DNA of 64,000 nucleotides from an uncultured Nitrospiraceae bacterium. GTDB taxonomy: Bacteria; Nitrospirota; Thermodesulfovibrionia; Thermodesulfovibrionales; Dissulfurispiraceae. The translations under genes were made by a program, and so were the position numbers. Each line of letters opens with the position of its first letter. The stretch's first letter is position 1. Under the pieces are notes generated by a model. It saw only the letters and a program-made list of their open reading frames with translations, was not told the origin of the DNA and ran no database searches. The DNA lies in the NCBI GenBank assembly GCA_963727805.1, contig CAVSHF010000003.1, positions 1,312,001 to 1,376,000 of the forward strand. The letters are read 5' to 3'. Positions 1 to 64,000 of this stretch are shown one piece after another.

Positions 1-648
1 TGCCGACTTTGCATAGTCGAGGCAGAGGGGCCAGGGCTTATTCCCACAATACTTCCTTCCTGTAACCTGACGATTTCAGAAGGTCTCATCGTCATAACGA
101 ATTCTCCTGTCATTCAGTCAATGAGAAGGACCATCCTAGAACTACTCCTAGCAAGCACGCCTTTAACAGAAGCCCTGAGAGTGATTGCGGATAAGTTCGG
201 ACTAGAGACTTCACGATTCAAGTCAGCAAAGAGCGATCCATGTTTTTTGTGTGGTCTCTGCGTAAGGGTCTGCTGCGACAGGATTGGCGCTTCGGCCCTC
301 TCATTTACAAGTGTCGGGAATGAACAAGTGGTTGCAGAACGAATACGGATGAACGCGGAATTGTGCATAGGCTGCGGCACCTGTGCGAACATATGCCCTA
401 TGCAGGCTATGCAACTCGAAGATGCGGAAGCCGAGAGAAGGATTATACTATATGGCGAGGTTGTAAAAAGATTTGATCTGGTCAAATGCGACGGCTGTGG
501 TACACCGTATACTACACAGAAATTCATAGACTCCATTATCTCACGACTCGCTGATGAACAGAGATGCGGCCTTAAGAATCTATGTCCTGAATGCGCCCGT
601 CAATACTATGCCGAAGCTCTCACGGGACAATTCCCCTCTGAAGGATAG
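1..648 (+). CDS. 2Fe-2S/4Fe-4S ferredoxin-type subunit (NuoG N-terminal-like) of a soluble oxidoreductase, 5'-partial
   Basis: Frame 1 is open from base 1 (CRLCIVE...PSC, a 2Fe-2S motif). It continues through CFLCGLCVRVC, CIGCGTCANICP and CxxC...CPEC. The true start lies before the window. Confidence 0.8.
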   Translation, partial: CRLCIVEAEGPGLIPTILPSCNLTISEGLIVITNSPVIQSMRRTILELLLASTPLTEALRVIADKFGLETSRFKSAKSDPCFLCGLCVRVCCDRIGASALSFTSVGNEQVVAERIRMNAELCIGCGTCANICPMQAMQLEDAEAERRIILYGEVVKRFDLVKCDGCGTPYTTQKFIDSIISRLADEQRCGLKNLCPECARQYYAEALTGQFPSEG

Positions 649-653
649 TATAG

Positions 654-2636
654 ATGTCGCGTGAGAGGTCAATCAAGTACTGGAACAACAAACCAATGGG
701 AAATGCACCGCCACTCAGGTACGGTGACCGAAAAGTCGCTGCTGTAATCGGATGGGGCGGCATCCAGGTGTTCGACACGCACGTTGACCTTATCAAGGTT
801 TGTTATGAATATGCCCAAGCTGTGCAGAACAATTCGTGCGGCCAGTGCATCCCATGCAGGACTGGGATGAGGGTGCTCGCAGGCCTTTTTGCAAAGATCA
901 GTGCAGGTCGCGGCGAGGGAAAAGACCTTGAGTATATAGAAGAGCTTTCAATGACGATTTCAAGGTCTTCGATGTGTGAGATAGGACAGAGCTCGCCAAG
1001 AGTCTTTCTCTACCTGCTTGAAAACTTCAGGGATACCTTCGTCGCCGCCCTGAAAGACAAACCTGGAGTTAAGAGTGACGGAAGCAGGCGGTATTCATTC
1101 CATTCAATGCTAACAGCACCGTGCATGCAGGCTTGTCCAATCCACCTCGACATCCCAAAATACATTGAGGATATTAAGACAGGAAGATTTCGGGAATCCC
1201 TCGAGATTATAAAGATTAGGCTTCCCCTCCCTGGCATTGTCGGAAGGGTTTGCGTGCGGCCCTGCGAATTCAATTGCCGGAGGGAGTTGGTGGATGAGCC
1301 CATCCAGATAAGACATCTTAAGAGGTTCGTCGCGGATTATGCGCGCGATCATGCTCAAGACTCATCGGATAAACATGTCCCTAAGACGACAGCTGCCGTT
1401 AATTTCAAACAACACGCCGCACCACAAAAGGTTGCCGTCATCGGGGCAGGACCGTCAGGTCTCACGTGCGCTTCCTTCCTAGCAAAGGCAGGTTATGACG
1501 TCACTATCTTCGAAATGCTCCCTGAGGCCGGAGGTATGGCAGCAGTAGGGATTCCGGATTATCGCCTCCCCCGCTACATTGTTCGCGGTGAAGTTGAGGA
1601 AATAGAAAAACTAGGCGTCAAAATCGTTTATGGTAAAGCCCTGGGCCCTAGTTTCACCCTGGATGACCTTGAAAAGGACGGGTATAAAGCAACATTCATC
1701 GGCATGGGCTGCCATTGTCATAAGAGCCTCGGCATAGAAGGTGAAGACAAAGGGTATTATGGGTATGTGCCAGGCGTCTACTTTCTACGGAACATAAACC
1801 TCGGACTTTATGATGAGATTCCCAAAGGAAAGAAGATGGTGGTAGTCGGCGGCGGCAATGTTGCCATAGACTGCGTGCGGACCGCCTTCAGGGTGGGTTT
1901 TGATGAGTCCCATATCGTATACCGCAGGTCACGGAAAGAGATGCCGGCAGATCAGGTTGAGATCGATGATGCAGAGTCTGAGGGAGTCAGCTTTCATTTC
2001 CTGACCGCGCCCAACCGTATCATAGGGGAGAACGACAAAGTGAAAGGACTCGAATGCCTGAGGATGGAACTCGGAGAACCCGACTCATCCGGTCGGAGAA
2101 GGCCAGTCGTAGTCCCCGGCTCGGAGTTCGTCATCGAGGCAGATGTGATTGTAGCCGCCATCGGCCAGGAAGGGGATTTCAACTGCATGTGCAATCTGCC
2201 GGGTGTGGAGGTGTCGAAAAAAGGGGCGATCCTCGTCGATGAAAATCTGATGACATCACGAAAAGGCGTCTTCGCGGGAGGAGACTGCGTCACCGGTCCT
2301 GACGTCCTCATAAAAGCATGCGCGCATGGAAGACGAATCGGCATGGCTATAGACAAGTATCTGATCGATGGCAGCTTGGCCCCCTTGGGAGAGGTAACGG
2401 ATGAGAAGTTCCTGGAACAACTGAAGTTATATGATTCATCCGAAGTCATCGCTCTTCCCGCAGGCACGGGACGAATACCAGTCCGTCACGAACCATCCGC
2501 TGAGAGGAAGAAAGACTTTCGTGAAGTCGATAAAGGATTCACCCCCGAAGAGGCCGTTGCAGAGGCATCGAGATGTCTCAGATGCTATCGTGTGGTAATG
2601 TACGCCTGTGCCCGCTATGGAACTGATGAGATATAG
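654..2636 (+). CDS. SfrB-like FAD/Fe-S NADPH oxidoreductase (NuoF-type 4Fe-4S domain plus GltD/NfnB-like body)
   Basis: SCGQCIPCR, APCMQACP, GRVCVRPCE, GAGPSG FAD motif, GGGNVAIDC...YRR NADPH motif, C-terminal EASRCLRC. The N-terminus VAAVIGWGG resembles Geobacter SfrB as recalled. Confidence 0.8.
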   Translation: MSRERSIKYWNNKPMGNAPPLRYGDRKVAAVIGWGGIQVFDTHVDLIKVCYEYAQAVQNNSCGQCIPCRTGMRVLAGLFAKISAGRGEGKDLEYIEELSMTISRSSMCEIGQSSPRVFLYLLENFRDTFVAALKDKPGVKSDGSRRYSFHSMLTAPCMQACPIHLDIPKYIEDIKTGRFRESLEIIKIRLPLPGIVGRVCVRPCEFNCRRELVDEPIQIRHLKRFVADYARDHAQDSSDKHVPKTTAAVNFKQHAAPQKVAVIGAGPSGLTCASFLAKAGYDVTIFEMLPEAGGMAAVGIPDYRLPRYIVRGEVEEIEKLGVKIVYGKALGPSFTLDDLEKDGYKATFIGMGCHCHKSLGIEGEDKGYYGYVPGVYFLRNINLGLYDEIPKGKKMVVVGGGNVAIDCVRTAFRVGFDESHIVYRRSRKEMPADQVEIDDAESEGVSFHFLTAPNRIIGENDKVKGLECLRMELGEPDSSGRRRPVVVPGSEFVIEADVIVAAIGQEGDFNCMCNLPGVEVSKKGAILVDENLMTSRKGVFAGGDCVTGPDVLIKACAHGRRIGMAIDKYLIDGSLAPLGEVTDEKFLEQLKLYDSSEVIALPAGTGRIPVRHEPSAERKKDFREVDKGFTPEEAVAEASRCLRCYRVVMYACARYGTDEI

Positions 2637-2842
2637 TGCTGCGAAAGCTGCATAAAAATCAGTAGCAGATCATTGGGTGGTCTTTCTGGTAATTCTCACA
2701 TCGGCATCTACTTGTTGCTCATCATGTTTCAACTGGAACTCTATATAGCCGCACAAGCTCATCATGATTTTACCCGTAAAGACTTCAGAATGTAGAAGTC
2801 TGTTGCAAAGGAGGTACAATCCCACTTACTGGCTCCATTCCA

Positions 2843-3328
2843 CTACTTATCGGCCAGATGAAAATGCAAATATGTGACGTCCTGAAACCCAGGCCCATTG
2901 GTACATAGGCGATATTTGTATAACTTATCTTTTTCAATAATCTGTCTTGAGACAAGGTATGCGTCGATCAAATACGGAGCATCCGCCTCAGAAAGCTCTC
3001 CAATATTCTTAATATCTTTCTTGGGAATAATAACATAATGAAAATGCTTTTTTTGTAATGGCAGCTTTATGGCAATTGTTTTGTCAGTTTCCAAAACGAT
3101 GAATGGTATCATGCTGGGTAATTTTTGTATTCCGACCGATGCGAGCAGACCGGCTAGTTCATTGGGGCTCAAACAATTTTGACACTGGTTTAGTGCAAGC
3201 AGTGATCGCGGCTGCGATTGCGAAAACAGATATCCTCCAATCACAATGCCGACAAACAACAATAATAGAGATAGAGTTGCAACTCTCCATCTACTCATCG
3301 TATTATGGCCACTATTTAAATTGGTCAT
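2843..3328 (-). CDS. Membrane-anchored HIT-like domain protein
   Basis: N-terminal hydrophobic helix, HYVIIPKK, NGPGFQDVTYLHFHL (HIT-like C-terminus). Confidence 0.65.
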   Translation of the reverse strand: MTNLNSGHNTMSRWRVATLSLLLLFVGIVIGGYLFSQSQPRSLLALNQCQNCLSPNELAGLLASVGIQKLPSMIPFIVLETDKTIAIKLPLQKKHFHYVIIPKKDIKNIGELSEADAPYLIDAYLVSRQIIEKDKLYKYRLCTNGPGFQDVTYLHFHLADK

Positions 3329-3726
3329 TGTAAAAACAAAAGTATAATATCAATTCTGTAAAGCTTAAAAGGGGATAATCCTCAAGGCTTTCATAATAAC
3401 CTCGCTGCCCCATAGATTCACTGTTCTAATCATCACAATTATATCAAACTTGAAGAGCACATTTCAGAAATGACGTAATAATATTTTGTCGCAAGTCGGA
3501 GGACTTACTCTCTCTCGTACTCTTCTAAATATAATTTATTGCAAGGATGCGACTTCCCCCTAAAAGTCTGCAATACTGTGCAGCCGAACCGGCGATGATA
3601 ATATGATAGGGAATGCCCTGACCCTCAGCTCTTTTGCTCTCGCTTAAGGAACTACTATTATTGAGCTGTTCAAATAGCTGGCTTATCCTGTATCACTCAT
3701 TTACCCAGAGCATTGCCGATGGGCTA

Positions 3727-4536
3727 TCAGTCGCCAAACGGCAATATCGGCATCACGTAAACATTAATTTCTTTAACGCCAGGGATATTTTTGGCAGACT
3801 CTTTTATATTCTCAATGAGTATGTCTTCCTGATGTGCTGTAGCGCTCGTTTTAATCGATACAATACCTTCTTTGGCATATACTACCGCATCCGGAGCGTA
3901 CTCTAATATTGCAACTTTTACTCTGGCCGCGACAAGCATCTCATGAAGAACCTCTTGAGACCCTGGAGAAGCTTTGAATTGATTCAGGCGAATCGTTTGG
4001 CAGATAATATCAACAGCATCATCAACGGATATCTTCTTGATATGAATTATCAAGTCATACAGACTTGAATCGTTAGTGTCAATCCCATAAACATGGTGAC
4101 TCCATTTTCTTCTTTCTTCGTCATCATTTTTTAAAAGACGGGCTGCCTCTTTTTCTGACATTTTTTCACGTTCCATCTCCCACTTTATTCGATCTGCCAT
4201 ATCAGCAATGATCCTCACCTTCAATACATGGGAGACGCCTTTGAGCAGAAAATGTCCAGCGAGTCCATGGTAGACGACATTATCTTTACTCAGATGCTCA
4301 AGAAAAGCTACCTGATAGTACGCAATAAATTTCTCTTTCCCATATGTAAATTCATCTAAAATTGAAGGCGCATCATGCAGTGCCCGTTCGAGTTTAACTG
4401 CAGGTATATTGAATTCTTGTGACGCCTCAATAATTGCCTCGCGAGCAATACACTCATATCCAACCTTCTTAGCAACCTTTTCCGCAATTTCCTTCCCTTT
4501 GGTATATGAACCTCTTGAAATAGTAATTATAGACAT
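3727..4536 (-). CDS. Cytidylate kinase-like family protein with C-terminal BON-like domain
   Basis: MSIITISRGSYTKGKEIAEKVA P-loop-like start, VLKVRIIA, YDLIIH, and a C-terminal IPGVKEI typical of BON. GGAGG RBS. Confidence 0.75.
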   Translation of the reverse strand: MSIITISRGSYTKGKEIAEKVAKKVGYECIAREAIIEASQEFNIPAVKLERALHDAPSILDEFTYGKEKFIAYYQVAFLEHLSKDNVVYHGLAGHFLLKGVSHVLKVRIIADMADRIKWEMEREKMSEKEAARLLKNDDEERRKWSHHVYGIDTNDSSLYDLIIHIKKISVDDAVDIICQTIRLNQFKASPGSQEVLHEMLVAARVKVAILEYAPDAVVYAKEGIVSIKTSATAHQEDILIENIKESAKNIPGVKEINVYVMPILPFGD

Positions 4537-4698
4537 TACGATCCTCCATCAGAAAACTAATTCATTATAGATGCCATAAGGCATCTTTGCATCAGGCATA
4601 AAGCTTATTTTGCCGAAAAAATATATTAAAGTAAAGTATATTAACCAGATTAGAGTTAACGATATTATAAAATAAGGTTGTGACATAAGCTGCTGGTT

Positions 4699-6606
4699 TC
4701 ATTCAGGCTTTCCAGGCAACGTCCCTTGCGCGTCAGCGTCAGCGTCAGCTTCGCCTTCAGATACTGTCTTGCCTGGACATAATTTAACCGGCTCTGTCCT
4801 GCAGTAAGGATATTTCACCGTCTCGCATTCCCAGAAGACAAGGTTAGGACATTTCTCCCGGCAGTGGGTGTAGTCGATTCTATTGAAAAGTCTTGTTATC
4901 GAATCACCTTTCGAAAGGAACCAGTGATCCTGCTCGAAAATACGCTTGAGCCCAGACCGTTCCAGCACATCAGCAACTGGAGTCTTCACATTGGCCAGAT
5001 ATACCTCTACGCCCTTCTTTTTAAGTTCCAGCACCAGTTCGCGCATCTCATCCACACCGGTAGAGTCGATTTTGTTGACCATCTCCAGGTCAAGTAGAAT
5101 GTATTTGAGATTGTCCTTAAATATCTCTGCTTTTTCGAGTACAGACTTGCGGAAGGATTCGGCATTAGCAAAATATATTGAGAAATCCGGTAGGAGATAG
5201 ATGATCTGGGGACAGACTGGCAGTTTTTTTGCTTCGGCGTTAACAAAAATCTCGGATCTGGGATCGCGGGTTAGCATGATCATGCGTGGAGTCATGGATT
5301 CCCAAAGAAAGAGCAAGAGCGAGAGGGCTATACCGATGAAGATTGCGTAATCAGGCTTGGTAATGACTGCAAAGAGGAAAGTCGTGAGGGCCACAATGCC
5401 GTCATGCTTGTTTGTCCTGAGAAGCTTCGCAAACTGGCTTTGTCTCACCAGACCGACTACTGCCGAGATGACTATGGCGGCCAATGTTGCCTTCGGAAGG
5501 TGATGGAAAGCCGACGTAAAAAATACGAGAGTGGCAATTACGATGCATCCCGAAAAGACATTCGACAGCGCGGTCCTACCACCGGCCTGGAGGTTCACGG
5601 CGCTGCTGGAAAAGGAGCCGCTTACCGGATAAGCATGAAAAAATGACCCCACCAGGTTAGCCGCGCCCTGGCCGATCAACTCCTGGTCAATATCGACAGA
5701 TTGTTTTGTTTTTTCAGAGATCGCTTTTGTAATTGCCATGGCTTCCATGAAGCCTACGATGGCGATAATAAGGCCAGGGCCGATGAGGCGGAAAATAGCC
5801 TCAAGGTTCGCTGCCGCCGAGACAACACCGTGCAGATCGATGTTCTCCTGTGGAACCATGGGCCCCATATACTGCCAGAAAGGGATGATGATCGAGGGCA
5901 GACCGGCAGGCATATCCCCTATGGTCCTCACCCCATAGCGGTCGATAGAAAAAAAATAGCTGATAAGCGTGGTAACAACAATAGCTATCATTGTAACCGG
6001 CAATTTACCACTTACCTTGCGGCCACCAAAAATGATCGTGAGAGAAAGTAAACCGATACCAAATGTGAGGAGATTAACATGAGAAACATTTTTTACGATA
6101 TCGACAAATATGGGGAAGATGAACTCGCTGTCTCTCACCTGTATGCCGAACAGGTGCTTAACCTGCGTCGTAGCGATAATGATTGCAGCGGCGTTGGTAA
6201 ACCCCGTTATGACGGGATGCGACACGAACCTCATGATAAAGCCGAGCTTTAAGATGCCCATCAAAAGCTGGAAAGTGCCGACTATGGCCGCCAAGTTAAT
6301 GGCAATGATTATGAACTCAGGCGTTCCTGGCTTCGCAAAGGGAAGGACCGATGCGAAGGTAAGGAGGCTGACAATGGCGACCGGCCCCGTAGCGAGTTGG
6401 CTAGACCGACCCCACAGAGCCCCCACAATAGGGGGAATGCTAGCTCCATAGAGCCCATATATAGGAGGCAGGCCGGCAATCATGGCATTGGACATTGACT
6501 GCGGAATGAGGACCGCCGCAACTGTGATACTGGCAATCAAGTCCTGAGGAAGGTCTTCTTTTCGGTAGTCCTTCAGCCAGCCTATAAACGGAAGAAATCT
6601 TTGCAT
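4699..6606 (-). CDS. SulP/SLC26 family anion permease with STAS domain
   Basis: IPQSMS-AMIAGLPPIYGLY, GPVAIVSL, QELIGQG.AN, GSFSSSAVN; STAS IYFANA and IDSTG. Confidence 0.92.
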   Translation of the reverse strand: MQRFLPFIGWLKDYRKEDLPQDLIASITVAAVLIPQSMSNAMIAGLPPIYGLYGASIPPIVGALWGRSSQLATGPVAIVSLLTFASVLPFAKPGTPEFIIIAINLAAIVGTFQLLMGILKLGFIMRFVSHPVITGFTNAAAIIIATTQVKHLFGIQVRDSEFIFPIFVDIVKNVSHVNLLTFGIGLLSLTIIFGGRKVSGKLPVTMIAIVVTTLISYFFSIDRYGVRTIGDMPAGLPSIIIPFWQYMGPMVPQENIDLHGVVSAAANLEAIFRLIGPGLIIAIVGFMEAMAITKAISEKTKQSVDIDQELIGQGAANLVGSFFHAYPVSGSFSSSAVNLQAGGRTALSNVFSGCIVIATLVFFTSAFHHLPKATLAAIVISAVVGLVRQSQFAKLLRTNKHDGIVALTTFLFAVITKPDYAIFIGIALSLLLFLWESMTPRMIMLTRDPRSEIFVNAEAKKLPVCPQIIYLLPDFSIYFANAESFRKSVLEKAEIFKDNLKYILLDLEMVNKIDSTGVDEMRELVLELKKKGVEVYLANVKTPVADVLERSGLKRIFEQDHWFLSKGDSITRLFNRIDYTHCREKCPNLVFWECETVKYPYCRTEPVKLCPGKTVSEGEADADADAQGTLPGKPE

Positions 6607-7343
6607 CGTATCAGAGCTCTCCTTCCCTACATTGATGATCGATAGTATACTGGTGTAACCGGTTAATAATTCTGAGACTTAAGAATTCTAGTTATTTACT
6701 ACTTTATATTTATAACTTATTTTAGTGAAGTCTTCAAGCCTGACCGTTACCAAGCAATATGTCTCCTTTGATATTCAACCACTTTTTTTCAGCACATCTT
6801 CAGATATGTTCTTTCGGCTGTGACGTATTCTATTTGTATCGAGATAAACTTTTATGGTATCCGTTTTCATGGCGTTTAGTGAATTTCTTATTCAAGCTGT
6901 TAATGCCGGAAGAGTGCCAGAGTCTACCTTTTTTGTGGGAATCTGCATGTTTTATTTTCGCAATATTCGCATTCACAAGTGCTAGCTGTAGACTCTTCAA
7001 ATGTCTCGAATGTAAAGCTCGTAGGTAGAAGAGCTGAGAAAGAAGATTGACGCTTTTTTCAGAAATTAGCATTTCTGCAGTTATCGTTGGACAAACGATT
7101 TGACGTGAAATGTCCATCAAAACTGCGTTCTTACAGTCTCAAAATGAATCTGTTCTTTTGGCCACTTTGTACCTCCAGTATTAGCTTAACGCCAATATCG
7201 GCGATGCAGAGTTCCGGAACGGGCGGATCGAGGAAAGCAATAGGCTTCTTGATAATACTGTCGCATCAGCTAAAAGGATGGAGAAAACCAGACAAGCCAT
7301 GATCGTATATTGACGTGACTGCCCCCTCAAAGAATGCCGAGTT

Positions 7344-7485
7344 CAATCGCTTTATATCCCTCTGCCGAACCATGATAATGTCCTTTCCCGCCATACCGCC
7401 TCCATTTCAAAAGGACAGTATAGCAATCCCTACAACAGGACATTTCTGCTTTGCTCTAATAGGACATTATCACTTTGCTGTTACA
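7344..7485 (-). mobile_element. Left end and first 17 codons of an ISNCY/IS1202-type transposase (truncated remnant)
   Basis: The minus strand starts TGT at 7485, with two tandem subterminal repeats (plus GGACATTTCTGCTTTGCT 7438-7455 and GGACATTATCACTTTGCT 7462-7479). GGAGG RBS, then ATG at 7394 encoding MAGKDIIMVRQRDIKRL, after which similarity is lost. Family call is from recall. Confidence 0.55.
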
Positions 7486-7691
7486 TACTATACCGTCGGG
7501 CTAAGAAATACTATTATGCCAATCGTTGAAGTCGGTACAGATAGTACAACATGCCATGTGTAATAGCAGAAATTAGCATCCATGATCATCAATTTCAAAT
7601 ATTTGAGAAACCAACTATGTCAAACATAGAGCCAAGCTCAGATGCAGAATTCTAGAAGAAATTTGTCTATTGCTTAGCTCGCCAGATAACA

Positions 7692-8486
7692 GACTTCCAG
7701 AAAGAACAGGATCCAACACTTGTGACCAATAAATCCAAGTTTTTTGCACAAATGAGTATGCTTGATATATTTATTTTATTGCTACTTGAAGAGGAAGAAG
7801 TGGGATTTTAACGTCATAAGTCTCGCATCTCAGGTCGAGTAGGCCGGTGGAATCGCACCACCAGCCCCTCACAGATTCCGTACGTGAACCTCTCGATTCA
7901 TACGGCTCGTGTCAATCATCAAGTTGAGTCTTTGCAGTCTCAACCATACACATTGAGCGATAGTTCCTCCTGGTCACCCAGTTGACTGGTACTCTTTGTG
8001 GATTGACCCATCCCCTTCCCTCCACGGCTTATTATCACCGCTTCATCGGTACTATTGGACGGTCCGACCCCTTCACCTGCATCGATACTTTCCCCCTTCG
8101 TTTGCACTTATAGGGTTTTCTCTTAGCATCAGATGAAGAGTTCCCGCGTTCCACACAGGAGCCTAGATCAGCTTCATGCCGCCTCTATGCCGGACGCCGT
8201 TCAGGCAGTAAACAGGTATCTCCTGAACTAATCCTGATGCAAAGTAAGAACATCAGTTTTGACGTCGTCCTTTTCCTTTCGACACCTCATCAGCGGTTCG
8301 CTTACGCTCATCTCTCTGATCCATCCCTGACACGATCTAGTCGTGCCTTTTCCTTTAACGCTCACCACCGGAGCCTTTCGACTACAGCAGCTTAAGGTGG
8401 GTTGAAGCCTGCTCCTGCAAGCCGGCTTCGAGGGGCCAACCCTCATCTTCCTGTGCAGCCTCGTGGCGCACTTATTTCTGGAAGTC
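7692..8486. repeat. Short inverted-repeat-bounded element (~157 bp once the intron is removed) hosting the group II intron
   Basis: Plus GACTTCCAGAAAGAACAG-GATCC at 7692 matches the spliced minus sequence GACTTCCAGAAATAA|CTGAGATGC starting at 8486. Confidence 0.5.
7834..8471 (-). ncRNA. ORF-less group II intron ribozyme (IIB, RmInt1/class D-like)
   Basis: 5' GTGCG at 8471. Domain V GAGCCGTATGAATCGAGAGGTTCACGTACGGAATC (7908-7874). Domain VI with bulged A ending ...CTACTCGAC at 7834. Domain IV is only ~97 nt, closed by GTCAATC/GATTGAC. EBS1/EBS2 complement the 5' exon. Confidence 0.9.
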
Positions 8487-8763
8487 GACACGACATAATT
8501 GCATGAAATATTTAACATACAAGCGGAAGTCTAAATACTTTTGCCGCCGAACAAGGGATGGTAATATCAAACTGGTGTAACAGCGACGTGCCACTCAATC
8601 ATGATGCAGCAATCACGCTGCAAAGCCTTCGGTGGTTATCGTCTCGTGGTGAATCATCCACCTCTTTTGTTTAGTATTACTGCATAAAAAAACCGGTACC
8701 AAAGTGGATCGGCTTTGCACTAATGGTATAATTACGTCTAACACTAATTGAGAGGTATTCGAA

Positions 8764-9621
8764 ATGCATCTATTCCAAATTCTTGTTCTGGCAATAATCC
8801 AAGGGGCTGCCGAGCTGTTGCCGGTTTCAAGCTCTGCACATGTCATTGTAGCGGAAAAATTGATGGGGCTCGACCCGACTAGCCCCGAGATGACTCTCTT
8901 GCTAGTGATGCTTCACACCGGCACCATGTTTGCCGTTATTTTCTACTTCTGGAGGTCTTGGAAGGAGAGCTTTTTTGCTTCTCAAAAAGTATTCATGAAT
9001 TCCATTAAGCTCATCGCCGTGGCGACTTTTTTGACGGGGATAATAGGTCTAGTGCTGAAATCACTTATTGAAAGATTCGTGCTAGGAAATGTCGCACATG
9101 CCGAAATCGAACTTCTGTTTGGCAACCTGTTTCTGATATCGGCATCTCTTGCAACTGTTGGAGTCTTGATCATGGTTGCCGGTTGGAAGAGCCGCTCCGG
9201 ACATAAAACCTCCATGGACCTGAAAAGGTCCTGTCTGATCGGGATCGTGCAGGGCCTGTGTTTGCCCTTTCGTGGGTTTTCCCGTTCAGGAGCAACTATA
9301 TCTACCGGTCTTCTTTTGGGGATCGATAAAATAAGGGCCGAGGAATTCAGCTTCGCACTTGCGGTCGTCCTCACGCCGCCTGTCATCGCCCGTGAAGTCT
9401 TTCGATTGCTTAAGGCACAACATTCTGCGACATTTAATACGGCGGATATGGTCGCGCTTTTCTATCCGAGCCTGATCGGCATGGCTCTAAGCTTTATCTC
9501 GGGCATTCTGGCCCTAAAATGGCTCTCAAGCTGGCTGGATCGAGGCCGTTGGCATCTGTTCGGGATTTATTGTCTATGCGGTGCTGTTATTGTTTTTCTG
9601 CTTCATAGCAACGGATTGTAA
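8764..9621 (+). CDS. uppP: Undecaprenyl-diphosphate phosphatase (BacA family)
   Basis: IIQGAAELLPVSSSAH, LHTGT and GFSRSGATIS motifs; multiple TM helices. Confidence 0.92.
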   Translation: MHLFQILVLAIIQGAAELLPVSSSAHVIVAEKLMGLDPTSPEMTLLLVMLHTGTMFAVIFYFWRSWKESFFASQKVFMNSIKLIAVATFLTGIIGLVLKSLIERFVLGNVAHAEIELLFGNLFLISASLATVGVLIMVAGWKSRSGHKTSMDLKRSCLIGIVQGLCLPFRGFSRSGATISTGLLLGIDKIRAEEFSFALAVVLTPPVIAREVFRLLKAQHSATFNTADMVALFYPSLIGMALSFISGILALKWLSSWLDRGRWHLFGIYCLCGAVIVFLLHSNGL

Positions 9622-10196
9622 TATGCTGCTGCCTTGATAATTTGATGTCCTTGCAGCAAAATATCTGCATTTCTGGTTATTGATAGAGCAAATTTTCTTT
9701 TTATTTTAACCCGTGACATCGACGACCCAGTGAGAGCAACGCGTCGCATCCTCCTTACAATGTTGCCAAAAACGTGTGGTCATGGAATTGATGTCGTTCT
9801 CATCGACAACGGAGTATACAGTCAGTGGATAAACATCTGACTTCCTTATCGAGCACCCGTTCTTTTTTCCCCTCCTATTCGAATGTCGCATTTGCACTAA
9901 TTTGACTTTCTCTTCTCTTTCTAAAGTTTCCGATAAAGCTATCATCCAGCCTGCGATCAGCCACTTTTCCCCCTGACGGGCGAAGAACGCAACCTTTGCA
10001 GTTTCAATAGTCGATAGTCTTAGCACTGTTTAGCAAACTTTCAACTTGTAGTAAAGGCAGCACAATCTCAAAAGTCTTAAAGGCATTGAATTCAAGAGGA
10101 AGTGATCATAAGGCCGTAGCTCTTCCTCGCTTCATTGTGCATCTATCAGCTTGCAGGCGGTACGCTTGGATCAAGAGACCGATGAATCTCTCTTTT

Positions 10197-10490
10197 TTAC
10201 ACCTTGCAAAAATCGTATCTACCAACTCCTTGAACCAGTAAATACTCGGCTTTAGCATTACCAATATTATTTACCCGATGTACCTGCATGGAATGGAGTT
10301 GTAAATGCTGACCAGGAAGAAGTTGCATCTTCTCATCGGGTTCTCTCCTTTCCACTTGCACTACTCCAGTTAAACAAACAAAGAAATCTACCACTTGCGT
10401 GTGAAAATGCCAATCTGTAGCAGTACCGTGGTCGAGTTCCATTATTCTAACCGATACATCATCTGTCTTCATAATTACACGATTAATCAT
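10197..10490 (-). CDS. Cupin domain protein
   Basis: WHFHTQVVDFFVCLTG ... VHRVNNIG; GGAGG RBS. Confidence 0.8.
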   Translation of the reverse strand: MINRVIMKTDDVSVRIMELDHGTATDWHFHTQVVDFFVCLTGVVQVERREPDEKMQLLPGQHLQLHSMQVHRVNNIGNAKAEYLLVQGVGRYDFCKV

Positions 10491-10722
10491 GCCTTTTTAC
10501 CTCCCGAGGATTATCTATCGTTGCGACCAAGTATCTATCTTAGTGACATGCATTTTTCTTTTTGGGCCCATTCAGAACAGTAACTGTATTTTATATCTCT
10601 CGATTCGCCCCAGATCGGGCTCATGGTAATTATTTGGTTCCAGACTTACAACCTCTGACAGCAGATGCAAAATGAGTGGCCAAGTTTCTGAATCGTTTTA
10701 AAGGGTCTCCCGCATAACGCTA

Positions 10723-12180
10723 TTACCATTTCCCGATTGTACTGGCCGGAGAGAAACTCGTGTCTTGTCTCCCATTTTCTAATTTGTCAGCCACGACTCC
10801 CCATCCCCCTCCCATCGCCTTGTACAAATTGATCATGGCTTGAAAGAGTGCTCCTTGCGTTTGCGCGTAACTGAGTTCAGCGTTGAAGAGGTTACGTTCA
10901 GCGTCAAGCACAGTGATGTAGCTGGTATATCCGTTATCATACCGGAGCCGTGCTACCCGAGCGTATGTGTGCAGTGCTCCAACTTGTCGCGCTTGAGCCG
11001 CAAGCTGTTCCCGGGTACGATCTTGGTCGACGAGAGCGTCCTCTACATCCCGGAAGGCATTCTGGATCGTCTGCTGATACTGAAGAAGCGTTTCCTCCCG
11101 AATAGCCTCGGCTGTCTGGACCTGTCCGGAGATCCTCCCACTCGTAAAAATTGGAACAGTTATAGGTGCGACCCAATTCCAAGCGCGTGCGGGGCCCGTG
11201 AAAAGACTCGATAGTTTGGTACTTTCCCCAGCGAACATGCCTGTCAGAGTAATATCAGGGAAATACTGAGACCTTGCGACGCCGATCTGCGCATTGGCAG
11301 CTATGAGATTTTGCTCGGCTTGGCATATGTCGGGCCTCTGTGCAAGAATGTCCGACGGAAGCCCTGCGGGGACGGAAGGCATGCCTAAAACATTTAAAGT
11401 TTTACCCCTTTCAATGGGTCCCGGATTGCGGCCAAGGAGTATGCTCAGGGCATCCTCCTGCTGTGCAATAGCCTTTTCTAAGGGAGGAATGGTTGCAGAT
11501 ACTTGTTCGTATTCAGACTCGGCCTGACTCAGTTCCAACTCAGAGACGTAACCTGCTCGGAAGCGGACTTGGAATATCCGGTATGATTCTTCGCGAGTTT
11601 TCGCGGTATTCCGGGCTATTTCCAACTGATGGTCCAGGTCGATCAGATTCACATAGGCGCTAGCAACGGATGTTACAAGCGTGAGGATAACGCCTCTTCG
11701 TCCCTCCTCATTACTCAGCACACTGGCAATTGCAGCCTCGGTTCCACGCCGAAGTTTACCCCAAAGGTCAATTTCCCAACTAGCCGATAATGACACCTGA
11801 TACTGATTGAAGGGGTTAGGGGTGCCTGCAGGCAGAGGAACCTGCCCGAGTGCAGAGGTTCGCTCACGCTGCACGCTGGTATTGCCGAAAACCTGAGGGA
11901 AAAGAGATGAACGGGCGAAGGTATACCTTCCCATGAACTCTTCCACACGGAAAGCTGCAATCTTGAGGTCCTTATTATTAGAGAGGGCAGTGCTGATCAG
12001 TTTGGTCAGCACCTGGTCATTGAATTGCTCCCACCATGCTGTGTTTGCAACGTCTTTTGCTTCCTTGTTCTCAAATCTCCATGCTTGAGGGATGTCGACC
12101 GAGGGGCGTTTGTAATTCGGACCGACCATGCAGCCGAAAAGAGTCAAGGCTACGAGCATAGTTAAGGCGACTCTTTGCAT
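10723..12180 (-). CDS. RND efflux outer-membrane lipoprotein (OprM/NodT family)
   Basis: Lipobox LFGC-MVGPNY, WEIDLWGK, RPDI, LYKAMGGGW. Confidence 0.93.
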   Translation of the reverse strand: MQRVALTMLVALTLFGCMVGPNYKRPSVDIPQAWRFENKEAKDVANTAWWEQFNDQVLTKLISTALSNNKDLKIAAFRVEEFMGRYTFARSSLFPQVFGNTSVQRERTSALGQVPLPAGTPNPFNQYQVSLSASWEIDLWGKLRRGTEAAIASVLSNEEGRRGVILTLVTSVASAYVNLIDLDHQLEIARNTAKTREESYRIFQVRFRAGYVSELELSQAESEYEQVSATIPPLEKAIAQQEDALSILLGRNPGPIERGKTLNVLGMPSVPAGLPSDILAQRPDICQAEQNLIAANAQIGVARSQYFPDITLTGMFAGESTKLSSLFTGPARAWNWVAPITVPIFTSGRISGQVQTAEAIREETLLQYQQTIQNAFRDVEDALVDQDRTREQLAAQARQVGALHTYARVARLRYDNGYTSYITVLDAERNLFNAELSYAQTQGALFQAMINLYKAMGGGWGVVADKLENGRQDTSFSPASTIGKW

Positions 12181-12181
12181 G

Positions 12182-15100
12182 TCAGTCGGTCTCCTTTGAG
12201 GACGGCTTTTCTTCTGTTGTCAATCCTTTCTGTTTGCCATGTTCGGCCGCAACCTTCGTTTTGCCCTTGCTGAATTTTTCAATGATGTAGAACATCATGG
12301 GGATCAGAAATATGGCAATGCATGTTGCAGCAAGCATGCCGCCGATAACACTAGTGCCCATTACCTCCCGGGCCTTAGCACCGGCGCCGCTAGCGATTGC
12401 AAGTGGCAGACAGCCGAATATGAATGCAAAGGAAGTCATCAAAATTGGACGCAATCGCAACCGAGCTCCCGTAAGAGCCGCCTCTTTGAGATCCTTGCCC
12501 TTTTCATATTCGTTCTTGGCAAATTCAACGATGAGGATCGCATTCTTCGCTGCAAGGCCAATTAGTACGACAAGGCCCACCTGCGCGTAAATGTTGAATT
12601 CCATCCCCCTGATCAGAAGAGCTGCGAATGCGCCAAACACGGCAATGGGAGTACCGAGTAACACGCTGAACGGTAATGACCAGCTCTCATAGAGAGCTGC
12701 CAGAATCAAAAATACAAACAAAAGAGAAAGCATAAAGACGGCCTCAGGCGACACTCCCTGCTGGGCGAGCTTCTCCTGAAACGACATCCCCAGGTAATCG
12801 AAGCCCATATCAGACGGCATGGTATTAGCGAAAACTTCTTCCAGAGCTTTCATCGCTTGTGATGATGTGTAGCCGGGAGCAGCCGTGGCATTGATTTGCG
12901 CAGATCGGAACAGATTATAGCGCATGGTAAATTCAGGTCCAGTGCGTCGTTCGATATGTGTCACCGCCGCAAGCGGCACAGGGTCGCCATTTGAGTTGCG
13001 AACATAGAACTGACCCACCTGCTTCACATCCTTCCGATAGTCTCCCTCGGCCTCTACGTAGACCTGCCATTGTCTACCGAAGCGGTTGAAGTAGTTTACA
13101 AATTGCCCCCCCATGAATGCCTGAAGAGTTCCATAGACTTGGCCGAGGTCTACGCCTTGACTTAGTACCTTATCACGGTCTACTTCCACAAAATACTGCG
13201 GAACGCTGGGCAGCAGTGAGGTACTTACTCGCCCCAATTCTGGTCGCTTTTGGGCTGCAGCAATGAACTTTTGAGTATTCTCGGCAAGAAAATTGATATC
13301 TTTACCGGCACGGTCTTCGAGGACAAAGGTCACCCCCCCTGCCGTACCGACCCCTTGAATGGCTGGCGGTGAAAAAGAGAACGCAAGTCCCTGCGGCAGT
13401 TGACTAAGCTCCCGGTTGAGCCGTGCCATGATGGCCGAGGATCTCTCTTCCGGACTCTTTCGCTTGTCCCATTCCTTGAGTGTGACGAAAAAAAAACCGC
13501 TATAAGTGTTTCGAACATAGCTTAATAGGCTAAACCCGGAAACCCCAACCAAGCCCTCTACCCCCGGGGTGTTCAAGATAATGTTCTCCACCTGATGACT
13601 TGCCTCCGTGGTGCGCTGCAGAGAAGAAGTATTTGGCAGTTGTAGGCCGGTATAGAGGTACCCCTGATCCTCTTCAGGAAGAAAGCCACCGGGTATTTGT
13701 TCCTTGAGCAGGAAGGCTCCAACAGCCATGACCACAAGAATGACAAATCCAATCGCTGCCTTGCGCATTACGAACGAAGATAAATTAATATAGCCTTCGG
13801 TAGTACGCTTGAATGTGCGGTTGAACCAGCGGTAAAACAAGCCCATTGGGCCGCGCACTTCTTTTTTTGGGCGGAGCAGGATCGAGCAAAGGGCTGGGCT
13901 AAGCGTCAAGGCATTGAAGGCGGAAAGAAGCATTGATATCGCGATAGTGACAGCGAACTGCTGGTAAAGCCGCCCCGTGATACCGGGGAGGAAGACAGTG
14001 GGAAGAAAAACAGATGCTAAGACAAGTGCTATGGCTGTAACCGGGCCAGCAACCTCCTCCATCGCCTTCACAGCCGATTCTTTTGGTGATAATCCTTCTT
14101 CAATGTGACGCTCCACCGACTCAACCACAACGATGGCATCGTCCACAACAAGTCCTATTGCCACAACCATCCCCATGAGGGCAATAGGATTAACCGAAAA
14201 ACCAAGCAGGGGGAAAAAGGCAAAGGTACCTATAAGCGAGACAGGCACAGCGATAGCAGGAATAAGCGTCGCTCGCCACCCCTGGAGGAATACGAAAACT
14301 ACGATGATCACCAAGATAAGAGCTATGATGAGGGTCTCAACAATCTCTTTAATACCAGCGGTAACTGGACGGGTCGTATCAAGGGCAATTGTGTACTCCA
14401 GATCGCTGGGAAAAGATTCCTTGAGCCGTGCCATCACTTTCTTGACACCCTCCGCCGCATCCAGAGCGTTTGTGCCAGGCAACTGGAAAAGCGCAAGGAT
14501 CCCTGACGGTTTGCCATTGAAGCGTCCCTGGATGTTGTAGTCTTGGGCGCCCAACTCAATTCGGGCGACATCTCTCAATCTTACAAGAGAGCCATCTGAG
14601 TTGGCGCGCAATACAATCCTTCCGAATTCTTCAGGTTCAACAAGGCGTCCTTGAGCCCGGACTGCATAGGTGAAATCTTGGCCCTGGGGAATAGGTTCGC
14701 CGCCTACTTGCCCGGCGGGGTTAACTGTATTCTGTTTTTGCACAGCGTCAATAATCTCTGGTATTGTGATACTAAGCTTTGCCAGGACATCCGGCCGCAC
14801 CCAGCATCTAATGGCATATTGCCCGGCCCCAAAGACTGTAACACTGGCGATTCCTTTAACTCGAGTCAGTTGATCGTTTATGTGGATATAGGCATAGTTG
14901 GCCAGGAAAGTTGAATCATAGGTTCCTTTGGGCGACGTCAGGGCAATGAGAATGAACGGTGCAGAGAGAGATTTCTGGACCGTCACTCCGAAATTTCGCA
15001 CATCGATCGGAAGCTGTGATTCTGCCTGTGCTTGACGCAGTTGAGCAAGGACCTGATCAGTGTTCGGGTCGGTCTTCACATCGAAGTTCACAATCAGCCG

Positions 15101-15364
15101 CATCAAGCCATTGTTTGGACTAAGCGAATACATGTAGTTCATATTGTCAACACCGCTCATTTGTTGCTCGATGGGGGTGGCCACAGATTGCTCAATTGTC
15201 AGCGCATCGGCACCAACGTAAGTTGTTTGGACAAGAATCTCTGGTGGGACAATATTGGGATATTGCGCTACCGGTAGCCTTGCCAAAGACACCAAGCCGA
15301 CAATGACCATGATTATCGCTATGACCATCGCCACAATTGGGCGTCTTATAAAGAAGCGGTACAT
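12182..15364 (-). CDS. RND efflux permease (HAE1, AcrB/MexB-like)
   Basis: FFIRRPI start, VVDDAIVV, AKNAILIVEF and RLRPILMTS proton-relay motifs; 1060 aa. Confidence 0.95.
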   Translation of the reverse strand: MYRFFIRRPIVAMVIAIIMVIVGLVSLARLPVAQYPNIVPPEILVQTTYVGADALTIEQSVATPIEQQMSGVDNMNYMYSLSPNNGLMRLIVNFDVKTDPNTDQVLAQLRQAQAESQLPIDVRNFGVTVQKSLSAPFILIALTSPKGTYDSTFLANYAYIHINDQLTRVKGIASVTVFGAGQYAIRCWVRPDVLAKLSITIPEIIDAVQKQNTVNPAGQVGGEPIPQGQDFTYAVRAQGRLVEPEEFGRIVLRANSDGSLVRLRDVARIELGAQDYNIQGRFNGKPSGILALFQLPGTNALDAAEGVKKVMARLKESFPSDLEYTIALDTTRPVTAGIKEIVETLIIALILVIIVVFVFLQGWRATLIPAIAVPVSLIGTFAFFPLLGFSVNPIALMGMVVAIGLVVDDAIVVVESVERHIEEGLSPKESAVKAMEEVAGPVTAIALVLASVFLPTVFLPGITGRLYQQFAVTIAISMLLSAFNALTLSPALCSILLRPKKEVRGPMGLFYRWFNRTFKRTTEGYINLSSFVMRKAAIGFVILVVMAVGAFLLKEQIPGGFLPEEDQGYLYTGLQLPNTSSLQRTTEASHQVENIILNTPGVEGLVGVSGFSLLSYVRNTYSGFFFVTLKEWDKRKSPEERSSAIMARLNRELSQLPQGLAFSFSPPAIQGVGTAGGVTFVLEDRAGKDINFLAENTQKFIAAAQKRPELGRVSTSLLPSVPQYFVEVDRDKVLSQGVDLGQVYGTLQAFMGGQFVNYFNRFGRQWQVYVEAEGDYRKDVKQVGQFYVRNSNGDPVPLAAVTHIERRTGPEFTMRYNLFRSAQINATAAPGYTSSQAMKALEEVFANTMPSDMGFDYLGMSFQEKLAQQGVSPEAVFMLSLLFVFLILAALYESWSLPFSVLLGTPIAVFGAFAALLIRGMEFNIYAQVGLVVLIGLAAKNAILIVEFAKNEYEKGKDLKEAALTGARLRLRPILMTSFAFIFGCLPLAIASGAGAKAREVMGTSVIGGMLAATCIAIFLIPMMFYIIEKFSKGKTKVAAEHGKQKGLTTEEKPSSKETD

Positions 15365-15385
15365 GATGAGTTATCGTCTCATTGA

Positions 15386-16588
15386 CTATGGGTTGGATTC
15401 AGGTTTTGGCGCGACGCCTTGGCCGGTTGTACTGTTTGGGGTAAACGGCTTTGGAGAGACTAATAAGCCCTGTTTCACCTTTTGGATCCCTTCTACTACA
15501 ACTCGCTCCCCTGGCTTCAACCCATCGTCGATTAGCCAAAGGGTCCCGAATCTATCTCCAGTCTTGACTGTCCGGATGTCTACTATGTTGTCAGATCCCA
15601 CTACCGCTACCTGCTGGCGTCCCTGAAGTTCAGTTACAGCCCGTTGTGGGATGAGGAGGGCTCCCTTATTTGTGCCGATCAAAACACGCACTCTCACAAA
15701 CTGCCCGGGCCGAAGTAAGTGGGCAGGGTTCGGAAAAAGTCCCGCCACTCGCTGCGTGCCCGTTCTAACATCTATCTGTCGACCGGCGGCATAAAATCTT
15801 CCTTTTTGCTGATAAATCGATCCATCCGCCAGGACTAGTTCTAGTTGCAGCTTTTTTGCATGTTCAAGACCTTCCGCCTGAGTCGAGAACCGTTTCATGA
15901 AATTGATGTACGCCTGTTCATTGACAGTATAGTAAACTTTGATCGGATCAACGGTAGAAACAACTGCCAACTCTCCTGCCTGAGAAGGGCCAACCAAATC
16001 CCCAACCTGTGCCCTGGCGATGCCAGCGATACCATAAATAGGAGAGGTTATTTTTGTAAATCCAAAGTCGAGCCGGGCTTTCTCTACAGCAGCTCGAGCA
16101 GCCGTGACCCCGGCAAGAGCTGACTGCTCCGCGCCAATGGCATCGTCCAAATCTTTCTTGCTAAGCGCGTTCTCAGCGGCCAGAGGCTTGACTCTAGTAA
16201 GATTTGCTCTGGCATTTTCATACTGAGCTTCTTGCTGGGCAAGGGTACCCTTTGCCTGATCCAATGCAGCTTGGAAAGGACGGGGGTCAATCTCAAACAT
16301 CACCTGTCCTTTGTTCACAATTTCGCCCTCGGTATAGTCCTGCTTGATCAAATATCCTGTCACCTGAGCTCTGATCGTAGCGTTGACAAAGCCGTCAGTG
16401 GTGCCAACCCACTCGTGAATGATCGGAACATCTTGCTGAAGGACTTCCATTACTTCCACAGTCGGAGGTGATGGTGCAGTTTTCTGCTCTTTTTTGCATC
16501 CAAGTAAAAATGAAAGACAAACACAATAGATAGCGACGAGAACAAATTTAGAAGGCAAGAAATCCTTTGTCCTTGATATCATTTCCAC
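15386..16588 (-). CDS. RND periplasmic adaptor (MFP) lipoprotein
   Basis: Lipobox LLGC, IRAQVTGYL, FEIDPRPFQA, LRPGQF, GLKPGERVVVEG. Confidence 0.93.
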   Translation of the reverse strand: MEMISRTKDFLPSKFVLVAIYCVCLSFLLGCKKEQKTAPSPPTVEVMEVLQQDVPIIHEWVGTTDGFVNATIRAQVTGYLIKQDYTEGEIVNKGQVMFEIDPRPFQAALDQAKGTLAQQEAQYENARANLTRVKPLAAENALSKKDLDDAIGAEQSALAGVTAARAAVEKARLDFGFTKITSPIYGIAGIARAQVGDLVGPSQAGELAVVSTVDPIKVYYTVNEQAYINFMKRFSTQAEGLEHAKKLQLELVLADGSIYQQKGRFYAAGRQIDVRTGTQRVAGLFPNPAHLLRPGQFVRVRVLIGTNKGALLIPQRAVTELQGRQQVAVVGSDNIVDIRTVKTGDRFGTLWLIDDGLKPGERVVVEGIQKVKQGLLVSPKPFTPNSTTGQGVAPKPESNP

Positions 16589-17280
16589 CTAGAAAAACCC
16601 CCTGCTTAATTTAGATAATAATAACGCAGGAATATATTGCTGCTGGTCTGTTTCCCATATCGCTTACTAAGAAACTATACATAAAATTCCATGCGACCGC
16701 AAGTCGAATCAAAGTTCTTATGAACTCGGCGAACCAGTGGAAATATCCCCAACTGTAGCTGACAAAAAACGAACGATCAACCGTGTCCTCGTTGATCAGA
16801 TATTGAGAGTTTAGTTCGCAGATATTCTTACATAGATCCGAAATGTGCTCTGCCTTTGATTCCCCAAAATGCTCTTCGTGGAAATAGGAATGTTAGTGGT
16901 TTAGTTTAACGCAAGATTGTGTAATTTATTACTTTAAGCTTTTATCCAAGCAAGTCTCAAGAGAAAAGCGAAATCAGAAAATGACTTCCCGAAATTAACA
17001 AAGATTATCCATAATCCGTGTCATCTCTCGTAGACTTCAGGGAGTGATTACCAGAAAAAAGTATTCTCTGATATCTCACTTTTTTGGGGGGGTGTAAAAT
17101 CGCAAATAAACACTTTTCCGACATGCCCGCAAGTGAATAGCTATAGGTGTAACAAACGGCCAGAGAGACTTGGTCGGTACACGTATTTCTCTGTGAAATT
17201 GACAATGGAGAACAAGACCTAATCGCTTTTTTGCCGTCTATAGGTCAAACCGTGTCAACGATACATATTGAGAATGTTAT

Positions 17281-17826
17281 CTACTTTTGCCATAGCGAGC
17301 GACGAAACTCCCATGGCGGAGCCGCATTTGAGTCTTGCCATAGCCCTAACCGTTGCTCACGAGCGTCTCTTTCAGCGCCCATATAATACCAATCATCAGG
17401 TCGTTTTAGATGTTGCCTATAGGCCCAAGCATATCCCAGTCTCACCATCTCGAGGTTCACATCCATGCCATTATTTTCGATTCGGCACACCTCTCTTTTA
17501 TACGTCTTAGCGCCTGTCAGAGTGACCTGAACGGTCTGTCCTAGGATCATTTTCTTAAGGGCAGTTGTTGCCTCTTCACCGTATGGCTGCCCAGGCTTCT
17601 TAAGACGGCCCTTTCTGGTATACTTTGGCGTCTCGGGAGCATCGATACCGTAAAGCCGGCATATGAAAAATGATCTATCCATGACCGGATTGATAACGAC
17701 AGTATCACCATCAGTCACTTTCATAACCTTACCGGTGATAGTTTTTTCCACGGCATGGGACGAAACAGTAAATAGTAAAAGCAGTAGAGGAACGAGGAGA
17801 ATATATATGGTCTTTATTCTATGCAT
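17281..17826 (-). CDS. Secreted thermonuclease (SNase) family protein
   Basis: Signal peptide, VTDGDT, RLYGIDAPE, QPYGEEA, NLEMVRLGYAW, GLW...PPWEFR. Confidence 0.9.
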   Translation of the reverse strand: MHRIKTIYILLVPLLLLLFTVSSHAVEKTITGKVMKVTDGDTVVINPVMDRSFFICRLYGIDAPETPKYTRKGRLKKPGQPYGEEATTALKKMILGQTVQVTLTGAKTYKREVCRIENNGMDVNLEMVRLGYAWAYRQHLKRPDDWYYMGAERDAREQRLGLWQDSNAAPPWEFRRSLWQK

Positions 17827-17955
17827 AGGAAATTATATCAGAAAATTACTATTACATTTTTGATAGGATTTTGATTTCAGGGAATCTTCCCCTCCTATGA
17901 CAGAAAACTGACAGAATCATGCAGGAAGAAAATCTTCGCCAATATTATGGCGTTA

Positions 17956-19050
17956 CTAAGTAGTGCATAAGTAAGGCCTCATTATGGTATACTAGTATGC
18001 ATGAATACCACTGATGGCAGGAAACTCAGACATGAGGTTTTAGAGGCGATTCGAATTAGGGCAGTCAAACAGGTTGAGGCAGGGGAGAGCCCTGAGGTGG
18101 TAATTAGGGCCTTGGGGATGAACCGACGCTGCATCTACAAATGGATAGCGAAATATCGAGAAGGTGGCGTAGAGGCGCTGAGGGCGAGGGTTCTTTCGGG
18201 GAGACCGTTAACGCTAACGGGAAGTCAACTGCGCTGGATATTCAGGACTGTTACGACAAAGAACCCTCTGCAATTGCAGTTTCCTTATGCCTTGTGGACG
18301 CGGGAAATGGTCAAAGAGTTGATTAAGAGAAAATACAGGATCAAGCTAAGTATCACCTCTGTCGGGAGACTCTTGAAGAAACTGGGGTTAAGCTGTCAGA
18401 AGCCTTTGATGAGGGCTTTTCAGCAAGACGGGGTTCTTGTGCAACAATGGGTTGAGCAGGATTATCCGAAGATCAGGGCAAAGGCAAAGAAGATTAAGGC
18501 AGAAATATATTTCGGAGACGAGGCAGGGATGCGGTCTGATTACCACCGTGGCACAACGTGGGGATTACGCGGAGATACCCCGATCATTGCAACGACAGGA
18601 GCCCGTTTTTCAATGAATATGCTGTCCGCCATTACAGCGAAAGGCAAAATACGGTTCATGACTCATACGGGAAAGATAAACGCAACGGTATTCTGTGAGT
18701 TTCTCAAGCGTCTGATGCACAATGTTGATAATAGCGTATTTCTGATTCTGGACAGTCATCCGGTGCACAGATCATCAATGGTTAAGAAGTTTGTGGAGAC
18801 ACTAAAGGGGAAATTGCAGCTGTTCTTTTTGCCACCGTACTCACCGGAACTCAACCCTGATGAGCTGGTATGGAATAGTGTTAAGCGGAGAGTGAGTCGT
18901 TCTTCGGTGAAAGGCCCAGATGATCTCGGGATGAAAGTTCGCGGCCACCTCCGGCTTCTGCAACGGAATCCAGAGAAAGTCTGTGCATTCTTTAAGGAGC
19001 CGAATGTTCGATATGCAGCTTAAACGGGGCTTTACTTATGGCCTCCTTAG
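17956..19050 (+). mobile_element. IS630-family insertion sequence, complete
   Basis: Terminal IRs CTAAGTAGTGCATAAGTAAGGCC and (revcomp) CTAAGGAGGCCATAAGTAAAGCC. TA duplication at 17954-55 and 19051-52. Confidence 0.92.
18001..19023 (+). CDS. IS630 family transposase
   Basis: HTH N-terminus; DDE catalytic motifs YFGDEAG, LILDSHPVH, LPPYSPELNPDE. Confidence 0.95.
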   Translation: MNTTDGRKLRHEVLEAIRIRAVKQVEAGESPEVVIRALGMNRRCIYKWIAKYREGGVEALRARVLSGRPLTLTGSQLRWIFRTVTTKNPLQLQFPYALWTREMVKELIKRKYRIKLSITSVGRLLKKLGLSCQKPLMRAFQQDGVLVQQWVEQDYPKIRAKAKKIKAEIYFGDEAGMRSDYHRGTTWGLRGDTPIIATTGARFSMNMLSAITAKGKIRFMTHTGKINATVFCEFLKRLMHNVDNSVFLILDSHPVHRSSMVKKFVETLKGKLQLFFLPPYSPELNPDELVWNSVKRRVSRSSVKGPDDLGMKVRGHLRLLQRNPEKVCAFFKEPNVRYAA

Positions 19051-19317
19051 TAACTCGATTCATCGCCTGCGGGAACATGAATCAACTGTAACAGCCGGCA
19101 AGAATGAATCGGGATGATTGGCAGGAATAATCCCGGCTATACATCGGTCAGGTCGTTATAGTCACATATGACAGGAAGACCTCTCGATCAAAGCCGATGA
19201 GGGTTCTTACCTTTGTGGATTGAGGACTCAAAAACCAGATATAAAATGATCTACGCCAGAGCGGAGATAGTTGTTTAATGAGGCAATGTTGATATATTTA
19301 TAAAAGAGGGGGTAGAC

Positions 19318-20358
19318 GTGAAGCCTCGTGTACACATAGCTATTATGATCGTCTCGGTTATTCTCTCCTGCGTTTTTGCTCATAATACCCTTTCCTATGC
19401 GGCAGACGCTGGCTATCATGTGATCAAAAGGCTGCAGCTCGGCGGAGAGGGCGGTTGGGACTACCTGACTGTGGATAGTGCATCAAGAAGACTATACATC
19501 TCTCGAAGCACTCATGTGATGGTTGTTGATATCGATACTAATACATTAATTGGCGACATCCCGGAAACACCAGGAGTGCATGGAATTGCGGTCGCACCAG
19601 AATTGAATCGCGGTTTTACAAGCAATGGCCGAATCAATACTTCTACTATTTTCGACCTAAAAACCCTAAAAATACTCGGACAAGTGAAAACAGGAACAAA
19701 TCCTGACGCAATCCTCTACGATCCGGCAACCAAACGAGTATTTACCTTTAATGGCCGCAGCAGGGACGCTACGGTGTTCGAAGCGATTTCAGGAGAGATT
19801 GCAGGGCGGATAGAGCTCGGTGGCAAGCCAGAATTTGCAGCGGCTGATAGTAAAGGCACGGTCTACGTGAATATTGAAGATACGAATGAGGTTGTCGAAA
19901 TTGACAGCCGAAAGCTCGCAGTGTTGAAGCGATTTTCACTCAAGCCTTGCGAAGAACCCACGGGAATGGGTCTTGACGTAGAGCATCATCGTGTTTTTTC
20001 TGGATGCCACAACAAGATTATGACTATTCTGGACGCAAAGGCGGGCACGGTGATTGCAACCATGCCAATTGGCGAAGGTGTTGATGGAAACGGCTTCGAT
20101 CCAGGGATGAAGCTGGCATTCAGCGCCAATGGGGATGGTACTCTGACAATCGTGGGCGAGCCTTCTCTCGGCAAGTTTGAGGTGGTCGCTACTGTTACTA
20201 CGCAGCGCGGAGCCCGAACAATGGCGATCGATCCCAAGACCCATTATATCTATTTGCCAACTGCAAAATTTTCTCCATTTCCTTCTTCAGTCGTTGGAGC
20301 GAGACCTCGCCCCGTGATGATCAAGGACAGCTTCGAGATTTTAGTAGTCGGAGAATAG
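19318..20358 (+). CDS. Secreted YncE/YVTN-type beta-propeller protein
   Basis: Signal peptide, GGEGGWDYLTVD, GVHGIA, NPDAILYD, GARTMAID repeats. Confidence 0.85.
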   Translation: MKPRVHIAIMIVSVILSCVFAHNTLSYAADAGYHVIKRLQLGGEGGWDYLTVDSASRRLYISRSTHVMVVDIDTNTLIGDIPETPGVHGIAVAPELNRGFTSNGRINTSTIFDLKTLKILGQVKTGTNPDAILYDPATKRVFTFNGRSRDATVFEAISGEIAGRIELGGKPEFAAADSKGTVYVNIEDTNEVVEIDSRKLAVLKRFSLKPCEEPTGMGLDVEHHRVFSGCHNKIMTILDAKAGTVIATMPIGEGVDGNGFDPGMKLAFSANGDGTLTIVGEPSLGKFEVVATVTTQRGARTMAIDPKTHYIYLPTAKFSPFPSSVVGARPRPVMIKDSFEILVVGE

Positions 20359-20537
20359 CATTTGTGTGAGAGTACTTTCGAATTATATATCGGCATACTG
20401 ATCCTTGCCAGGCAGAGACTCATTGTATCACACGGGAAGCATGAACAATCTATTGCGATATTGGTAGACAGGTCAGAGTTGAATGCCGATATGGACCAAA
20501 ATTAAATGCCTATTGACATGTATGATGGATACCCAAT

Positions 20538-20567
20538 TTGACGGAACTTAAGCGGATATGTTATCAT
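20538..20567 (+). promoter_or_regulatory. Sigma70-like promoter of the cold-shock gene
   Basis: TTGACG, 18 nt, TATCAT with an extended TGn. Confidence 0.55.
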
Positions 20568-20599
20568 ATAAAAACAGATTCAGAAGTATTTGCGATCGC

Positions 20600-20635
20600 A
20601 TAAGGGCACAAAGACTTTGAACTTTGTGCCCTTAT
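20600..20635 (+). promoter_or_regulatory. Perfect 14-bp hairpin in the csp 5' UTR
   Basis: ATAAGGGCACAAAG, 8-nt loop, CTTTGTGCCCTTAT. Confidence 0.6.
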
Positions 20636-20685
20636 TTAATCTAAACCTTCTGAAGTCTCAAATTAACCGATAGGAGAAACAAGAA

Positions 20686-20886
20686 ATGGCACAAGGGACT
20701 GTAAAATGGTTTAACGACAGCAAGGGGTTTGGTTTTATTACGGCCGATGACGGAACTGATGTTTTCGTGCACCACACATCCATCGAAGGCAGCGGATTTA
20801 AGAGCCTTGCCGAAGGAGATAAAGTCAGCTTTGATGTTGAAAAAGGACCGAAGGGCCCCAAGGCGATCAACGTAGTAAAACAATAA
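20686..20886 (+). CDS. cspA: Cold-shock protein (CspA family)
   Basis: [15 protein letters not shown] and DVFVHHT (RNP1/RNP2). Confidence 0.97.
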
Positions 20887-20947
20887 TTTACCCGAAAGGC
20901 TCGTTTCTCATTTTTTTGATCGAATGGCCTTATTATTTGGAGTGAAA

Positions 20948-21313
20948 ATGAACAAAAGAGCGAAAATGACGTTGGCTAAAGCTGAAAGGAAGCAACAGAG
21001 GGATGAGGCGGGCCTAGTGTCTTCTCATTTCCCCAATGTTGCCAGTATCGTCATTAGCATGACATATAGGCAAATTGGAGTATTGGAACCCATGCTGCGG
21101 ACTATTAATTTTTTCCCGGGCAGTTACGCCATGTTCGTCGTTAACTGTTTAAACGAAGGATGCGTTGGTGGCGGGTTCGATTTTCGCGAAGTGATAGCAG
21201 ACAAGATCAAGAACCTCAAAAATGTAGCAAAGGGGGAGCTCTCTTGTGCTGTTTGCGGTCCTGCCGCTCATTTTTCTGATGTTGTCTACGATATCTCAAT
21301 ACGTTACGCATAA
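20948..21313 (+). CDS. Hypothetical Cys-containing protein downstream of csp
   Basis: GGAG RBS before ATG 20948; CLNEGCVGGGFD and CAVC motifs. Confidence 0.6.
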   Translation: MNKRAKMTLAKAERKQQRDEAGLVSSHFPNVASIVISMTYRQIGVLEPMLRTINFFPGSYAMFVVNCLNEGCVGGGFDFREVIADKIKNLKNVAKGELSCAVCGPAAHFSDVVYDISIRYA

Positions 21314-21648
21314 ATAGAATCCTCCATGGCGGTGCCGCTCTCGAGTTTATCTCCTCAGCCAGACTAACAAAGCACCTGCACAAAGTTCTGGGTGCGTACT
21401 TTCGAAAACAAAGGGTTAAAGAGGAACTTTTATCATATTGATTTAAAAATATACAGATCACGTTAAAAGGGAGACAGGGATAATAGAACCAAAAAAGGCA
21501 GAAAATGTAGAGACTTCATTCCGGGACGCCTCAGTAGTTGGGAGCCCGCTGAATGAAGCGTTCGAAAAAGCGAAGGACGGCAGGACAAAAAGCAGATCAG
21601 GGCAGTCATCGACGTGAACGTCTTCGAGCCTGAGGCAGGCGTAGAATA

Positions 21649-21813
21649 ATGCTGTTCCTTTTGAAGTTCATCGGATCCACCGCTTTGGGAATGCTCGGCA
21701 GCTGGCTCGGTGGGTTTATCGGCTTCGGCATGGGGCTCTTCCTCAGCATCGTTCTTAGCATTGTAGGCTGGTATTTGACTAAGTACCTGTGCGAGGAATA
21801 CTTGCCAGTTTGA
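21649..21813 (+). CDS. Small (54 aa) Gly-rich membrane protein, below the ORF-track cutoff
   Basis: MLFLLKFIGSTALGMLGSWLGGFIGFGMGLFLSIVLSIVGWYLTKYLCEEYLPV; two hydrophobic helices with GxxxG patterns. Confidence 0.55.
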   Translation: MLFLLKFIGSTALGMLGSWLGGFIGFGMGLFLSIVLSIVGWYLTKYLCEEYLPV

Positions 21814-22084
21814 CTAAGCACAATCATTTTAAAGTCGTTGGCATCGGCTTATACTCCTTTTAGTTCAGCGGAAAGATGCGAGGGAGATTATTTCTAGCAA
21901 CCCTCAGGTCACCCAGTTGCTAGATTCGGAGGATTTCAATCGGGAATTGATAACCTTGAATTCCGGCAAAAGCTTGCCGAGGCAAAGACCTATCTCGTTG
22001 TACTGAGCACGATTTATATCATTGCAAGACTTAACCCCATTGCCGAGTATCCAGATAAAAGTATAATCTTTAAAGAGGTGCAAA

Positions 22085-22573
22085 ATGATAAAATCAAAGG
22101 AATCAATACCTGACAGAGTCAAAAAAGGAACTGTACCTGCACTCGAAAGGTTAAGTGCACTTGATATAGACCAGCTTCATGCTGTACTAGCAACTACATT
22201 AGATGGACAACCTTATACTTCTTTAATCGCTTATGCACTTACTCCTGATAAGAAAGGGCTTGTATTTGTTACACCCCAAAAAACACAGAAATATAGAAAT
22301 ATCCTCAAAAATAATCGCGTTTCCCTTCTCATTGATACACGATCAAATACAGAAAAAGATTATATGGGTGCTGAATCATTGACTATTTTAGGAAATGCCA
22401 AGCTCGTGAGAAAAAGGGGGGAATGGCCAGAATTAGCTGACGTGCTCATACGGAAGCATCCGACTCTTAAGGAAATAATTCATTCTGCTGAAACGAATTT
22501 GATATTCGTAACAATCACCAGGTGTATCCATGTTACAAGATTTCAGACTGTATCAGAATGGATTTTACGATAA
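22085..22573 (+). CDS. Pyridoxamine 5'-phosphate oxidase-like FMN-binding protein
   Basis: AVLATTLDGQPYTSLI, TQKYRNILKNNRVSLLID. Confidence 0.85.
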   Translation: MIKSKESIPDRVKKGTVPALERLSALDIDQLHAVLATTLDGQPYTSLIAYALTPDKKGLVFVTPQKTQKYRNILKNNRVSLLIDTRSNTEKDYMGAESLTILGNAKLVRKRGEWPELADVLIRKHPTLKEIIHSAETNLIFVTITRCIHVTRFQTVSEWILR

Positions 22574-22625
22574 ATGCAATATATGGAAATCTATAATATG
22601 ACGGTGGTTCGATACAACTGAACAT

Positions 22626-23147
22626 ATGAAGCGCCGATATAAACTTATCTTTGACTTTAGTTTGCCTGGGGAAGAAAATCGATGGGAAATCATGACAGAT
22701 GGGGTCATGGGTGGTATCTCACAAAGTCAACTGTCAATCACATCGAATAAGAGAGGCATTTTCCATGGGGGGGTATCATTAGAAAATTATGGTGGCTTTG
22801 CCTCTATACGATCCCGTCCACAGAAACATCAGTTGGATGGCTTTGAAGGCATTGCTTTGCGGGTTAAAGGTGATGGCAAGAAATACCGACTCCGTTTGAA
22901 AACCGACGATGAATTTGAGGGTGTTGCATATCAGGCAAGTTATACAACACAGGCCGAAAGGTGGATTACTGTACATTTACCATTCAAAGAGTTTATACCT
23001 GTTTTCCGCGGGCGCACAGTGCTAGAAGCTGCCAAGCTTGAAGCGCGCCACATCAGAAGAATCGGCTTTATGATTGCTGATAAACAAGCAGGACCTTTTA
23101 ACCTTGAAATTGATTGGGTAAAAGCCTATACGGATAATAATTCATAA
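22626..23147 (+). CDS. CIA30 family protein
   Basis: W..MTDGVMGGIS, VSLENYGGFASIR, GDGKKY, FIPVFRG, DKQAGPF. Confidence 0.9.
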   Translation: MKRRYKLIFDFSLPGEENRWEIMTDGVMGGISQSQLSITSNKRGIFHGGVSLENYGGFASIRSRPQKHQLDGFEGIALRVKGDGKKYRLRLKTDDEFEGVAYQASYTTQAERWITVHLPFKEFIPVFRGRTVLEAAKLEARHIRRIGFMIADKQAGPFNLEIDWVKAYTDNNS

Positions 23148-23398
23148 TAAGAATTGGCTAGGGAATGGATATAAGAGAAAAGAAATCGGCTGCCGGATTT
23201 CATAACCTGTCTTCTAAAGTTCTGCATCAATGTAATCCATTTCGATAGGAATGATCTTTACCATACTCATAAAATATGGTATCAATACTGGTTTGAGACT
23301 CTTATGTTTTTTTGGAAGCCTTAATCCCTTCTTCGAATAGTGCGGACCCTCTTCTGTCGATCTCGGCAGTTCCGCTAAGCATATCATGATCTATCCTC

Positions 23399-23959
23399 TC
23401 AAATCTTGTATGAATCTGCTTCAAACTGGACAGTTTTTATCAGATTACCGGTATCATAAAATTGAATTCTCAGCTTTTGCAAAATATGGTCATATTTTTT
23501 TTCGTCCATTTTAGGTGATCGGTTCAGTATCCATAAATACTTTCTGTCGGGATGACCTACAACAGCATAATCATAATTTTCTCCAAGGTCGATAATCCAG
23601 TAATGTCCAGAAAAAAACCAGAAAAAAGAAACCTTCAATTTAGCATTTGTCGTATGATCAACTACCCACGCTTTTCCCTTGATTGAAGAAATCACACCGT
23701 CAAGCGTCCCCTTTCGGCATTGATTCAGGACATCAATCTTACCATCCTCACGGATTGAGTAAGTTGCAGTCGTTCCAACGCATCCTTCTTGAAAACGGTT
23801 GGGATAGTGGGCGATCTCATACCATTTTCCAGCGTATCGGGTTAGATCAACGAAAGTAACCACCTCTAGAGGAGGTGCCCCCTTCTTCAGCCAAGAACTA
23901 CAGGCCAGAAAAGATATGCTCAATGTCAGGAAAATCCACATGTGCTTACCTATTTCCAT
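23399..23959 (-). CDS. blc: Bacterial lipocalin lipoprotein
   Basis: Lipobox FLAC, DLTRYAGKWYEIA, LKVSFFW, YWIIDL, YLWIL.R.P. Confidence 0.9.
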   Translation of the reverse strand: MEIGKHMWIFLTLSISFLACSSWLKKGAPPLEVVTFVDLTRYAGKWYEIAHYPNRFQEGCVGTTATYSIREDGKIDVLNQCRKGTLDGVISSIKGKAWVVDHTTNAKLKVSFFWFFSGHYWIIDLGENYDYAVVGHPDRKYLWILNRSPKMDEKKYDHILQKLRIQFYDTGNLIKTVQFEADSYKI

Positions 23960-24402
23960 ACATAGAGCATAGTTAAAAAATATCCGTTAACCAAGTCAGG
24001 GACAGAGATAGGGTCAGCCCTTGATTCTTAAAAAAATCCCCGAGCTAACAAAAAAGAAGGCTGACACTGACTTGCGATAAAATAAAACATGTAAATCGGC
24101 GTAGCATTTTGAGCCACTCATACGCATGCTAAAAGCTTGGATAAGAGTATGTTAAGACATTAGCAGACGGATCAAAGTTGAATGCCCATAGAGGGCAAAC
24201 GCAGGTCAAACGCCTTGGCTGTCAACATAATACTGGTAGATCTGGCCTTAAGGCTACATGAGTGCATGCTTTCAGAAGCGTATATTCGCATATTGAGAAG
24301 TAACGACTGCGTCTGGAAGAAACAATCTCGAAGTTCGATATGGCAAAATTAGTGAACAAGCACCTGAGTTGATACCCTAATCCAGTTTGAATAGTGGGAT
24401 TC

Positions 24403-24442
24403 TGCTCTGAAGCTTCCCAGCACTTACGGAAGCTTCAGAGCA
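24403..24442 (-). terminator. Hairpin after the small minus-strand gene
   Basis: TGCTCTGAAGCTTCC / GGAAGCTTCAGAGCA, a 15-bp perfect stem. The U-tract is weak. Confidence 0.5.
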
Positions 24443-24468
24443 AACGATGTTACATCACACCGCTAATG

Positions 24469-24630
24469 TCAGGATACCTTTTGCAGAAGGCCTTTTACGA
24501 CAGCCTCTTCCTCGTGGAGGGACGATTTGTCGTGTTTCGTTTCTACGATTTCCAGTCTCAACTCTGAAAGGTAGGAATCAAGAACCTTCTTCAGCAGGGT
24601 CTTCTCTGCGGCGCTCACCTCAACGTTCAT
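24469..24630 (-). CDS. Small hypothetical helical protein (53 aa)
   Basis: AAGGAGG RBS before MNVEVSAAEK... The longer ORF-track start is unlikely. Confidence 0.65.
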   Translation of the reverse strand: MNVEVSAAEKTLLKKVLDSYLSELRLEIVETKHDKSSLHEEEAVVKGLLQKVS

Positions 24631-24876
24631 GACGATGCTCCTCCTTTTTAGTGTATTACATGATCTTAGTATAGCTGAAAAAAGCAGAGTGTCAAGACAA
24701 TCAACCGCTTTTCTATGCCCTTTATCTGCTGCGGACAAGATCAGACGAAGGGGGGCAGAAGAGACCTTCACATTTCACGTCAGGACAGGATCTCCGATTC
24801 GAGACTATAGACTGAAGTAGGTTGTCATTATCTATTTTTTGACAAACACGGTTTCCGAGTGACTGGTATCGGCAGA

Positions 24877-24936
24877 ACGGGCAAAATAAACATTGAATGT
24901 CCTTGGTCAAGGGCATTCAATGTTTATTTTGCCCGT
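24877..24936. repeat. 60-bp near-perfect palindrome
   Basis: 29-bp arms ACGGGCAAAATAAACATTGAATGTCCTTG / CAAGGGCATTCAATGTTTATTTTGCCCGT with one mismatch and a 2-nt loop. Confidence 0.9.
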
Positions 24937-24982
24937 ACCATGACATTATCTTTTTTGCTCCGAGATACGACTCTATCTTTTC

Positions 24983-25010
24983 TTGACAGGATCTAATACG
25001 GTGATATACT
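24983..25010 (+). promoter_or_regulatory. Sigma70-like promoter with no intact ORF immediately downstream
   Basis: TTGACA, 16 nt, TATACT with TGn. Confidence 0.45.
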
Positions 25011-25234
25011 TAACGTATTGATTAAAGCTTTGCTTGACTCAATATCCATAGACATGAATGAGGTTGGAAGGATGACAAAGGCACTATCCGAAAAGGCTCT
25101 TGCTCAATAGGGTTTTCTGGGATAGGCTTAATATGGCAACCAAAGAAAGTCTCGGGAAAGTATGCCACAAATGAAAGGGCTGAAAGAGCTAATGTTGCCG
25201 GTTAGGCGACAAAGAGAGGATGCGCAGATATAGT

Positions 25235-25269
25235 GGATCTTGGATATGCAGGATCTTGGATATGCAGGA
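25235..25269. repeat. 16-bp exact tandem duplication
   Basis: GGATCTTGGATATGCA twice, plus GGA. Confidence 0.85.
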
Positions 25270-25617
25270 GCCTATATGTTCCCATAGGAAATGCAAGAAA
25301 AGACCACGTGAGGGAAATCTGTGCATTGTCAGGATATTAAGGAAATTGGGGGACAGATCCCTATAGAAACAAATGCAGCAATTCGCCATGACGCAGAGGC
25401 TGCAGGGCGATTGTGATGGCCTTTTCTAGGGCGAACGGCCGAGGCAGTCCCCTTGAGGAGGATCCACACTATTTTCAATAAGGCTCATACAACACAGGGC
25501 GGAAATGTGACAGGCGTCAGCACTGTCTGCGGGCCTGCACAGGTTTCATGTGCACTATTAGGGAATCTAACAGGTGGGACATATCTAAGATTATAGACGT
25601 GTATCCAGCTCGAAAGG

Positions 25618-26160
25618 ATGTATGAAATGGCACAATGGATTGTGGATCCTGATCACTCAGTAGCGGCATTTTCCATTCGCCACATGATGATTGCTCATGT
25701 TCGGGGCCAGTTCAACAAAATCGCGGGGAGTATATATTTTGATCCTCCTAATATTGATAACTCATCAATAGACCTAACCATTGATGTATCAAGCATTTTT
25801 ACAGGGGTAACGAAACGTGACGATCACTTGAGAAGCCCTGATTTTTTTAATATCGAGAAATATCCCACCATCTCGTTCAAGAGTATCCAAACAACTGCAG
25901 TTAATGGCAACCGGGTGAAAGTGACTGGCGACTTAACAATACACGGAATAACACGTCAGATAACTATTCCTGTTGAGTTTTGGGGTCCAGTAAAAGACCC
26001 CTTTGGCGACGGATTAAGCATGGGCTTTGCAGCATCTGCAATAATAAATCGTGAGGACTACGAGATTAATTGGAATCAGATAATGGCAGACAATGGGATC
26101 ATGGTCGGCCGGAAGGTCAATCTTTTCATAGATGTGGAAGCAGATCTCGCCCCGGAATAA
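25618..26160 (+). CDS. YceI family protein
   Basis: W.VDPDHS, VRGQF, RDDHLRSPDFF, GDLTIHGIT. The start may be 25627. Confidence 0.92.
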   Translation: MYEMAQWIVDPDHSVAAFSIRHMMIAHVRGQFNKIAGSIYFDPPNIDNSSIDLTIDVSSIFTGVTKRDDHLRSPDFFNIEKYPTISFKSIQTTAVNGNRVKVTGDLTIHGITRQITIPVEFWGPVKDPFGDGLSMGFAASAIINREDYEINWNQIMADNGIMVGRKVNLFIDVEADLAPE

Positions 26161-26193
26161 AGACAATTATCCCAACAATGAAGAGGTGAAGTC

Positions 26194-27558
26194 ATGAAAA
26201 CATATGATGTCATCGTCGTTGGTGCGGGTGATGTAGGCTTGGCGGTCGCCTTTAAAGCTATCTCAAAAGGTCTGAAGGTTGCTCTCATCGACAAGGGATA
26301 TACAGGCGGAACCTGTGTTAACAGCGGGTGTGTACCCTCTAAAATGCTTATATATACTGCAGACCGAATAATTGAGACACGAGAAAATACAAAACTCGGC
26401 ATCAGTTCGGCAATAATCGATGTAAACTTTAGAGCGGTCATGGACCGGATGAGAAGTGTTGTCATTAGAGGCAGAAACTCTATAACAAATGCTATTGAGG
26501 AGTCTGAGAATCTCCATTTCATAGGCAAACAAGGCCATTTCATAGACGAACATACTCTTGAAGTCGATGGTGATAAAATCCGAGGGAAGAAGATTTTCAT
26601 CGCCACTGGTGCACGACCTTCGATTCCCCCGTTAAAAGGACTTGGTAAAGTGCCGTATTTGACGAATGAAAGCGTCTTGGAACTCAAAAAGAAGCCTGAG
26701 AGCATCATTTTTATCGGGGGCGGATATATAGCGCTTGAGTATGCGCATTTCTTTTCGGCCTTGGGTGTGAAGGTTACGATAATCGATAGAAACTTGACCC
26801 TTCTGCCTTTCGGTGAACCGGAAATTTCTGACTTGCTAAAGAAGAAATTGGAGACACGCATCGAACTGCATTTGGGCGTTGAGGGGATTGAAGTGAGACG
26901 GACAGTCAACGGACCCAGGATGTTAATAAGAAACATCGGCACCGGCGGGGAAAAAGAGATTTCAGCAAAGGCGGTGATGGTCTCCGCTGGCAGAAAATCC
27001 AATGCCGATCTACTGAAACCTGAACATGCTGGAATCGAGACAGACAAGGCCAATTTCATAAAAGTTGACGAGTACCTCCGGACGAACAAGCAGCACATTT
27101 GGGCACTTGGAGATGCCATCGGTAGGACAATGTTTACCCATGCCGGAGACAAGGAAGCCGAGTTAGCATGGCACAATGCCACACACAGGGAAAAGATCAA
27201 GATGAATTTCCGGTCCGTCCCCCATGCGGTCTACACGTGCCCGCAGATAGCATCTATTGGCCTGACCGAGCGGCAGGCCCGAAACGCCCACAACATTCTA
27301 GTAGGCCGTGCGTTATATTCCGATACTGTGATGGGAGAGGCGATGATGGAGCGTGATGGTTTTGCAAAAGCTATCGTCGAAAAGGGCACTGGCAGAATTC
27401 TAGGGTTTCACATCATCGGTCCGAATGCTGCAATACTGATTCAGGAGGTTGTCAATGCTATACTAAACAAGGGCGACGTGAAATCTATAACTGAATGTAT
27501 TCATATATTCCCTGCTCTGTCAAACATCGTGCCGGAAACTTTCAGTAATCTTGAATAA
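26194..27558 (+). CDS. Class I pyridine nucleotide-disulfide oxidoreductase (dihydrolipoyl dehydrogenase/mycothione reductase-like)
   Basis: GGTCVNSGCVPSK redox disulfide, IATGARP, GGGYIALE, IWALGD. Confidence 0.88.
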   Translation: MKTYDVIVVGAGDVGLAVAFKAISKGLKVALIDKGYTGGTCVNSGCVPSKMLIYTADRIIETRENTKLGISSAIIDVNFRAVMDRMRSVVIRGRNSITNAIEESENLHFIGKQGHFIDEHTLEVDGDKIRGKKIFIATGARPSIPPLKGLGKVPYLTNESVLELKKKPESIIFIGGGYIALEYAHFFSALGVKVTIIDRNLTLLPFGEPEISDLLKKKLETRIELHLGVEGIEVRRTVNGPRMLIRNIGTGGEKEISAKAVMVSAGRKSNADLLKPEHAGIETDKANFIKVDEYLRTNKQHIWALGDAIGRTMFTHAGDKEAELAWHNATHREKIKMNFRSVPHAVYTCPQIASIGLTERQARNAHNILVGRALYSDTVMGEAMMERDGFAKAIVEKGTGRILGFHIIGPNAAILIQEVVNAILNKGDVKSITECIHIFPALSNIVPETFSNLE

Positions 27559-27660
27559 GATCAAATCACAGACACTTCAAAAGAAGCTGCATTTTTCAAC
27601 CTTTCTCCTACCAGCACACCTTGCTTTGCATCTTCGCCTAAAAGACAGTATATAACTATG

Positions 27661-27860
27661 TATCAGTCCCGGTACTTCTTGCAGTCAAAGATTTGATCAG
27701 TGACTTTTATTTTCGGGGACCCACACCATCGCTATGAGCCTGTTTTGTGGCCTCGGCAGGGGGAAACATACTCGAGCACAGCCCAGAAGATGTTTCCCTG
27801 CAAAAAACCAACAGATCTAGAGGTGCCCGACTCGCGTGGACTTCAGGAAGGAATGTCGCA
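27661..27860 (+). ncRNA. Candidate ~190-nt rod-shaped non-coding RNA
   Basis: Nested complementary segments 27675-86/27839-50, 27713-21/27822-30 and 27756-69/27790-801. Upstream TTGCAT-17-TATATA; no ORF. Confidence 0.35.
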
Positions 27861-28006
27861 ACAATGTCTTCATTAGAGTCGAGGAGGAATTTAAGTAGTA
27901 ATGCGCTAAGATAAAATCATATTTTGAGGTCGTAGTTGAATACCGCATTCCGAAACCCCAGTCAAGATGTGTTTTTACAGTAAATTCACATAATCTCTTA
28001 TACAGA

Positions 28007-28216
28007 TCATTTTGCCTGCTTCTTGTATTGATAAATCAGATTTTTCATCTCCTGAGATTCGGCCTTCAGCGTTCCGATCTTGTTCTCCCTGGTATATTCG
28101 CCTTCAAAAACATCGAAATCCCCATGCTGGTTCGCTACGTATTTCTTTCCCTCATGTTCATAGCACGTGACCAGCATATTGCTGTATAAAGAACGCACAT
28201 GAGTCATTGCAACCAT
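28007..28216 (-). CDS. Hypothetical protein (69 aa)
   Basis: GAGGAGG RBS; follows yajQ on the same strand. Confidence 0.7.
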   Translation of the reverse strand: MVAMTHVRSLYSNMLVTCYEHEGKKYVANQHGDFDVFEGEYTRENKIGTLKAESQEMKNLIYQYKKQAK

Positions 28217-28234
28217 AGGTCCTCCTCTTCCGTT

Positions 28235-28732
28235 TTATCGGTAATTCGTAAATTGCACGTGAATCCCTAGATCCTTTCCCTTAATCAAAGCCATAAGCGT
28301 CTGGAGGTCATCGATTTTTTTGCCCCTCACCCTGACCTGGTCTTTCTGTATTTCAGCGTTTACTTTGAGCTTCGTATCCTTGATGATCCTGACAATCTCT
28401 TTAGCCTTTTCCTGGGGTATGCCTTGCTGGAGTGTAATGACCTGCCTGACCGTGCTGCCAGCCGCCTGTTCTATCTTGCCGTAAGTCAGTGCTTTCAGCG
28501 AGACACCCCTCTTTACGAGTTTTGACTGGAGGACCTCGGTAACACTCTTTAGCTTGAATTCATCATCCGACACCAGTGTGATAATTGCCTTGCCCTTGTC
28601 GAGTTCGATAGAGCTCTTACTGCCTTTGAAATCAAACCGCTGGCCTATTTCCTTCTCTGCCTGGGTAACAGCGTTTAAAACCTCTTGCATATCAATTTCG
28701 CACGCAATATCAAAAGTATGTTCATCAGCCAT
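28235..28732 (-). CDS. yajQ: YajQ family nucleotide/c-di-GMP-binding protein
   Basis: [47 protein letters not shown]. Confidence 0.95.
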
Positions 28733-28830
28733 TGAGGACCTCCTGACAACTTAGTCCATTTTGATTATTATATCATAAAGGCTTCCCTTAGCGGTTGCAC
28801 AAAGCCCCACATTCCCTTTAATATTAAAGC

Positions 28831-29301
28831 ATGTTCGACCGATGCATCCCGCCCCGTTTTACCCTGAGCCTGAAGTTCATTATCGGATGTAGCCTCACGC
28901 TAATCATTGCCCTCGGCATCTCTTTTCATTTTCTCGCTGAACGACAGGAGAAGCTCATTATGGGGCAGGTCGAAAGAGAGGTTAGGGTCCTTTTCAAGCA
29001 GATCGTCATTACAAGAGAGTCGGTTGCAGACCACGGCGGCATCTTCATCAAACGTCTTCCTTCAGTAAAGCCGAGCCTTTATGTTCCCAATCCTGAGATC
29101 GTTGATGTGAATGGAAAACGTTACATCATAAAAACTCTCGCCATGCTTACAAAGGACCTTTCCGAATACGCCAAAGAGCAGGGGCTTTAGTGGTTCCGTA
29201 TAACAAGCCTTAAGCTTACCAATCCGGAAAATGCGCCGGACGAGTTCGAGATCAGGCAGTACCCGGCACCACAGGGACTTTCCTTTCATAGTACAATGTA
29301 A
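28831..29301 (+). pseudogene. Truncated DUF3365/Tll0287-like periplasmic sensor domain gene
   Basis: TM helix and ADHGGIF. In-frame TAG at 29188-90, followed by the continuing family-like WFRITSLKLTNPENAPDEFE, then loss of similarity. Confidence 0.7.
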
Positions 29302-29318
29302 GCAGGAGACTAAAATAA

Positions 29319-30389
29319 ATGGACAGGGAAAAAATTCATGAGATTATCATCAACAATCTTCCGCACGGCTTTTCGCTCGTCGATAAAGAGGGCATCATTA
29401 TCGAATTCAATCGCGCCGCCGAGGAGTTGACGGGGTATTCGAAGAGTGATGTTATCGGGCGCTCGCATCTGGAGATTTTCCACAGCACTTCTGATAAATC
29501 GAAATGTCCCCTTATGCAATTCACCGTACACGAAAAAAAAGGCTTTGATTCTCTCGAAAGCCTCCTGAAGAAGAAGAACGGCGAAACAATTATGATTTCG
29601 GTCACCGTCTTTCCTATTTATGATACGAACGGTTCATTTATGGGCGGCGTTGAGCTTTTCAGGGACATCACGGCCCAGAAGAAAAGAGAGCGTGAGCATA
29701 AGAACATCCTTTCTATGTTCGCACATGACATGAAAAACCCGGTAGTCATAGCTCGCGGGTTCCTGGCGCGCCTGCTTTCAGAAAAAGCCGGTGACGTGAC
29801 CGAAAAACAACGTGAGTATTATGGCTTGATGGAAGAGGAACTCAAGAGACTACACGAACTCATTTCTGATTTTCTTCAATTTTCCCGTTTTGAAGCTAAA
29901 GAATATGTCCCTGTGCTTTCTTCGTTCAATATCACCGATGCATTGTTGGAACATGTAAGATTCGCCAAAGTTGAGGCAGATATAAAAAATATCAATATCG
30001 TATGCGACATCCCCACTGGTGATCATAGCCCCCTAATGGCTGACGGGTCGATGATCAGCAGGGTTGTCTCGAACCTCCTTGATAATGCAATCAAATACAC
30101 CAATCCCGGTGGAACCATTGTCGTCACGATCGCCGACCGAAACAATTATCTCCTTGTTAGCATAAAAGACACCGGAGTCGGTATTTCTAAAGAACACCTG
30201 CCCTTTATCTTTGATGCTTTTTACCGAGTAAGCAAGGACAGCAAAGGCTCGGGACTCGGTCTTTTTATCGCAAAGACCATCGTGGAAGCCCACGGCGGGA
30301 CAATCTGGGTGGAGAGCGTTCCCTCAGAGGGCAGTACTTTTTCCTTCACCCTCCCTAAAAAATTGTGCGAGATGGCCTTATTATCCTAA
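29319..30389 (+). CDS. Cytoplasmic PAS-domain sensor histidine kinase
   Basis: PAS (FNRAAEELTGY), H-box FAHDMKNP, NLLDNAIKY, DTGVG, GSGLGL. Confidence 0.93.
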   Translation: MDREKIHEIIINNLPHGFSLVDKEGIIIEFNRAAEELTGYSKSDVIGRSHLEIFHSTSDKSKCPLMQFTVHEKKGFDSLESLLKKKNGETIMISVTVFPIYDTNGSFMGGVELFRDITAQKKREREHKNILSMFAHDMKNPVVIARGFLARLLSEKAGDVTEKQREYYGLMEEELKRLHELISDFLQFSRFEAKEYVPVLSSFNITDALLEHVRFAKVEADIKNINIVCDIPTGDHSPLMADGSMISRVVSNLLDNAIKYTNPGGTIVVTIADRNNYLLVSIKDTGVGISKEHLPFIFDAFYRVSKDSKGSGLGLFIAKTIVEAHGGTIWVESVPSEGSTFSFTLPKKLCEMALLS

Positions 30390-30828
30390 CATCCTTTCCC
30401 TGCAGAACTCGCAGGACTGATTATCAATGCCTATGAGAAAATCCAAGCTGATTCTGTTCACCCTCCTTTGGAATCCGGCTAAGTTAACTCCAGACCGCGA
30501 AGCCATTACCTGACACTCTCCGAGGCAGAACGACAATGTCTTGCTGGGTGTATCCGAAACAAGGTATCAGTATCGAAAAAGCGCTGCAGGGAAGGATAGT
30601 CGAACCTTTAAATCAGACCCAAAGAGGTCGCAAGGCTAAGATCTGCAGCACCGACTGTGGGCTCTCATTGTCAAAATTTCGTAGACATATTGGGCGACAG
30701 CGGCAAAGGAAGTGCTTTCTTCTTTACTCAACCGTTAAACATATCATAACATTGTTGCCTCCATTTGGCTACAAGGCGTGATACCACTATACTGAACGTA
30801 TGACTACCTATTCGAAGGAAGGTGTGGT

Positions 30829-31266
30829 ATGGATAAGATAGTTGTCGTAGCTGATCTCGGCCATTTTAGTGCGTACAGATTTTCAAAGACCCCGCAGGGA
30901 ACAGGAAAACTTGATCTGATCGAAAGCTTCGATTCCATCGAGGCCCATGGGAGGTATTCCGAAAAAGTTACCGATCAGGCGGGCAAGTTCGGGGCTGCGA
31001 ACGGAAAAAATTGGGCCAAGGGATATGGGGAAGCGCACAACATTGATATCGAAAATGAAAAGAGGATTATAAAGAATATTGCTAAAACGATTCATAAGAT
31101 TATCAAAGAGGGGACTTGCGACAGCTGGCATCTCGCTGCCGAAAAGGCCATCAATGGCCAAATAGTAGATTATCTTGAGCCAGCGGTGAAGGCCAAGCTC
31201 GAAAAGAATATCGCCGCTAATCTTACAAAAGCCGATAAAAACGAAATTATAAGCAGATTCCTATAA
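30829..31266 (+). CDS. Host-attachment (AtsE/baeRF-like) family protein
   Basis: IVVVADLGHF, TDQAGKF, WHLAA...NLTK pattern. Confidence 0.65.
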   Translation: MDKIVVVADLGHFSAYRFSKTPQGTGKLDLIESFDSIEAHGRYSEKVTDQAGKFGAANGKNWAKGYGEAHNIDIENEKRIIKNIAKTIHKIIKEGTCDSWHLAAEKAINGQIVDYLEPAVKAKLEKNIAANLTKADKNEIISRFL

Positions 31267-31273
31267 AATTACG

Positions 31274-32065
31274 CTAAACTTTGAACGAGAGCGGGTTGTC
31301 TTTCCCGACAGCCCGCCGGCATGCTGTGATACAGTCACCACAGTTGTGGCAAAGGGGATATATTGTTCCGCCCATAGGATTGAGGCCCAATTGGCATGCC
31401 TTAACACATTCTCCGCATTTTATGCATTGGTCTGTCTCTCTCCGATAGGTGACCGACATGGTCTTTGCGATCCTGAAAATCCCGAGAAAGCCACCGACCG
31501 GACAAATATAGTTACACCACCCTCTGCGGATCATGAAAAATTCAAAAATGATGATAACCCCTATAAGCCCCAACTCCACACCCACTGCGCTAGACATCAA
31601 ATAATAAGATATTTGGACCGAAATGATTCCCGGCGCAGAGATAAGATTGGCAACAGGAAAGCCCAGAATCACAGTGAGAGTGAGCATGACAGCGAGGACT
31701 GCATATCGCGGCATGGGAGTTAGAGGCAAGCTAAAAGGCCGTTGAACCCCGATCTTTCTCGACAGGAAATCAAAAAGTTCGGAGAGCGCATTCTGCGGGC
31801 ACATCCAGCCACAAAAAACCCGTCCAAAGACAAGTGCAAATACTATCGGGATAGACATTGAAACTATCAGCGTTGCATCAGCGCTGAGGGTCGTCAGAAT
31901 GACCTGTAGGCCGCTTAATGGATCGGTTATCCAAATCGGCCCGATGGCAAGAGAATAAAGACTTCCAATTAAAGCATCGATGCCTCTCTTATTCAGCATA
32001 GGAATGGCGATGAGCATAGCTATTGTCGAAAGCTGGGTAATCCTGCGCAGAAGCCTTATCCTCAT
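31274..32065 (-). CDS. napH: NapH membrane Fe-S quinol dehydrogenase subunit
   Basis: TM helices, FCGWMCP and WCNYICP, two ferredoxin motifs; last gene of the nap operon. Confidence 0.88.
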   Translation of the reverse strand: MRIRLLRRITQLSTIAMLIAIPMLNKRGIDALIGSLYSLAIGPIWITDPLSGLQVILTTLSADATLIVSMSIPIVFALVFGRVFCGWMCPQNALSELFDFLSRKIGVQRPFSLPLTPMPRYAVLAVMLTLTVILGFPVANLISAPGIISVQISYYLMSSAVGVELGLIGVIIIFEFFMIRRGWCNYICPVGGFLGIFRIAKTMSVTYRRETDQCIKCGECVKACQLGLNPMGGTIYPLCHNCGDCITACRRAVGKDNPLSFKV

Positions 32066-32541
32066 TTGTCAGCCTTTGCCTTCACAATAATTGCTGCGGG
32101 ATCGACAGGACAAACATTCTCACATATTCCGCAACCAACACATTTTTCCTGATCGACTACAGGCCTCAATTGATCATCCATGATAATCGCCTCGTTGAAG
32201 ATCGGGCAGTTCTCGTAGCAACTCCTGCAGAGTATTCCCTGCCATGGCAAACAGGTCTTCTTGTCGATAATCGCCGTTCCCATCCTGACATTCTGCATAC
32301 GCGCTAACTCGCGGTCCAGGGCCCCCGATGGACAGACTGGAGGACACTTCATGCAGAGATAACACGGGATTTCGCGGGCCCTGATGTAAGGAGTCCCCAT
32401 CATCGACAGCCCGTCGAGAAGGCTTACGACTATTATCGACCGATACGGGCAGACCTGTGCGCACTTTCCGCACCGGATGCAAGAGCCAAGAAATTTCCTC
32501 TCACCCTGCGCTCCGGGCGGCCTCAGAGGCTTTCTACTCAT
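32062..32541 (-). CDS. napG: NapG/MauM-type 4x[4Fe-4S] ferredoxin, no Tat leader
   Basis: LRPPGA, CIRCGKCAQVCP, GTPYI, CYLCMKCPPVCP, CRSCYENCP, CVGCGICENVCP. Confidence 0.85.
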   Translation of the reverse strand: MSRKPLRPPGAQGERKFLGSCIRCGKCAQVCPYRSIIVVSLLDGLSMMGTPYIRAREIPCYLCMKCPPVCPSGALDRELARMQNVRMGTAIIDKKTCLPWQGILCRSCYENCPIFNEAIIMDDQLRPVVDQEKCVGCGICENVCPVDPAAIIVKAKADK

Positions 32542-32761
32542 CGATCGAAGAATAGACTGGATAAACTCCCACCACTCCTTCCAATGTCTGCATATTTCTT
32601 ATACTCTCTTCTATAACACCTATCGAGTCGCCATCCATAACAACAACAATCTGGTTTTCTTTGACTCCGTACACACTCACTTCAGGCATCTGAGCGAGGA
32701 TCCCTAATACAGCCCCAATCAAACCCTCTTCGGTTTCTACTACGGCACTTGCGATCGGCAT
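32534..32761 (-). CDS. napD: NapD Tat chaperone
   Basis: MPIASAVV...IVVVMD...GV pattern; directly after napA. Confidence 0.85.
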   Translation of the reverse strand: MPIASAVVETEEGLIGAVLGILAQMPEVSVYGVKENQIVVVMDGDSIGVIEESIRNMQTLEGVVGVYPVYSSIDE

Positions 32762-35079
32762 TATACCTTCTCCACCCGCACCGCGCAGATCTTGAATTCT
32801 GGCTGCTTCGAGAGTGCGTCAAAGGCGTCAATAGTCACTAAGTTGATGAGCCTGTTTGGGTCATGGAATGATGCATAGACAAGTCCATCCCTCGGCACAT
32901 CGACGACCTTCGCTTCCATGACGACCGAACCCCTTCTTGAGGTGATCTTCACCATGTCCTTGGTCTTGACCCCGATATTTCTGGCATCCCTTGAGTTCAT
33001 CTCTAGGAACCCGTGGGGAGCTGCGCGCTTCAGTTCAGGCACGTTGTAAGTCATTGTACCGGTGTGCCAATGTTCAAGCTGCCTGCCGGTAGTAAGAACA
33101 AAAGGATAGTCTGAATCGGTGGGCTCAGCCGGGCCTTTGTGCGGCCTGAGCCAGATGGTTGCCCGGTTTCCATCAACCTTTGCCCCGTAGAATGACACAT
33201 CCTCGGCCTGGGGATCGAACTTTTTCACGAGAGGGTCACCATATTTTGCAGTGTATCGCCTTGCTGTGCCGGTGCTGTCTTCCGTCGGCACAGGCCATTG
33301 CATTCCATGGGCCTTCCTGAGACGCGCCCTTGTCATGCCCTTGAAATCGTAGGCCGTCCCTTTAGAGGCCATGCGTATCTCGTTCCAAACATCTTCAGTG
33401 CCCTTGTATGCGAAAAGTTTCTTTGCTTCAGCGTCTCTCCCGAGGGCCTTGAAAAGCCTGTTCGCAAAATCGATCATGACCTGGAGGTCAGGTTTGGCTT
33501 CTGCAGTAGGGTCTACAGCCTTTTCGAGATACTGATATCTCCTCTCAGATTGCCCATAAGTGCCATCCTTCTCGACCCATAGAGCCGCAGGCAGGACAAG
33601 GTCGGCAAGTTCAGATGTCCTCGACGGATGATAAGCCTCAGAGACGACGAGAAACGTTTCATCCGATGCCATCCCCTTACGATAGGATGCGAGATTGGGA
33701 AGGCTTTGACCAGGATTCGTGCAGGCGATCCAAAGGCATTTTATGTCACCCTTATTAAACTCCTGGAACATCTCGATCGCTGTAGGACCTGGTTTGGGCG
33801 CTATACGTCCTTTCGGAACTGACCAGAATTTCTCCATTTCCTCCCTGTCTTTGTCATTCGCAACAACCCTGCCATAGGGAAGTAAATGGCTCAGGAGCCC
33901 ACCGTCTCTGACCCCGCCGCAGGCGTTTGGTTGTCCTGTGAGCGAAAAAGACGTGGCGCCAGGCCTACATATCTGGCCGGTAATAAGATGAAGGTTGTGG
34001 ACAAGATTGTTAGCCCATACCCCTCTTGTTCTCTGATTGAGACCCATGCACCAATAGCTCGATGTTGCCTTTGACTGTGCAAACCACCGCGCTGCCTTGA
34101 TGATGTCCTCTTTCGAGCATTTTGATACTTTTTCAGCCATCTCAGGTGTATACTCGTCGAGAAACTTCACGTAGTCGTCCCATGTAGTTTTTTCGATCTT
34201 GGGCGGAGGGCCGGGGTCGATCATCTTCTTGAAAACCGTATGCTTGTCAACGAAGTTTTTATTGTAGAGGTTTTCTTTCACAATGACATGCGCCATCGCG
34301 TTCAGAATCGCAAGATCCATGCCCGGAATGAAACTCATATGAAGATCAGCGATTTTTGCCGAAAGAGTTTTCCTCGGATCGGCAACAATGATCTTTACGT
34401 CCTTTCCCTTCTGCTTTCTTTCATTGACTATCCTAAATATGACAGGATGGGCCTCGGCCATGTTCGATCCAATGAGGAAGAAACAGTCCGCGTGATACAT
34501 GTCGTCATATGAGCCCATGGGCTCATCCTTGCCGAACGTGGAGACATATCCAACTGCTGCGGAAGCCATACAGAGACGAGGATTCCCGTCAATATTGTTG
34601 GTTCCCAGCCCACCCTTGAAGAATTTCGATATGAAGTATGACTCTTCGGTGTATGCCTGCCCCGAGCCATAGAAAGCTACTGAATTGGCACCATTTTTCT
34701 TTATCGATTCGGCGAACTTGGATACCATGAGATCCATCGCCTCTTTCCATGATATACGCTCGAACTTATTGCCTTTCCTGAGCATGGGATATTTTGCTCT
34801 GTCAGCCGCATAAAGTATCGGAGCAAGAAAATATCCTTTAATGCAGAGGAAACCCTTGTTCCAGTTGTCATTGTCACCTTTGACGCTGACAACCTTACCG
34901 CCCTTTACTCCTACATAAACCCCGCAGCCCGCGCCACAATATCTGCAGACGGCCTTGACCCACTTTTCAGCTTGTACTGCCGCCTCGATCCCCGGTGGCA
35001 ATGGCAGATCGAGTCCAATGGCCGAAGCCGCTGCAAGGGCCGCCGAGAATTTGAGCAATTGTCTTCTTGTTAATTCCAT
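32761..35079 (-). CDS. napA: Periplasmic nitrate reductase catalytic subunit
   Basis: Tat signal TRRQLLK, CRYCGAGC, NPRLCMASA (Cys Mo ligand), GQPNACG, EHWHTGTMT, KQPEFKICAV. Confidence 0.95.
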   Translation of the reverse strand: MELTRRQLLKFSAALAAASAIGLDLPLPPGIEAAVQAEKWVKAVCRYCGAGCGVYVGVKGGKVVSVKGDNDNWNKGFLCIKGYFLAPILYAADRAKYPMLRKGNKFERISWKEAMDLMVSKFAESIKKNGANSVAFYGSGQAYTEESYFISKFFKGGLGTNNIDGNPRLCMASAAVGYVSTFGKDEPMGSYDDMYHADCFFLIGSNMAEAHPVIFRIVNERKQKGKDVKIIVADPRKTLSAKIADLHMSFIPGMDLAILNAMAHVIVKENLYNKNFVDKHTVFKKMIDPGPPPKIEKTTWDDYVKFLDEYTPEMAEKVSKCSKEDIIKAARWFAQSKATSSYWCMGLNQRTRGVWANNLVHNLHLITGQICRPGATSFSLTGQPNACGGVRDGGLLSHLLPYGRVVANDKDREEMEKFWSVPKGRIAPKPGPTAIEMFQEFNKGDIKCLWIACTNPGQSLPNLASYRKGMASDETFLVVSEAYHPSRTSELADLVLPAALWVEKDGTYGQSERRYQYLEKAVDPTAEAKPDLQVMIDFANRLFKALGRDAEAKKLFAYKGTEDVWNEIRMASKGTAYDFKGMTRARLRKAHGMQWPVPTEDSTGTARRYTAKYGDPLVKKFDPQAEDVSFYGAKVDGNRATIWLRPHKGPAEPTDSDYPFVLTTGRQLEHWHTGTMTYNVPELKRAAPHGFLEMNSRDARNIGVKTKDMVKITSRRGSVVMEAKVVDVPRDGLVYASFHDPNRLINLVTIDAFDALSKQPEFKICAVRVEKV

Positions 35080-35091
35080 CGTAATCCCTCC

Positions 35092-35451
35092 TTAGCGAAT
35101 TTGTTCCACGGACTTCGGCTTTAATGAGTGCCCATCGTGACAGCCCCAGCAAATCTTCAGTCTTTCTTTGTGTCCTGACGCCGCACCGGATACCTGTTCG
35201 GCGTGACAACCGGTGCATTTCTCGGGGCTTGGACGCATTATGAAATTCTTGTCAAGATCTCCGTGACAAACGACGCACCCGACACCCATAAGACCGTGTT
35301 TGCCGTCCTGCCATACCTCAGACTCTTTGTCGTGACATTCACTGCATGCTTGGTCCGGAGGCACAGCTGGGTGCTTTTTGACCACGGCCATTGACACTAC
35401 CGGTAGAAATGTCAAAATCAATAAAATGGTAATAAGTCTTTTCTTTATCAT
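35092..35451 (-). CDS. napM: Tetraheme cytochrome c (NapM-like)
   Basis: Signal peptide plus four CxxCH (CSECH, CVVCH, CTGCH, CWGCH), upstream of napA as in Desulfovibrio napCMADGH. Confidence 0.8.
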   Translation of the reverse strand: MIKKRLITILLILTFLPVVSMAVVKKHPAVPPDQACSECHDKESEVWQDGKHGLMGVGCVVCHGDLDKNFIMRPSPEKCTGCHAEQVSGAASGHKERLKICWGCHDGHSLKPKSVEQIR

Positions 35452-35459
35452 GCCGCCTC

Positions 35460-35609
35460 CTAAAAAAGGATGGCGGCATTTGTGCCGCCATCCAAGTACT
35501 GTGCCTGCGCTACTTCACAACCGGTTTCGGCACCAGATGAGAAATGAAGACCGCCTGCCATAGTCAGCACAGACGCCGCGATATATACCAGAAACAACTT
35601 TTTACTCAT
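35460..35609 (-). CDS. 49-aa signal-peptide-like ORF ahead of napM (leader or deletion remnant)
   Basis: AGGAG RBS; MSKKLFLVYIAASVLTMAGGLHFSSGAETGCEVAQAQYLDGGTNAAILF. Confidence 0.45.
   Translation of the reverse strand: MSKKLFLVYIAASVLTMAGGLHFSSGAETGCEVAQAQYLDGGTNAAILF
35462..35493 (-). terminator. Intrinsic terminator-like hairpin immediately before the napM RBS
   Basis: GGATGGCGGCA-CAAA-TGCCGCCATCC followed by TTTTTT. Confidence 0.7.
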
Positions 35610-35870
35610 ACCCATCTCCTCGATAATGCTTGATAATTTCCAAAAGCCTTTTCATAAAAAAGCCGCCTTGAATTACCCCTTCGAATATTGCTGAATTACT
35701 ACATAAAAGTATAGCTATTTCTATTGTAATCGTGAATTGCGTAAATGTTCAGTTAATAACGGTAAATTTTCTGTTAATTTCAGTCTCTATAATTCGAGAG
35801 CTGGGTGTCGAGAGAAATTCTGACTTTTTCGGTTGACAACTGCGGGAAATATTCCCTAAACTTAACGGTT

Positions 35871-37511
35871 ATGGAAAAAGCGCTTCGTGCAATACTCGAC
35901 CAGGTGGTGAAGAGACTGACTGGATCGGAGCTCGGCACTATCGAGATAGAAATCCCAAAAGAGGAAGGGTTCGGAGACCTCTCGACTCCCATTGCCATGG
36001 GACTGGCGAAAGTACTCAAAAAGCCACCAAGGAAGATAGCAGAGGAGATCGTAGCCATGATCGAACCGGCAGACATCTTCGAAAGGATTGAGATCGCCGG
36101 CCCCGGATTTATAAACTTCTATTTTTCGCGGGTCTTTATCTGTAGGAAACTCATAGGACTTCTTAATAAAGGCGATTCCTTTCTTTCCGAGAACATCGGG
36201 AAAGGCAAAAAAGTGCAGATTGAATTTGTGAGCGCAAATCCCACGGGCCCTCTTCACCTCGGACATGGGAGGGGAGCTGCCTTCGGAGCAGCCCTCGCAA
36301 ACTTGCTTGCCGAGACGGGTTTCCGGATTGAAAAAGAATTTTACATCAATGATGCGGGCAGACAAGTGCGACTCCTGGGCTTATCCGTATTCGCCAAGTA
36401 TAAAGTTTTGTGCGGAAAGGAATACCCCTTCCCCGAGGAGGGATATCGGGGGTACTACATAGATGGCCTTGCAACTGAATTCAGGTCACTCTTCGGCGAA
36501 GAATTTGCCACCAAAAATTTCAATGAAGCTTCAGAAACTGTAATCGACTTTTCATATAAAAAAATGCTGGATTTAATCAGAAAAGACCTTGAGGACTTCG
36601 GGGTCTTTTTTGATACCTGGCAGAGTGAGCGGGAACTCTACAATAAGGGGGAAGTGGAAAAGGCCCTAGATGATCTGAAGGCCCGTGATTACGTTTATGC
36701 GCAAGAAGGTGCTATCTGGTTCAGATCTACGGCCTTCGGTGACGACAAGGACAGGGTCATCATCAAAAAAGATGGTGAGTACACTTATTTCGCTCCCGAC
36801 ATCGCGTATCACCGCAACAAGGTGCTCCGGGGCTTCAGTGAACTCATCGATATCTGGGGCGCGGATCATCATGGCTACGTTCCCCGGATGCAGGCGGTCA
36901 TACAAGCCCTCGGTCTTCCGAAGGAGAGCCTTCGAGTGCTGCTCGTTCAGATGGTTTCGCTTCTGAAAGGCGGCGAACCGGTCCAGATGTCAAAGCGCGC
37001 CGGCGAATTCATTACCTTAAGAGAGATCATGGACGAGATCGGTCCCGATACAACTAAATTCCTGTTCCTGACAAGAAGGTCTGATAGCCACCTGGAAGTG
37101 GATATTGAAGTCGCCAAGGCACAATCGAGCGAAAATCCCGTATTCTATGTCCAGTACGCCCATGCGAGGATCAACAGCATCTTCGAGAAGGCAAGGGAAT
37201 TGGGATTCAATATGCAGGATTCCGGAGATTTCAACGGTGAGCTATTTAACGACGAGGAGATGAAGATCGTCAAAAAAGTACTCTCATATCCCATGATGCT
37301 CAGGGGTGCTGCGCTGGCCCGCGAACCTCACCGGATAACTTTCTGCCTCCAGGAATTGGCCGGGTTATTCCATCCGTACTACCACCGGTACAGAGTTATT
37401 ACCGAAGATAACGAATTAACAAGGGCACGCCTTGCCATCTGTGCAGCTGTAGCTATCGTCCTGAAACACGGCTCGAAAATATTGGGAGTAAAAGCACCAG
37501 AGAAGATGTAG
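35871..37511 (+). CDS. argS: Arginine--tRNA ligase
   Basis: EFVSANPTGPLHLGHGRG (HIGH), WGADHHGY, MSKRAG, YVQYAHARI. Likely start is ATG 35871. Confidence 0.97.
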   Translation: MEKALRAILDQVVKRLTGSELGTIEIEIPKEEGFGDLSTPIAMGLAKVLKKPPRKIAEEIVAMIEPADIFERIEIAGPGFINFYFSRVFICRKLIGLLNKGDSFLSENIGKGKKVQIEFVSANPTGPLHLGHGRGAAFGAALANLLAETGFRIEKEFYINDAGRQVRLLGLSVFAKYKVLCGKEYPFPEEGYRGYYIDGLATEFRSLFGEEFATKNFNEASETVIDFSYKKMLDLIRKDLEDFGVFFDTWQSERELYNKGEVEKALDDLKARDYVYAQEGAIWFRSTAFGDDKDRVIIKKDGEYTYFAPDIAYHRNKVLRGFSELIDIWGADHHGYVPRMQAVIQALGLPKESLRVLLVQMVSLLKGGEPVQMSKRAGEFITLREIMDEIGPDTTKFLFLTRRSDSHLEVDIEVAKAQSSENPVFYVQYAHARINSIFEKARELGFNMQDSGDFNGELFNDEEMKIVKKVLSYPMMLRGAALAREPHRITFCLQELAGLFHPYYHRYRVITEDNELTRARLAICAAVAIVLKHGSKILGVKAPEKM

Positions 37512-37933
37512 GGAAGCTCAGCATGGTAGTCCCCCTTATAGCGCCGACATGTCATCTCAGACCCCTTTTTCCATTTGTACCACTGGTTTGGCGGCATAAC
37601 AGCCTCCAATGAATATAAGAAATAAAATATGCATTACTTGTTTCCCCATGCCCTTGCCTCCGCAAGCGCTCTGTTCAGATGACAATTATTAAACCACCTG
37701 GTCATTATTGCCAGGCGTACATCACACTGAAGAACAGAATAGAACATACTCTGCTTAATTTCATACTATTATAATCACAACCTATATATGTATGCCCCTA
37801 TCACCACGAAATACCAGCTTGGTCTAACAAGGCATTAATGTCAAAGGACCACAAATTGCCCGATTTGCAGTGAAATGGACAATCCCGGAGATATCGCGAC
37901 ATGCTGCATGCAGATAGGGAGAAACTGGTTGGT

Positions 37934-38653
37934 CTATGCTGTCAGTATTTCGAGGGAGATCAATTCAAGCGCCCGCACCGGGTCTTCATGTTTGAGGATG
38001 CCTCTGCCCATCACGATATAGTCCGCACCCTCTTTGATAGCGGCTTGCGGGGTGGCCGTTCGATTCTGATCATCGGGGGGCACCCATGAAGGCCTAATTC
38101 CCGGCGTGACTACCAGAAAATCTTTGCCACAGGCGTTTTTGATAATAGATATTTCCTGCGGTGAGGCGACTACTCCGTCGAGGCCCGCCTGCTGGGCCAA
38201 GGAGGAGAGGTTCTTAACTTGCGACTTGACGCCGTGCTGCACGCAGAGTTCATTCTTCAGGGCGTCGCTGTTGAGGCTTGTGAGGACCGTTACACCGATC
38301 ATCTTAGGTCTTCTTAAGTTCTCTTTAAGGCACACATCGTCGACCTTGTCCTTGCATCGTTTCATCATATCCAGCCCGCCCGACGTGTGCAGATTAAACA
38401 TGTAGACGCCAAGTCGCGCTGCCGCAACAGCAGCCTTCGACACCGTATTGGGAATGTCGTGAAACTTGAGGTCGAGGAAGACCTTCTTGCCCTTATCGTG
38501 TAATTTTTCGACTATCGAAGGCCCAGTGGAAACGAAGAGCTCGAAACCGACTTTATACGTATTGATGTCGTCGCCAAGCATTTCGACTATGCCGAGTGCT
38601 TTCTCGGGCGCAGAAACATCAAGCGCTATGATGAGTTTATCTTTCCAGGACAT
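37934..38653 (-). CDS. pyrF: Orotidine-5'-phosphate decarboxylase
   Basis: LIIALD, FLDLKFHDIPNT, VTVLTS, VTPGIRP. Confidence 0.97.
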   Translation of the reverse strand: MSWKDKLIIALDVSAPEKALGIVEMLGDDINTYKVGFELFVSTGPSIVEKLHDKGKKVFLDLKFHDIPNTVSKAAVAAARLGVYMFNLHTSGGLDMMKRCKDKVDDVCLKENLRRPKMIGVTVLTSLNSDALKNELCVQHGVKSQVKNLSSLAQQAGLDGVVASPQEISIIKNACGKDFLVVTPGIRPSWVPPDDQNRTATPQAAIKEGADYIVMGRGILKHEDPVRALELISLEILTA

Positions 38654-38675
38654 TTTTCATGTATGGGGGTGGATA

Positions 38676-39236
38676 TTATACTTTCGGAAGTGTAATTCCC
38701 TTTTGCGCTTGGTATTTCCCGGCCTTGTCTTTATACGATACCTCGCACATCTCGGCAGCCTGAAGAAAGATGATTTGAGCAATTCCTTCGTTTGCGTATA
38801 TTTTTGCGGGAAGCGTTGACGTATTTGAAATCTCTATCGTCACATGCCCTTCCCACTCAGGCTCAAGAGGTGTAACATTGACAACAAGCCCGCACCGCGC
38901 ATAGGTCGATTTGCCGAAGCAGATGACAAGCACGTCTCTTGGTATCTTGAAGTACTCCAGCGATGTGGCGAGCACAAAAGAATTAGGCGGGATAATGCAG
39001 GCATCACCTTTAAAGTCTGCAAAGCCCGCAGGATCGAATTTTTTTGGATCGACGCACGTGCTGTTGACATTAGTAAATATCTTGAACTCGTCGCCAATCC
39101 GCATGTCATAGCCGTAGGAGCTAACTCCGTATGAAATAACGCCCTGACGCCCCTGTGAGTCGCTAAAGGGCGCGATCATACCATTGCGCGCCATCTCACG
39201 AATCCACCTGTCATTTTTGATCACAGATCCTCCCAA
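38676..39236 (-). CDS. dcd: dCTP deaminase
   Basis: [36 protein letters not shown]. Confidence 0.96.
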
Positions 39237-39280
39237 CGGATATCAAAAAAAGGAACTGCAAATAATACGGAAAGACCGTA

Positions 39281-39553
39281 TCAGACTTCGAAAAGACTGC
39301 GGGGCTGCTCGGGCTGCAGGTCGTCGTAATCCTCAAGGGCTTCGGCGTACTCCCTGATTAGTTTCATGGAATCGAGAGCGACCGCTTCGTCTACCTTCTG
39401 GATCGCAAAGCCGGCGTGCACAAGCACATACTCACCCACCTGCGCTTCCTCGGGCAGTAATATCAGGCTGACTTCCCTTCGGGCGCCGAAGACATCAACA
39501 GTCGCAAGAAGGTTATCTATATTGATAACTTTTGAGGGGACGGCAAGACACAT
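39281..39553 (-). CDS. hypC: Hydrogenase maturation chaperone HypC
   Basis: MCLAVP start; YVLVHAGFAI. Confidence 0.95.
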   Translation of the reverse strand: MCLAVPSKVINIDNLLATVDVFGARREVSLILLPEEAQVGEYVLVHAGFAIQKVDEAVALDSMKLIREYAEALEDYDDLQPEQPRSLFEV

Positions 39554-40032
39554 TCTATATTCCACTCCTTCAGCTTATCGATGGTCAAATCGATGACTTT
39601 CTCTATATTAGCATTAACAATATCAGACATTTCAAGGCCGAAGGTAAAATCAATGTCAGCTGGCTGCATGCCGATCAGGCAAACCTTCGACGGCATGACA
39701 CCTTTCAGCTTCGCAACCGAAAGGAGATCGGCAAGACCGATCTGATGCACGGAAAGTTTGGAAAAGATAACGGCAGGGATCTGGTCGTTTTCGAGTATCC
39801 CGATATAACCAGGCTCCCTGCCGAAATTTACCGCGTCGACTATCAGGACCCGGTCGAACTGCTCGAAAAGAGGAAGGAGGTCAAGGCCCAGCGTGCCGCC
39901 ATCGATAATCTCCAACTCCGGAGAGTAGTCATACCTCTCCTTTATCGTTGTGACCACGTGGACCCCAAGCCTCTCATCTTTAAGCAGTATATTCCCGAGC
40001 CCTAAAAGTACTGTCGACAAATTAGTGCCCAT
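39517..40032 (-). CDS. Hydrogenase maturation endopeptidase (HyaD/HybD family)
   Basis: GLGNILLKDE, IDGGTLG, IVDAV, SVHQ. Confidence 0.93.
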   Translation of the reverse strand: MGTNLSTVLLGLGNILLKDERLGVHVVTTIKERYDYSPELEIIDGGTLGLDLLPLFEQFDRVLIVDAVNFGREPGYIGILENDQIPAVIFSKLSVHQIGLADLLSVAKLKGVMPSKVCLIGMQPADIDFTFGLEMSDIVNANIEKVIDLTIDKLKEWNIECVLPSPQKLSI

Positions 40033-40666
40033 CCTCCATATTTTTATAGCCGCTGAATATCGAGCTCATCAAACCATTCCTCTCGATGAGGTCATTGTGC
40101 CACGAGATGTACACATGAACGATCACGAAAAGGCCAATGACCCACATGATCAAGTGGTGGACAAGCCTCAGATAGGCAACGCTCATCAGGCTCAGCGACC
40201 AGCCCCCAAGAAGCGTCCAAAGAATTCCGCCTCCAAGAGCCTCTTTATACATCGCAAAACCCGTAACGATCTCTATGATGTATAAAACAAACAGAAACAG
40301 GTACGAAAGCCCGGCCAACCCGGTATGTCCCGGATAGTGCGGCAGGTCCTTCCTGCAGAATGCATAGAACGCTGCCGTACAAACCGTGTTATCCAACCTC
40401 TCTTTCGACGTCGGGATGAACTGGTTGAGCTTCGCATACTTGTTGCCTGCAAACCACCAGTACATCCTCACTATGACGCAGACCGTAAAGAGAAAGGCCG
40501 CGACAAAGTGAACGAACCGCATGTAAGCCATGATCAGTGAATCGGCATCTCCATCCAAGAAGGGGGCGCCGATGTAAAACCCCGTTACGGATAGCACCAC
40601 GATGCTCAACGCAATCAGCCAGTGCGCCACTCGTACCGGGAACTCCCAAACATAAACTCGACTCAT
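40022..40666 (-). CDS. [NiFe]-hydrogenase b-type cytochrome subunit (HyaC/CybH)
   Basis: VYVWEFPVRVAHW, RFVHF, RLVHHLIMW, HVY, SSIFSGYK. Confidence 0.93.
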   Translation of the reverse strand: MSRVYVWEFPVRVAHWLIALSIVVLSVTGFYIGAPFLDGDADSLIMAYMRFVHFVAAFLFTVCVIVRMYWWFAGNKYAKLNQFIPTSKERLDNTVCTAAFYAFCRKDLPHYPGHTGLAGLSYLFLFVLYIIEIVTGFAMYKEALGGGILWTLLGGWSLSLMSVAYLRLVHHLIMWVIGLFVIVHVYISWHNDLIERNGLMSSIFSGYKNMEDGH

Positions 40667-40676
40667 GGCGGCCTCC

Positions 40677-42389
40677 TTATCTCAATTTGACGCTGACGAT
40701 CTCTTGCCCCTGGGTATCAAGAACATGGATGGCACACGCCATGCAAGGATCGAACGAATGGATCGTTCTCTGGATCTCCAGTGGCCTATTCGGATCGGCG
40801 ATCGGTGTTCCCATAAGGGCCTCTTCGTCCGGTCCTCTCTGTCCCTTGGTGTCTCTCGGCGATGCATTGACCCCACCGGGGACTACACACTGATAGTTAT
40901 CGATCTTCTGGTCCTTAATAACAATCCAATGGCATAGGGCTCCACGCGGGGCCTCATGATACCCATACCCTTTAGCCTCTGCCGGCCAGGTAGAGGGCTC
41001 CCACTTTTCAGTGTTGGCGGTTTTCAGGTCTCCCTTTTTCATGTTCGCCGCAAGCTCGCCGATATAATCAGGCATTTTGTCGGCAATAATCGCCGTCTCG
41101 ATACCCCTCGCAGCGGTCCTGCCGAGTGTCGAGAAAAGCGCTGCCGGTCCAACTCCCAGCTTACCCAGGACCATATCGACAGTTGCCTTGGTCTCTTTAT
41201 GCCCTGACGCATACGCAACAAGCATCCTGGCAAGAGGCCCGACTTCAACTGATGCTCCGTCATAACGGATCGCCTTGACCCAAGAATACTTCTTATCAAG
41301 ATCAAGAGACTCATATGGCGGCTTTGGTCCGGTGTAGTTAGGATCTGTCTCACCAACCCACGGATGGAGCGGTTTTGAATCACCGCCTTTATATTTATAC
41401 CAGGAACGTGATACCTCTTCCGTCATTTTCATGTGATCAACGGGAAGGACCTTGCTCAGGTCCTTATTCTTTATGTAGCCCCTCGGCAACCAGACTTTAT
41501 CAGTATTCGGCTCGTTTGCACTCTGATATTCGCCGTACGAAAGGTAATTCCCCACACCACCACCAATCGCCGCCCAGTCCTTATAGAAAGAAGCGATTGC
41601 GAGGAGGTCAGGTATGTATACCTTCGAGACAAAATCCTTCGCCTTCTGAGCGAGATCCAGCATCATTGCAATGCTACCTGCGTTCAGTGCATTCTGGCTG
41701 TTCGGATCAACCGGTGTGGCCATGCCGCCGACAACGTATGTCTGCGGATGAGGATTTTTTCCACCGAGAAGGGCATGGATCCTTATAAAGTCTTTCTGAA
41801 ACTCAAGCGCCTCAAGATAGTGTGCTACCGCCATAAGATTCGCTTCGGGCGGCAGCTTATAAGCCGGATGTCCCCAGTATCCGTTTGCGAAGATACCGAG
41901 CTGACCGCTCTCGACGAAAGTCTTCAGCTTGCCGGCAACTGACTTAAAGTAGCTGACCGATGAGTTGTTCGGCCAATCGGAAAGCGATGAAGCAAGAGCC
42001 GCAGTCTTTGCAGGGTCTGCCTTCAAAGCACTTACGACATCGACCCAGTCAAGGGCATGGAGATGATAGAAATGGATTACATGGTCCTGAATGGTCTGTG
42101 AACAGTTGATAATATTACGGATGATTCTCGCGTTGTCGGGGATTGTAATGTTGAGCGCAGCTTCAACAGCTCTCACGGAGCTGGTAGAGTGTACGGTAGT
42201 TCAAACCCCGCAGATACGGGACACGAACGTCCATGCGTCCCGCGGGTCTCTGCCTTTCAGCATGACTTCCAAGCCTCTCCACATTGTGCCTGCAACCCAG
42301 GCGTCAGCGATTTTTCCGCCTTCGACCTTGGCTTCGACACGCATATGTCCTTCTATTCGCGTCATGGGATCAACGACTATTTTAGCCAT
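40677..42389 (-). CDS. Group 1 membrane-bound hydrogenase large subunit (570 aa) with in-frame UGA (putative Sec63) in the L1 motif
   Basis: ORF-track pieces 42201-42395 and 40677-42176 are in the same frame: DPMTRIEGH...[19 protein letters not shown]...[12 protein letters not shown]...EAPRG...[10 protein letters not shown] plus a C-terminal extension. Confidence 0.85.
42167..42183 (-). promoter_or_regulatory. Candidate bacterial SECIS hairpin
   Basis: CAGCUC-CGUGA-GAGCUG. The stem starts 17 nt and the loop 23 nt after the UGA, with G at loop position 2. Confidence 0.55.
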
Positions 42390-42404
42390 CCTCATTCCTC
42401 CCTA

Positions 42405-43469
42405 TTAGTCCTTATTTTTGCCTTTTGTGGCTGTCCTGATAGCTGCGTGAGCCGCTACGGCGGCCACTGCAACTGCCGCTATACCAAGGCCGATCTTGTC
42501 AGCATTGGCCATAACACCCGCGCCGGGTACCTTGGGCATTCTCTTGTAGAACGGATATGCCGCATCCCAGTTCCCCGGTGTCGAGCAGGCAATGCAGCCA
42601 TGTCCGGCCATTACCGGCCAGCTCGTACCACCGTTCCACCTGACTGTCGGACAGTTCTGATGCGACATCGGGCCCTTGCAGCCCATCTCGTAAAGACACC
42701 ATCCCTGCTTGGCTCCATCGTCTCCCCAAGCCTTCACAAACTGCCCGGCATCAAAATGCGGACGCCTCTCACAGTTGTTGTGGATCAGTTTTCCAAAAGC
42801 AAACTTCGGACGGCCATTGCTATCCAGGGCGGGTAATGCACCAAAAGTGAGGAAATGTACTACGGTGGCGGTGAAGTTCTCTACGTTCATCGGACAACCG
42901 GCGATATTGACGACTGTGCCGCCGATAGCTTCCTGAATACCAACATATCCACACGGATTCGGGGCGGCTGCGGAGAGCCCGCCGAAACAGGCGCAGTTGC
43001 CTACAGCGATATTCGCCATTGCGCCGGCCGCGACTTCCTTGAGGATAGCCATCGAGGACTTCCCGGCAACGCAGCAATAGACTCCGCCGTCCTTCGAAGA
43101 GACTGCTCCCTCATAAACAGCGATATACTGGCCCTTCTTGTTTTTCAGAATGTCCTGCAGCGATTTCTCAGCGGCTGTTCCACAAGGGGCCATGAGAGTC
43201 TCATGGTAATCAAGCGAGATGATATCAAGCACAATCTGCCCGATAGTCGGCTTTGTCGCCCTCAAGACTGATTCGGAATCACCGGTACATTCCGCAAAGT
43301 GCATCCAGACAACCGACGGTCTCTGCTTCTTTTCCAGGGCTTCGGCGATCTGAGGGACCGCGGAAGAGCTCAAACCTAAAGTCGCAGCTGTTCCAGCGCA
43401 AAACTTCAGGAAGTCCCTGCGCGACACCCCTCGTCGCGTCAGATAAGAATAAATGCTCTCGTTCTCCAT
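42405..43469 (-). CDS. [NiFe]-hydrogenase small subunit (Tat-exported, C-terminal TM anchor)
   Basis: SRRDFLK Tat motif, ECTGDSES, GNCACFGG, GCP, HNNCERR, CLYEMGCKGP, CPTVRWN, HGCIAC, and a His-containing anchor. GGAGG RBS before ATG 43469. Confidence 0.95.
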   Translation of the reverse strand: MENESIYSYLTRRGVSRRDFLKFCAGTAATLGLSSSAVPQIAEALEKKQRPSVVWMHFAECTGDSESVLRATKPTIGQIVLDIISLDYHETLMAPCGTAAEKSLQDILKNKKGQYIAVYEGAVSSKDGGVYCCVAGKSSMAILKEVAAGAMANIAVGNCACFGGLSAAAPNPCGYVGIQEAIGGTVVNIAGCPMNVENFTATVVHFLTFGALPALDSNGRPKFAFGKLIHNNCERRPHFDAGQFVKAWGDDGAKQGWCLYEMGCKGPMSHQNCPTVRWNGGTSWPVMAGHGCIACSTPGNWDAAYPFYKRMPKVPGAGVMANADKIGLGIAAVAVAAVAAHAAIRTATKGKNKD

Positions 43470-43584
43470 ACCCGTCCTCCTGTGACGAAATTTAACTCTA
43501 CAATATAGAGCTAATGGTACCACATTGTAGACGAAATGCTACGTGGTGTCAAGTACTGATAATTTATAGATTATTAAAATTTTT

Positions 43585-45909
43585 TTATAGATTCGCATTC
43601 CGAATAATATATGCCTGACCAAGCGAAAGACATGCGTCATTGCAGGGGATATTCTCATTCGTAAAGACGGCAAAACCGAGGGTGGATAGCTCGCGAAGAG
43701 TTCTTTCTAAGAGCATTGCATTCTGGAAGCATCCCCCGCTCAGAGCAACGCGGTCCATTCCAGTTTTTCCCCTTATGCGGCATACCATATCGACGATTAC
43801 CTTAATCATGGTAATGTGGAAACGTAACGAAATAACTCTCTGATCAATATGGCTTTTCACCTCACCGGCAATCTCGGAAATCATCTCAGAAAAATCGATG
43901 ACAGATGTCTTTCCATCATAAATACGATAGGCATAAGGGGCTGTTTGAGCGCTGTTGTCGGTATCGGGGAGCGCACTTTCGAGCGCTACGGCAGCTTCGC
44001 CTTCATAGGTGCTGGTGTGACAAATCCCAGCAAGTGCCGAGATCGCGTCGAAAAGCCTTCCCGCGCCTGAGGTGAGGGGAGAGAGAGTCCGATTATCGAT
44101 AATCTTAAGCAGCGTGTCGAGGTTGCTCCTGCTGTATCTTTCTAAATAGCCTATATCCGTAAGATACTGATAGACGTCGCGGTCGTCCGCGGCGGACTGC
44201 TTCAAATAGCTGACCGCAATCCTCCATGGCTCTTTGATAGCCTTTTCACCTCCCGGCAGTGGAACATAGCGAAAGTGGCCAACCCTTTCGAATCCTTCAA
44301 GAGAGCAGACTAGAAACTCGCTTCCCCACAAATGACCGTCAGTGCCGTAACCTGTGCCGTCAAAAGCGACGCCGATTACTTTTCCTTTAATGCCGTTCTC
44401 CGCCATAACCGCTGCAATATGGCCATGGTGATGCTGTATTCCGTATCCCTTCAAGCCTTTTTCACCAATGTGCTGTAGCGCCCATTGGGTTGACAGATAT
44501 CCGGGATGAAGATCATAGGCGACCGCGACCGGATCGGACCGGTAAACCTGCTTGAGATTTTCTAGCGACTCCTCGAAAAATTCGAGGGTCTCCAGATTCT
44601 CCATATCGCCGATGTGCTGGCTGACAATCGCCGCATTTCCCCTCGTGAGGGTGAAGGTGTTTTTCACCTCCGCACCGCAACCGAGGACATCTGGGCCTTC
44701 TTCGCCCAGCATAATCGCTTCCGGTGTGTATCCCCTCGACCGCCTGATAAAATGAGTTTTTCCATCGATAACCCTAATCACGGAGTCATCCACCCGCATA
44801 AAAATGTCCCGGTTATGAAATAAAAAAGCATCGGCGAGCCCCCCAAGCCTGTCAAGGGCATCATCATTGGCGATTACAATAGGTTCTTCGGAGAGATTTC
44901 CGCTCGTGGCGACGAGAGCCCTGAAATGGGGGAGTTCGTTGAAGCTTTGAGGCTGATTAGTCCGGCAATGAAAGAGAAGATAATGCAGCGGTGTATAAGG
45001 GAGCATAAAACCGAGAAAGCTGTTGTGAGGCGCCACAGCATCGGGAAGGCGGGATGGCTTTCTTTTGAGCAGAACGATCGGCCTGCGCATGTCGCAAAGC
45101 ATCTTTGCTTCATCGGTAGAAACATGGCAGAACTGACTGACTATGGCGACGTCAGGAGACATCACGGCAAACGGTTTATTTCTCCGTCTCTTTCTTTCTC
45201 TGAGCAACCTGACAGCTTCTGCGTTTTCGGCATCGCAACAGAGATGAAATCCTCCGAGCCCTTTTATCGCGACAATCGCACCCTGTTTCAATAATTCTAT
45301 CGCCGCGGGAATCGGTTCCCGTTCATCAACTTTGAACTTTGAACTATGAACTTTTAGGTGTACTTGAGGTCCGCATGAAGGACAAGCATTAGGCTGGGCA
45401 TGGAATCTCCGGTCCGACGGATCGTTATACTCCGCCAAACACTGAGGACACATAGGGAAAACCGACATAGTAGTATTTGGCCTGTCATAGGGAACTTTTC
45501 TGGTAATACTGTATCTCGGACCACAATTGGTGCAGTTGGTGAATGGATATTGAAAGCGCCTATCCGAAGGAGTTAATAGTTCTTTCAGGCAGTCGTCACA
45601 TATTGAAATATCCGGTGAGACATGCGTGAATCCTCCTTCGTCGATGCTCCGGAGGATTGTAAAGTCGTCATAGCCTGTGAGAGGCAGCTCTTTGATCTCT
45701 ATTGATTCGATCCTGGCAAGCGGAGGGAGATTCTCGCGGTGGGCTTTCGCAAATCCTTCGGCCTCATCGCCCTCAACCTCGATGATCACGCCCTCTGAGG
45801 TATTCGTCACATACCCCGTCAATCCCAGTTTTCGTGCAAGGTTATACACTGAGGGCCTGAAACCGACGCCCTGCACCGTTCCTTTAATCGTTATGTGAAA
45901 ATGAGCCAT
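43585..45909 (-). CDS. hypF: Carbamoyltransferase HypF
   Basis: GTVQGVGFRP, CDDC/CTNC/CPQC/CPSC zinc fingers, KGLGGFH, QHHHGH, DGTGYG. Confidence 0.97.
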   Translation of the reverse strand: MAHFHITIKGTVQGVGFRPSVYNLARKLGLTGYVTNTSEGVIIEVEGDEAEGFAKAHRENLPPLARIESIEIKELPLTGYDDFTILRSIDEGGFTHVSPDISICDDCLKELLTPSDRRFQYPFTNCTNCGPRYSITRKVPYDRPNTTMSVFPMCPQCLAEYNDPSDRRFHAQPNACPSCGPQVHLKVHSSKFKVDEREPIPAAIELLKQGAIVAIKGLGGFHLCCDAENAEAVRLLRERKRRRNKPFAVMSPDVAIVSQFCHVSTDEAKMLCDMRRPIVLLKRKPSRLPDAVAPHNSFLGFMLPYTPLHYLLFHCRTNQPQSFNELPHFRALVATSGNLSEEPIVIANDDALDRLGGLADAFLFHNRDIFMRVDDSVIRVIDGKTHFIRRSRGYTPEAIMLGEEGPDVLGCGAEVKNTFTLTRGNAAIVSQHIGDMENLETLEFFEESLENLKQVYRSDPVAVAYDLHPGYLSTQWALQHIGEKGLKGYGIQHHHGHIAAVMAENGIKGKVIGVAFDGTGYGTDGHLWGSEFLVCSLEGFERVGHFRYVPLPGGEKAIKEPWRIAVSYLKQSAADDRDVYQYLTDIGYLERYSRSNLDTLLKIIDNRTLSPLTSGAGRLFDAISALAGICHTSTYEGEAAVALESALPDTDNSAQTAPYAYRIYDGKTSVIDFSEMISEIAGEVKSHIDQRVISLRFHITMIKVIVDMVCRIRGKTGMDRVALSGGCFQNAMLLERTLRELSTLGFAVFTNENIPCNDACLSLGQAYIIRNANL

Positions 45910-45959
45910 AAAAACAATGCAAGAACTAACTCCTCAACTCGACTTTTGACTCCCCAATC

Positions 45960-46607
45960 CTATACTTTTTTGACAAATATTTCCTTGGCCAGTTCCGGGT
46001 CGATGGCAATAGTCGTCTCATCCATCTGGAGAACTATGGACGGCTTCCGCTGGAGCAGCCGGATGATTGTACCGGGGATAATCCCGATCGAGCTGAGACG
46101 CCCAATCCGCGATGCCTCTGAGGGCGTGATAAAAACGATCTTCCCTTCCTGCCCAACCTCGAAATTGGGTAGCCTCACAACAACCGGACGAACATCTACA
46201 CTATATTTCTTGCAGCACTCTCCGCGGGGAATCGGCTTGCCGTGCGGGCACAGAGGCGGATGGCCAAGAAAAGTGCAGACGCTATCGGTGAGTTCCTGGC
46301 TCAATATGTGCTCCATCTTGCAAGCATCTTCCTCTATCGCATTTTTGGGCAGGTCAAAGATATCGGTAAAGAGTCTTTCGGCAAGCCTATGTCTTCTGAT
46401 AAGCGCCTTTGCGAGATCGATACCCTTGTCGGTCAGGCAAATCTCGCTGTCACTGAGAACCGCGAGCCCTTCCCCCTTCAGCATTTCGACGAGCGTGTCG
46501 ACTTCAGAATCATCAGACGAAAGCTTGAATCTCTTCAGATCGCGGTGCCCCTCCTCTGCCAATACCCAGAGGAGTTCCAGCGCTTCATCTATTCTCTCTT
46601 TTTCCAT
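45960..46607 (-). CDS. DtxR/MntR-family metal-dependent regulator fused to FeoA domain
   Basis: RRHRLAERLF, ACKMEH, LGHPPLCPHGKPIP, C-terminal FeoA-like GIIPGT. Confidence 0.88.
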   Translation of the reverse strand: MEKERIDEALELLWVLAEEGHRDLKRFKLSSDDSEVDTLVEMLKGEGLAVLSDSEICLTDKGIDLAKALIRRHRLAERLFTDIFDLPKNAIEEDACKMEHILSQELTDSVCTFLGHPPLCPHGKPIPRGECCKKYSVDVRPVVVRLPNFEVGQEGKIVFITPSEASRIGRLSSIGIIPGTIIRLLQRKPSIVLQMDETTIAIDPELAKEIFVKKV

Positions 46608-46668
46608 AAAACCTCCCAAAAGCGGTTAAAAAGTAAATGGACGAATGGGCAAAAAGACTAGACACTTC

Positions 46669-47307
46669 TCATTCACTCATATAATCATTCACTATCTCTT
46701 CAAACGGCAGTGCGAGCGACATTACGGGGTAAAAGCTTTTACGGTGTATCGGACAGGGACCGTATTTCATGAGGCACTCGAGATGCTCCTTTGTTGCATA
46801 CCCTTTATGCCTGTTAAAGCCATAGCAGGGATAGGCCGCGTGGTATGCCATCATGATCCTGTCCCTGGTGACTTTAGCTATGATCGATGCCGCCCCTATG
46901 GAAGCACTTTTGGCATCGCCTTTTATGATAGGCAGCTGTCTTGTTTGGATATTCGGAATAGTGAGGGCGTCTACGAGCAAAAGTTCGGGGAGAGTTCCAA
47001 GTTCCGCAACGGCGTCAAACATTGCTTTTTTTGTCGCATTCAGTATGTTGATCCTGTCGATCTTCTCTTCGTCGACGATGCCTATACCAACCCGTCCCGA
47101 AGACAGGATGATCGCATACAGTTCTTCCCGTTCGGCCTGCGGGATTTTCTTAGAATCCCTGACACCGCTGATTTTTATGCTGCGATCCAGGATGACCGCT
47201 GCGGCCACTACGGGTCCGGCGAGGGGACCCCTACCCGCCTCATCGACCCCGGCTATTATCGAGAACTCGCCGTTTCCAGCGGATTCATCAAATTCATAGG
47301 GGTCCAT
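46669..47307 (-). CDS. rnhB: Ribonuclease HII
   Basis: GVDEAGRGPLAGPV, DSKK, IKGD, AASIIAKVTRD, HRKSF. Confidence 0.97.
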   Translation of the reverse strand: MDPYEFDESAGNGEFSIIAGVDEAGRGPLAGPVVAAAVILDRSIKISGVRDSKKIPQAEREELYAIILSSGRVGIGIVDEEKIDRINILNATKKAMFDAVAELGTLPELLLVDALTIPNIQTRQLPIIKGDAKSASIGAASIIAKVTRDRIMMAYHAAYPCYGFNRHKGYATKEHLECLMKYGPCPIHRKSFYPVMSLALPFEEIVNDYMSE

Positions 47308-47313
47308 GGGGTA

Positions 47314-47685
47314 CTATTCTTTGGTGACCTCTTTCTTAACAAACTCCCTGGCCTTTTCCTTGACCTTAGCGTCCTTCCCTTTCTTGTGCCTCAGGTAGTA
47401 GAGCTTAGCCTTGCTCACATCACCCCTTCTCAGGACCTCGATCTTGTCAATAGACGGCGAATGCACGGGAAAGATTCTCTCAACGCCGACGCCGAAAGAT
47501 ATCTTCCTAACCATGAAGGTCTCGTTGACCCCCTGTCCCTTTCTGGCGATGACGACGCCCTCGAAGGGCTGAAGTCTTTCCTTGTCGCCTTCTACAACTT
47601 TCACAAACGTCCTGACTGTGTCGCCAACGTTGAATGCCGTAACGTCCTTCCTAAACCTCTCTTCTACAGCCTTTATCAAGCTCAT
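47314..47685 (-). CDS. rplS: 50S ribosomal protein L19
   Basis: [32 protein letters not shown]. Confidence 0.98.
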
Positions 47686-48448
47686 CGTTCTCCTCCGACA
47701 ATATAATCTCTTTTCGCGAGCAAAGCTCCTGCAGCATCCTTTTATCTTCAGCGCTCAACGCGGCTGTTTTCAGCAGATCGGGTCTTTTCTCAAGAGTCCT
47801 CTTCAGGGCCTCTCTCCGTTTCCACTCCGCTATCTTCGCGTGATTGCCCGAAAGTAGAATATCAGGGACCCCATGCCCCATGAATTCCGGAGGCCTTGTA
47901 AAATGGGGATAATCAAGTATTCCCCATGAAAAAGATTCCTCTTTCGCCGACTCGTCATCCCCCAGCACCCCTGGGCAGAGCCGGACAATGCTGTCTATTA
48001 TAACCAAAGAGGCAAGTTCGCCACCAGTCATAATATAATCGCCTATCGAAATTTCTTCATCGATAAGGGTTTCCTTCACCCGCTCATCGATTCCCTCATA
48101 CCTGCCGCAGATTAGGAGCAGGCGTCGCTTCTCTTGCGAGAGTTCCTCGGCAAAAGCCTGGTTATAGGTCCTGCCCTGAGGGCTGAGAAGAATTTTTCTC
48201 CTCTCCTCCCTGTCGGATCCAATTGCATTGATGGCATTGAACATCGGCTCTATCTTCATCACCATCCCTGAGCCGCCACCGTAGGGGGAATCATCAACCG
48301 TCCGGTGCCTGTCCGTAGTATAGTCACGAAGGTCATAGACCTTCACATCAAGCAGCTTCTTCTGGACAGCCCTTTTCAGAATACTTTCGCCCAGATAGGC
48401 GTGAATGATCGACGGAAATATAGTGACTATGTCGAATCGTGTACACAT
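47651..48448 (-). CDS. trmD: tRNA (guanine-N1)-methyltransferase
   Basis: [44 protein letters not shown]. Confidence 0.97.
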
Positions 48449-48467
48449 AATTCACGCACAATAATAA

Positions 48468-48490
48468 GGGGCGTTCTCGACGAACGCCCC
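48468..48490 (-). terminator. Hairpin between khpA and trmD
   Basis: GGGGCGTTC-5 nt-GAACGCCCC, followed by TTATTATT on the minus strand. Confidence 0.55.
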
Positions 48491-48516
48491 ATTACCGTTG
48501 TCGCTTATGCTGCTCT

Positions 48517-48747
48517 CTATTCCAGGATCTCAAGGACACAGCGTTTGCCGATCTTCGTCCCCGCAGCACCGAGTATTGTCCTCATTGCGCGGGCCGTCTT
48601 GCCCTGCTTCCCGATCACCTTACCAAGATCGCTCTGGGAAACCCTGAGCTCGTAAACCGTCGTTTTTTCTCCTTCGATCTCACTGACTTTCACCTCTTCA
48701 GGCCTATCCACAAGTGCCTTTGCCATAGCCTCGATCAATGCCTTCAT
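48517..48747 (-). CDS. khpA: KH-domain RNA-binding protein
   Basis: [17 protein letters not shown]; follows rpsP. Confidence 0.93.
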
Positions 48748-48801
48748 GTTTCCACCTCCACAGGATTAGAGTCAATAGATTAAAGAGAGGGAATTGTTGG
48801 C

Positions 48802-49038
48802 CTACATGCCCGCCTTTTGCAGAAGGCGTTTCACTGTATCGGAGGGCTGAGCGCCCTTGCCAATCCAGTGCTTGGCACGTTCAACATCGACCTCAATCTT
48901 CGACGGTTCGACCAAGGGGTTATAAGTACCGAGGATCTCTATGAACGGTCCATCCCTTCTTGCTTTCGAATCGGCAACAATAATCCGGTAAAAAGGCCTT
49001 TTGTGCGCCCCCAGCCTTGTCAATCTAATCTTAACCAA
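48802..49038 (-). CDS. rpsP: 30S ribosomal protein S16
   Basis: [34 protein letters not shown] start with AGGAGG RBS. Confidence 0.98.
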
Positions 49039-49141
49039 CTAATCACCTCCTGAACTGATTCTCGTAGTCAAAAATTGTAATATATTTGGACCAAATAATT
49101 CAAATTATCAAACGGTTCGCCGGGTTGATAATCTGTCCTGC

Positions 49142-50470
49142 CTAGAAGGGCATAAACTTGGGAAGCCTGAATCCCTTTTTCCCGCCACCTTTTATCATCT
49201 TCATCATCTTACGCATTTCGAGGTATTGCTTGAGGAGCCTATTGACATCGGTAACCGTCGTCCCACTACCAATGGCGATCCTTTTCCTCCTGCTGCCGTT
49301 GATGATCGTATGGTCGTTCCGTTCCTTTTTGGTCATCGAGTTGATGATCGCCTCGATCTTCACGAATTCCCTTTCGTCGACCTTTATGTCCTTCATCGCC
49401 TTCCCCATGCCGGGTATCATGCCGAGGATGTTTTCGATTGACCCCATGGAGCGCAGCTTCTTCAACTGATCCCTTAGGTCATCGAAGGTGAACCTGTCCT
49501 CGACGATCTTCTCCTGGAGCTTCTCGGCCTCCTTCCGGTCAAAGGTATCTTGGGCCTGCTCGATGAAAGAGATGATATCTCCCATGCCGAGTATCCTTTT
49601 TGCGATTCGATCCGGATGAAAGGGTTCGAGCATATCGATCTTTTCGCCCATGCCCATGAACTTTATGGGCTTCCCGGTAACTTGCCGGATCGAGAGGGCA
49701 GCGCCACCCCTTGCATCGCCATCCATTTTGCTTAGGATGACGCCATCGATACCGATAATCTCGTTGAAACTCTTGGCGATATTCACTGCATCCTGGCCGG
49801 TCATTGCGTCGGCAACGAAGAGGACCTCACTGGGATGGGCATTCACCCTCAATTTCCTGAGCTCATCCATCAATTCCTCATCGATATGGAGCCGGCCTGC
49901 GGTATCGATAATCACAATGTCCCGGGCGTCAAGCCTCGATTGTTTCAAGGCGTCAGCACAAAGCGACACAGGATCTTTGTTCTCTTTCGAATAGTAAACA
50001 GGAACATCGACCTGCTTCCCAAGAGTAATCAACTGTTCGATAGCAGCAGGCCTCTTCAGATCAGCAGCAACGAGCATGGGACGCCTACCCTCTTTCTTGA
50101 AAATACGAGCGAGCTTGGCAGATGTTGTTGTCTTTCCTGACCCCTGGAGGCCAACCATCATTATCACGGTGGGAGGATTCGGGGCCAACTTAATTCGTTC
50201 ATTGGCAACACCAAGAAGTGTCGTCAATTCTTCATGGACGATCTTGATGACCTGCTGAGCGGGTGAGAGACTTTCGAGGACTTCATTGCCGACCGCTCTT
50301 TCACGGATGAGCTGAATAAAGTCCTTGACGACTTTAAAGTTGACGTCTGCTTCGAGGAGCGCCAGCCGAACCTCTTTTAGGGCAGCATCAACATCCTCTT
50401 CCTTGAGAAGTCCCCTGCCCCTCAATTTCTTGAATATGGTTTCGAGCTTTTCGCTTAAACTTTCAAACAT
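49142..50470 (-). CDS. ffh: Signal recognition particle protein
   Basis: ALLEADV, GLQGSGKTT, DTAGR, DGDARGGAALS, Met-rich M domain. Confidence 0.98.
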   Translation of the reverse strand: MFESLSEKLETIFKKLRGRGLLKEEDVDAALKEVRLALLEADVNFKVVKDFIQLIRERAVGNEVLESLSPAQQVIKIVHEELTTLLGVANERIKLAPNPPTVIMMVGLQGSGKTTTSAKLARIFKKEGRRPMLVAADLKRPAAIEQLITLGKQVDVPVYYSKENKDPVSLCADALKQSRLDARDIVIIDTAGRLHIDEELMDELRKLRVNAHPSEVLFVADAMTGQDAVNIAKSFNEIIGIDGVILSKMDGDARGGAALSIRQVTGKPIKFMGMGEKIDMLEPFHPDRIAKRILGMGDIISFIEQAQDTFDRKEAEKLQEKIVEDRFTFDDLRDQLKKLRSMGSIENILGMIPGMGKAMKDIKVDEREFVKIEAIINSMTKKERNDHTIINGSRRKRIAIGSGTTVTDVNRLLKQYLEMRKMMKMIKGGGKKGFRLPKFMPF

Positions 50471-50471
50471 A

Positions 50472-51002
50472 CTATTTCTCCTGTCGCTTCAACAGCGGAC
50501 TAATTTCGGATACGAGCCTCTTCGCATAATCACCGCTTATGCCGAGATGCTTGCTAGTGATCTTTCCATCACGGTCGATGATTACCGTCGTCGGGAGTGT
50601 AAAAGCGCCATACTGCTTCATTACCTGTCCGCTATCGATAGCAGCGTCATATGAAAGCCTGTATTCTTTTACAAATGACCTCACCCTCGCCATAGCATCA
50701 GGTCCCTCATCAGCCGCAATGGCGATTATCGCAACTCCTTTATCTTTATAGCGCGCATAAATGGATTGCAATTCAGGAGCTGAGATGCGGCATGGCTCGC
50801 ACCACGTGGCAAAGAATTCCAGAATGACCACCTTCCCCCGATAATCGGCAAGGGACACTTTCTTTCCGCCAATATCTTCGAGAACAAAAAGGGGTGCCGT
50901 GTTGCTGTCGGTCTGCTTCGGATTCTCATGACCCCTTGAACAGGACACTGCCAGCAATATAACGCAAACAAGGGACACCAAATGGACAAGCCGTCTTGTC
51001 AT
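50472..51002 (-). CDS. TlpA/ResA-family thiol-disulfide oxidoreductase lipoprotein
   Basis: Lipobox LAVSC, FFATWCEPC, LPTTVIIDRDG. Confidence 0.9.
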   Translation of the reverse strand: MTRRLVHLVSLVCVILLAVSCSRGHENPKQTDSNTAPLFVLEDIGGKKVSLADYRGKVVILEFFATWCEPCRISAPELQSIYARYKDKGVAIIAIAADEGPDAMARVRSFVKEYRLSYDAAIDSGQVMKQYGAFTLPTTVIIDRDGKITSKHLGISGDYAKRLVSEISPLLKRQEK

Positions 51003-51039
51003 ACCAAGAAGCTGGATTCTAAGCAATCCGGAGAAAGAA

Positions 51040-51369
51040 TTAGGTCAAAAGGGTGTCGATCTTTGATTTCAGCTGAGGCTTTGGAACCGCCCCGACGATC
51101 TGGTCGACTTTTTGCCCATCTTTAAAAAATATAATTGTAGGTATCCCCATGATCTTAAACTTACTTGCTATATCGGAGTTCTCATCGGTGTTAAGCTTTC
51201 CCACCTTGATTTTCCCCGCATAATCCTTTGCAAGCTCCTCAATGGTGGGGGCGACCATCCTGCAGGGACCGCACCATACAGCCCAGAAATCTACCATAAC
51301 GATACCTTTATATTCAGTTACTTCCTGGTCCCATGTAGCACTCGTAAGATTGACGATACCTTCTGCCAT
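51040..51369 (-). CDS. trxA: Thioredoxin
   Basis: VDFWAVWCGPC, GIPT. Confidence 0.97.
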   Translation of the reverse strand: MAEGIVNLTSATWDQEVTEYKGIVMVDFWAVWCGPCRMVAPTIEELAKDYAGKIKVGKLNTDENSDIASKFKIMGIPTIIFFKDGQKVDQIVGAVPKPQLKSKIDTLLT

Positions 51370-51608
51370 ACCAAAGCCTCCTTAGAAATAAATACTTGTT
51401 GAATTATAATGGAACAACCCTCTTTTGTCAATATTTACAAGCCGTTGTGAAGTGGCACAGCATACGACTTCAGCAGTTAATAACTTCGTATATTTATTTC
51501 GAATTCGTATCTGTGCTTTTACCTCTCGAACACCGGAATTCCTAATCTCCTAAGCTTGAAGGGCTTAGGATACTTTACAATCCCCGTGCAGTCTACTAAA
51601 ATTAGTCT

Positions 51609-52814
51609 ATGAAATATCTTGTAATTGGAAATGGTATCGCCGGCACAACAGCATCGCTGAACATCAGAAAATTTGACGCTAACGGCGAAATCACCATCAT
51701 CACCGAAGAGGACCTCCCCCTTTACAGCCGCATCCGGCTCCCTGAATATCTCGCAGGCGCGATCGACGAAAAAAAGCTGCTGCTCTACAATGACCTCTGG
51801 TATGAGCATAACAGGATTACTCTCATCACGAACAACAAGGTGGCCTCAATTGACGCTGGGAAAAAACTGATCTTCCTTAATGGAAATGTGCGAATCCCCT
51901 ATGACAAATTGCTCGTTGCGACCGGCAGCAGAGCATCTGTCCCTGCCCTGAGCGGCGTGGATAAAAAGGGGATATTCACCCTGAGAACGATTGCTGACGC
52001 GCGGAGGATCAAAGAATATGCAGAGAAGGCTGTTAGCATCGTCATCCTCGGTGGCGGAGTCCTCGGGCTCGAGATAGGCAATGCCCTCAGGAACATCGGC
52101 AAATCGGTGACTTTTGTCGAATATTTCCCTCGCCTCTTGCCAAGGCAGATGGATATCGAGGGATCACGCATCTTCAGGGGGAAACTCGAAAGTTACGGAC
52201 TGCGTTTTATTTTCGAAGCCAGGGCCGATCAAGTTCTCGGGAATGATACCGTAGAAGGCCTGATGCTGCTGGACGGCAGGTCTGTGATAGGTCAAATGCT
52301 TATTATTTCCGCAGGCATAATCCCGGAGATATCTCTCTTTAGCACCACGGGCATTGCCCTCGGCAAAGGGGTCCCGGTCAATGACCGCATGGAGACAGAA
52401 TTACCCGATGTCTATGCTGCCGGTGACGTGGTGGAATACCGCGGAACGGTTTATGGTATCTGGCCCGCTGCAGAGAAGCAGGGCGAGGTTGCCGGTATCA
52501 ATATGGCTGGGGGAAACACGAAGTACACTGGGACCACACCGTCACATACTCTAACTGTTGCAGGTATCGAAGTGGTGTCCGCTGGAGAGTTAGACCTTGA
52601 TTGCAAGCTCCCGGCTCTGGTATACAAAGATACGGGGGAAGGTATTTACAGAAAGATGGTTATCAGAGACAACTGTGTTGTGGGCTGCATCTTGTGCGGT
52701 GATACGACGGGAAGAAGAGAAATCATAGCGGCAGTCAAGGAGAGGCGCCCGGTCAAGGACATGCAGGAATCCTTTGAGAAACTAAATTTAATATGGATGC
52801 AGCCACAAGAATAG
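51609..52814 (+). CDS. NAD(P)H/FAD-dependent oxidoreductase (rubredoxin reductase / NirB N-terminal-like)
   Basis: IGNGIAG, YSRIRL, ATGS, GGGVLGLE, YAAGD, YRK.V. Confidence 0.88.
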   Translation: MKYLVIGNGIAGTTASLNIRKFDANGEITIITEEDLPLYSRIRLPEYLAGAIDEKKLLLYNDLWYEHNRITLITNNKVASIDAGKKLIFLNGNVRIPYDKLLVATGSRASVPALSGVDKKGIFTLRTIADARRIKEYAEKAVSIVILGGGVLGLEIGNALRNIGKSVTFVEYFPRLLPRQMDIEGSRIFRGKLESYGLRFIFEARADQVLGNDTVEGLMLLDGRSVIGQMLIISAGIIPEISLFSTTGIALGKGVPVNDRMETELPDVYAAGDVVEYRGTVYGIWPAAEKQGEVAGINMAGGNTKYTGTTPSHTLTVAGIEVVSAGELDLDCKLPALVYKDTGEGIYRKMVIRDNCVVGCILCGDTTGRREIIAAVKERRPVKDMQESFEKLNLIWMQPQE

Positions 52815-53161
52815 CTGAAGAGAGGATCAGGAAGGCGATGGAGGAGGGCGAATTCAACAACCTCCCGGGTGCCGGCAAACCGTTCTCCTTCGAAGATGAA
52901 ACGTGGATCCCCGAAGACCTCCGGCTCGCCTATCGCATTCTAAAAAATGCCGGATGTATTCCTCCTGAACTCGAACTGAAAAATGAGATCATCACGCTCA
53001 GAGACCTCATAGAGACGATCGATGACGACAAGGAGACACTTAAACGGCTCAGGCAGCTTAATTTCAAGATTATGAAGTTTAATATGATGCGAGAAAAACC
53101 CCTCTCCCTCGAACAGTTCCCCGAATATGAACAGGCGCTGTTCGACAAGGCAAGGGACTAA
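52793..53161 (+). CDS. DUF1992 (DnaJ-related) domain protein
   Basis: IAEERIRKAMEEGEFNNLPGAGKP, LRLAYRILKNAG.IPPE. Confidence 0.88.
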   Translation: MDAATRIAEERIRKAMEEGEFNNLPGAGKPFSFEDETWIPEDLRLAYRILKNAGCIPPELELKNEIITLRDLIETIDDDKETLKRLRQLNFKIMKFNMMREKPLSLEQFPEYEQALFDKARD

Positions 53162-55404
53162 ATTTCAGGTTGTTTCTGCTTTTGTTTTTGCTGAGCGTGG
53201 TAAAGAATCATGTACTCTTTTTCAATGTCTTCATACTGTTGCTCAAGAGCCTTCATTTTCCGGTCTTTCGCCATAAGCTGATCTTCCATCTCAGTTATTT
53301 TTGCCTCGAGTTCAGCAGTTTGCCCTGCTGGCGGCGCAGGCTCCACTAAAATTGCTGTGGGAATGTACTCCTCACCCGCTAAAAGTCTATTCAGCTCCTC
53401 CTCCCAATGCCTGAATTTATCGGAGAGACGGCTTTCCTCTTTTTCAAGGACCATAATATAAGATACAAGCTTACTGGTATCGTCTTCAAGGGCAGCCACA
53501 GAACTGCTGACTTCGTCCATGAGGCCATGAGACTCGGCAATGGCTTTAACCTTATCCTGCTGATCTTTGTTCCTTTGTGGTAGAGCTCCAAGCCGCATCC
53601 GGGCATTTTCGAGTATGTCCTTTACCAACATCAATTCCGCGATTATATTCTTTTGAAAGTCGATAATGCCAAGGAGCTTCTTGATCCTTTCGGACTCCGG
53701 CCCCGTTTCTTCCGCTGGAGCTCCAGTCGAGCCTGTAAGTTCGTCTGACGGCACTGCTTCAGCTGCAACTGCGACTTCAAGGATGTCGGGATCTTTCGCG
53801 ATCCCCGGCATTTCGGGCTTCTCCTCAATCGCCACTGCGTGCTCTTCCTCTTCTATTGTGACTGTTTCGATATTCTCCAAGCTTTCAAGCGGTTTCTGGG
53901 TAGGAAGACCGGAATGCTCACTGAGTGCAGCAAGGTAAAGCGTCCTGTATCTTCTGCCCCGCACAAAAAGAAAGACAGCAAGGGCAATCAGAGTTATGTC
54001 CGTGATCCCGACCAACAGCAGCGTCTTCTCCCAATCGATCTCTTCAGCAGCACGCAATGGGGGCATTGCCTTTTCAGCAGTCTGCGTCTGCACTTGCGCT
54101 AGAACAGCGGGCGGGGCAGAAGGTTCGACTGCCTTGAAAAAAAGGTCCTTCATCCTGTTGAAGGTCTTACCTTCAGCAGATAACTTAACCATGTAATCAC
54201 CCGACTGGGTTGTGGTGAATTCGCCTGCATAGATACCCTCATCAGGGGCAGCCTTCCCGGTAAGCGGTATTTTAAGGCTTTTACTGTCGGGGCCGATTAC
54301 CTCGGCAAAGAAATTGACTTGATCAAGGACGTCTTTTTCTGCAATCCTTTTGTCGTCCTTTTCGAGCCAGGCATCGATGACAACTTTATCCCCCTTGGTA
54401 AGAGCATTCTTCCCAAAGGAGCTTTTAAGCTTAAGGTTCGTCAGAACAAATATCCGGTTACCTTCACGACTGCTGAGTCTCACCTTCCATTTTCCCGCCG
54501 TCGGCTCCTGGACCGTGATCATATCAAAAATATTGGAGCTATACCATTGAATGTTCTTCGCCGATCTTCCCTGAATATTCTTTTTGCCGGAAGGGTCGAT
54601 CAGAACGGTCGTGGTCCCTGCCTTTTTCGTGATAAGAAGGACTGCTTCCCTGATATCCCCGTCGATCGTAAAGGTGTCTCCCTGGAGCGCGACCGAATCA
54701 GGAGATTTTATTTTCTCGAAGATCGAAGCAAACATGATATGGATATCCTTGTCGGTCGCCGCATATCTGAAAAAGCCCCCTGTCTTTTCCGCCATATCGC
54801 TCAGGAGCCCCGAATCGGACAGCTCTGAAAAAGCGACAGTATAGATTTTTATTTCAGCCTTGTTCACTTCAGGCAGCAACTTCATGAGATTTTCGAGAGA
54901 GGCTGCATCCTTCCGGGGATCACCGAGTGCAAGCTTTCCATCGGACATAAGGATTAGGGCCCTATTTTTCCTATTCGAAGACTGAAGCTCTTCAAAACCC
55001 TTTTTCACTGCCCCGGTAATATCTGTCGAGAATTCCCTTGACGTTATTTTTTTGACGGCATTGGAAAACGCGGTCCGATTATTCCTTATATTGGATGTCA
55101 AAGGAATGAGCGTCTTTGCCGAATCGCCGAAGCTGATAAGGCCAGCCTTATCGTCTTCCCCCAAAAGGGATATAAAAAGACGCGCCGCATCTTTTCGGTA
55201 ACTCCGGGGATCGGTTTTCTTCATGCTGCCGGAACTATCTATTAAGAGAATTATGTCAAAACCCTGATCTTCCTTTTGATGCACATCGGATGCAGCGGGA
55301 GGGATTTCCTTCACAACCTTTTTAAGCTCGGCGGAAGGGGCAACGGAGGTCAGGACAAGGAAACCAAGGATAAGCACAACAAATGCCATTCGCCTGTTCT
55401 TCAT
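53158..55404 (-). CDS. Exported VWA-domain protein with TM helix and cytoplasmic acidic/coiled-coil tail
   Basis: Signal peptide, MIDAS DSSGS..T..SDG, TM LLLVGITDITLIALAVFLFV, heptad-rich C-terminus. Confidence 0.8.
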   Translation of the reverse strand: MKNRRMAFVVLILGFLVLTSVAPSAELKKVVKEIPPAASDVHQKEDQGFDIILLIDSSGSMKKTDPRSYRKDAARLFISLLGEDDKAGLISFGDSAKTLIPLTSNIRNNRTAFSNAVKKITSREFSTDITGAVKKGFEELQSSNRKNRALILMSDGKLALGDPRKDAASLENLMKLLPEVNKAEIKIYTVAFSELSDSGLLSDMAEKTGGFFRYAATDKDIHIMFASIFEKIKSPDSVALQGDTFTIDGDIREAVLLITKKAGTTTVLIDPSGKKNIQGRSAKNIQWYSSNIFDMITVQEPTAGKWKVRLSSREGNRIFVLTNLKLKSSFGKNALTKGDKVVIDAWLEKDDKRIAEKDVLDQVNFFAEVIGPDSKSLKIPLTGKAAPDEGIYAGEFTTTQSGDYMVKLSAEGKTFNRMKDLFFKAVEPSAPPAVLAQVQTQTAEKAMPPLRAAEEIDWEKTLLLVGITDITLIALAVFLFVRGRRYRTLYLAALSEHSGLPTQKPLESLENIETVTIEEEEHAVAIEEKPEMPGIAKDPDILEVAVAAEAVPSDELTGSTGAPAEETGPESERIKKLLGIIDFQKNIIAELMLVKDILENARMRLGALPQRNKDQQDKVKAIAESHGLMDEVSSSVAALEDDTSKLVSYIMVLEKEESRLSDKFRHWEEELNRLLAGEEYIPTAILVEPAPPAGQTAELEAKITEMEDQLMAKDRKMKALEQQYEDIEKEYMILYHAQQKQKQKQPEI

Positions 55405-55524
55405 ATCTCAACTCCGGTCCGAGATTATCAAATATAAGTATACAACAAAAATATATGTGGTTGTTTGAAAATATCACGTCTCAAATCCTCGACTCTGATG
55501 ATGCCGTTTAAGTTAAAATAAACT

Positions 55525-57402
55525 ATGTCCACAACGACACTATCTCAGGCTTCCGTAGAATTCCTCATAAAAATGGTCGCTGACTCCATGGACTATTACG
55601 AACCTCGCCCGTGCCAGATCGAGATGATGGATGCCTGCGCGCGGACTATCGAAGAAGGCGGTATGCTAATGGCGGAGGCCGGGACAGGCACGGGCAAGAC
55701 CTTTGCCTATCTGGTGCCGAGCATCATCTCCGGGAAAAAAACGATTGTTTCCACAAGGACCATCAACCTCCAGGAACAGCTGGCCCATAAGGACCTCAAA
55801 TTTCTGTCCTCGATTGTCGAGGTCGACTATGCCGTCGCAAAAGGCAGAGGGAACTATCTCTGCCTGAGGCGCCTGAACGCGTTCAGACACGAGACCGATG
55901 AAGAAGAGCGCGAATACCGTTCTATCCTTCAATGGGCATCTGAAACCAAGGATGGAGATGTCGACGACTATGGGGTCGTGCGGTTCTCCCTGTGGGATCG
56001 GATATCGGCCGACCCCGATGCGTGCAAATGGAAGAAGTGCGGCTATTATGGCCAGTGCTTTTATTTCGCGGCTCGTCGACGATGGGCTGCGGCACAGATC
56101 ATTGTTGCCAACCATTCGATCATAGGCATCAACGCCATGCTACCCGAAGACTCGAAACTGTTCCCAGATGCCGAAGTTCTTATTGTCGATGAGGGTCACG
56201 CACTTGATCATGCACTTACCGACCAGATCGGTCTGAACATCTCGAACCGCGTTTTTGACTATGTCTTCAACAAGCTACTCAAGGTGAGCGATAAGGGGAC
56301 ATATAAAGGGCTTCTCTCGCAGTCTCCTAACCTTTTTCCTGCTGTCGAATCGCTGAGGAGCGAGGTCGAGCTATTCTGGATACTGCTCAGAAGGTCCCAT
56401 AGAGACGAGGAGATGATCAGGGGAGCCTTCGAACTCAAAGAACCTCTACTAAAGCTTTCTGAATCCATTCAGGAACTCATCGAAAATATGCGATCGGCGA
56501 CGATGGGACTTTTCGAGGAGGACGAGGAGCTTGAATTAAGGGCTGCCCTCATCAAACTCAATGCCCTTTCCGAGGCCATCGAGCAATTCCCAGAAGGGCT
56601 TCCCGACTATATACGCTGGATCGAGATTGAGGAAAGAAGGACCTCCCTGAGGATGTCGCCGGTCTATCCGCGGGATTTTATCATCAAGAGTATGCTTCCG
56701 GCCCATGAATCGATAATCGTCACTTCGGCCACACTATCAGTTTCGGGTGATTTCAGATTTTATGAACATATACTCGGTCTGGAAAGTGCCGGGAAAAAGG
56801 CGTTCCCCTCTCCTTTCGACCTTGCACGACAGGCAGTGATTGAGATCAGACGGGGCATTGATTTGAGGAATGATCCTCAGAGCATAGGAAGACTTTCGGA
56901 GGTCATTATTGAAGAAGCGTCGAGAAAAGATGGTGGCATCCTCATCCTTTTTACTTCCAGGGATATAATGAAACGAACCTGGGACGTAACCGCTTCAGCT
57001 CTAAGGATACTGGGACATATCGCGATGATGCAGGGCGAGCACCTTCAGAACAGGACCATGCTCGAAATCATGAGGGAGAGCGACAATGCGGTCATCTTCG
57101 GCCTTGACTCTTTCTGGGAAGGGGTAGACATTCGAGGGGATGCGCTCAAATGCCTCATAATCACCAAACTGCCCTTCGAAGTGCCGACAGAGCCGATTAC
57201 GCTTGCACGGACAGAGGACATTGAGCAAAGGGGAGGAAACTCTTTTTATGAATATTCCTTGCCCCGTGCCGTGATTAAGTTCAGACAAGGCTTCGGCAGG
57301 CTTATTAGATCAAAGACCGATACCGGAAGAATTGTCATATGCGACGACCGCATCGAAACGAAAAGATACGGAAAGAAGTTTTTACAGAGCATTCATGGTT
57401 GA
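55525..57402 (+). CDS. DinG/YoaA family ATP-dependent DNA helicase
   Basis: EAGTGTGKT, KGRGNYLC, Fe-S Cys residues, DEGH, SATL, FWEGVD, QGFGRLIR. Confidence 0.95.
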   Translation: MSTTTLSQASVEFLIKMVADSMDYYEPRPCQIEMMDACARTIEEGGMLMAEAGTGTGKTFAYLVPSIISGKKTIVSTRTINLQEQLAHKDLKFLSSIVEVDYAVAKGRGNYLCLRRLNAFRHETDEEEREYRSILQWASETKDGDVDDYGVVRFSLWDRISADPDACKWKKCGYYGQCFYFAARRRWAAAQIIVANHSIIGINAMLPEDSKLFPDAEVLIVDEGHALDHALTDQIGLNISNRVFDYVFNKLLKVSDKGTYKGLLSQSPNLFPAVESLRSEVELFWILLRRSHRDEEMIRGAFELKEPLLKLSESIQELIENMRSATMGLFEEDEELELRAALIKLNALSEAIEQFPEGLPDYIRWIEIEERRTSLRMSPVYPRDFIIKSMLPAHESIIVTSATLSVSGDFRFYEHILGLESAGKKAFPSPFDLARQAVIEIRRGIDLRNDPQSIGRLSEVIIEEASRKDGGILILFTSRDIMKRTWDVTASALRILGHIAMMQGEHLQNRTMLEIMRESDNAVIFGLDSFWEGVDIRGDALKCLIITKLPFEVPTEPITLARTEDIEQRGGNSFYEYSLPRAVIKFRQGFGRLIRSKTDTGRIVICDDRIETKRYGKKFLQSIHG

Positions 57403-57411
57403 GGAGGTATT

Positions 57412-57615
57412 ATGAACATAGTTTTTTCTGAAGGCGGTAATGTCCTGATCGACTTCGAAATCGCAAAAGATTCCCATGTCTATTTCAATAATGGCATCAT
57501 CGATTTTTACCGGGAATGGGAAGAACTTCCAGCTCATAGCGGAGAAAAATTCCTGAAGATCGCAGAATTGGTATATCAGACGCTCAATGCTGAATTAATG
57601 AAACTGACGAAATAA
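57412..57615 (+). CDS. Hypothetical protein (67 aa)
   Basis: GAGGAGG RBS directly after the helicase stop. Confidence 0.65.
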   Translation: MNIVFSEGGNVLIDFEIAKDSHVYFNNGIIDFYREWEELPAHSGEKFLKIAELVYQTLNAELMKLTK

Positions 57616-57723
57616 CATAGACTAATATCGTTGCTATTACAACCAATTCCGACTCCATATCAGGTTTGATTCGCTGATAATAATAGGGCAGCAATGAGAA
57701 TCTACATCCTGAGCAACATTTTT

Positions 57724-57766
57724 TGTGAGCAAGGTCACATATTAGAACTCAAAATTAACCTAGAAT
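57724..57766 (+). promoter_or_regulatory. CRP/FNR-family site with class II promoter geometry
   Basis: TGTGA-GCAAGG-TCACA (57724-39) and -10 TAGAAT (57761-66) place the site centre at -41.5. Confidence 0.6.
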
Positions 57767-57840
57767 TAAATTAGGCAGCTGGCTGACGCTGTCAAGATTT
57801 CGTAAAATGAAGCACTGCAGCACAGCAAGGAGGCATAGAC

Positions 57841-58026
57841 GTGGTATTACCGAACTTAGGATTGTTTTCAATAGGCGCTATCGCACTTTGTATCGGCGTT
57901 GTCATCTCCGTTAAAGACTATGCAAGCAAACAACTGAAATGTAAAAAATGTGGCGCAAAAGAAATGCGCACAAGAGCTGGGCATTTAGTATGTAAAAATG
58001 GTCATAAAATCATAATAGGCAAATAA
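57841..58026 (+). CDS. Small membrane-anchored zinc-ribbon-like protein
   Basis: AAGGAGG RBS, GTG start, TM helix, CKKC...CKNGH. Confidence 0.6.
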   Translation: MVLPNLGLFSIGAIALCIGVVISVKDYASKQLKCKKCGAKEMRTRAGHLVCKNGHKIIIGK

Positions 58027-58204
58027 GACAGCTGCATTAGCTTTAGTAGTCAAGCACGAAATAGAAGTCAAGCAAATGCAGTTGGCTATGGCATTCCTCA
58101 TAGCAGGAGAAGAGGGTTATTTTGTTATGACATGCATCACATCCCGCTCATTAGAGCGCAAATCGTACCACTTTGCATAACACCTGTCAATGTTATAAAA
58201 GATC

Positions 58205-58239
58205 TTGCTATTAGAGGACATTATCATATTGCCGTAACC
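58205..58239. mobile_element. Isolated IS-end fragment flanked by 14-bp direct repeats
   Basis: 27/35 identity to the IS end at 7451-7485; TGTTATAAAAGATC at 58191 and 58240. Confidence 0.5.
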
Positions 58240-58445
58240 TGTTATAAAAGATCGGTTCTCCAGAGAAATGAATTGTTATATTTCAGGTTTAGTTTTCTCG
58301 TTGAAATGCCTAATCCAACTCGACTGATGCATCTTTTAGTGACTAACATCACCAAATGCGAAATATCATCACTTTGGGTCTTACCTTCTGATATAAAATG
58401 AGCTATGATAATGATACGAAGAACCGAACTTGGGAGGGTAGCAAT

Positions 58446-58718
58446 ATGTTTATAAGAGTTGTATACCACGACAATACATACGATGCTATTCCTGCTTTTA
58501 TCCTCCAACTCGGCATCGATTGCAAAAAGGTCAAAATGTTTTATCGCAATTCCGAAAGAAGATGGATTACTGTGGGCGTAGATCCCATGAGAAAGACAGC
58601 GCAGATATTAGCTCCTCCTGCTGGCGCTGAAAGACGTGCTCCTCAGATCTTCGAAAGACCTCTTTTACGGAACAGGATCGCATGCCAGCTCAGCGAAATT
58701 AATAAGCAACTTTCCTGA
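58446..58718 (+). CDS. GSU3473-like small protein
   Basis: MFIRVVYHDNTYD...FYR...W.TVGVDPMR...ERR pattern; GGGAGG RBS. Confidence 0.7.
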   Translation: MFIRVVYHDNTYDAIPAFILQLGIDCKKVKMFYRNSERRWITVGVDPMRKTAQILAPPAGAERRAPQIFERPLLRNRIACQLSEINKQLS

Positions 58719-58928
58719 GGCAAAGTTTCGCAACACAGATTATCGAAAGCAGCGCCGATCTATCGATATCACAGCCGCTTTTAAGACATGCGAACATCCG
58801 CAGTACTCAGTCTATTCCCATGCAAACGTCATGAAGCTTCAGGACGTGGTAAACACCCGGGGCTTAGTTGGAAGCTTAGTGAACGAGTCAGGGAAGAAAT
58901 AACCTCTAATCTTTCAATAAGTTTGAAA

Positions 58929-59015
58929 CGGAGAGGGGGGGATTCGAACCCCCGGTGAGGTTGCCCCCACAACGGTTTTCGAGACCGCCGCTTTCAACCG
59001 CTCAGCCACCTCTCC
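58929..59015 (-). tRNA. tRNA-Ser(CGA)
   Basis: GGAGAGG acceptor stem, anticodon loop CT-CGA-AA, long variable arm, GGTTCGAATCC; CCA not encoded. Confidence 0.97.
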
Positions 59016-59123
59016 AGGGCCACTCAAAGACGGTTTGTTATTATACATGAATGATTTTTTCCCGGTCTACTTTAAGTGATCTGAAAGGATGAGGAATCAA
59101 GAAATTTTTAAAAAAGCGGTTTG

Positions 59124-59591
59124 TCAGGTGCCGCTTCTCCGTTCGCTAAAAAAGCTTTTAAGCAACTGTGAGCACGCTGCTTCGAGCACCCCCGAGACGA
59201 CCTCTACCTGATGGTTGAGCCTGTTGTCTGAGAGCAGCCGGTACAGGTTTGCGACAGCGCCTCCCTTTACATCGCTGCATCCATAAACAAGCCGCCCGAG
59301 GCGGGCATTCACCATTGCACCGGCACACATCGGGCAGGGCTCTTTTGTGACATAAAGGGTGGCGTCTAAAAGTCTCCATTTCCCGAGCTTCTGCGCGCCT
59401 TCCCTGATGGCCATAATTTCGGCATGGCCGGTGGGATCATAGGATGTTTCCCTGTTATTGTGAGTTGACGCTATCGCCTGCCCGGCGACGACCAAAACCG
59501 CACCAACCGGAACCTCTCCCTCTCTGAAGGCCGCCTGTGCCTCCCTGAGGGCTAACCTCATGAAATTAACGTCTTGATCCACTTCACCCAC
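59124..59591 (-). CDS. tadA: tRNA adenosine(34) deaminase
   Basis: GEVPVGAV, HAE, EPCPMCAGA, LNH. Confidence 0.95.
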   Translation of the reverse strand: MGEVDQDVNFMRLALREAQAAFREGEVPVGAVLVVAGQAIASTHNNRETSYDPTGHAEIMAIREGAQKLGKWRLLDATLYVTKEPCPMCAGAMVNARLGRLVYGCSDVKGGAVANLYRLLSDNRLNHQVEVVSGVLEAACSQLLKSFFSERRSGT

Positions 59592-60202
59592 TGTTCGATA
59601 CCTTCTCCTGTCTTGCTCGACACTTCAAAGATCTCCATTGAAGGATTGAGGGAACGGGCATCCCGCTTGATCTTCTCGACATCTACATCAAGGAACGGCT
59701 TGAGGTCGATCTTGCTGATCAGAAGGGCCTTGGACTCCTGGAAGATAATGGGGTATTTCAACGGTTTGTCATGCCCTTCGGTGAGGCTCAGAATTGCAAC
59801 CTTGATATCTTCACCAAGCTTAAACTCCGCCGGGCAGACAAGGTTTCCAACGTTTTCGATAAAGAGCAGCCTGATAGAATCGAGCGGCAATTCGTCAAGG
59901 ACGTCTGAAATCATGCTGGCATCTAGATGACAGGCCCCTCCCGTATTGATCTGCACTACAGGCACACCTAGACGATCAATGCGCTCGGCATCGTCAGTCC
60001 CCATTATGTCTCCTTCGATGACGCCCAGATTCACTTCATCACCGAGAGTCCTGATCGTCGTTTCGAGCAGCGTCGTTTTGCCGGCACCAGGAGAACTGAT
60101 AAGGTTAATAACAAAGATGCCTCTGTCGTCGAAGGACTTCCGGTTCCCTTCTGCGATCCGCTCATTGGCGGTGAGGATCTTGTTCGCAAGCTTCAGCTTC
60201 AT
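59558..60202 (-). CDS. hypB: Hydrogenase nickel-insertion GTPase HypB
   Basis: SSPGAGKT, GGACHLDA, ENVGNLVCPA, DKPLKYP. Confidence 0.97.
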   Translation of the reverse strand: MKLKLANKILTANERIAEGNRKSFDDRGIFVINLISSPGAGKTTLLETTIRTLGDEVNLGVIEGDIMGTDDAERIDRLGVPVVQINTGGACHLDASMISDVLDELPLDSIRLLFIENVGNLVCPAEFKLGEDIKVAILSLTEGHDKPLKYPIIFQESKALLISKIDLKPFLDVDVEKIKRDARSLNPSMEIFEVSSKTGEGIEQWVKWIKTLIS

Positions 60203-60547
60203 TCAAAAAACCTCCATTTCAGTTATCATCAATTCGCGACCGGTCAGCAGTGTGTAGGAAACACCGCCGCAATGGGGGCAGCTCAGAATATAGATCTCTT
60301 CGGTCGTAAAATCCTTTCTGCAGTCATTGCAAAGACCAGTGACAGGGACCTCTTCAATTTCGAGAGCAGCATTATCAGCAATAGTCCCTTCCTTGACGGC
60401 GTTGAAGCCAAAAAGCAAGGCATCCGGCATAACTCCGGATGCCTTGCCTATCAACAACTTTATACTCCCTATTTGACTAAACCCTTTACTCCTGCAATTT
60501 TCAAGGGCAACGTCCAACAGGCTCTCGGCAATGGACAACTCATGCAT
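60203..60547 (-). CDS. hypA: Hydrogenase nickel metallochaperone HypA
   Basis: MHELSIA, CNDC...CPHC, GREL. Confidence 0.97.
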   Translation of the reverse strand: MHELSIAESLLDVALENCRSKGFSQIGSIKLLIGKASGVMPDALLFGFNAVKEGTIADNAALEIEEVPVTGLCNDCRKDFTTEEIYILSCPHCGGVSYTLLTGRELMITEMEVF

Positions 60548-60549
60548 AC

Positions 60550-60888
60550 CTACTTGCTGACTTCTTTCTCGTAGGCGTCTTTGCCTGCTTCAACAGCAGC
60601 AGTAATAGCAGATTTTTTCTCTTCGAATAATTCTTTTGCCTTCTCGACCGTCGAGGTAACCTTTTCCTTCGCCGTACCGGCGTAATCAGTCGCTTTTTCC
60701 TTTACGGTACCAGCGTAGTCAGTCGCCTTTTCCTGCACGTCATCTGCCAGTTCCTTAATCTTTCTTCTCGTTTCAATCCCCGACTGCGGGGCGAGAAGAA
60801 GCGCAACCCCAGCGCCAACCATACCTCCCAGAACAAATGCGAGTAATACGGACCCTGCGCTGTAACCTTCGTCATCATGATGGCTCAT
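60550..60888 (-). CDS. YtxH domain protein
   Basis: GGMVGAGVALLLAPQSG.ETR; internal 11-aa repeat EKATDYAGT(V/A)K. Confidence 0.9.
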   Translation of the reverse strand: MSHHDDEGYSAGSVLLAFVLGGMVGAGVALLLAPQSGIETRRKIKELADDVQEKATDYAGTVKEKATDYAGTAKEKVTSTVEKAKELFEEKKSAITAAVEAGKDAYEKEVSK

Positions 60889-60901
60889 AGGTATACCTCC
60901 T

Positions 60902-61300
60902 TTATTTTTGATGCTTTAATAGAACGCCAAGCGCCGTTTGAACACCTGCCTTAATCCCAAGCGCTCGCAGCGATATTTGGTCCTTCAGGTCGCCAATGAG
61001 CATGCTGATTGCCTGCACATTCGACGCGACGTCCAATACCGCTCCGGAAACCTCCCGGACACTGCCAGACACAGCAGCAATATCGTCGCTGACCTGGCGA
61101 ATGCTTTTCAGGGTCTTTTCAGTTTCTTCAAGCACCGGCTTCAACCTCTGGTCGGTAGTCCGGACAAATTCATCCATTGTTGCCGCCATTTTCTTCATCT
61201 GCATGGTTGAATAAATGAGAAAGAAAAGAGCTGCCACAAACGTAATGATGACAATTAAGAACCCGATGGTCAATAGCAAAACCCAGTACTGGCTCCCCAT
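60902..61300 (-). CDS. DUF948-like membrane/coiled-coil protein
   Basis: N-terminal TM helix plus amphipathic helices; typical partner of YtxH. Confidence 0.7.
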   Translation of the reverse strand: MGSQYWVLLLTIGFLIVIITFVAALFFLIYSTMQMKKMAATMDEFVRTTDQRLKPVLEETEKTLKSIRQVSDDIAAVSGSVREVSGAVLDVASNVQAISMLIGDLKDQISLRALGIKAGVQTALGVLLKHQK

Positions 61301-61417
61301 ATGGCTCCCCCTTCAAACTTATTAGAGCAACACAATGCCTTACCGCTTAAGTTATTTAAAGTATATAGTATCGGGTCTGAAGTTACAAGCAGCACAACAG
61401 GGCAAATTCCTAAGCTA

Positions 61418-61993
61418 CTATAACGTTCCATTGCGGAGTTGCCGATAGACGTGGACAATCCTCTGGATGACTGTAACGTGGCTCAAGATAAAAATAATAA
61501 CAACGACGGGAAAGAGAAGTCCTGTGACGCACCCGAATGCCAGGAGGACAACTCTTTCAGGCCTCTCCATAAGCCCAACCTTGCAATCGATGCCAAGCCC
61601 TTCAGCGCGCGCACGGGCATAGCTTGTTGTAAGTGACCCGACGAGGCCGCCTATGGAAAGAAGCGCCCCTGTCAGACTCCCGATAGTATAAAAATACCAT
61701 GACACACCTATGAAGAGCATCGAATCGGCATATCTGTCAAGGGTTGAATCCAGGAAAGCCCCAAAGCTGGTACGTTTACCGTTAGTGCGTGCGATAATTC
61801 CGTCGAGCATATCCAAGGCCCCACCAGCAAGGATTAAAATGCCCCCGACAATAAGATGGGATGGGATGACAATGGCGGCGACGGCCGTCACAAAAAGGCC
61901 GGCAATCGTTATAACATTGGGACTAAAGGGTATGCGTCTTGCCAGAGGCGCCAGCGGTTTGTCAAGGATATGACCAAACCATGCACTGAACAA
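61418..61993 (-). CDS. CDP-alcohol phosphatidyltransferase (phosphatidylinositol-phosphate synthase-like)
   Basis: SPNVIT, DMLDGIIAR..G..T.FGAFLDSTLDR, SYARARAE, ERPER. Confidence 0.9.
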   Translation of the reverse strand: MFSAWFGHILDKPLAPLARRIPFSPNVITIAGLFVTAVAAIVIPSHLIVGGILILAGGALDMLDGIIARTNGKRTSFGAFLDSTLDRYADSMLFIGVSWYFYTIGSLTGALLSIGGLVGSLTTSYARARAEGLGIDCKVGLMERPERVVLLAFGCVTGLLFPVVVIIFILSHVTVIQRIVHVYRQLRNGTL

Positions 61994-63097
61994 TTACCTC
62001 TCCCTTTTGGCGGCGATAAAGTCCTCGACCATCTCCCTCGCCTCTTCATCGGGGAACTGCACACGCGGATGTTTCATGAAGTATGAAGACGGGGAAAGCA
62101 GTGCGCCCCCGATTTTCCTATCCCTCGCGATTTTACAGCATCGTATGGCATCGATTACCACTCCGCCGCTGTTCGGCGAGTCCTCAACGGAGAGCCGGAC
62201 TTCCAGATTCATTGCGACATTTCCGAAACCCCGGCCTTCCATCCTAAGGAAGCAGACCTTGTTGTCGTTCAGCCACGGCACAAAATCAGAAGGGCCTATG
62301 TGAACATCGTCTTCGGAGAGCCCGTGGCTGATCTGGGAAGTAACCGCCTCGGTCTTGGATATCTTCTTGGACTTGAGTCTCTTTTGGTTAAGCATATTAA
62401 GGAAGTCTGTGTTGCCGCCCACGTTCAACTGGTAGGTGTGGTTCATCTGAACACCCCTGTCCATGAAAAGCTTCGTAAGCATCCTGTGTATTATTGTAGC
62501 GCCTATCTGCGATTTGACATCGTCGCCGACGATGGGGATGCCCTTCTCTTCGAAGCGCCTGATCCACACGTCATCGGAAGCGATAAATACAGGAATGCAG
62601 TTGACAAAAGAAACACCGGCTTCTAGGCATGCCGTAGCATAATAACGCGATGCATCTTCAGAACCGACCGGAAGATAGTTCACCAGTATTTCAGCGCCAC
62701 TGCCGACGAGTACCTTCACGACATCGCATGGTTTCTCATCAGAGGCGATAAATCTCCTGTCGTCGGGATAATCAGTCATATGTGAAGAGATGCCATCACG
62801 AACTTCACCCATGTTGACCGTAACAGGATAATCCGGCAGTTGAGGGAAGAACACCTTCGTGCAGTTAGGTTTCGCAAAGAGGGCTTCCTTAAGCGGTTTA
62901 TTGATTTTGCGTTTATCGATGTCGAACGCAGCTACGACCTCTATGTCCCCTGGGCGATAACCGCCGAGATCATAATGCATCAGGCCAAACGCGTCGCTTG
63001 CTGCCTTCTTCCCCATCGCTCTGTAGTACTCGATCCCCTGTATTAAAGAACTCGCACAATTACCGACGCCGGCAATCGCAATCCGAATCTTGGCCAT
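61994..63097 (-). CDS. ino1: myo-inositol-1-phosphate synthase
   Basis: GVGNCASSL, YLPVGS, GDDVKSQIGAT, QLNVGGNTDFLNM, SKKISKT, DSPNSGG. Confidence 0.95.
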   Translation of the reverse strand: MAKIRIAIAGVGNCASSLIQGIEYYRAMGKKAASDAFGLMHYDLGGYRPGDIEVVAAFDIDKRKINKPLKEALFAKPNCTKVFFPQLPDYPVTVNMGEVRDGISSHMTDYPDDRRFIASDEKPCDVVKVLVGSGAEILVNYLPVGSEDASRYYATACLEAGVSFVNCIPVFIASDDVWIRRFEEKGIPIVGDDVKSQIGATIIHRMLTKLFMDRGVQMNHTYQLNVGGNTDFLNMLNQKRLKSKKISKTEAVTSQISHGLSEDDVHIGPSDFVPWLNDNKVCFLRMEGRGFGNVAMNLEVRLSVEDSPNSGGVVIDAIRCCKIARDRKIGGALLSPSSYFMKHPRVQFPDEEAREMVEDFIAAKRER

Positions 63098-63114
63098 TGT
63101 CTTAATCTCCTCGA

Positions 63115-63534
63115 TTATTTTATCTCTATCGATTTGGGCGATTCCAGGACCTTCTTGGGGAGGATGACCTTTAGAATGCCATCCTTAAGGGTAGCCTGAA
63201 TACTATCTTTATCCACAACCTCGGGCAGGGTAAAGCTCCGCAAAAACCTGCCGTAGCAGCGTTCAACCTGATGATAATGTCTACCCTCCCTCTGCAGCCT
63301 TCTTTCACCGGCAATCCTGAGTTGGTCTCCCTGGACATTGATAGCGATGTCCGATTCCTTCGCCTCGGGCAAATCAGCCTTTACGACAAACATTTCGGGC
63401 GTTTCGTAAATATCGACTACAGGAACCCATCCGACGGACGACTCGTCCCTCGCCTTCTCATGGGCACTCGCGAAGATCTTGTTGATCCTCTCCCTTAAGG
63501 AAAAAATGTCTTCTATCGGGTCATGTTTGTCCAT
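63115..63534 (-). CDS. Hsp20/alpha-crystallin small heat shock protein
   Basis: PVVDIYET, ER.YGRFLRSFTLP, ATLKDGILKV.LPK. Start uncertain (63534 or 63555). Confidence 0.92.
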   Translation of the reverse strand: MDKHDPIEDIFSLRERINKIFASAHEKARDESSVGWVPVVDIYETPEMFVVKADLPEAKESDIAINVQGDQLRIAGERRLQREGRHYHQVERCYGRFLRSFTLPEVVDKDSIQATLKDGILKVILPKKVLESPKSIEIK

Positions 63535-63630
63535 TTTCGATATATTCGCCTGCAAAATCGAAACAGATTCTTATAAATTAATTCAGGGGTTTCTGTCAAG
63601 TTGCAAGGGATATAACACGAGGAAATTCTA

Positions 63631-64000
63631 CTACTCAAACAGGGAAATGAACTCAAACTTGGAGGTGTCGATAAGGCCCAGATTGCTGAGCTTCAGCTGG
63701 GGAATGACAAGTAGGGACATGAAGGATAACATCATGAAAGGCGCCCTCAGACTTGTCCCAAGCGTTTTTGCAAGCCCGTCGAGTTGCCGGTATTTCTTGG
63801 CGACCTCGAACCCGTCTCTGCCAGACATGAGGCCAGCGATCGGTAGAGACAGGCATTCCATAAACTCGCTACATGCCGCAGATATGCCGCCTCCGTTTTC
63901 GATTACCAGGTTGACCGCCCTTTTGATGTCTTCATCTGAGACTCCGACACAGATGATGTTGTGAGAGTCATGTGACACGGAAGAGGCTATTGCCCCTTTT
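63631..64000 (-). CDS. ade: Adenine deaminase, C-terminal part (5'-partial)
   Basis: GAIASSVSHDSHNII, LPIAGLMS, APFMMLSFMSLLVIPQLKLS..GL. Confidence 0.9.
   Translation of the reverse strand, partial: KGAIASSVSHDSHNIICVGVSDEDIKRAVNLVIENGGGISAACSEFMECLSLPIAGLMSGRDGFEVAKKYRQLDGLAKTLGTSLRAPFMMLSFMSLLVIPQLKLSNLGLIDTSKFEFISLFE

Follow-up and report, generated by a model that had tools for sequence, protein, structure and literature searches.

Canonical [NiFeSe] hydrogenases (HysAB of HydDB group 1a; Vhu and Fru of Methanococcus) carry a UGA-encoded selenocysteine (Sec) as a nickel ligand, and they are known to give way to Cys isoenzymes depending on selenium. In Escherichia coli hydrogenase 1 (Hyd-1), Cys79 is an established bridging ligand of the active site. 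Takano 2026 (PMC13582414) agrees with this assignment and, in its excerpted text, credits Baltazar 2011 with N-terminal CXXU motifs in two Group 1 sequences and one Group 3 sequence, the Sec being predicted to bridge Ni and Fe. In the excerpted text of PMC8020662 that review is cited instead for C579, the other bridging Cys, so that the two citing papers disagree. The excerpts of Takano 2026 further describe 47 Group 4 enzymes with N-terminal Sec, of which 27 are CXXU, 4 are UXXC and another 16 are UXXU (PMC13582414). A term search of supplementary file 2 of HydDB (PMC5037454) returned CGVU in three Group 3c proteins (WP_012545782.1, WP_012302733.1 and WP_015617925.1) and CGIU in a single protein of Group 4g; CGVUT does not occur in this 2016 file. 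The accessible part of a 2026 selenoproteome review gives only UxxC for hydrogenase large subunits (PMC13188914). An engineered counterpart exists: according to excerpts of Evans 2021 (PMC8020662), the C79U variant of Hyd-1 is active at 13% of native with a lower KM for H2, and tolerates prolonged O2 less well than the native enzyme. Our literature search, which covered subscription journals poorly, found no paper on selenium variants of group 1f or on a biochemically tested natural hydrogenase with a bridging Sec.

Here we describe a hydrogenase operon in a 64,000-nucleotide stretch of DNA (the window) from an uncultured Nitrospiraceae bacterium. The features to which the analysis refers are as follows.

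43585..45909, minus strand: HypF carbamoyltransferase, directly upstream of the operon
43524..43552, minus strand: sigma-70-like promoter match ahead of the small subunit, TTGACA-17-TACAAT, 11/12 (a consensus match only)
42405..43469, minus strand: hydrogenase small subunit, with a Tat signal and, at the C-terminus, a hydrophobic anchor (TIGR00391 and TIGR01409 above cut-off in the operon)
40677..42389, minus strand: hydrogenase large subunit gene, group 1f-type, 570 codons with TGA63 read through
42201..42203, minus strand: in-frame TGA, codon 63, predicted selenocysteine in place of the second Cys of RxCGxC, corresponding to Hyd-1 C79
42167..42183, minus strand: SECIS-type hairpin at +18 to +34 from the UGA, with a 6-bp stem CAGCUC/GAGCUG, loop CGUGA, G at loop position 2
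40866..40883, minus strand: VPGGVN replacing the usual VP[S/T]TWN; Gly505 corresponds to Hyd-1 Thr532
40725..40751, minus strand: C-terminal motif DPCMACAIH with ordinary Cys549 and Cys552; a 15-residue tail follows His555
40022..40666, minus strand: b-type cytochrome subunit (TIGR02125 above cut-off)
39517..40032, minus strand: hydrogenase maturation protease, HyaD/HybD family
39281..39565, minus strand: HypC/HupF chaperone

In the operon the small subunit is followed by the large subunit, cytochrome b, the protease and HypC, with HypF upstream, and the small, large and cytochrome b subunits give the three-subunit composition of group 1f. The antiporter-like membrane subunits of Group 4 were not found in the operon, and the best matches belong to Group 1. 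The proximal motif of the small subunit reads ECTGDSES, with Asp in place of the second Cys, as it also does in the Cys twin described below; relatives have Asn, Asp or Cys at this position. A DtxR/MntR-like metal-dependent regulator (45960-46619, minus strand) lies directly upstream of hypF, a position kept in three relatives (G003, G016 and G020). About 4 kb downstream of the operon is a cluster resembling a periplasmic nitrate reductase (31274-35451, minus strand), which encodes a NapA-like protein below the family cut-off, a small c-type cytochrome and NapG- and NapH-like proteins, and is a possible electron sink.

A preliminary description of this DNA had read two large-subunit open reading frames as a single frame split by a TGA at 42203-42201 (codon 63), had placed this TGA exactly on the second Cys of RxCGxC, and had noted an ordinary C-terminal DPCMAC. 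Translation and alignment bear out all of this. The minus-strand frame 42389-40677 contains TGA63, in the context RICGV*TTVH, as its sole internal stop; codon 63 falls on C79 of E. coli Hyd-1 in the alignment; and the DPCMAC cysteines are encoded by TGC and TGT, not by the Sec codon of the canonical DPUxxC. In the same alignment E13, D102, R482, C549 and C552 correspond to Hyd-1 E28, D118, R509, C576 and C579. Gene calling with translation table 11 yields only a GTG-started 499-aa ORF from 42176, and databases carry this truncated form as a 75-member cluster. An alignment-based model (61-row alignment, Cys at position 63) reached pLDDT 78, pTM 0.84 and a TM score of 0.87 to 3MYR, and thus confirms, as a prediction, the hydrogenase large-subunit fold. 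Its residues 535-555, the region of the C-terminal motif, fall below pLDDT 50, so the model is silent on active-site geometry. A single-sequence AlphaFold model was discarded (pLDDT 34).

In phylogenetic trees the large subunit groups with a protein of a related genome, L050, in a supported clade near Geobacteraceae-labelled proteins. L050 is 68% identical to the window protein and matches by eye the HydDB group 1f entry of Thermodesulfovibrio yellowstonii (WP_012546172.1). By its place in the tree and this by-eye match, the enzyme is assigned to group 1f, the cytochrome b-linked uptake hydrogenases. The HydDB 1f entries of T. yellowstonii and Geobacter sulfurreducens (WP_010940798.1) share its small, large and cytochrome b architecture; unlike the window protein, both have Cys at the two N-terminal positions. 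When the SECIS-coding residues were masked, the window protein fell in a supported group of UxxU and CxxU forms (11 rows, 98), and Cys forms were scattered among Sec forms in the tree. A single origin of all 1f-type Sec forms was rejected by an AU test (p 1e-10) run under LG+G4 on 31 rows hand-picked after earlier trees; deeper branches differ between two trees. It is plausible that the first Sec was lost in this genus. Nearer to E. coli HybC is another CxxU lineage, group 1c-like and about 51% identical to the window protein; it includes L054-L056, L073, L091, L093, L096, L125 and others, with L161 as a UxxU form, and its hosts are Nitrospirota, Thermodesulfobacteriota and Nitrospinota.

One alternative, raised in the preliminary description, is that the TGA is a sequencing error or a nonsense mutation. 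If the mutation were recent, the gene would be a pseudogene, with the Cys paralog elsewhere in the genome as the working copy. This paralog is indeed complete, and an additional in-frame TAG in the gene of one relative (L047) indicates that broken copies or errors do occur. Logan contigs from four DNA runs, which are contigs and not raw reads, nevertheless list no difference at 42201-42203 and support the TGA. One contig from run X1, which may be the source sample, spans codon 63 with 0 differences, and a contig from run X5, which belongs to another study, spans it with 4 differences, all elsewhere. Contigs of RNA libraries from three runs, 96-98% alike, cover codon 63; as contigs they cannot show transcription, and we set them aside here. 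The same single TGA is present in four of seven other genomes of the genus, each a different species, at 88-92% protein identity, so that independent genomes carry it as well. Nor are all close orthologs Cys forms, which would have spoken for damage: the 29 loci read among 40 relatives comprise 8 CxxU, 15 UxxU and 5 CxxC, and one is without its N-terminus. The dN/dS ratio is 0.009-0.096 for codons 1-62 (all five comparisons) and 0.035-0.037 for codons 64-570 (two of five comparisons, dS being saturated in the other three). TGA63 is real and under selection. With the TGA common to species that have saturated synonymous sites and strong purifying selection, and found in at least 120 stretches in GTDB, we reject error or recent mutation, an explanation that retains next to no credibility. 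The L047 gene (genome G022) is a UxxU form with its TAG at codon 376, and is either a broken copy or an assembly error.

The GTDB stretches were found with the DNA pattern RxxC/UGVUTTVH, and among the matches listed 62 are CxxU and 58 UxxU. Eighty titled loci among these listed matches come mainly from Nitrospirota and Chloroflexota, within seven named phylum labels that also include Thermodesulfobacteriota, Spirochaetota, Nitrospinota, Methylomirabilota and Rokuibacteriota. Every locus among the matches listed that is long enough to show the C-terminal motif (68/68) has DPC. In a survey of the phylum, 81 of 401 genomes contain the pattern, often as UxxU, and a reversed control gave 0; by our own tally of the survey table it occurs in 74 of the 147 genomes sampled in the class. 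In the same survey none of the 14 genomes of genus g27, one of which is the source of L050, has it. If g27 is the cultured genus of T. yellowstonii, this would explain why the variant went unnoticed.

A hairpin of the SECIS type, whose loop CGUGA has a G at position 2, follows the UGA. On sets of distinct sequences, all five core stem pairs are formed in 86/131 TGA genes and in 0/124 Cys genes, and the loop G occurs in 131/131 of the former and 98/124 of the latter, the Cys set being drawn mostly from a metagenome pattern scan and on average more distant. The remaining 45 of the 131 TGA genes are off the fixed register, with a bulged or shifted stem. In the TGA alignment 82% of cells pair and two-sided changes occur at five of six pairs; the covariation score was reached by 0/500 shuffles and registers slid along the alignment pair less (30-56%), all of these figures being inflated by relatedness and by codon constraint on the encoded residues. 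Folding of the 74-nt stretch from the UGA was no better than that of shuffles (z -0.01), and the SECIS case therefore rests on covariation. A genome-wide scan for UGA followed by a generic hairpin gave 288 matches, mostly spurious, so a generic hairpin is no evidence in itself. Plausible selenoproteins among the matches listed include SelD, a CxxU protein and a UxxC protein.

This covarying hairpin also bears on whether the UGA acts as a true stop, giving a 62-aa peptide and a re-initiated 499-aa fragment, or a split enzyme. The GTG-started ORF does exist and is the form annotated in databases. Its annotated start is at residue 72, however, and a split would lose residues 63-71, including the bridging ligand and the conserved His67. 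Moreover, the positions taken by TGA across several phyla are precisely those of the Cys codons, in many cases both of them (UxxU). We regard termination at codon 63 as very improbable.

The preliminary description had pointed to the Sec machinery as a further check, and the set proved complete: selA, selB and a tRNA-Sec with UCA anticodon are present, as are two selD genes that each contain a TGA. Among the TGA-bearing relatives selA is present in 23/24, but as it is also found in 38/41 genomes of the order overall, and is thus near-universal, its co-occurrence with the TGA does not discriminate. One selD adjoins a gene for a selenium-associated LysR regulator (NF040786; G000:C5:156495-158420, G000 being this genome), and a second such LysR (C3:409122-410003) brings the total in G000 to two. 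Codon 63 very probably encodes Sec, the presence of selenium in the protein being deduced from sequence.

The same genome contains elements which may allow Cys to be inserted at UGA. These, together with a second hydrogenase operon, lie outside the window.

G000:C3:956010-959939: Cys paralog operon, complete, with an RFCGVC large subunit
G000:C3:960046-960162 and C3:994192-994317, minus strand: two selC*/tRNA-ReC-like genes (L017 and L015)
G000:C3:1748735-1749955, minus strand: second CysRS (L311), short, 406 aa, cysS*-like, matching positions 1-402 of the 466 in the model

Both tRNAs have a tRNA-Sec-like fold with the 8-bp acceptor stem, U73 and GCA anticodon that mark selC*/tRNA-ReC (GCA or UCA), together with a very long variable arm, CCA and a G1:C72 pair; ARAGORN misses both and they score just below the Rfam cut-off. 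The copy before the Cys operon may be decaying, with odd bases in its anticodon and T loops. An open frame through the selC*-like tRNA in some genomes was dropped as a candidate, its frame not being conserved, by eye, in G001. The second CysRS adjoins nifU/nifS-like genes (named by eye), and the main cysS appears to be an in-frame fusion with a cysE-like domain (711 aa, C5:204823-206958).

It is possible, then, that the UGA is read mainly as Cys, a selC*/tRNA-ReC being delivered by SelB to the same hairpin, which would make an ordinary four-Cys hydrogenase with translation gated by selenium or sulfur status. The two tRNA-Sec-like genes with GCA, U73 and CCA and the second short CysRS speak for this, as do reports that selC* tRNAs were described from Nitrospirae (excerpts of PMC5389517; selC*/tRNA-ReC also in excerpts of PMC7609411) and that both anticodon types recode UGA, with a warning on UGA as Cys in such genomes (excerpted text of PMC13582414). 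On the other hand, GCA is an anticodon that pairs poorly with UGA. In the cysS* genomes covered by the excerpts of PMC5389517 the tRNAs have a UCA anticodon and A1:U72, as against GCA and G1:C72 here. The selC*-like sequences were matched in 16 of 40 relatives, and 14 of the 24 TGA-bearing relatives gave no match to this tRNA query, so reading of the UGA in those 14 would rest on tRNA-Sec. Just one selB was found in the genome, there would be no need for a Cys paralog of its own if UGA already meant Cys, and Gly505, discussed below, tracks the UGA forms. Taken together, reading mainly as Cys is in our estimation unlikely. A milder form, in which Sec is inserted as long as there is selenium and Cys under shortage, is compatible with Sec at codon 63, the reading that we prefer.

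The all-Cys twin operon resembles the Sec operon to a different degree from gene to gene. Its large subunit is 76% identical to the Sec form in protein and 74% in DNA; the small-subunit genes are 98% identical in DNA and the cytochrome b genes 91%. In relative G003 the two small subunits are likewise 99% identical to each other, whereas those of the Sec operons of G000 and G003 are 83% identical. High identity within genomes as against 83% between them points to gene conversion within genomes, and it appears that either large subunit can pair with a small subunit that is homogenised between operons.

One of the selC*-like tRNAs lies about 105 nt upstream of the twin, and the second precedes a YeeE-family gene. 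They belong to a 429-bp cassette of promoter-like DNA and selC*-like tRNA, 78% identical between its two copies, which precedes both the Cys operon and yeeE and is absent upstream of the Sec operon of the window. G003 has a decayed cassette copy before its Cys operon, and in several relatives the cassette tRNA clusters with the selenium-associated LysR (NF040786), YeeE and YedF. From the shared upstream DNA, and from that only, we infer that the Cys operon may be co-regulated with a selenium/sulfur-uptake module as a low-selenium backup. A simple rule that the cassette marks the Cys operon is countered by G005, where the tRNA-yeeE cassette is directly ahead of the Sec operon; this arrangement may reflect a chimera joined across the near-identical small subunit. 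A profile of the upstream motif of the cassette found in the genome only its two known copies and gave no sign of a wider regulon.

A further difference between Sec and Cys forms lies near the active site. A Ser or Thr at the position of Gly505 hydrogen-bonds a cyanide ligand of the iron. Gly occupies this position in 19/88 Sec-type and 0/175 scored Cys-type sequences, the 19 representing a few related groups and not independent events; three further Cys rows were unscored and have Thr or Ser by eye.

Based on these findings, we consider it highly probable that the window encodes an intact group 1f uptake hydrogenase in which UGA63 is most likely read as a Sec bridging Ni and Fe, and that the all-Cys paralog likely replaces it when selenium is scarce. 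By the bacterial Sec pathway, SelB with GTP and Sec-tRNA would bind the hairpin and insert Sec, giving a 570-aa precursor. Hyp proteins would load Fe(CN)2CO and Ni, the protease would trim the tail after His555, and the dimer would be exported by Tat, electrons from H2 passing through cytochrome b to the quinone pool. The predicted ligands are Cys60 (terminal), Sec63 (bridging), Cys549 and Cys552; Glu13, Asp102 and Arg482 are retained, as they are in [NiFe] enzymes. More speculatively, the Sec form might be kept for catalytic tuning, for instance higher H2 affinity, and not for O2 tolerance, and Gly505 might give space for the larger selenium. The poorer O2 tolerance of C79U Hyd-1, as given in the excerpted source, counts against O2 tolerance as the benefit of selenium.

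A wider scenario can be proposed only tentatively, and we give it somewhat less than even credence. The Nitrospirota group 1f enzymes would have carried Sec, ancestrally or repeatedly, at one or both N-terminal ligands, and the second shell would have adapted along with it, Ser giving way to Gly in the VP[S/T]TWN loop. The genus would operate a selenium switch in which one gene-converted small subunit serves both the bridging-Sec and the all-Cys large subunit, the Cys operon having captured the promoter and selC* cassette of a selenium/sulfur-uptake cluster so as to be induced at selenium depletion.

The position of the Sec is not new, having been predicted in print from sequence. The preliminary description is supported in its reading that UGA is recoded where a cytochrome b-linked membrane hydrogenase has its bridging N-terminal Cys; its claim of a new type was overstated: N-terminal CXXU is already in print for Groups 1, 3 and 4, and CGVU is in HydDB. 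What is new here is the Cys-only paralog operon with its 98%-identical small subunit, the cassette before it, and the Ser/Thr-to-Gly change found only in Sec forms. The value of the locus lies in the unexpected prevalence of the variant and in a controlled pair provided by nature, in which a Sec and a Cys large subunit go with a practically identical small subunit and to which close relatives add UxxU. With this pair and these relatives, the role of selenium at each nickel ligand position can be tested beyond engineered Hyd-1. There is also an annotation problem, since the stored 499-aa fragment is without the first metal-binding motif. With about half of the sampled genomes of the class carrying the motif, and callers storing the fragment, H2 uptake is probably mis-scored in these sediment bacteria.

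Compared with known systems, the window enzyme has in common with the N-terminal CXXU hydrogenases of Baltazar and of HydDB group 3c the predicted bridging Sec at the second Cys and an all-Cys C-terminal motif. It differs from them in being a cytochrome b-linked group 1f enzyme, in belonging to a lineage that switches among CxxC, CxxU and UxxU, and in having a Cys isoform in the same genome. According to the excerpts of PMC13582414, the Group 4 enzymes of Takano fall into the same motif classes, have a SECIS with loop G downstream, show a mosaic phylogeny and co-occur with tRNA-ReC, and one genome has Sec and Cys copies; they are, however, rare (~0.2%) ion-translocating complexes, whereas the window protein is a Group 1 uptake enzyme with a motif found in 74 of the 147 genomes sampled in its class. 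The canonical [NiFeSe] enzymes likewise use a UGA-encoded Sec as a nickel ligand, but there it is the terminal ligand of the C-terminal UxxC, where the window protein has DPCMAC; the latter also keeps the canopy Asp, has a cytochrome b, and scores 388 bits against the HysA model NF045518, whose cut-off is 780. Finally, C79U Hyd-1 has Sec at the same ligand position and is active, but it is an artificial enzyme on an O2-tolerant group 1d scaffold, without a co-evolved second shell.
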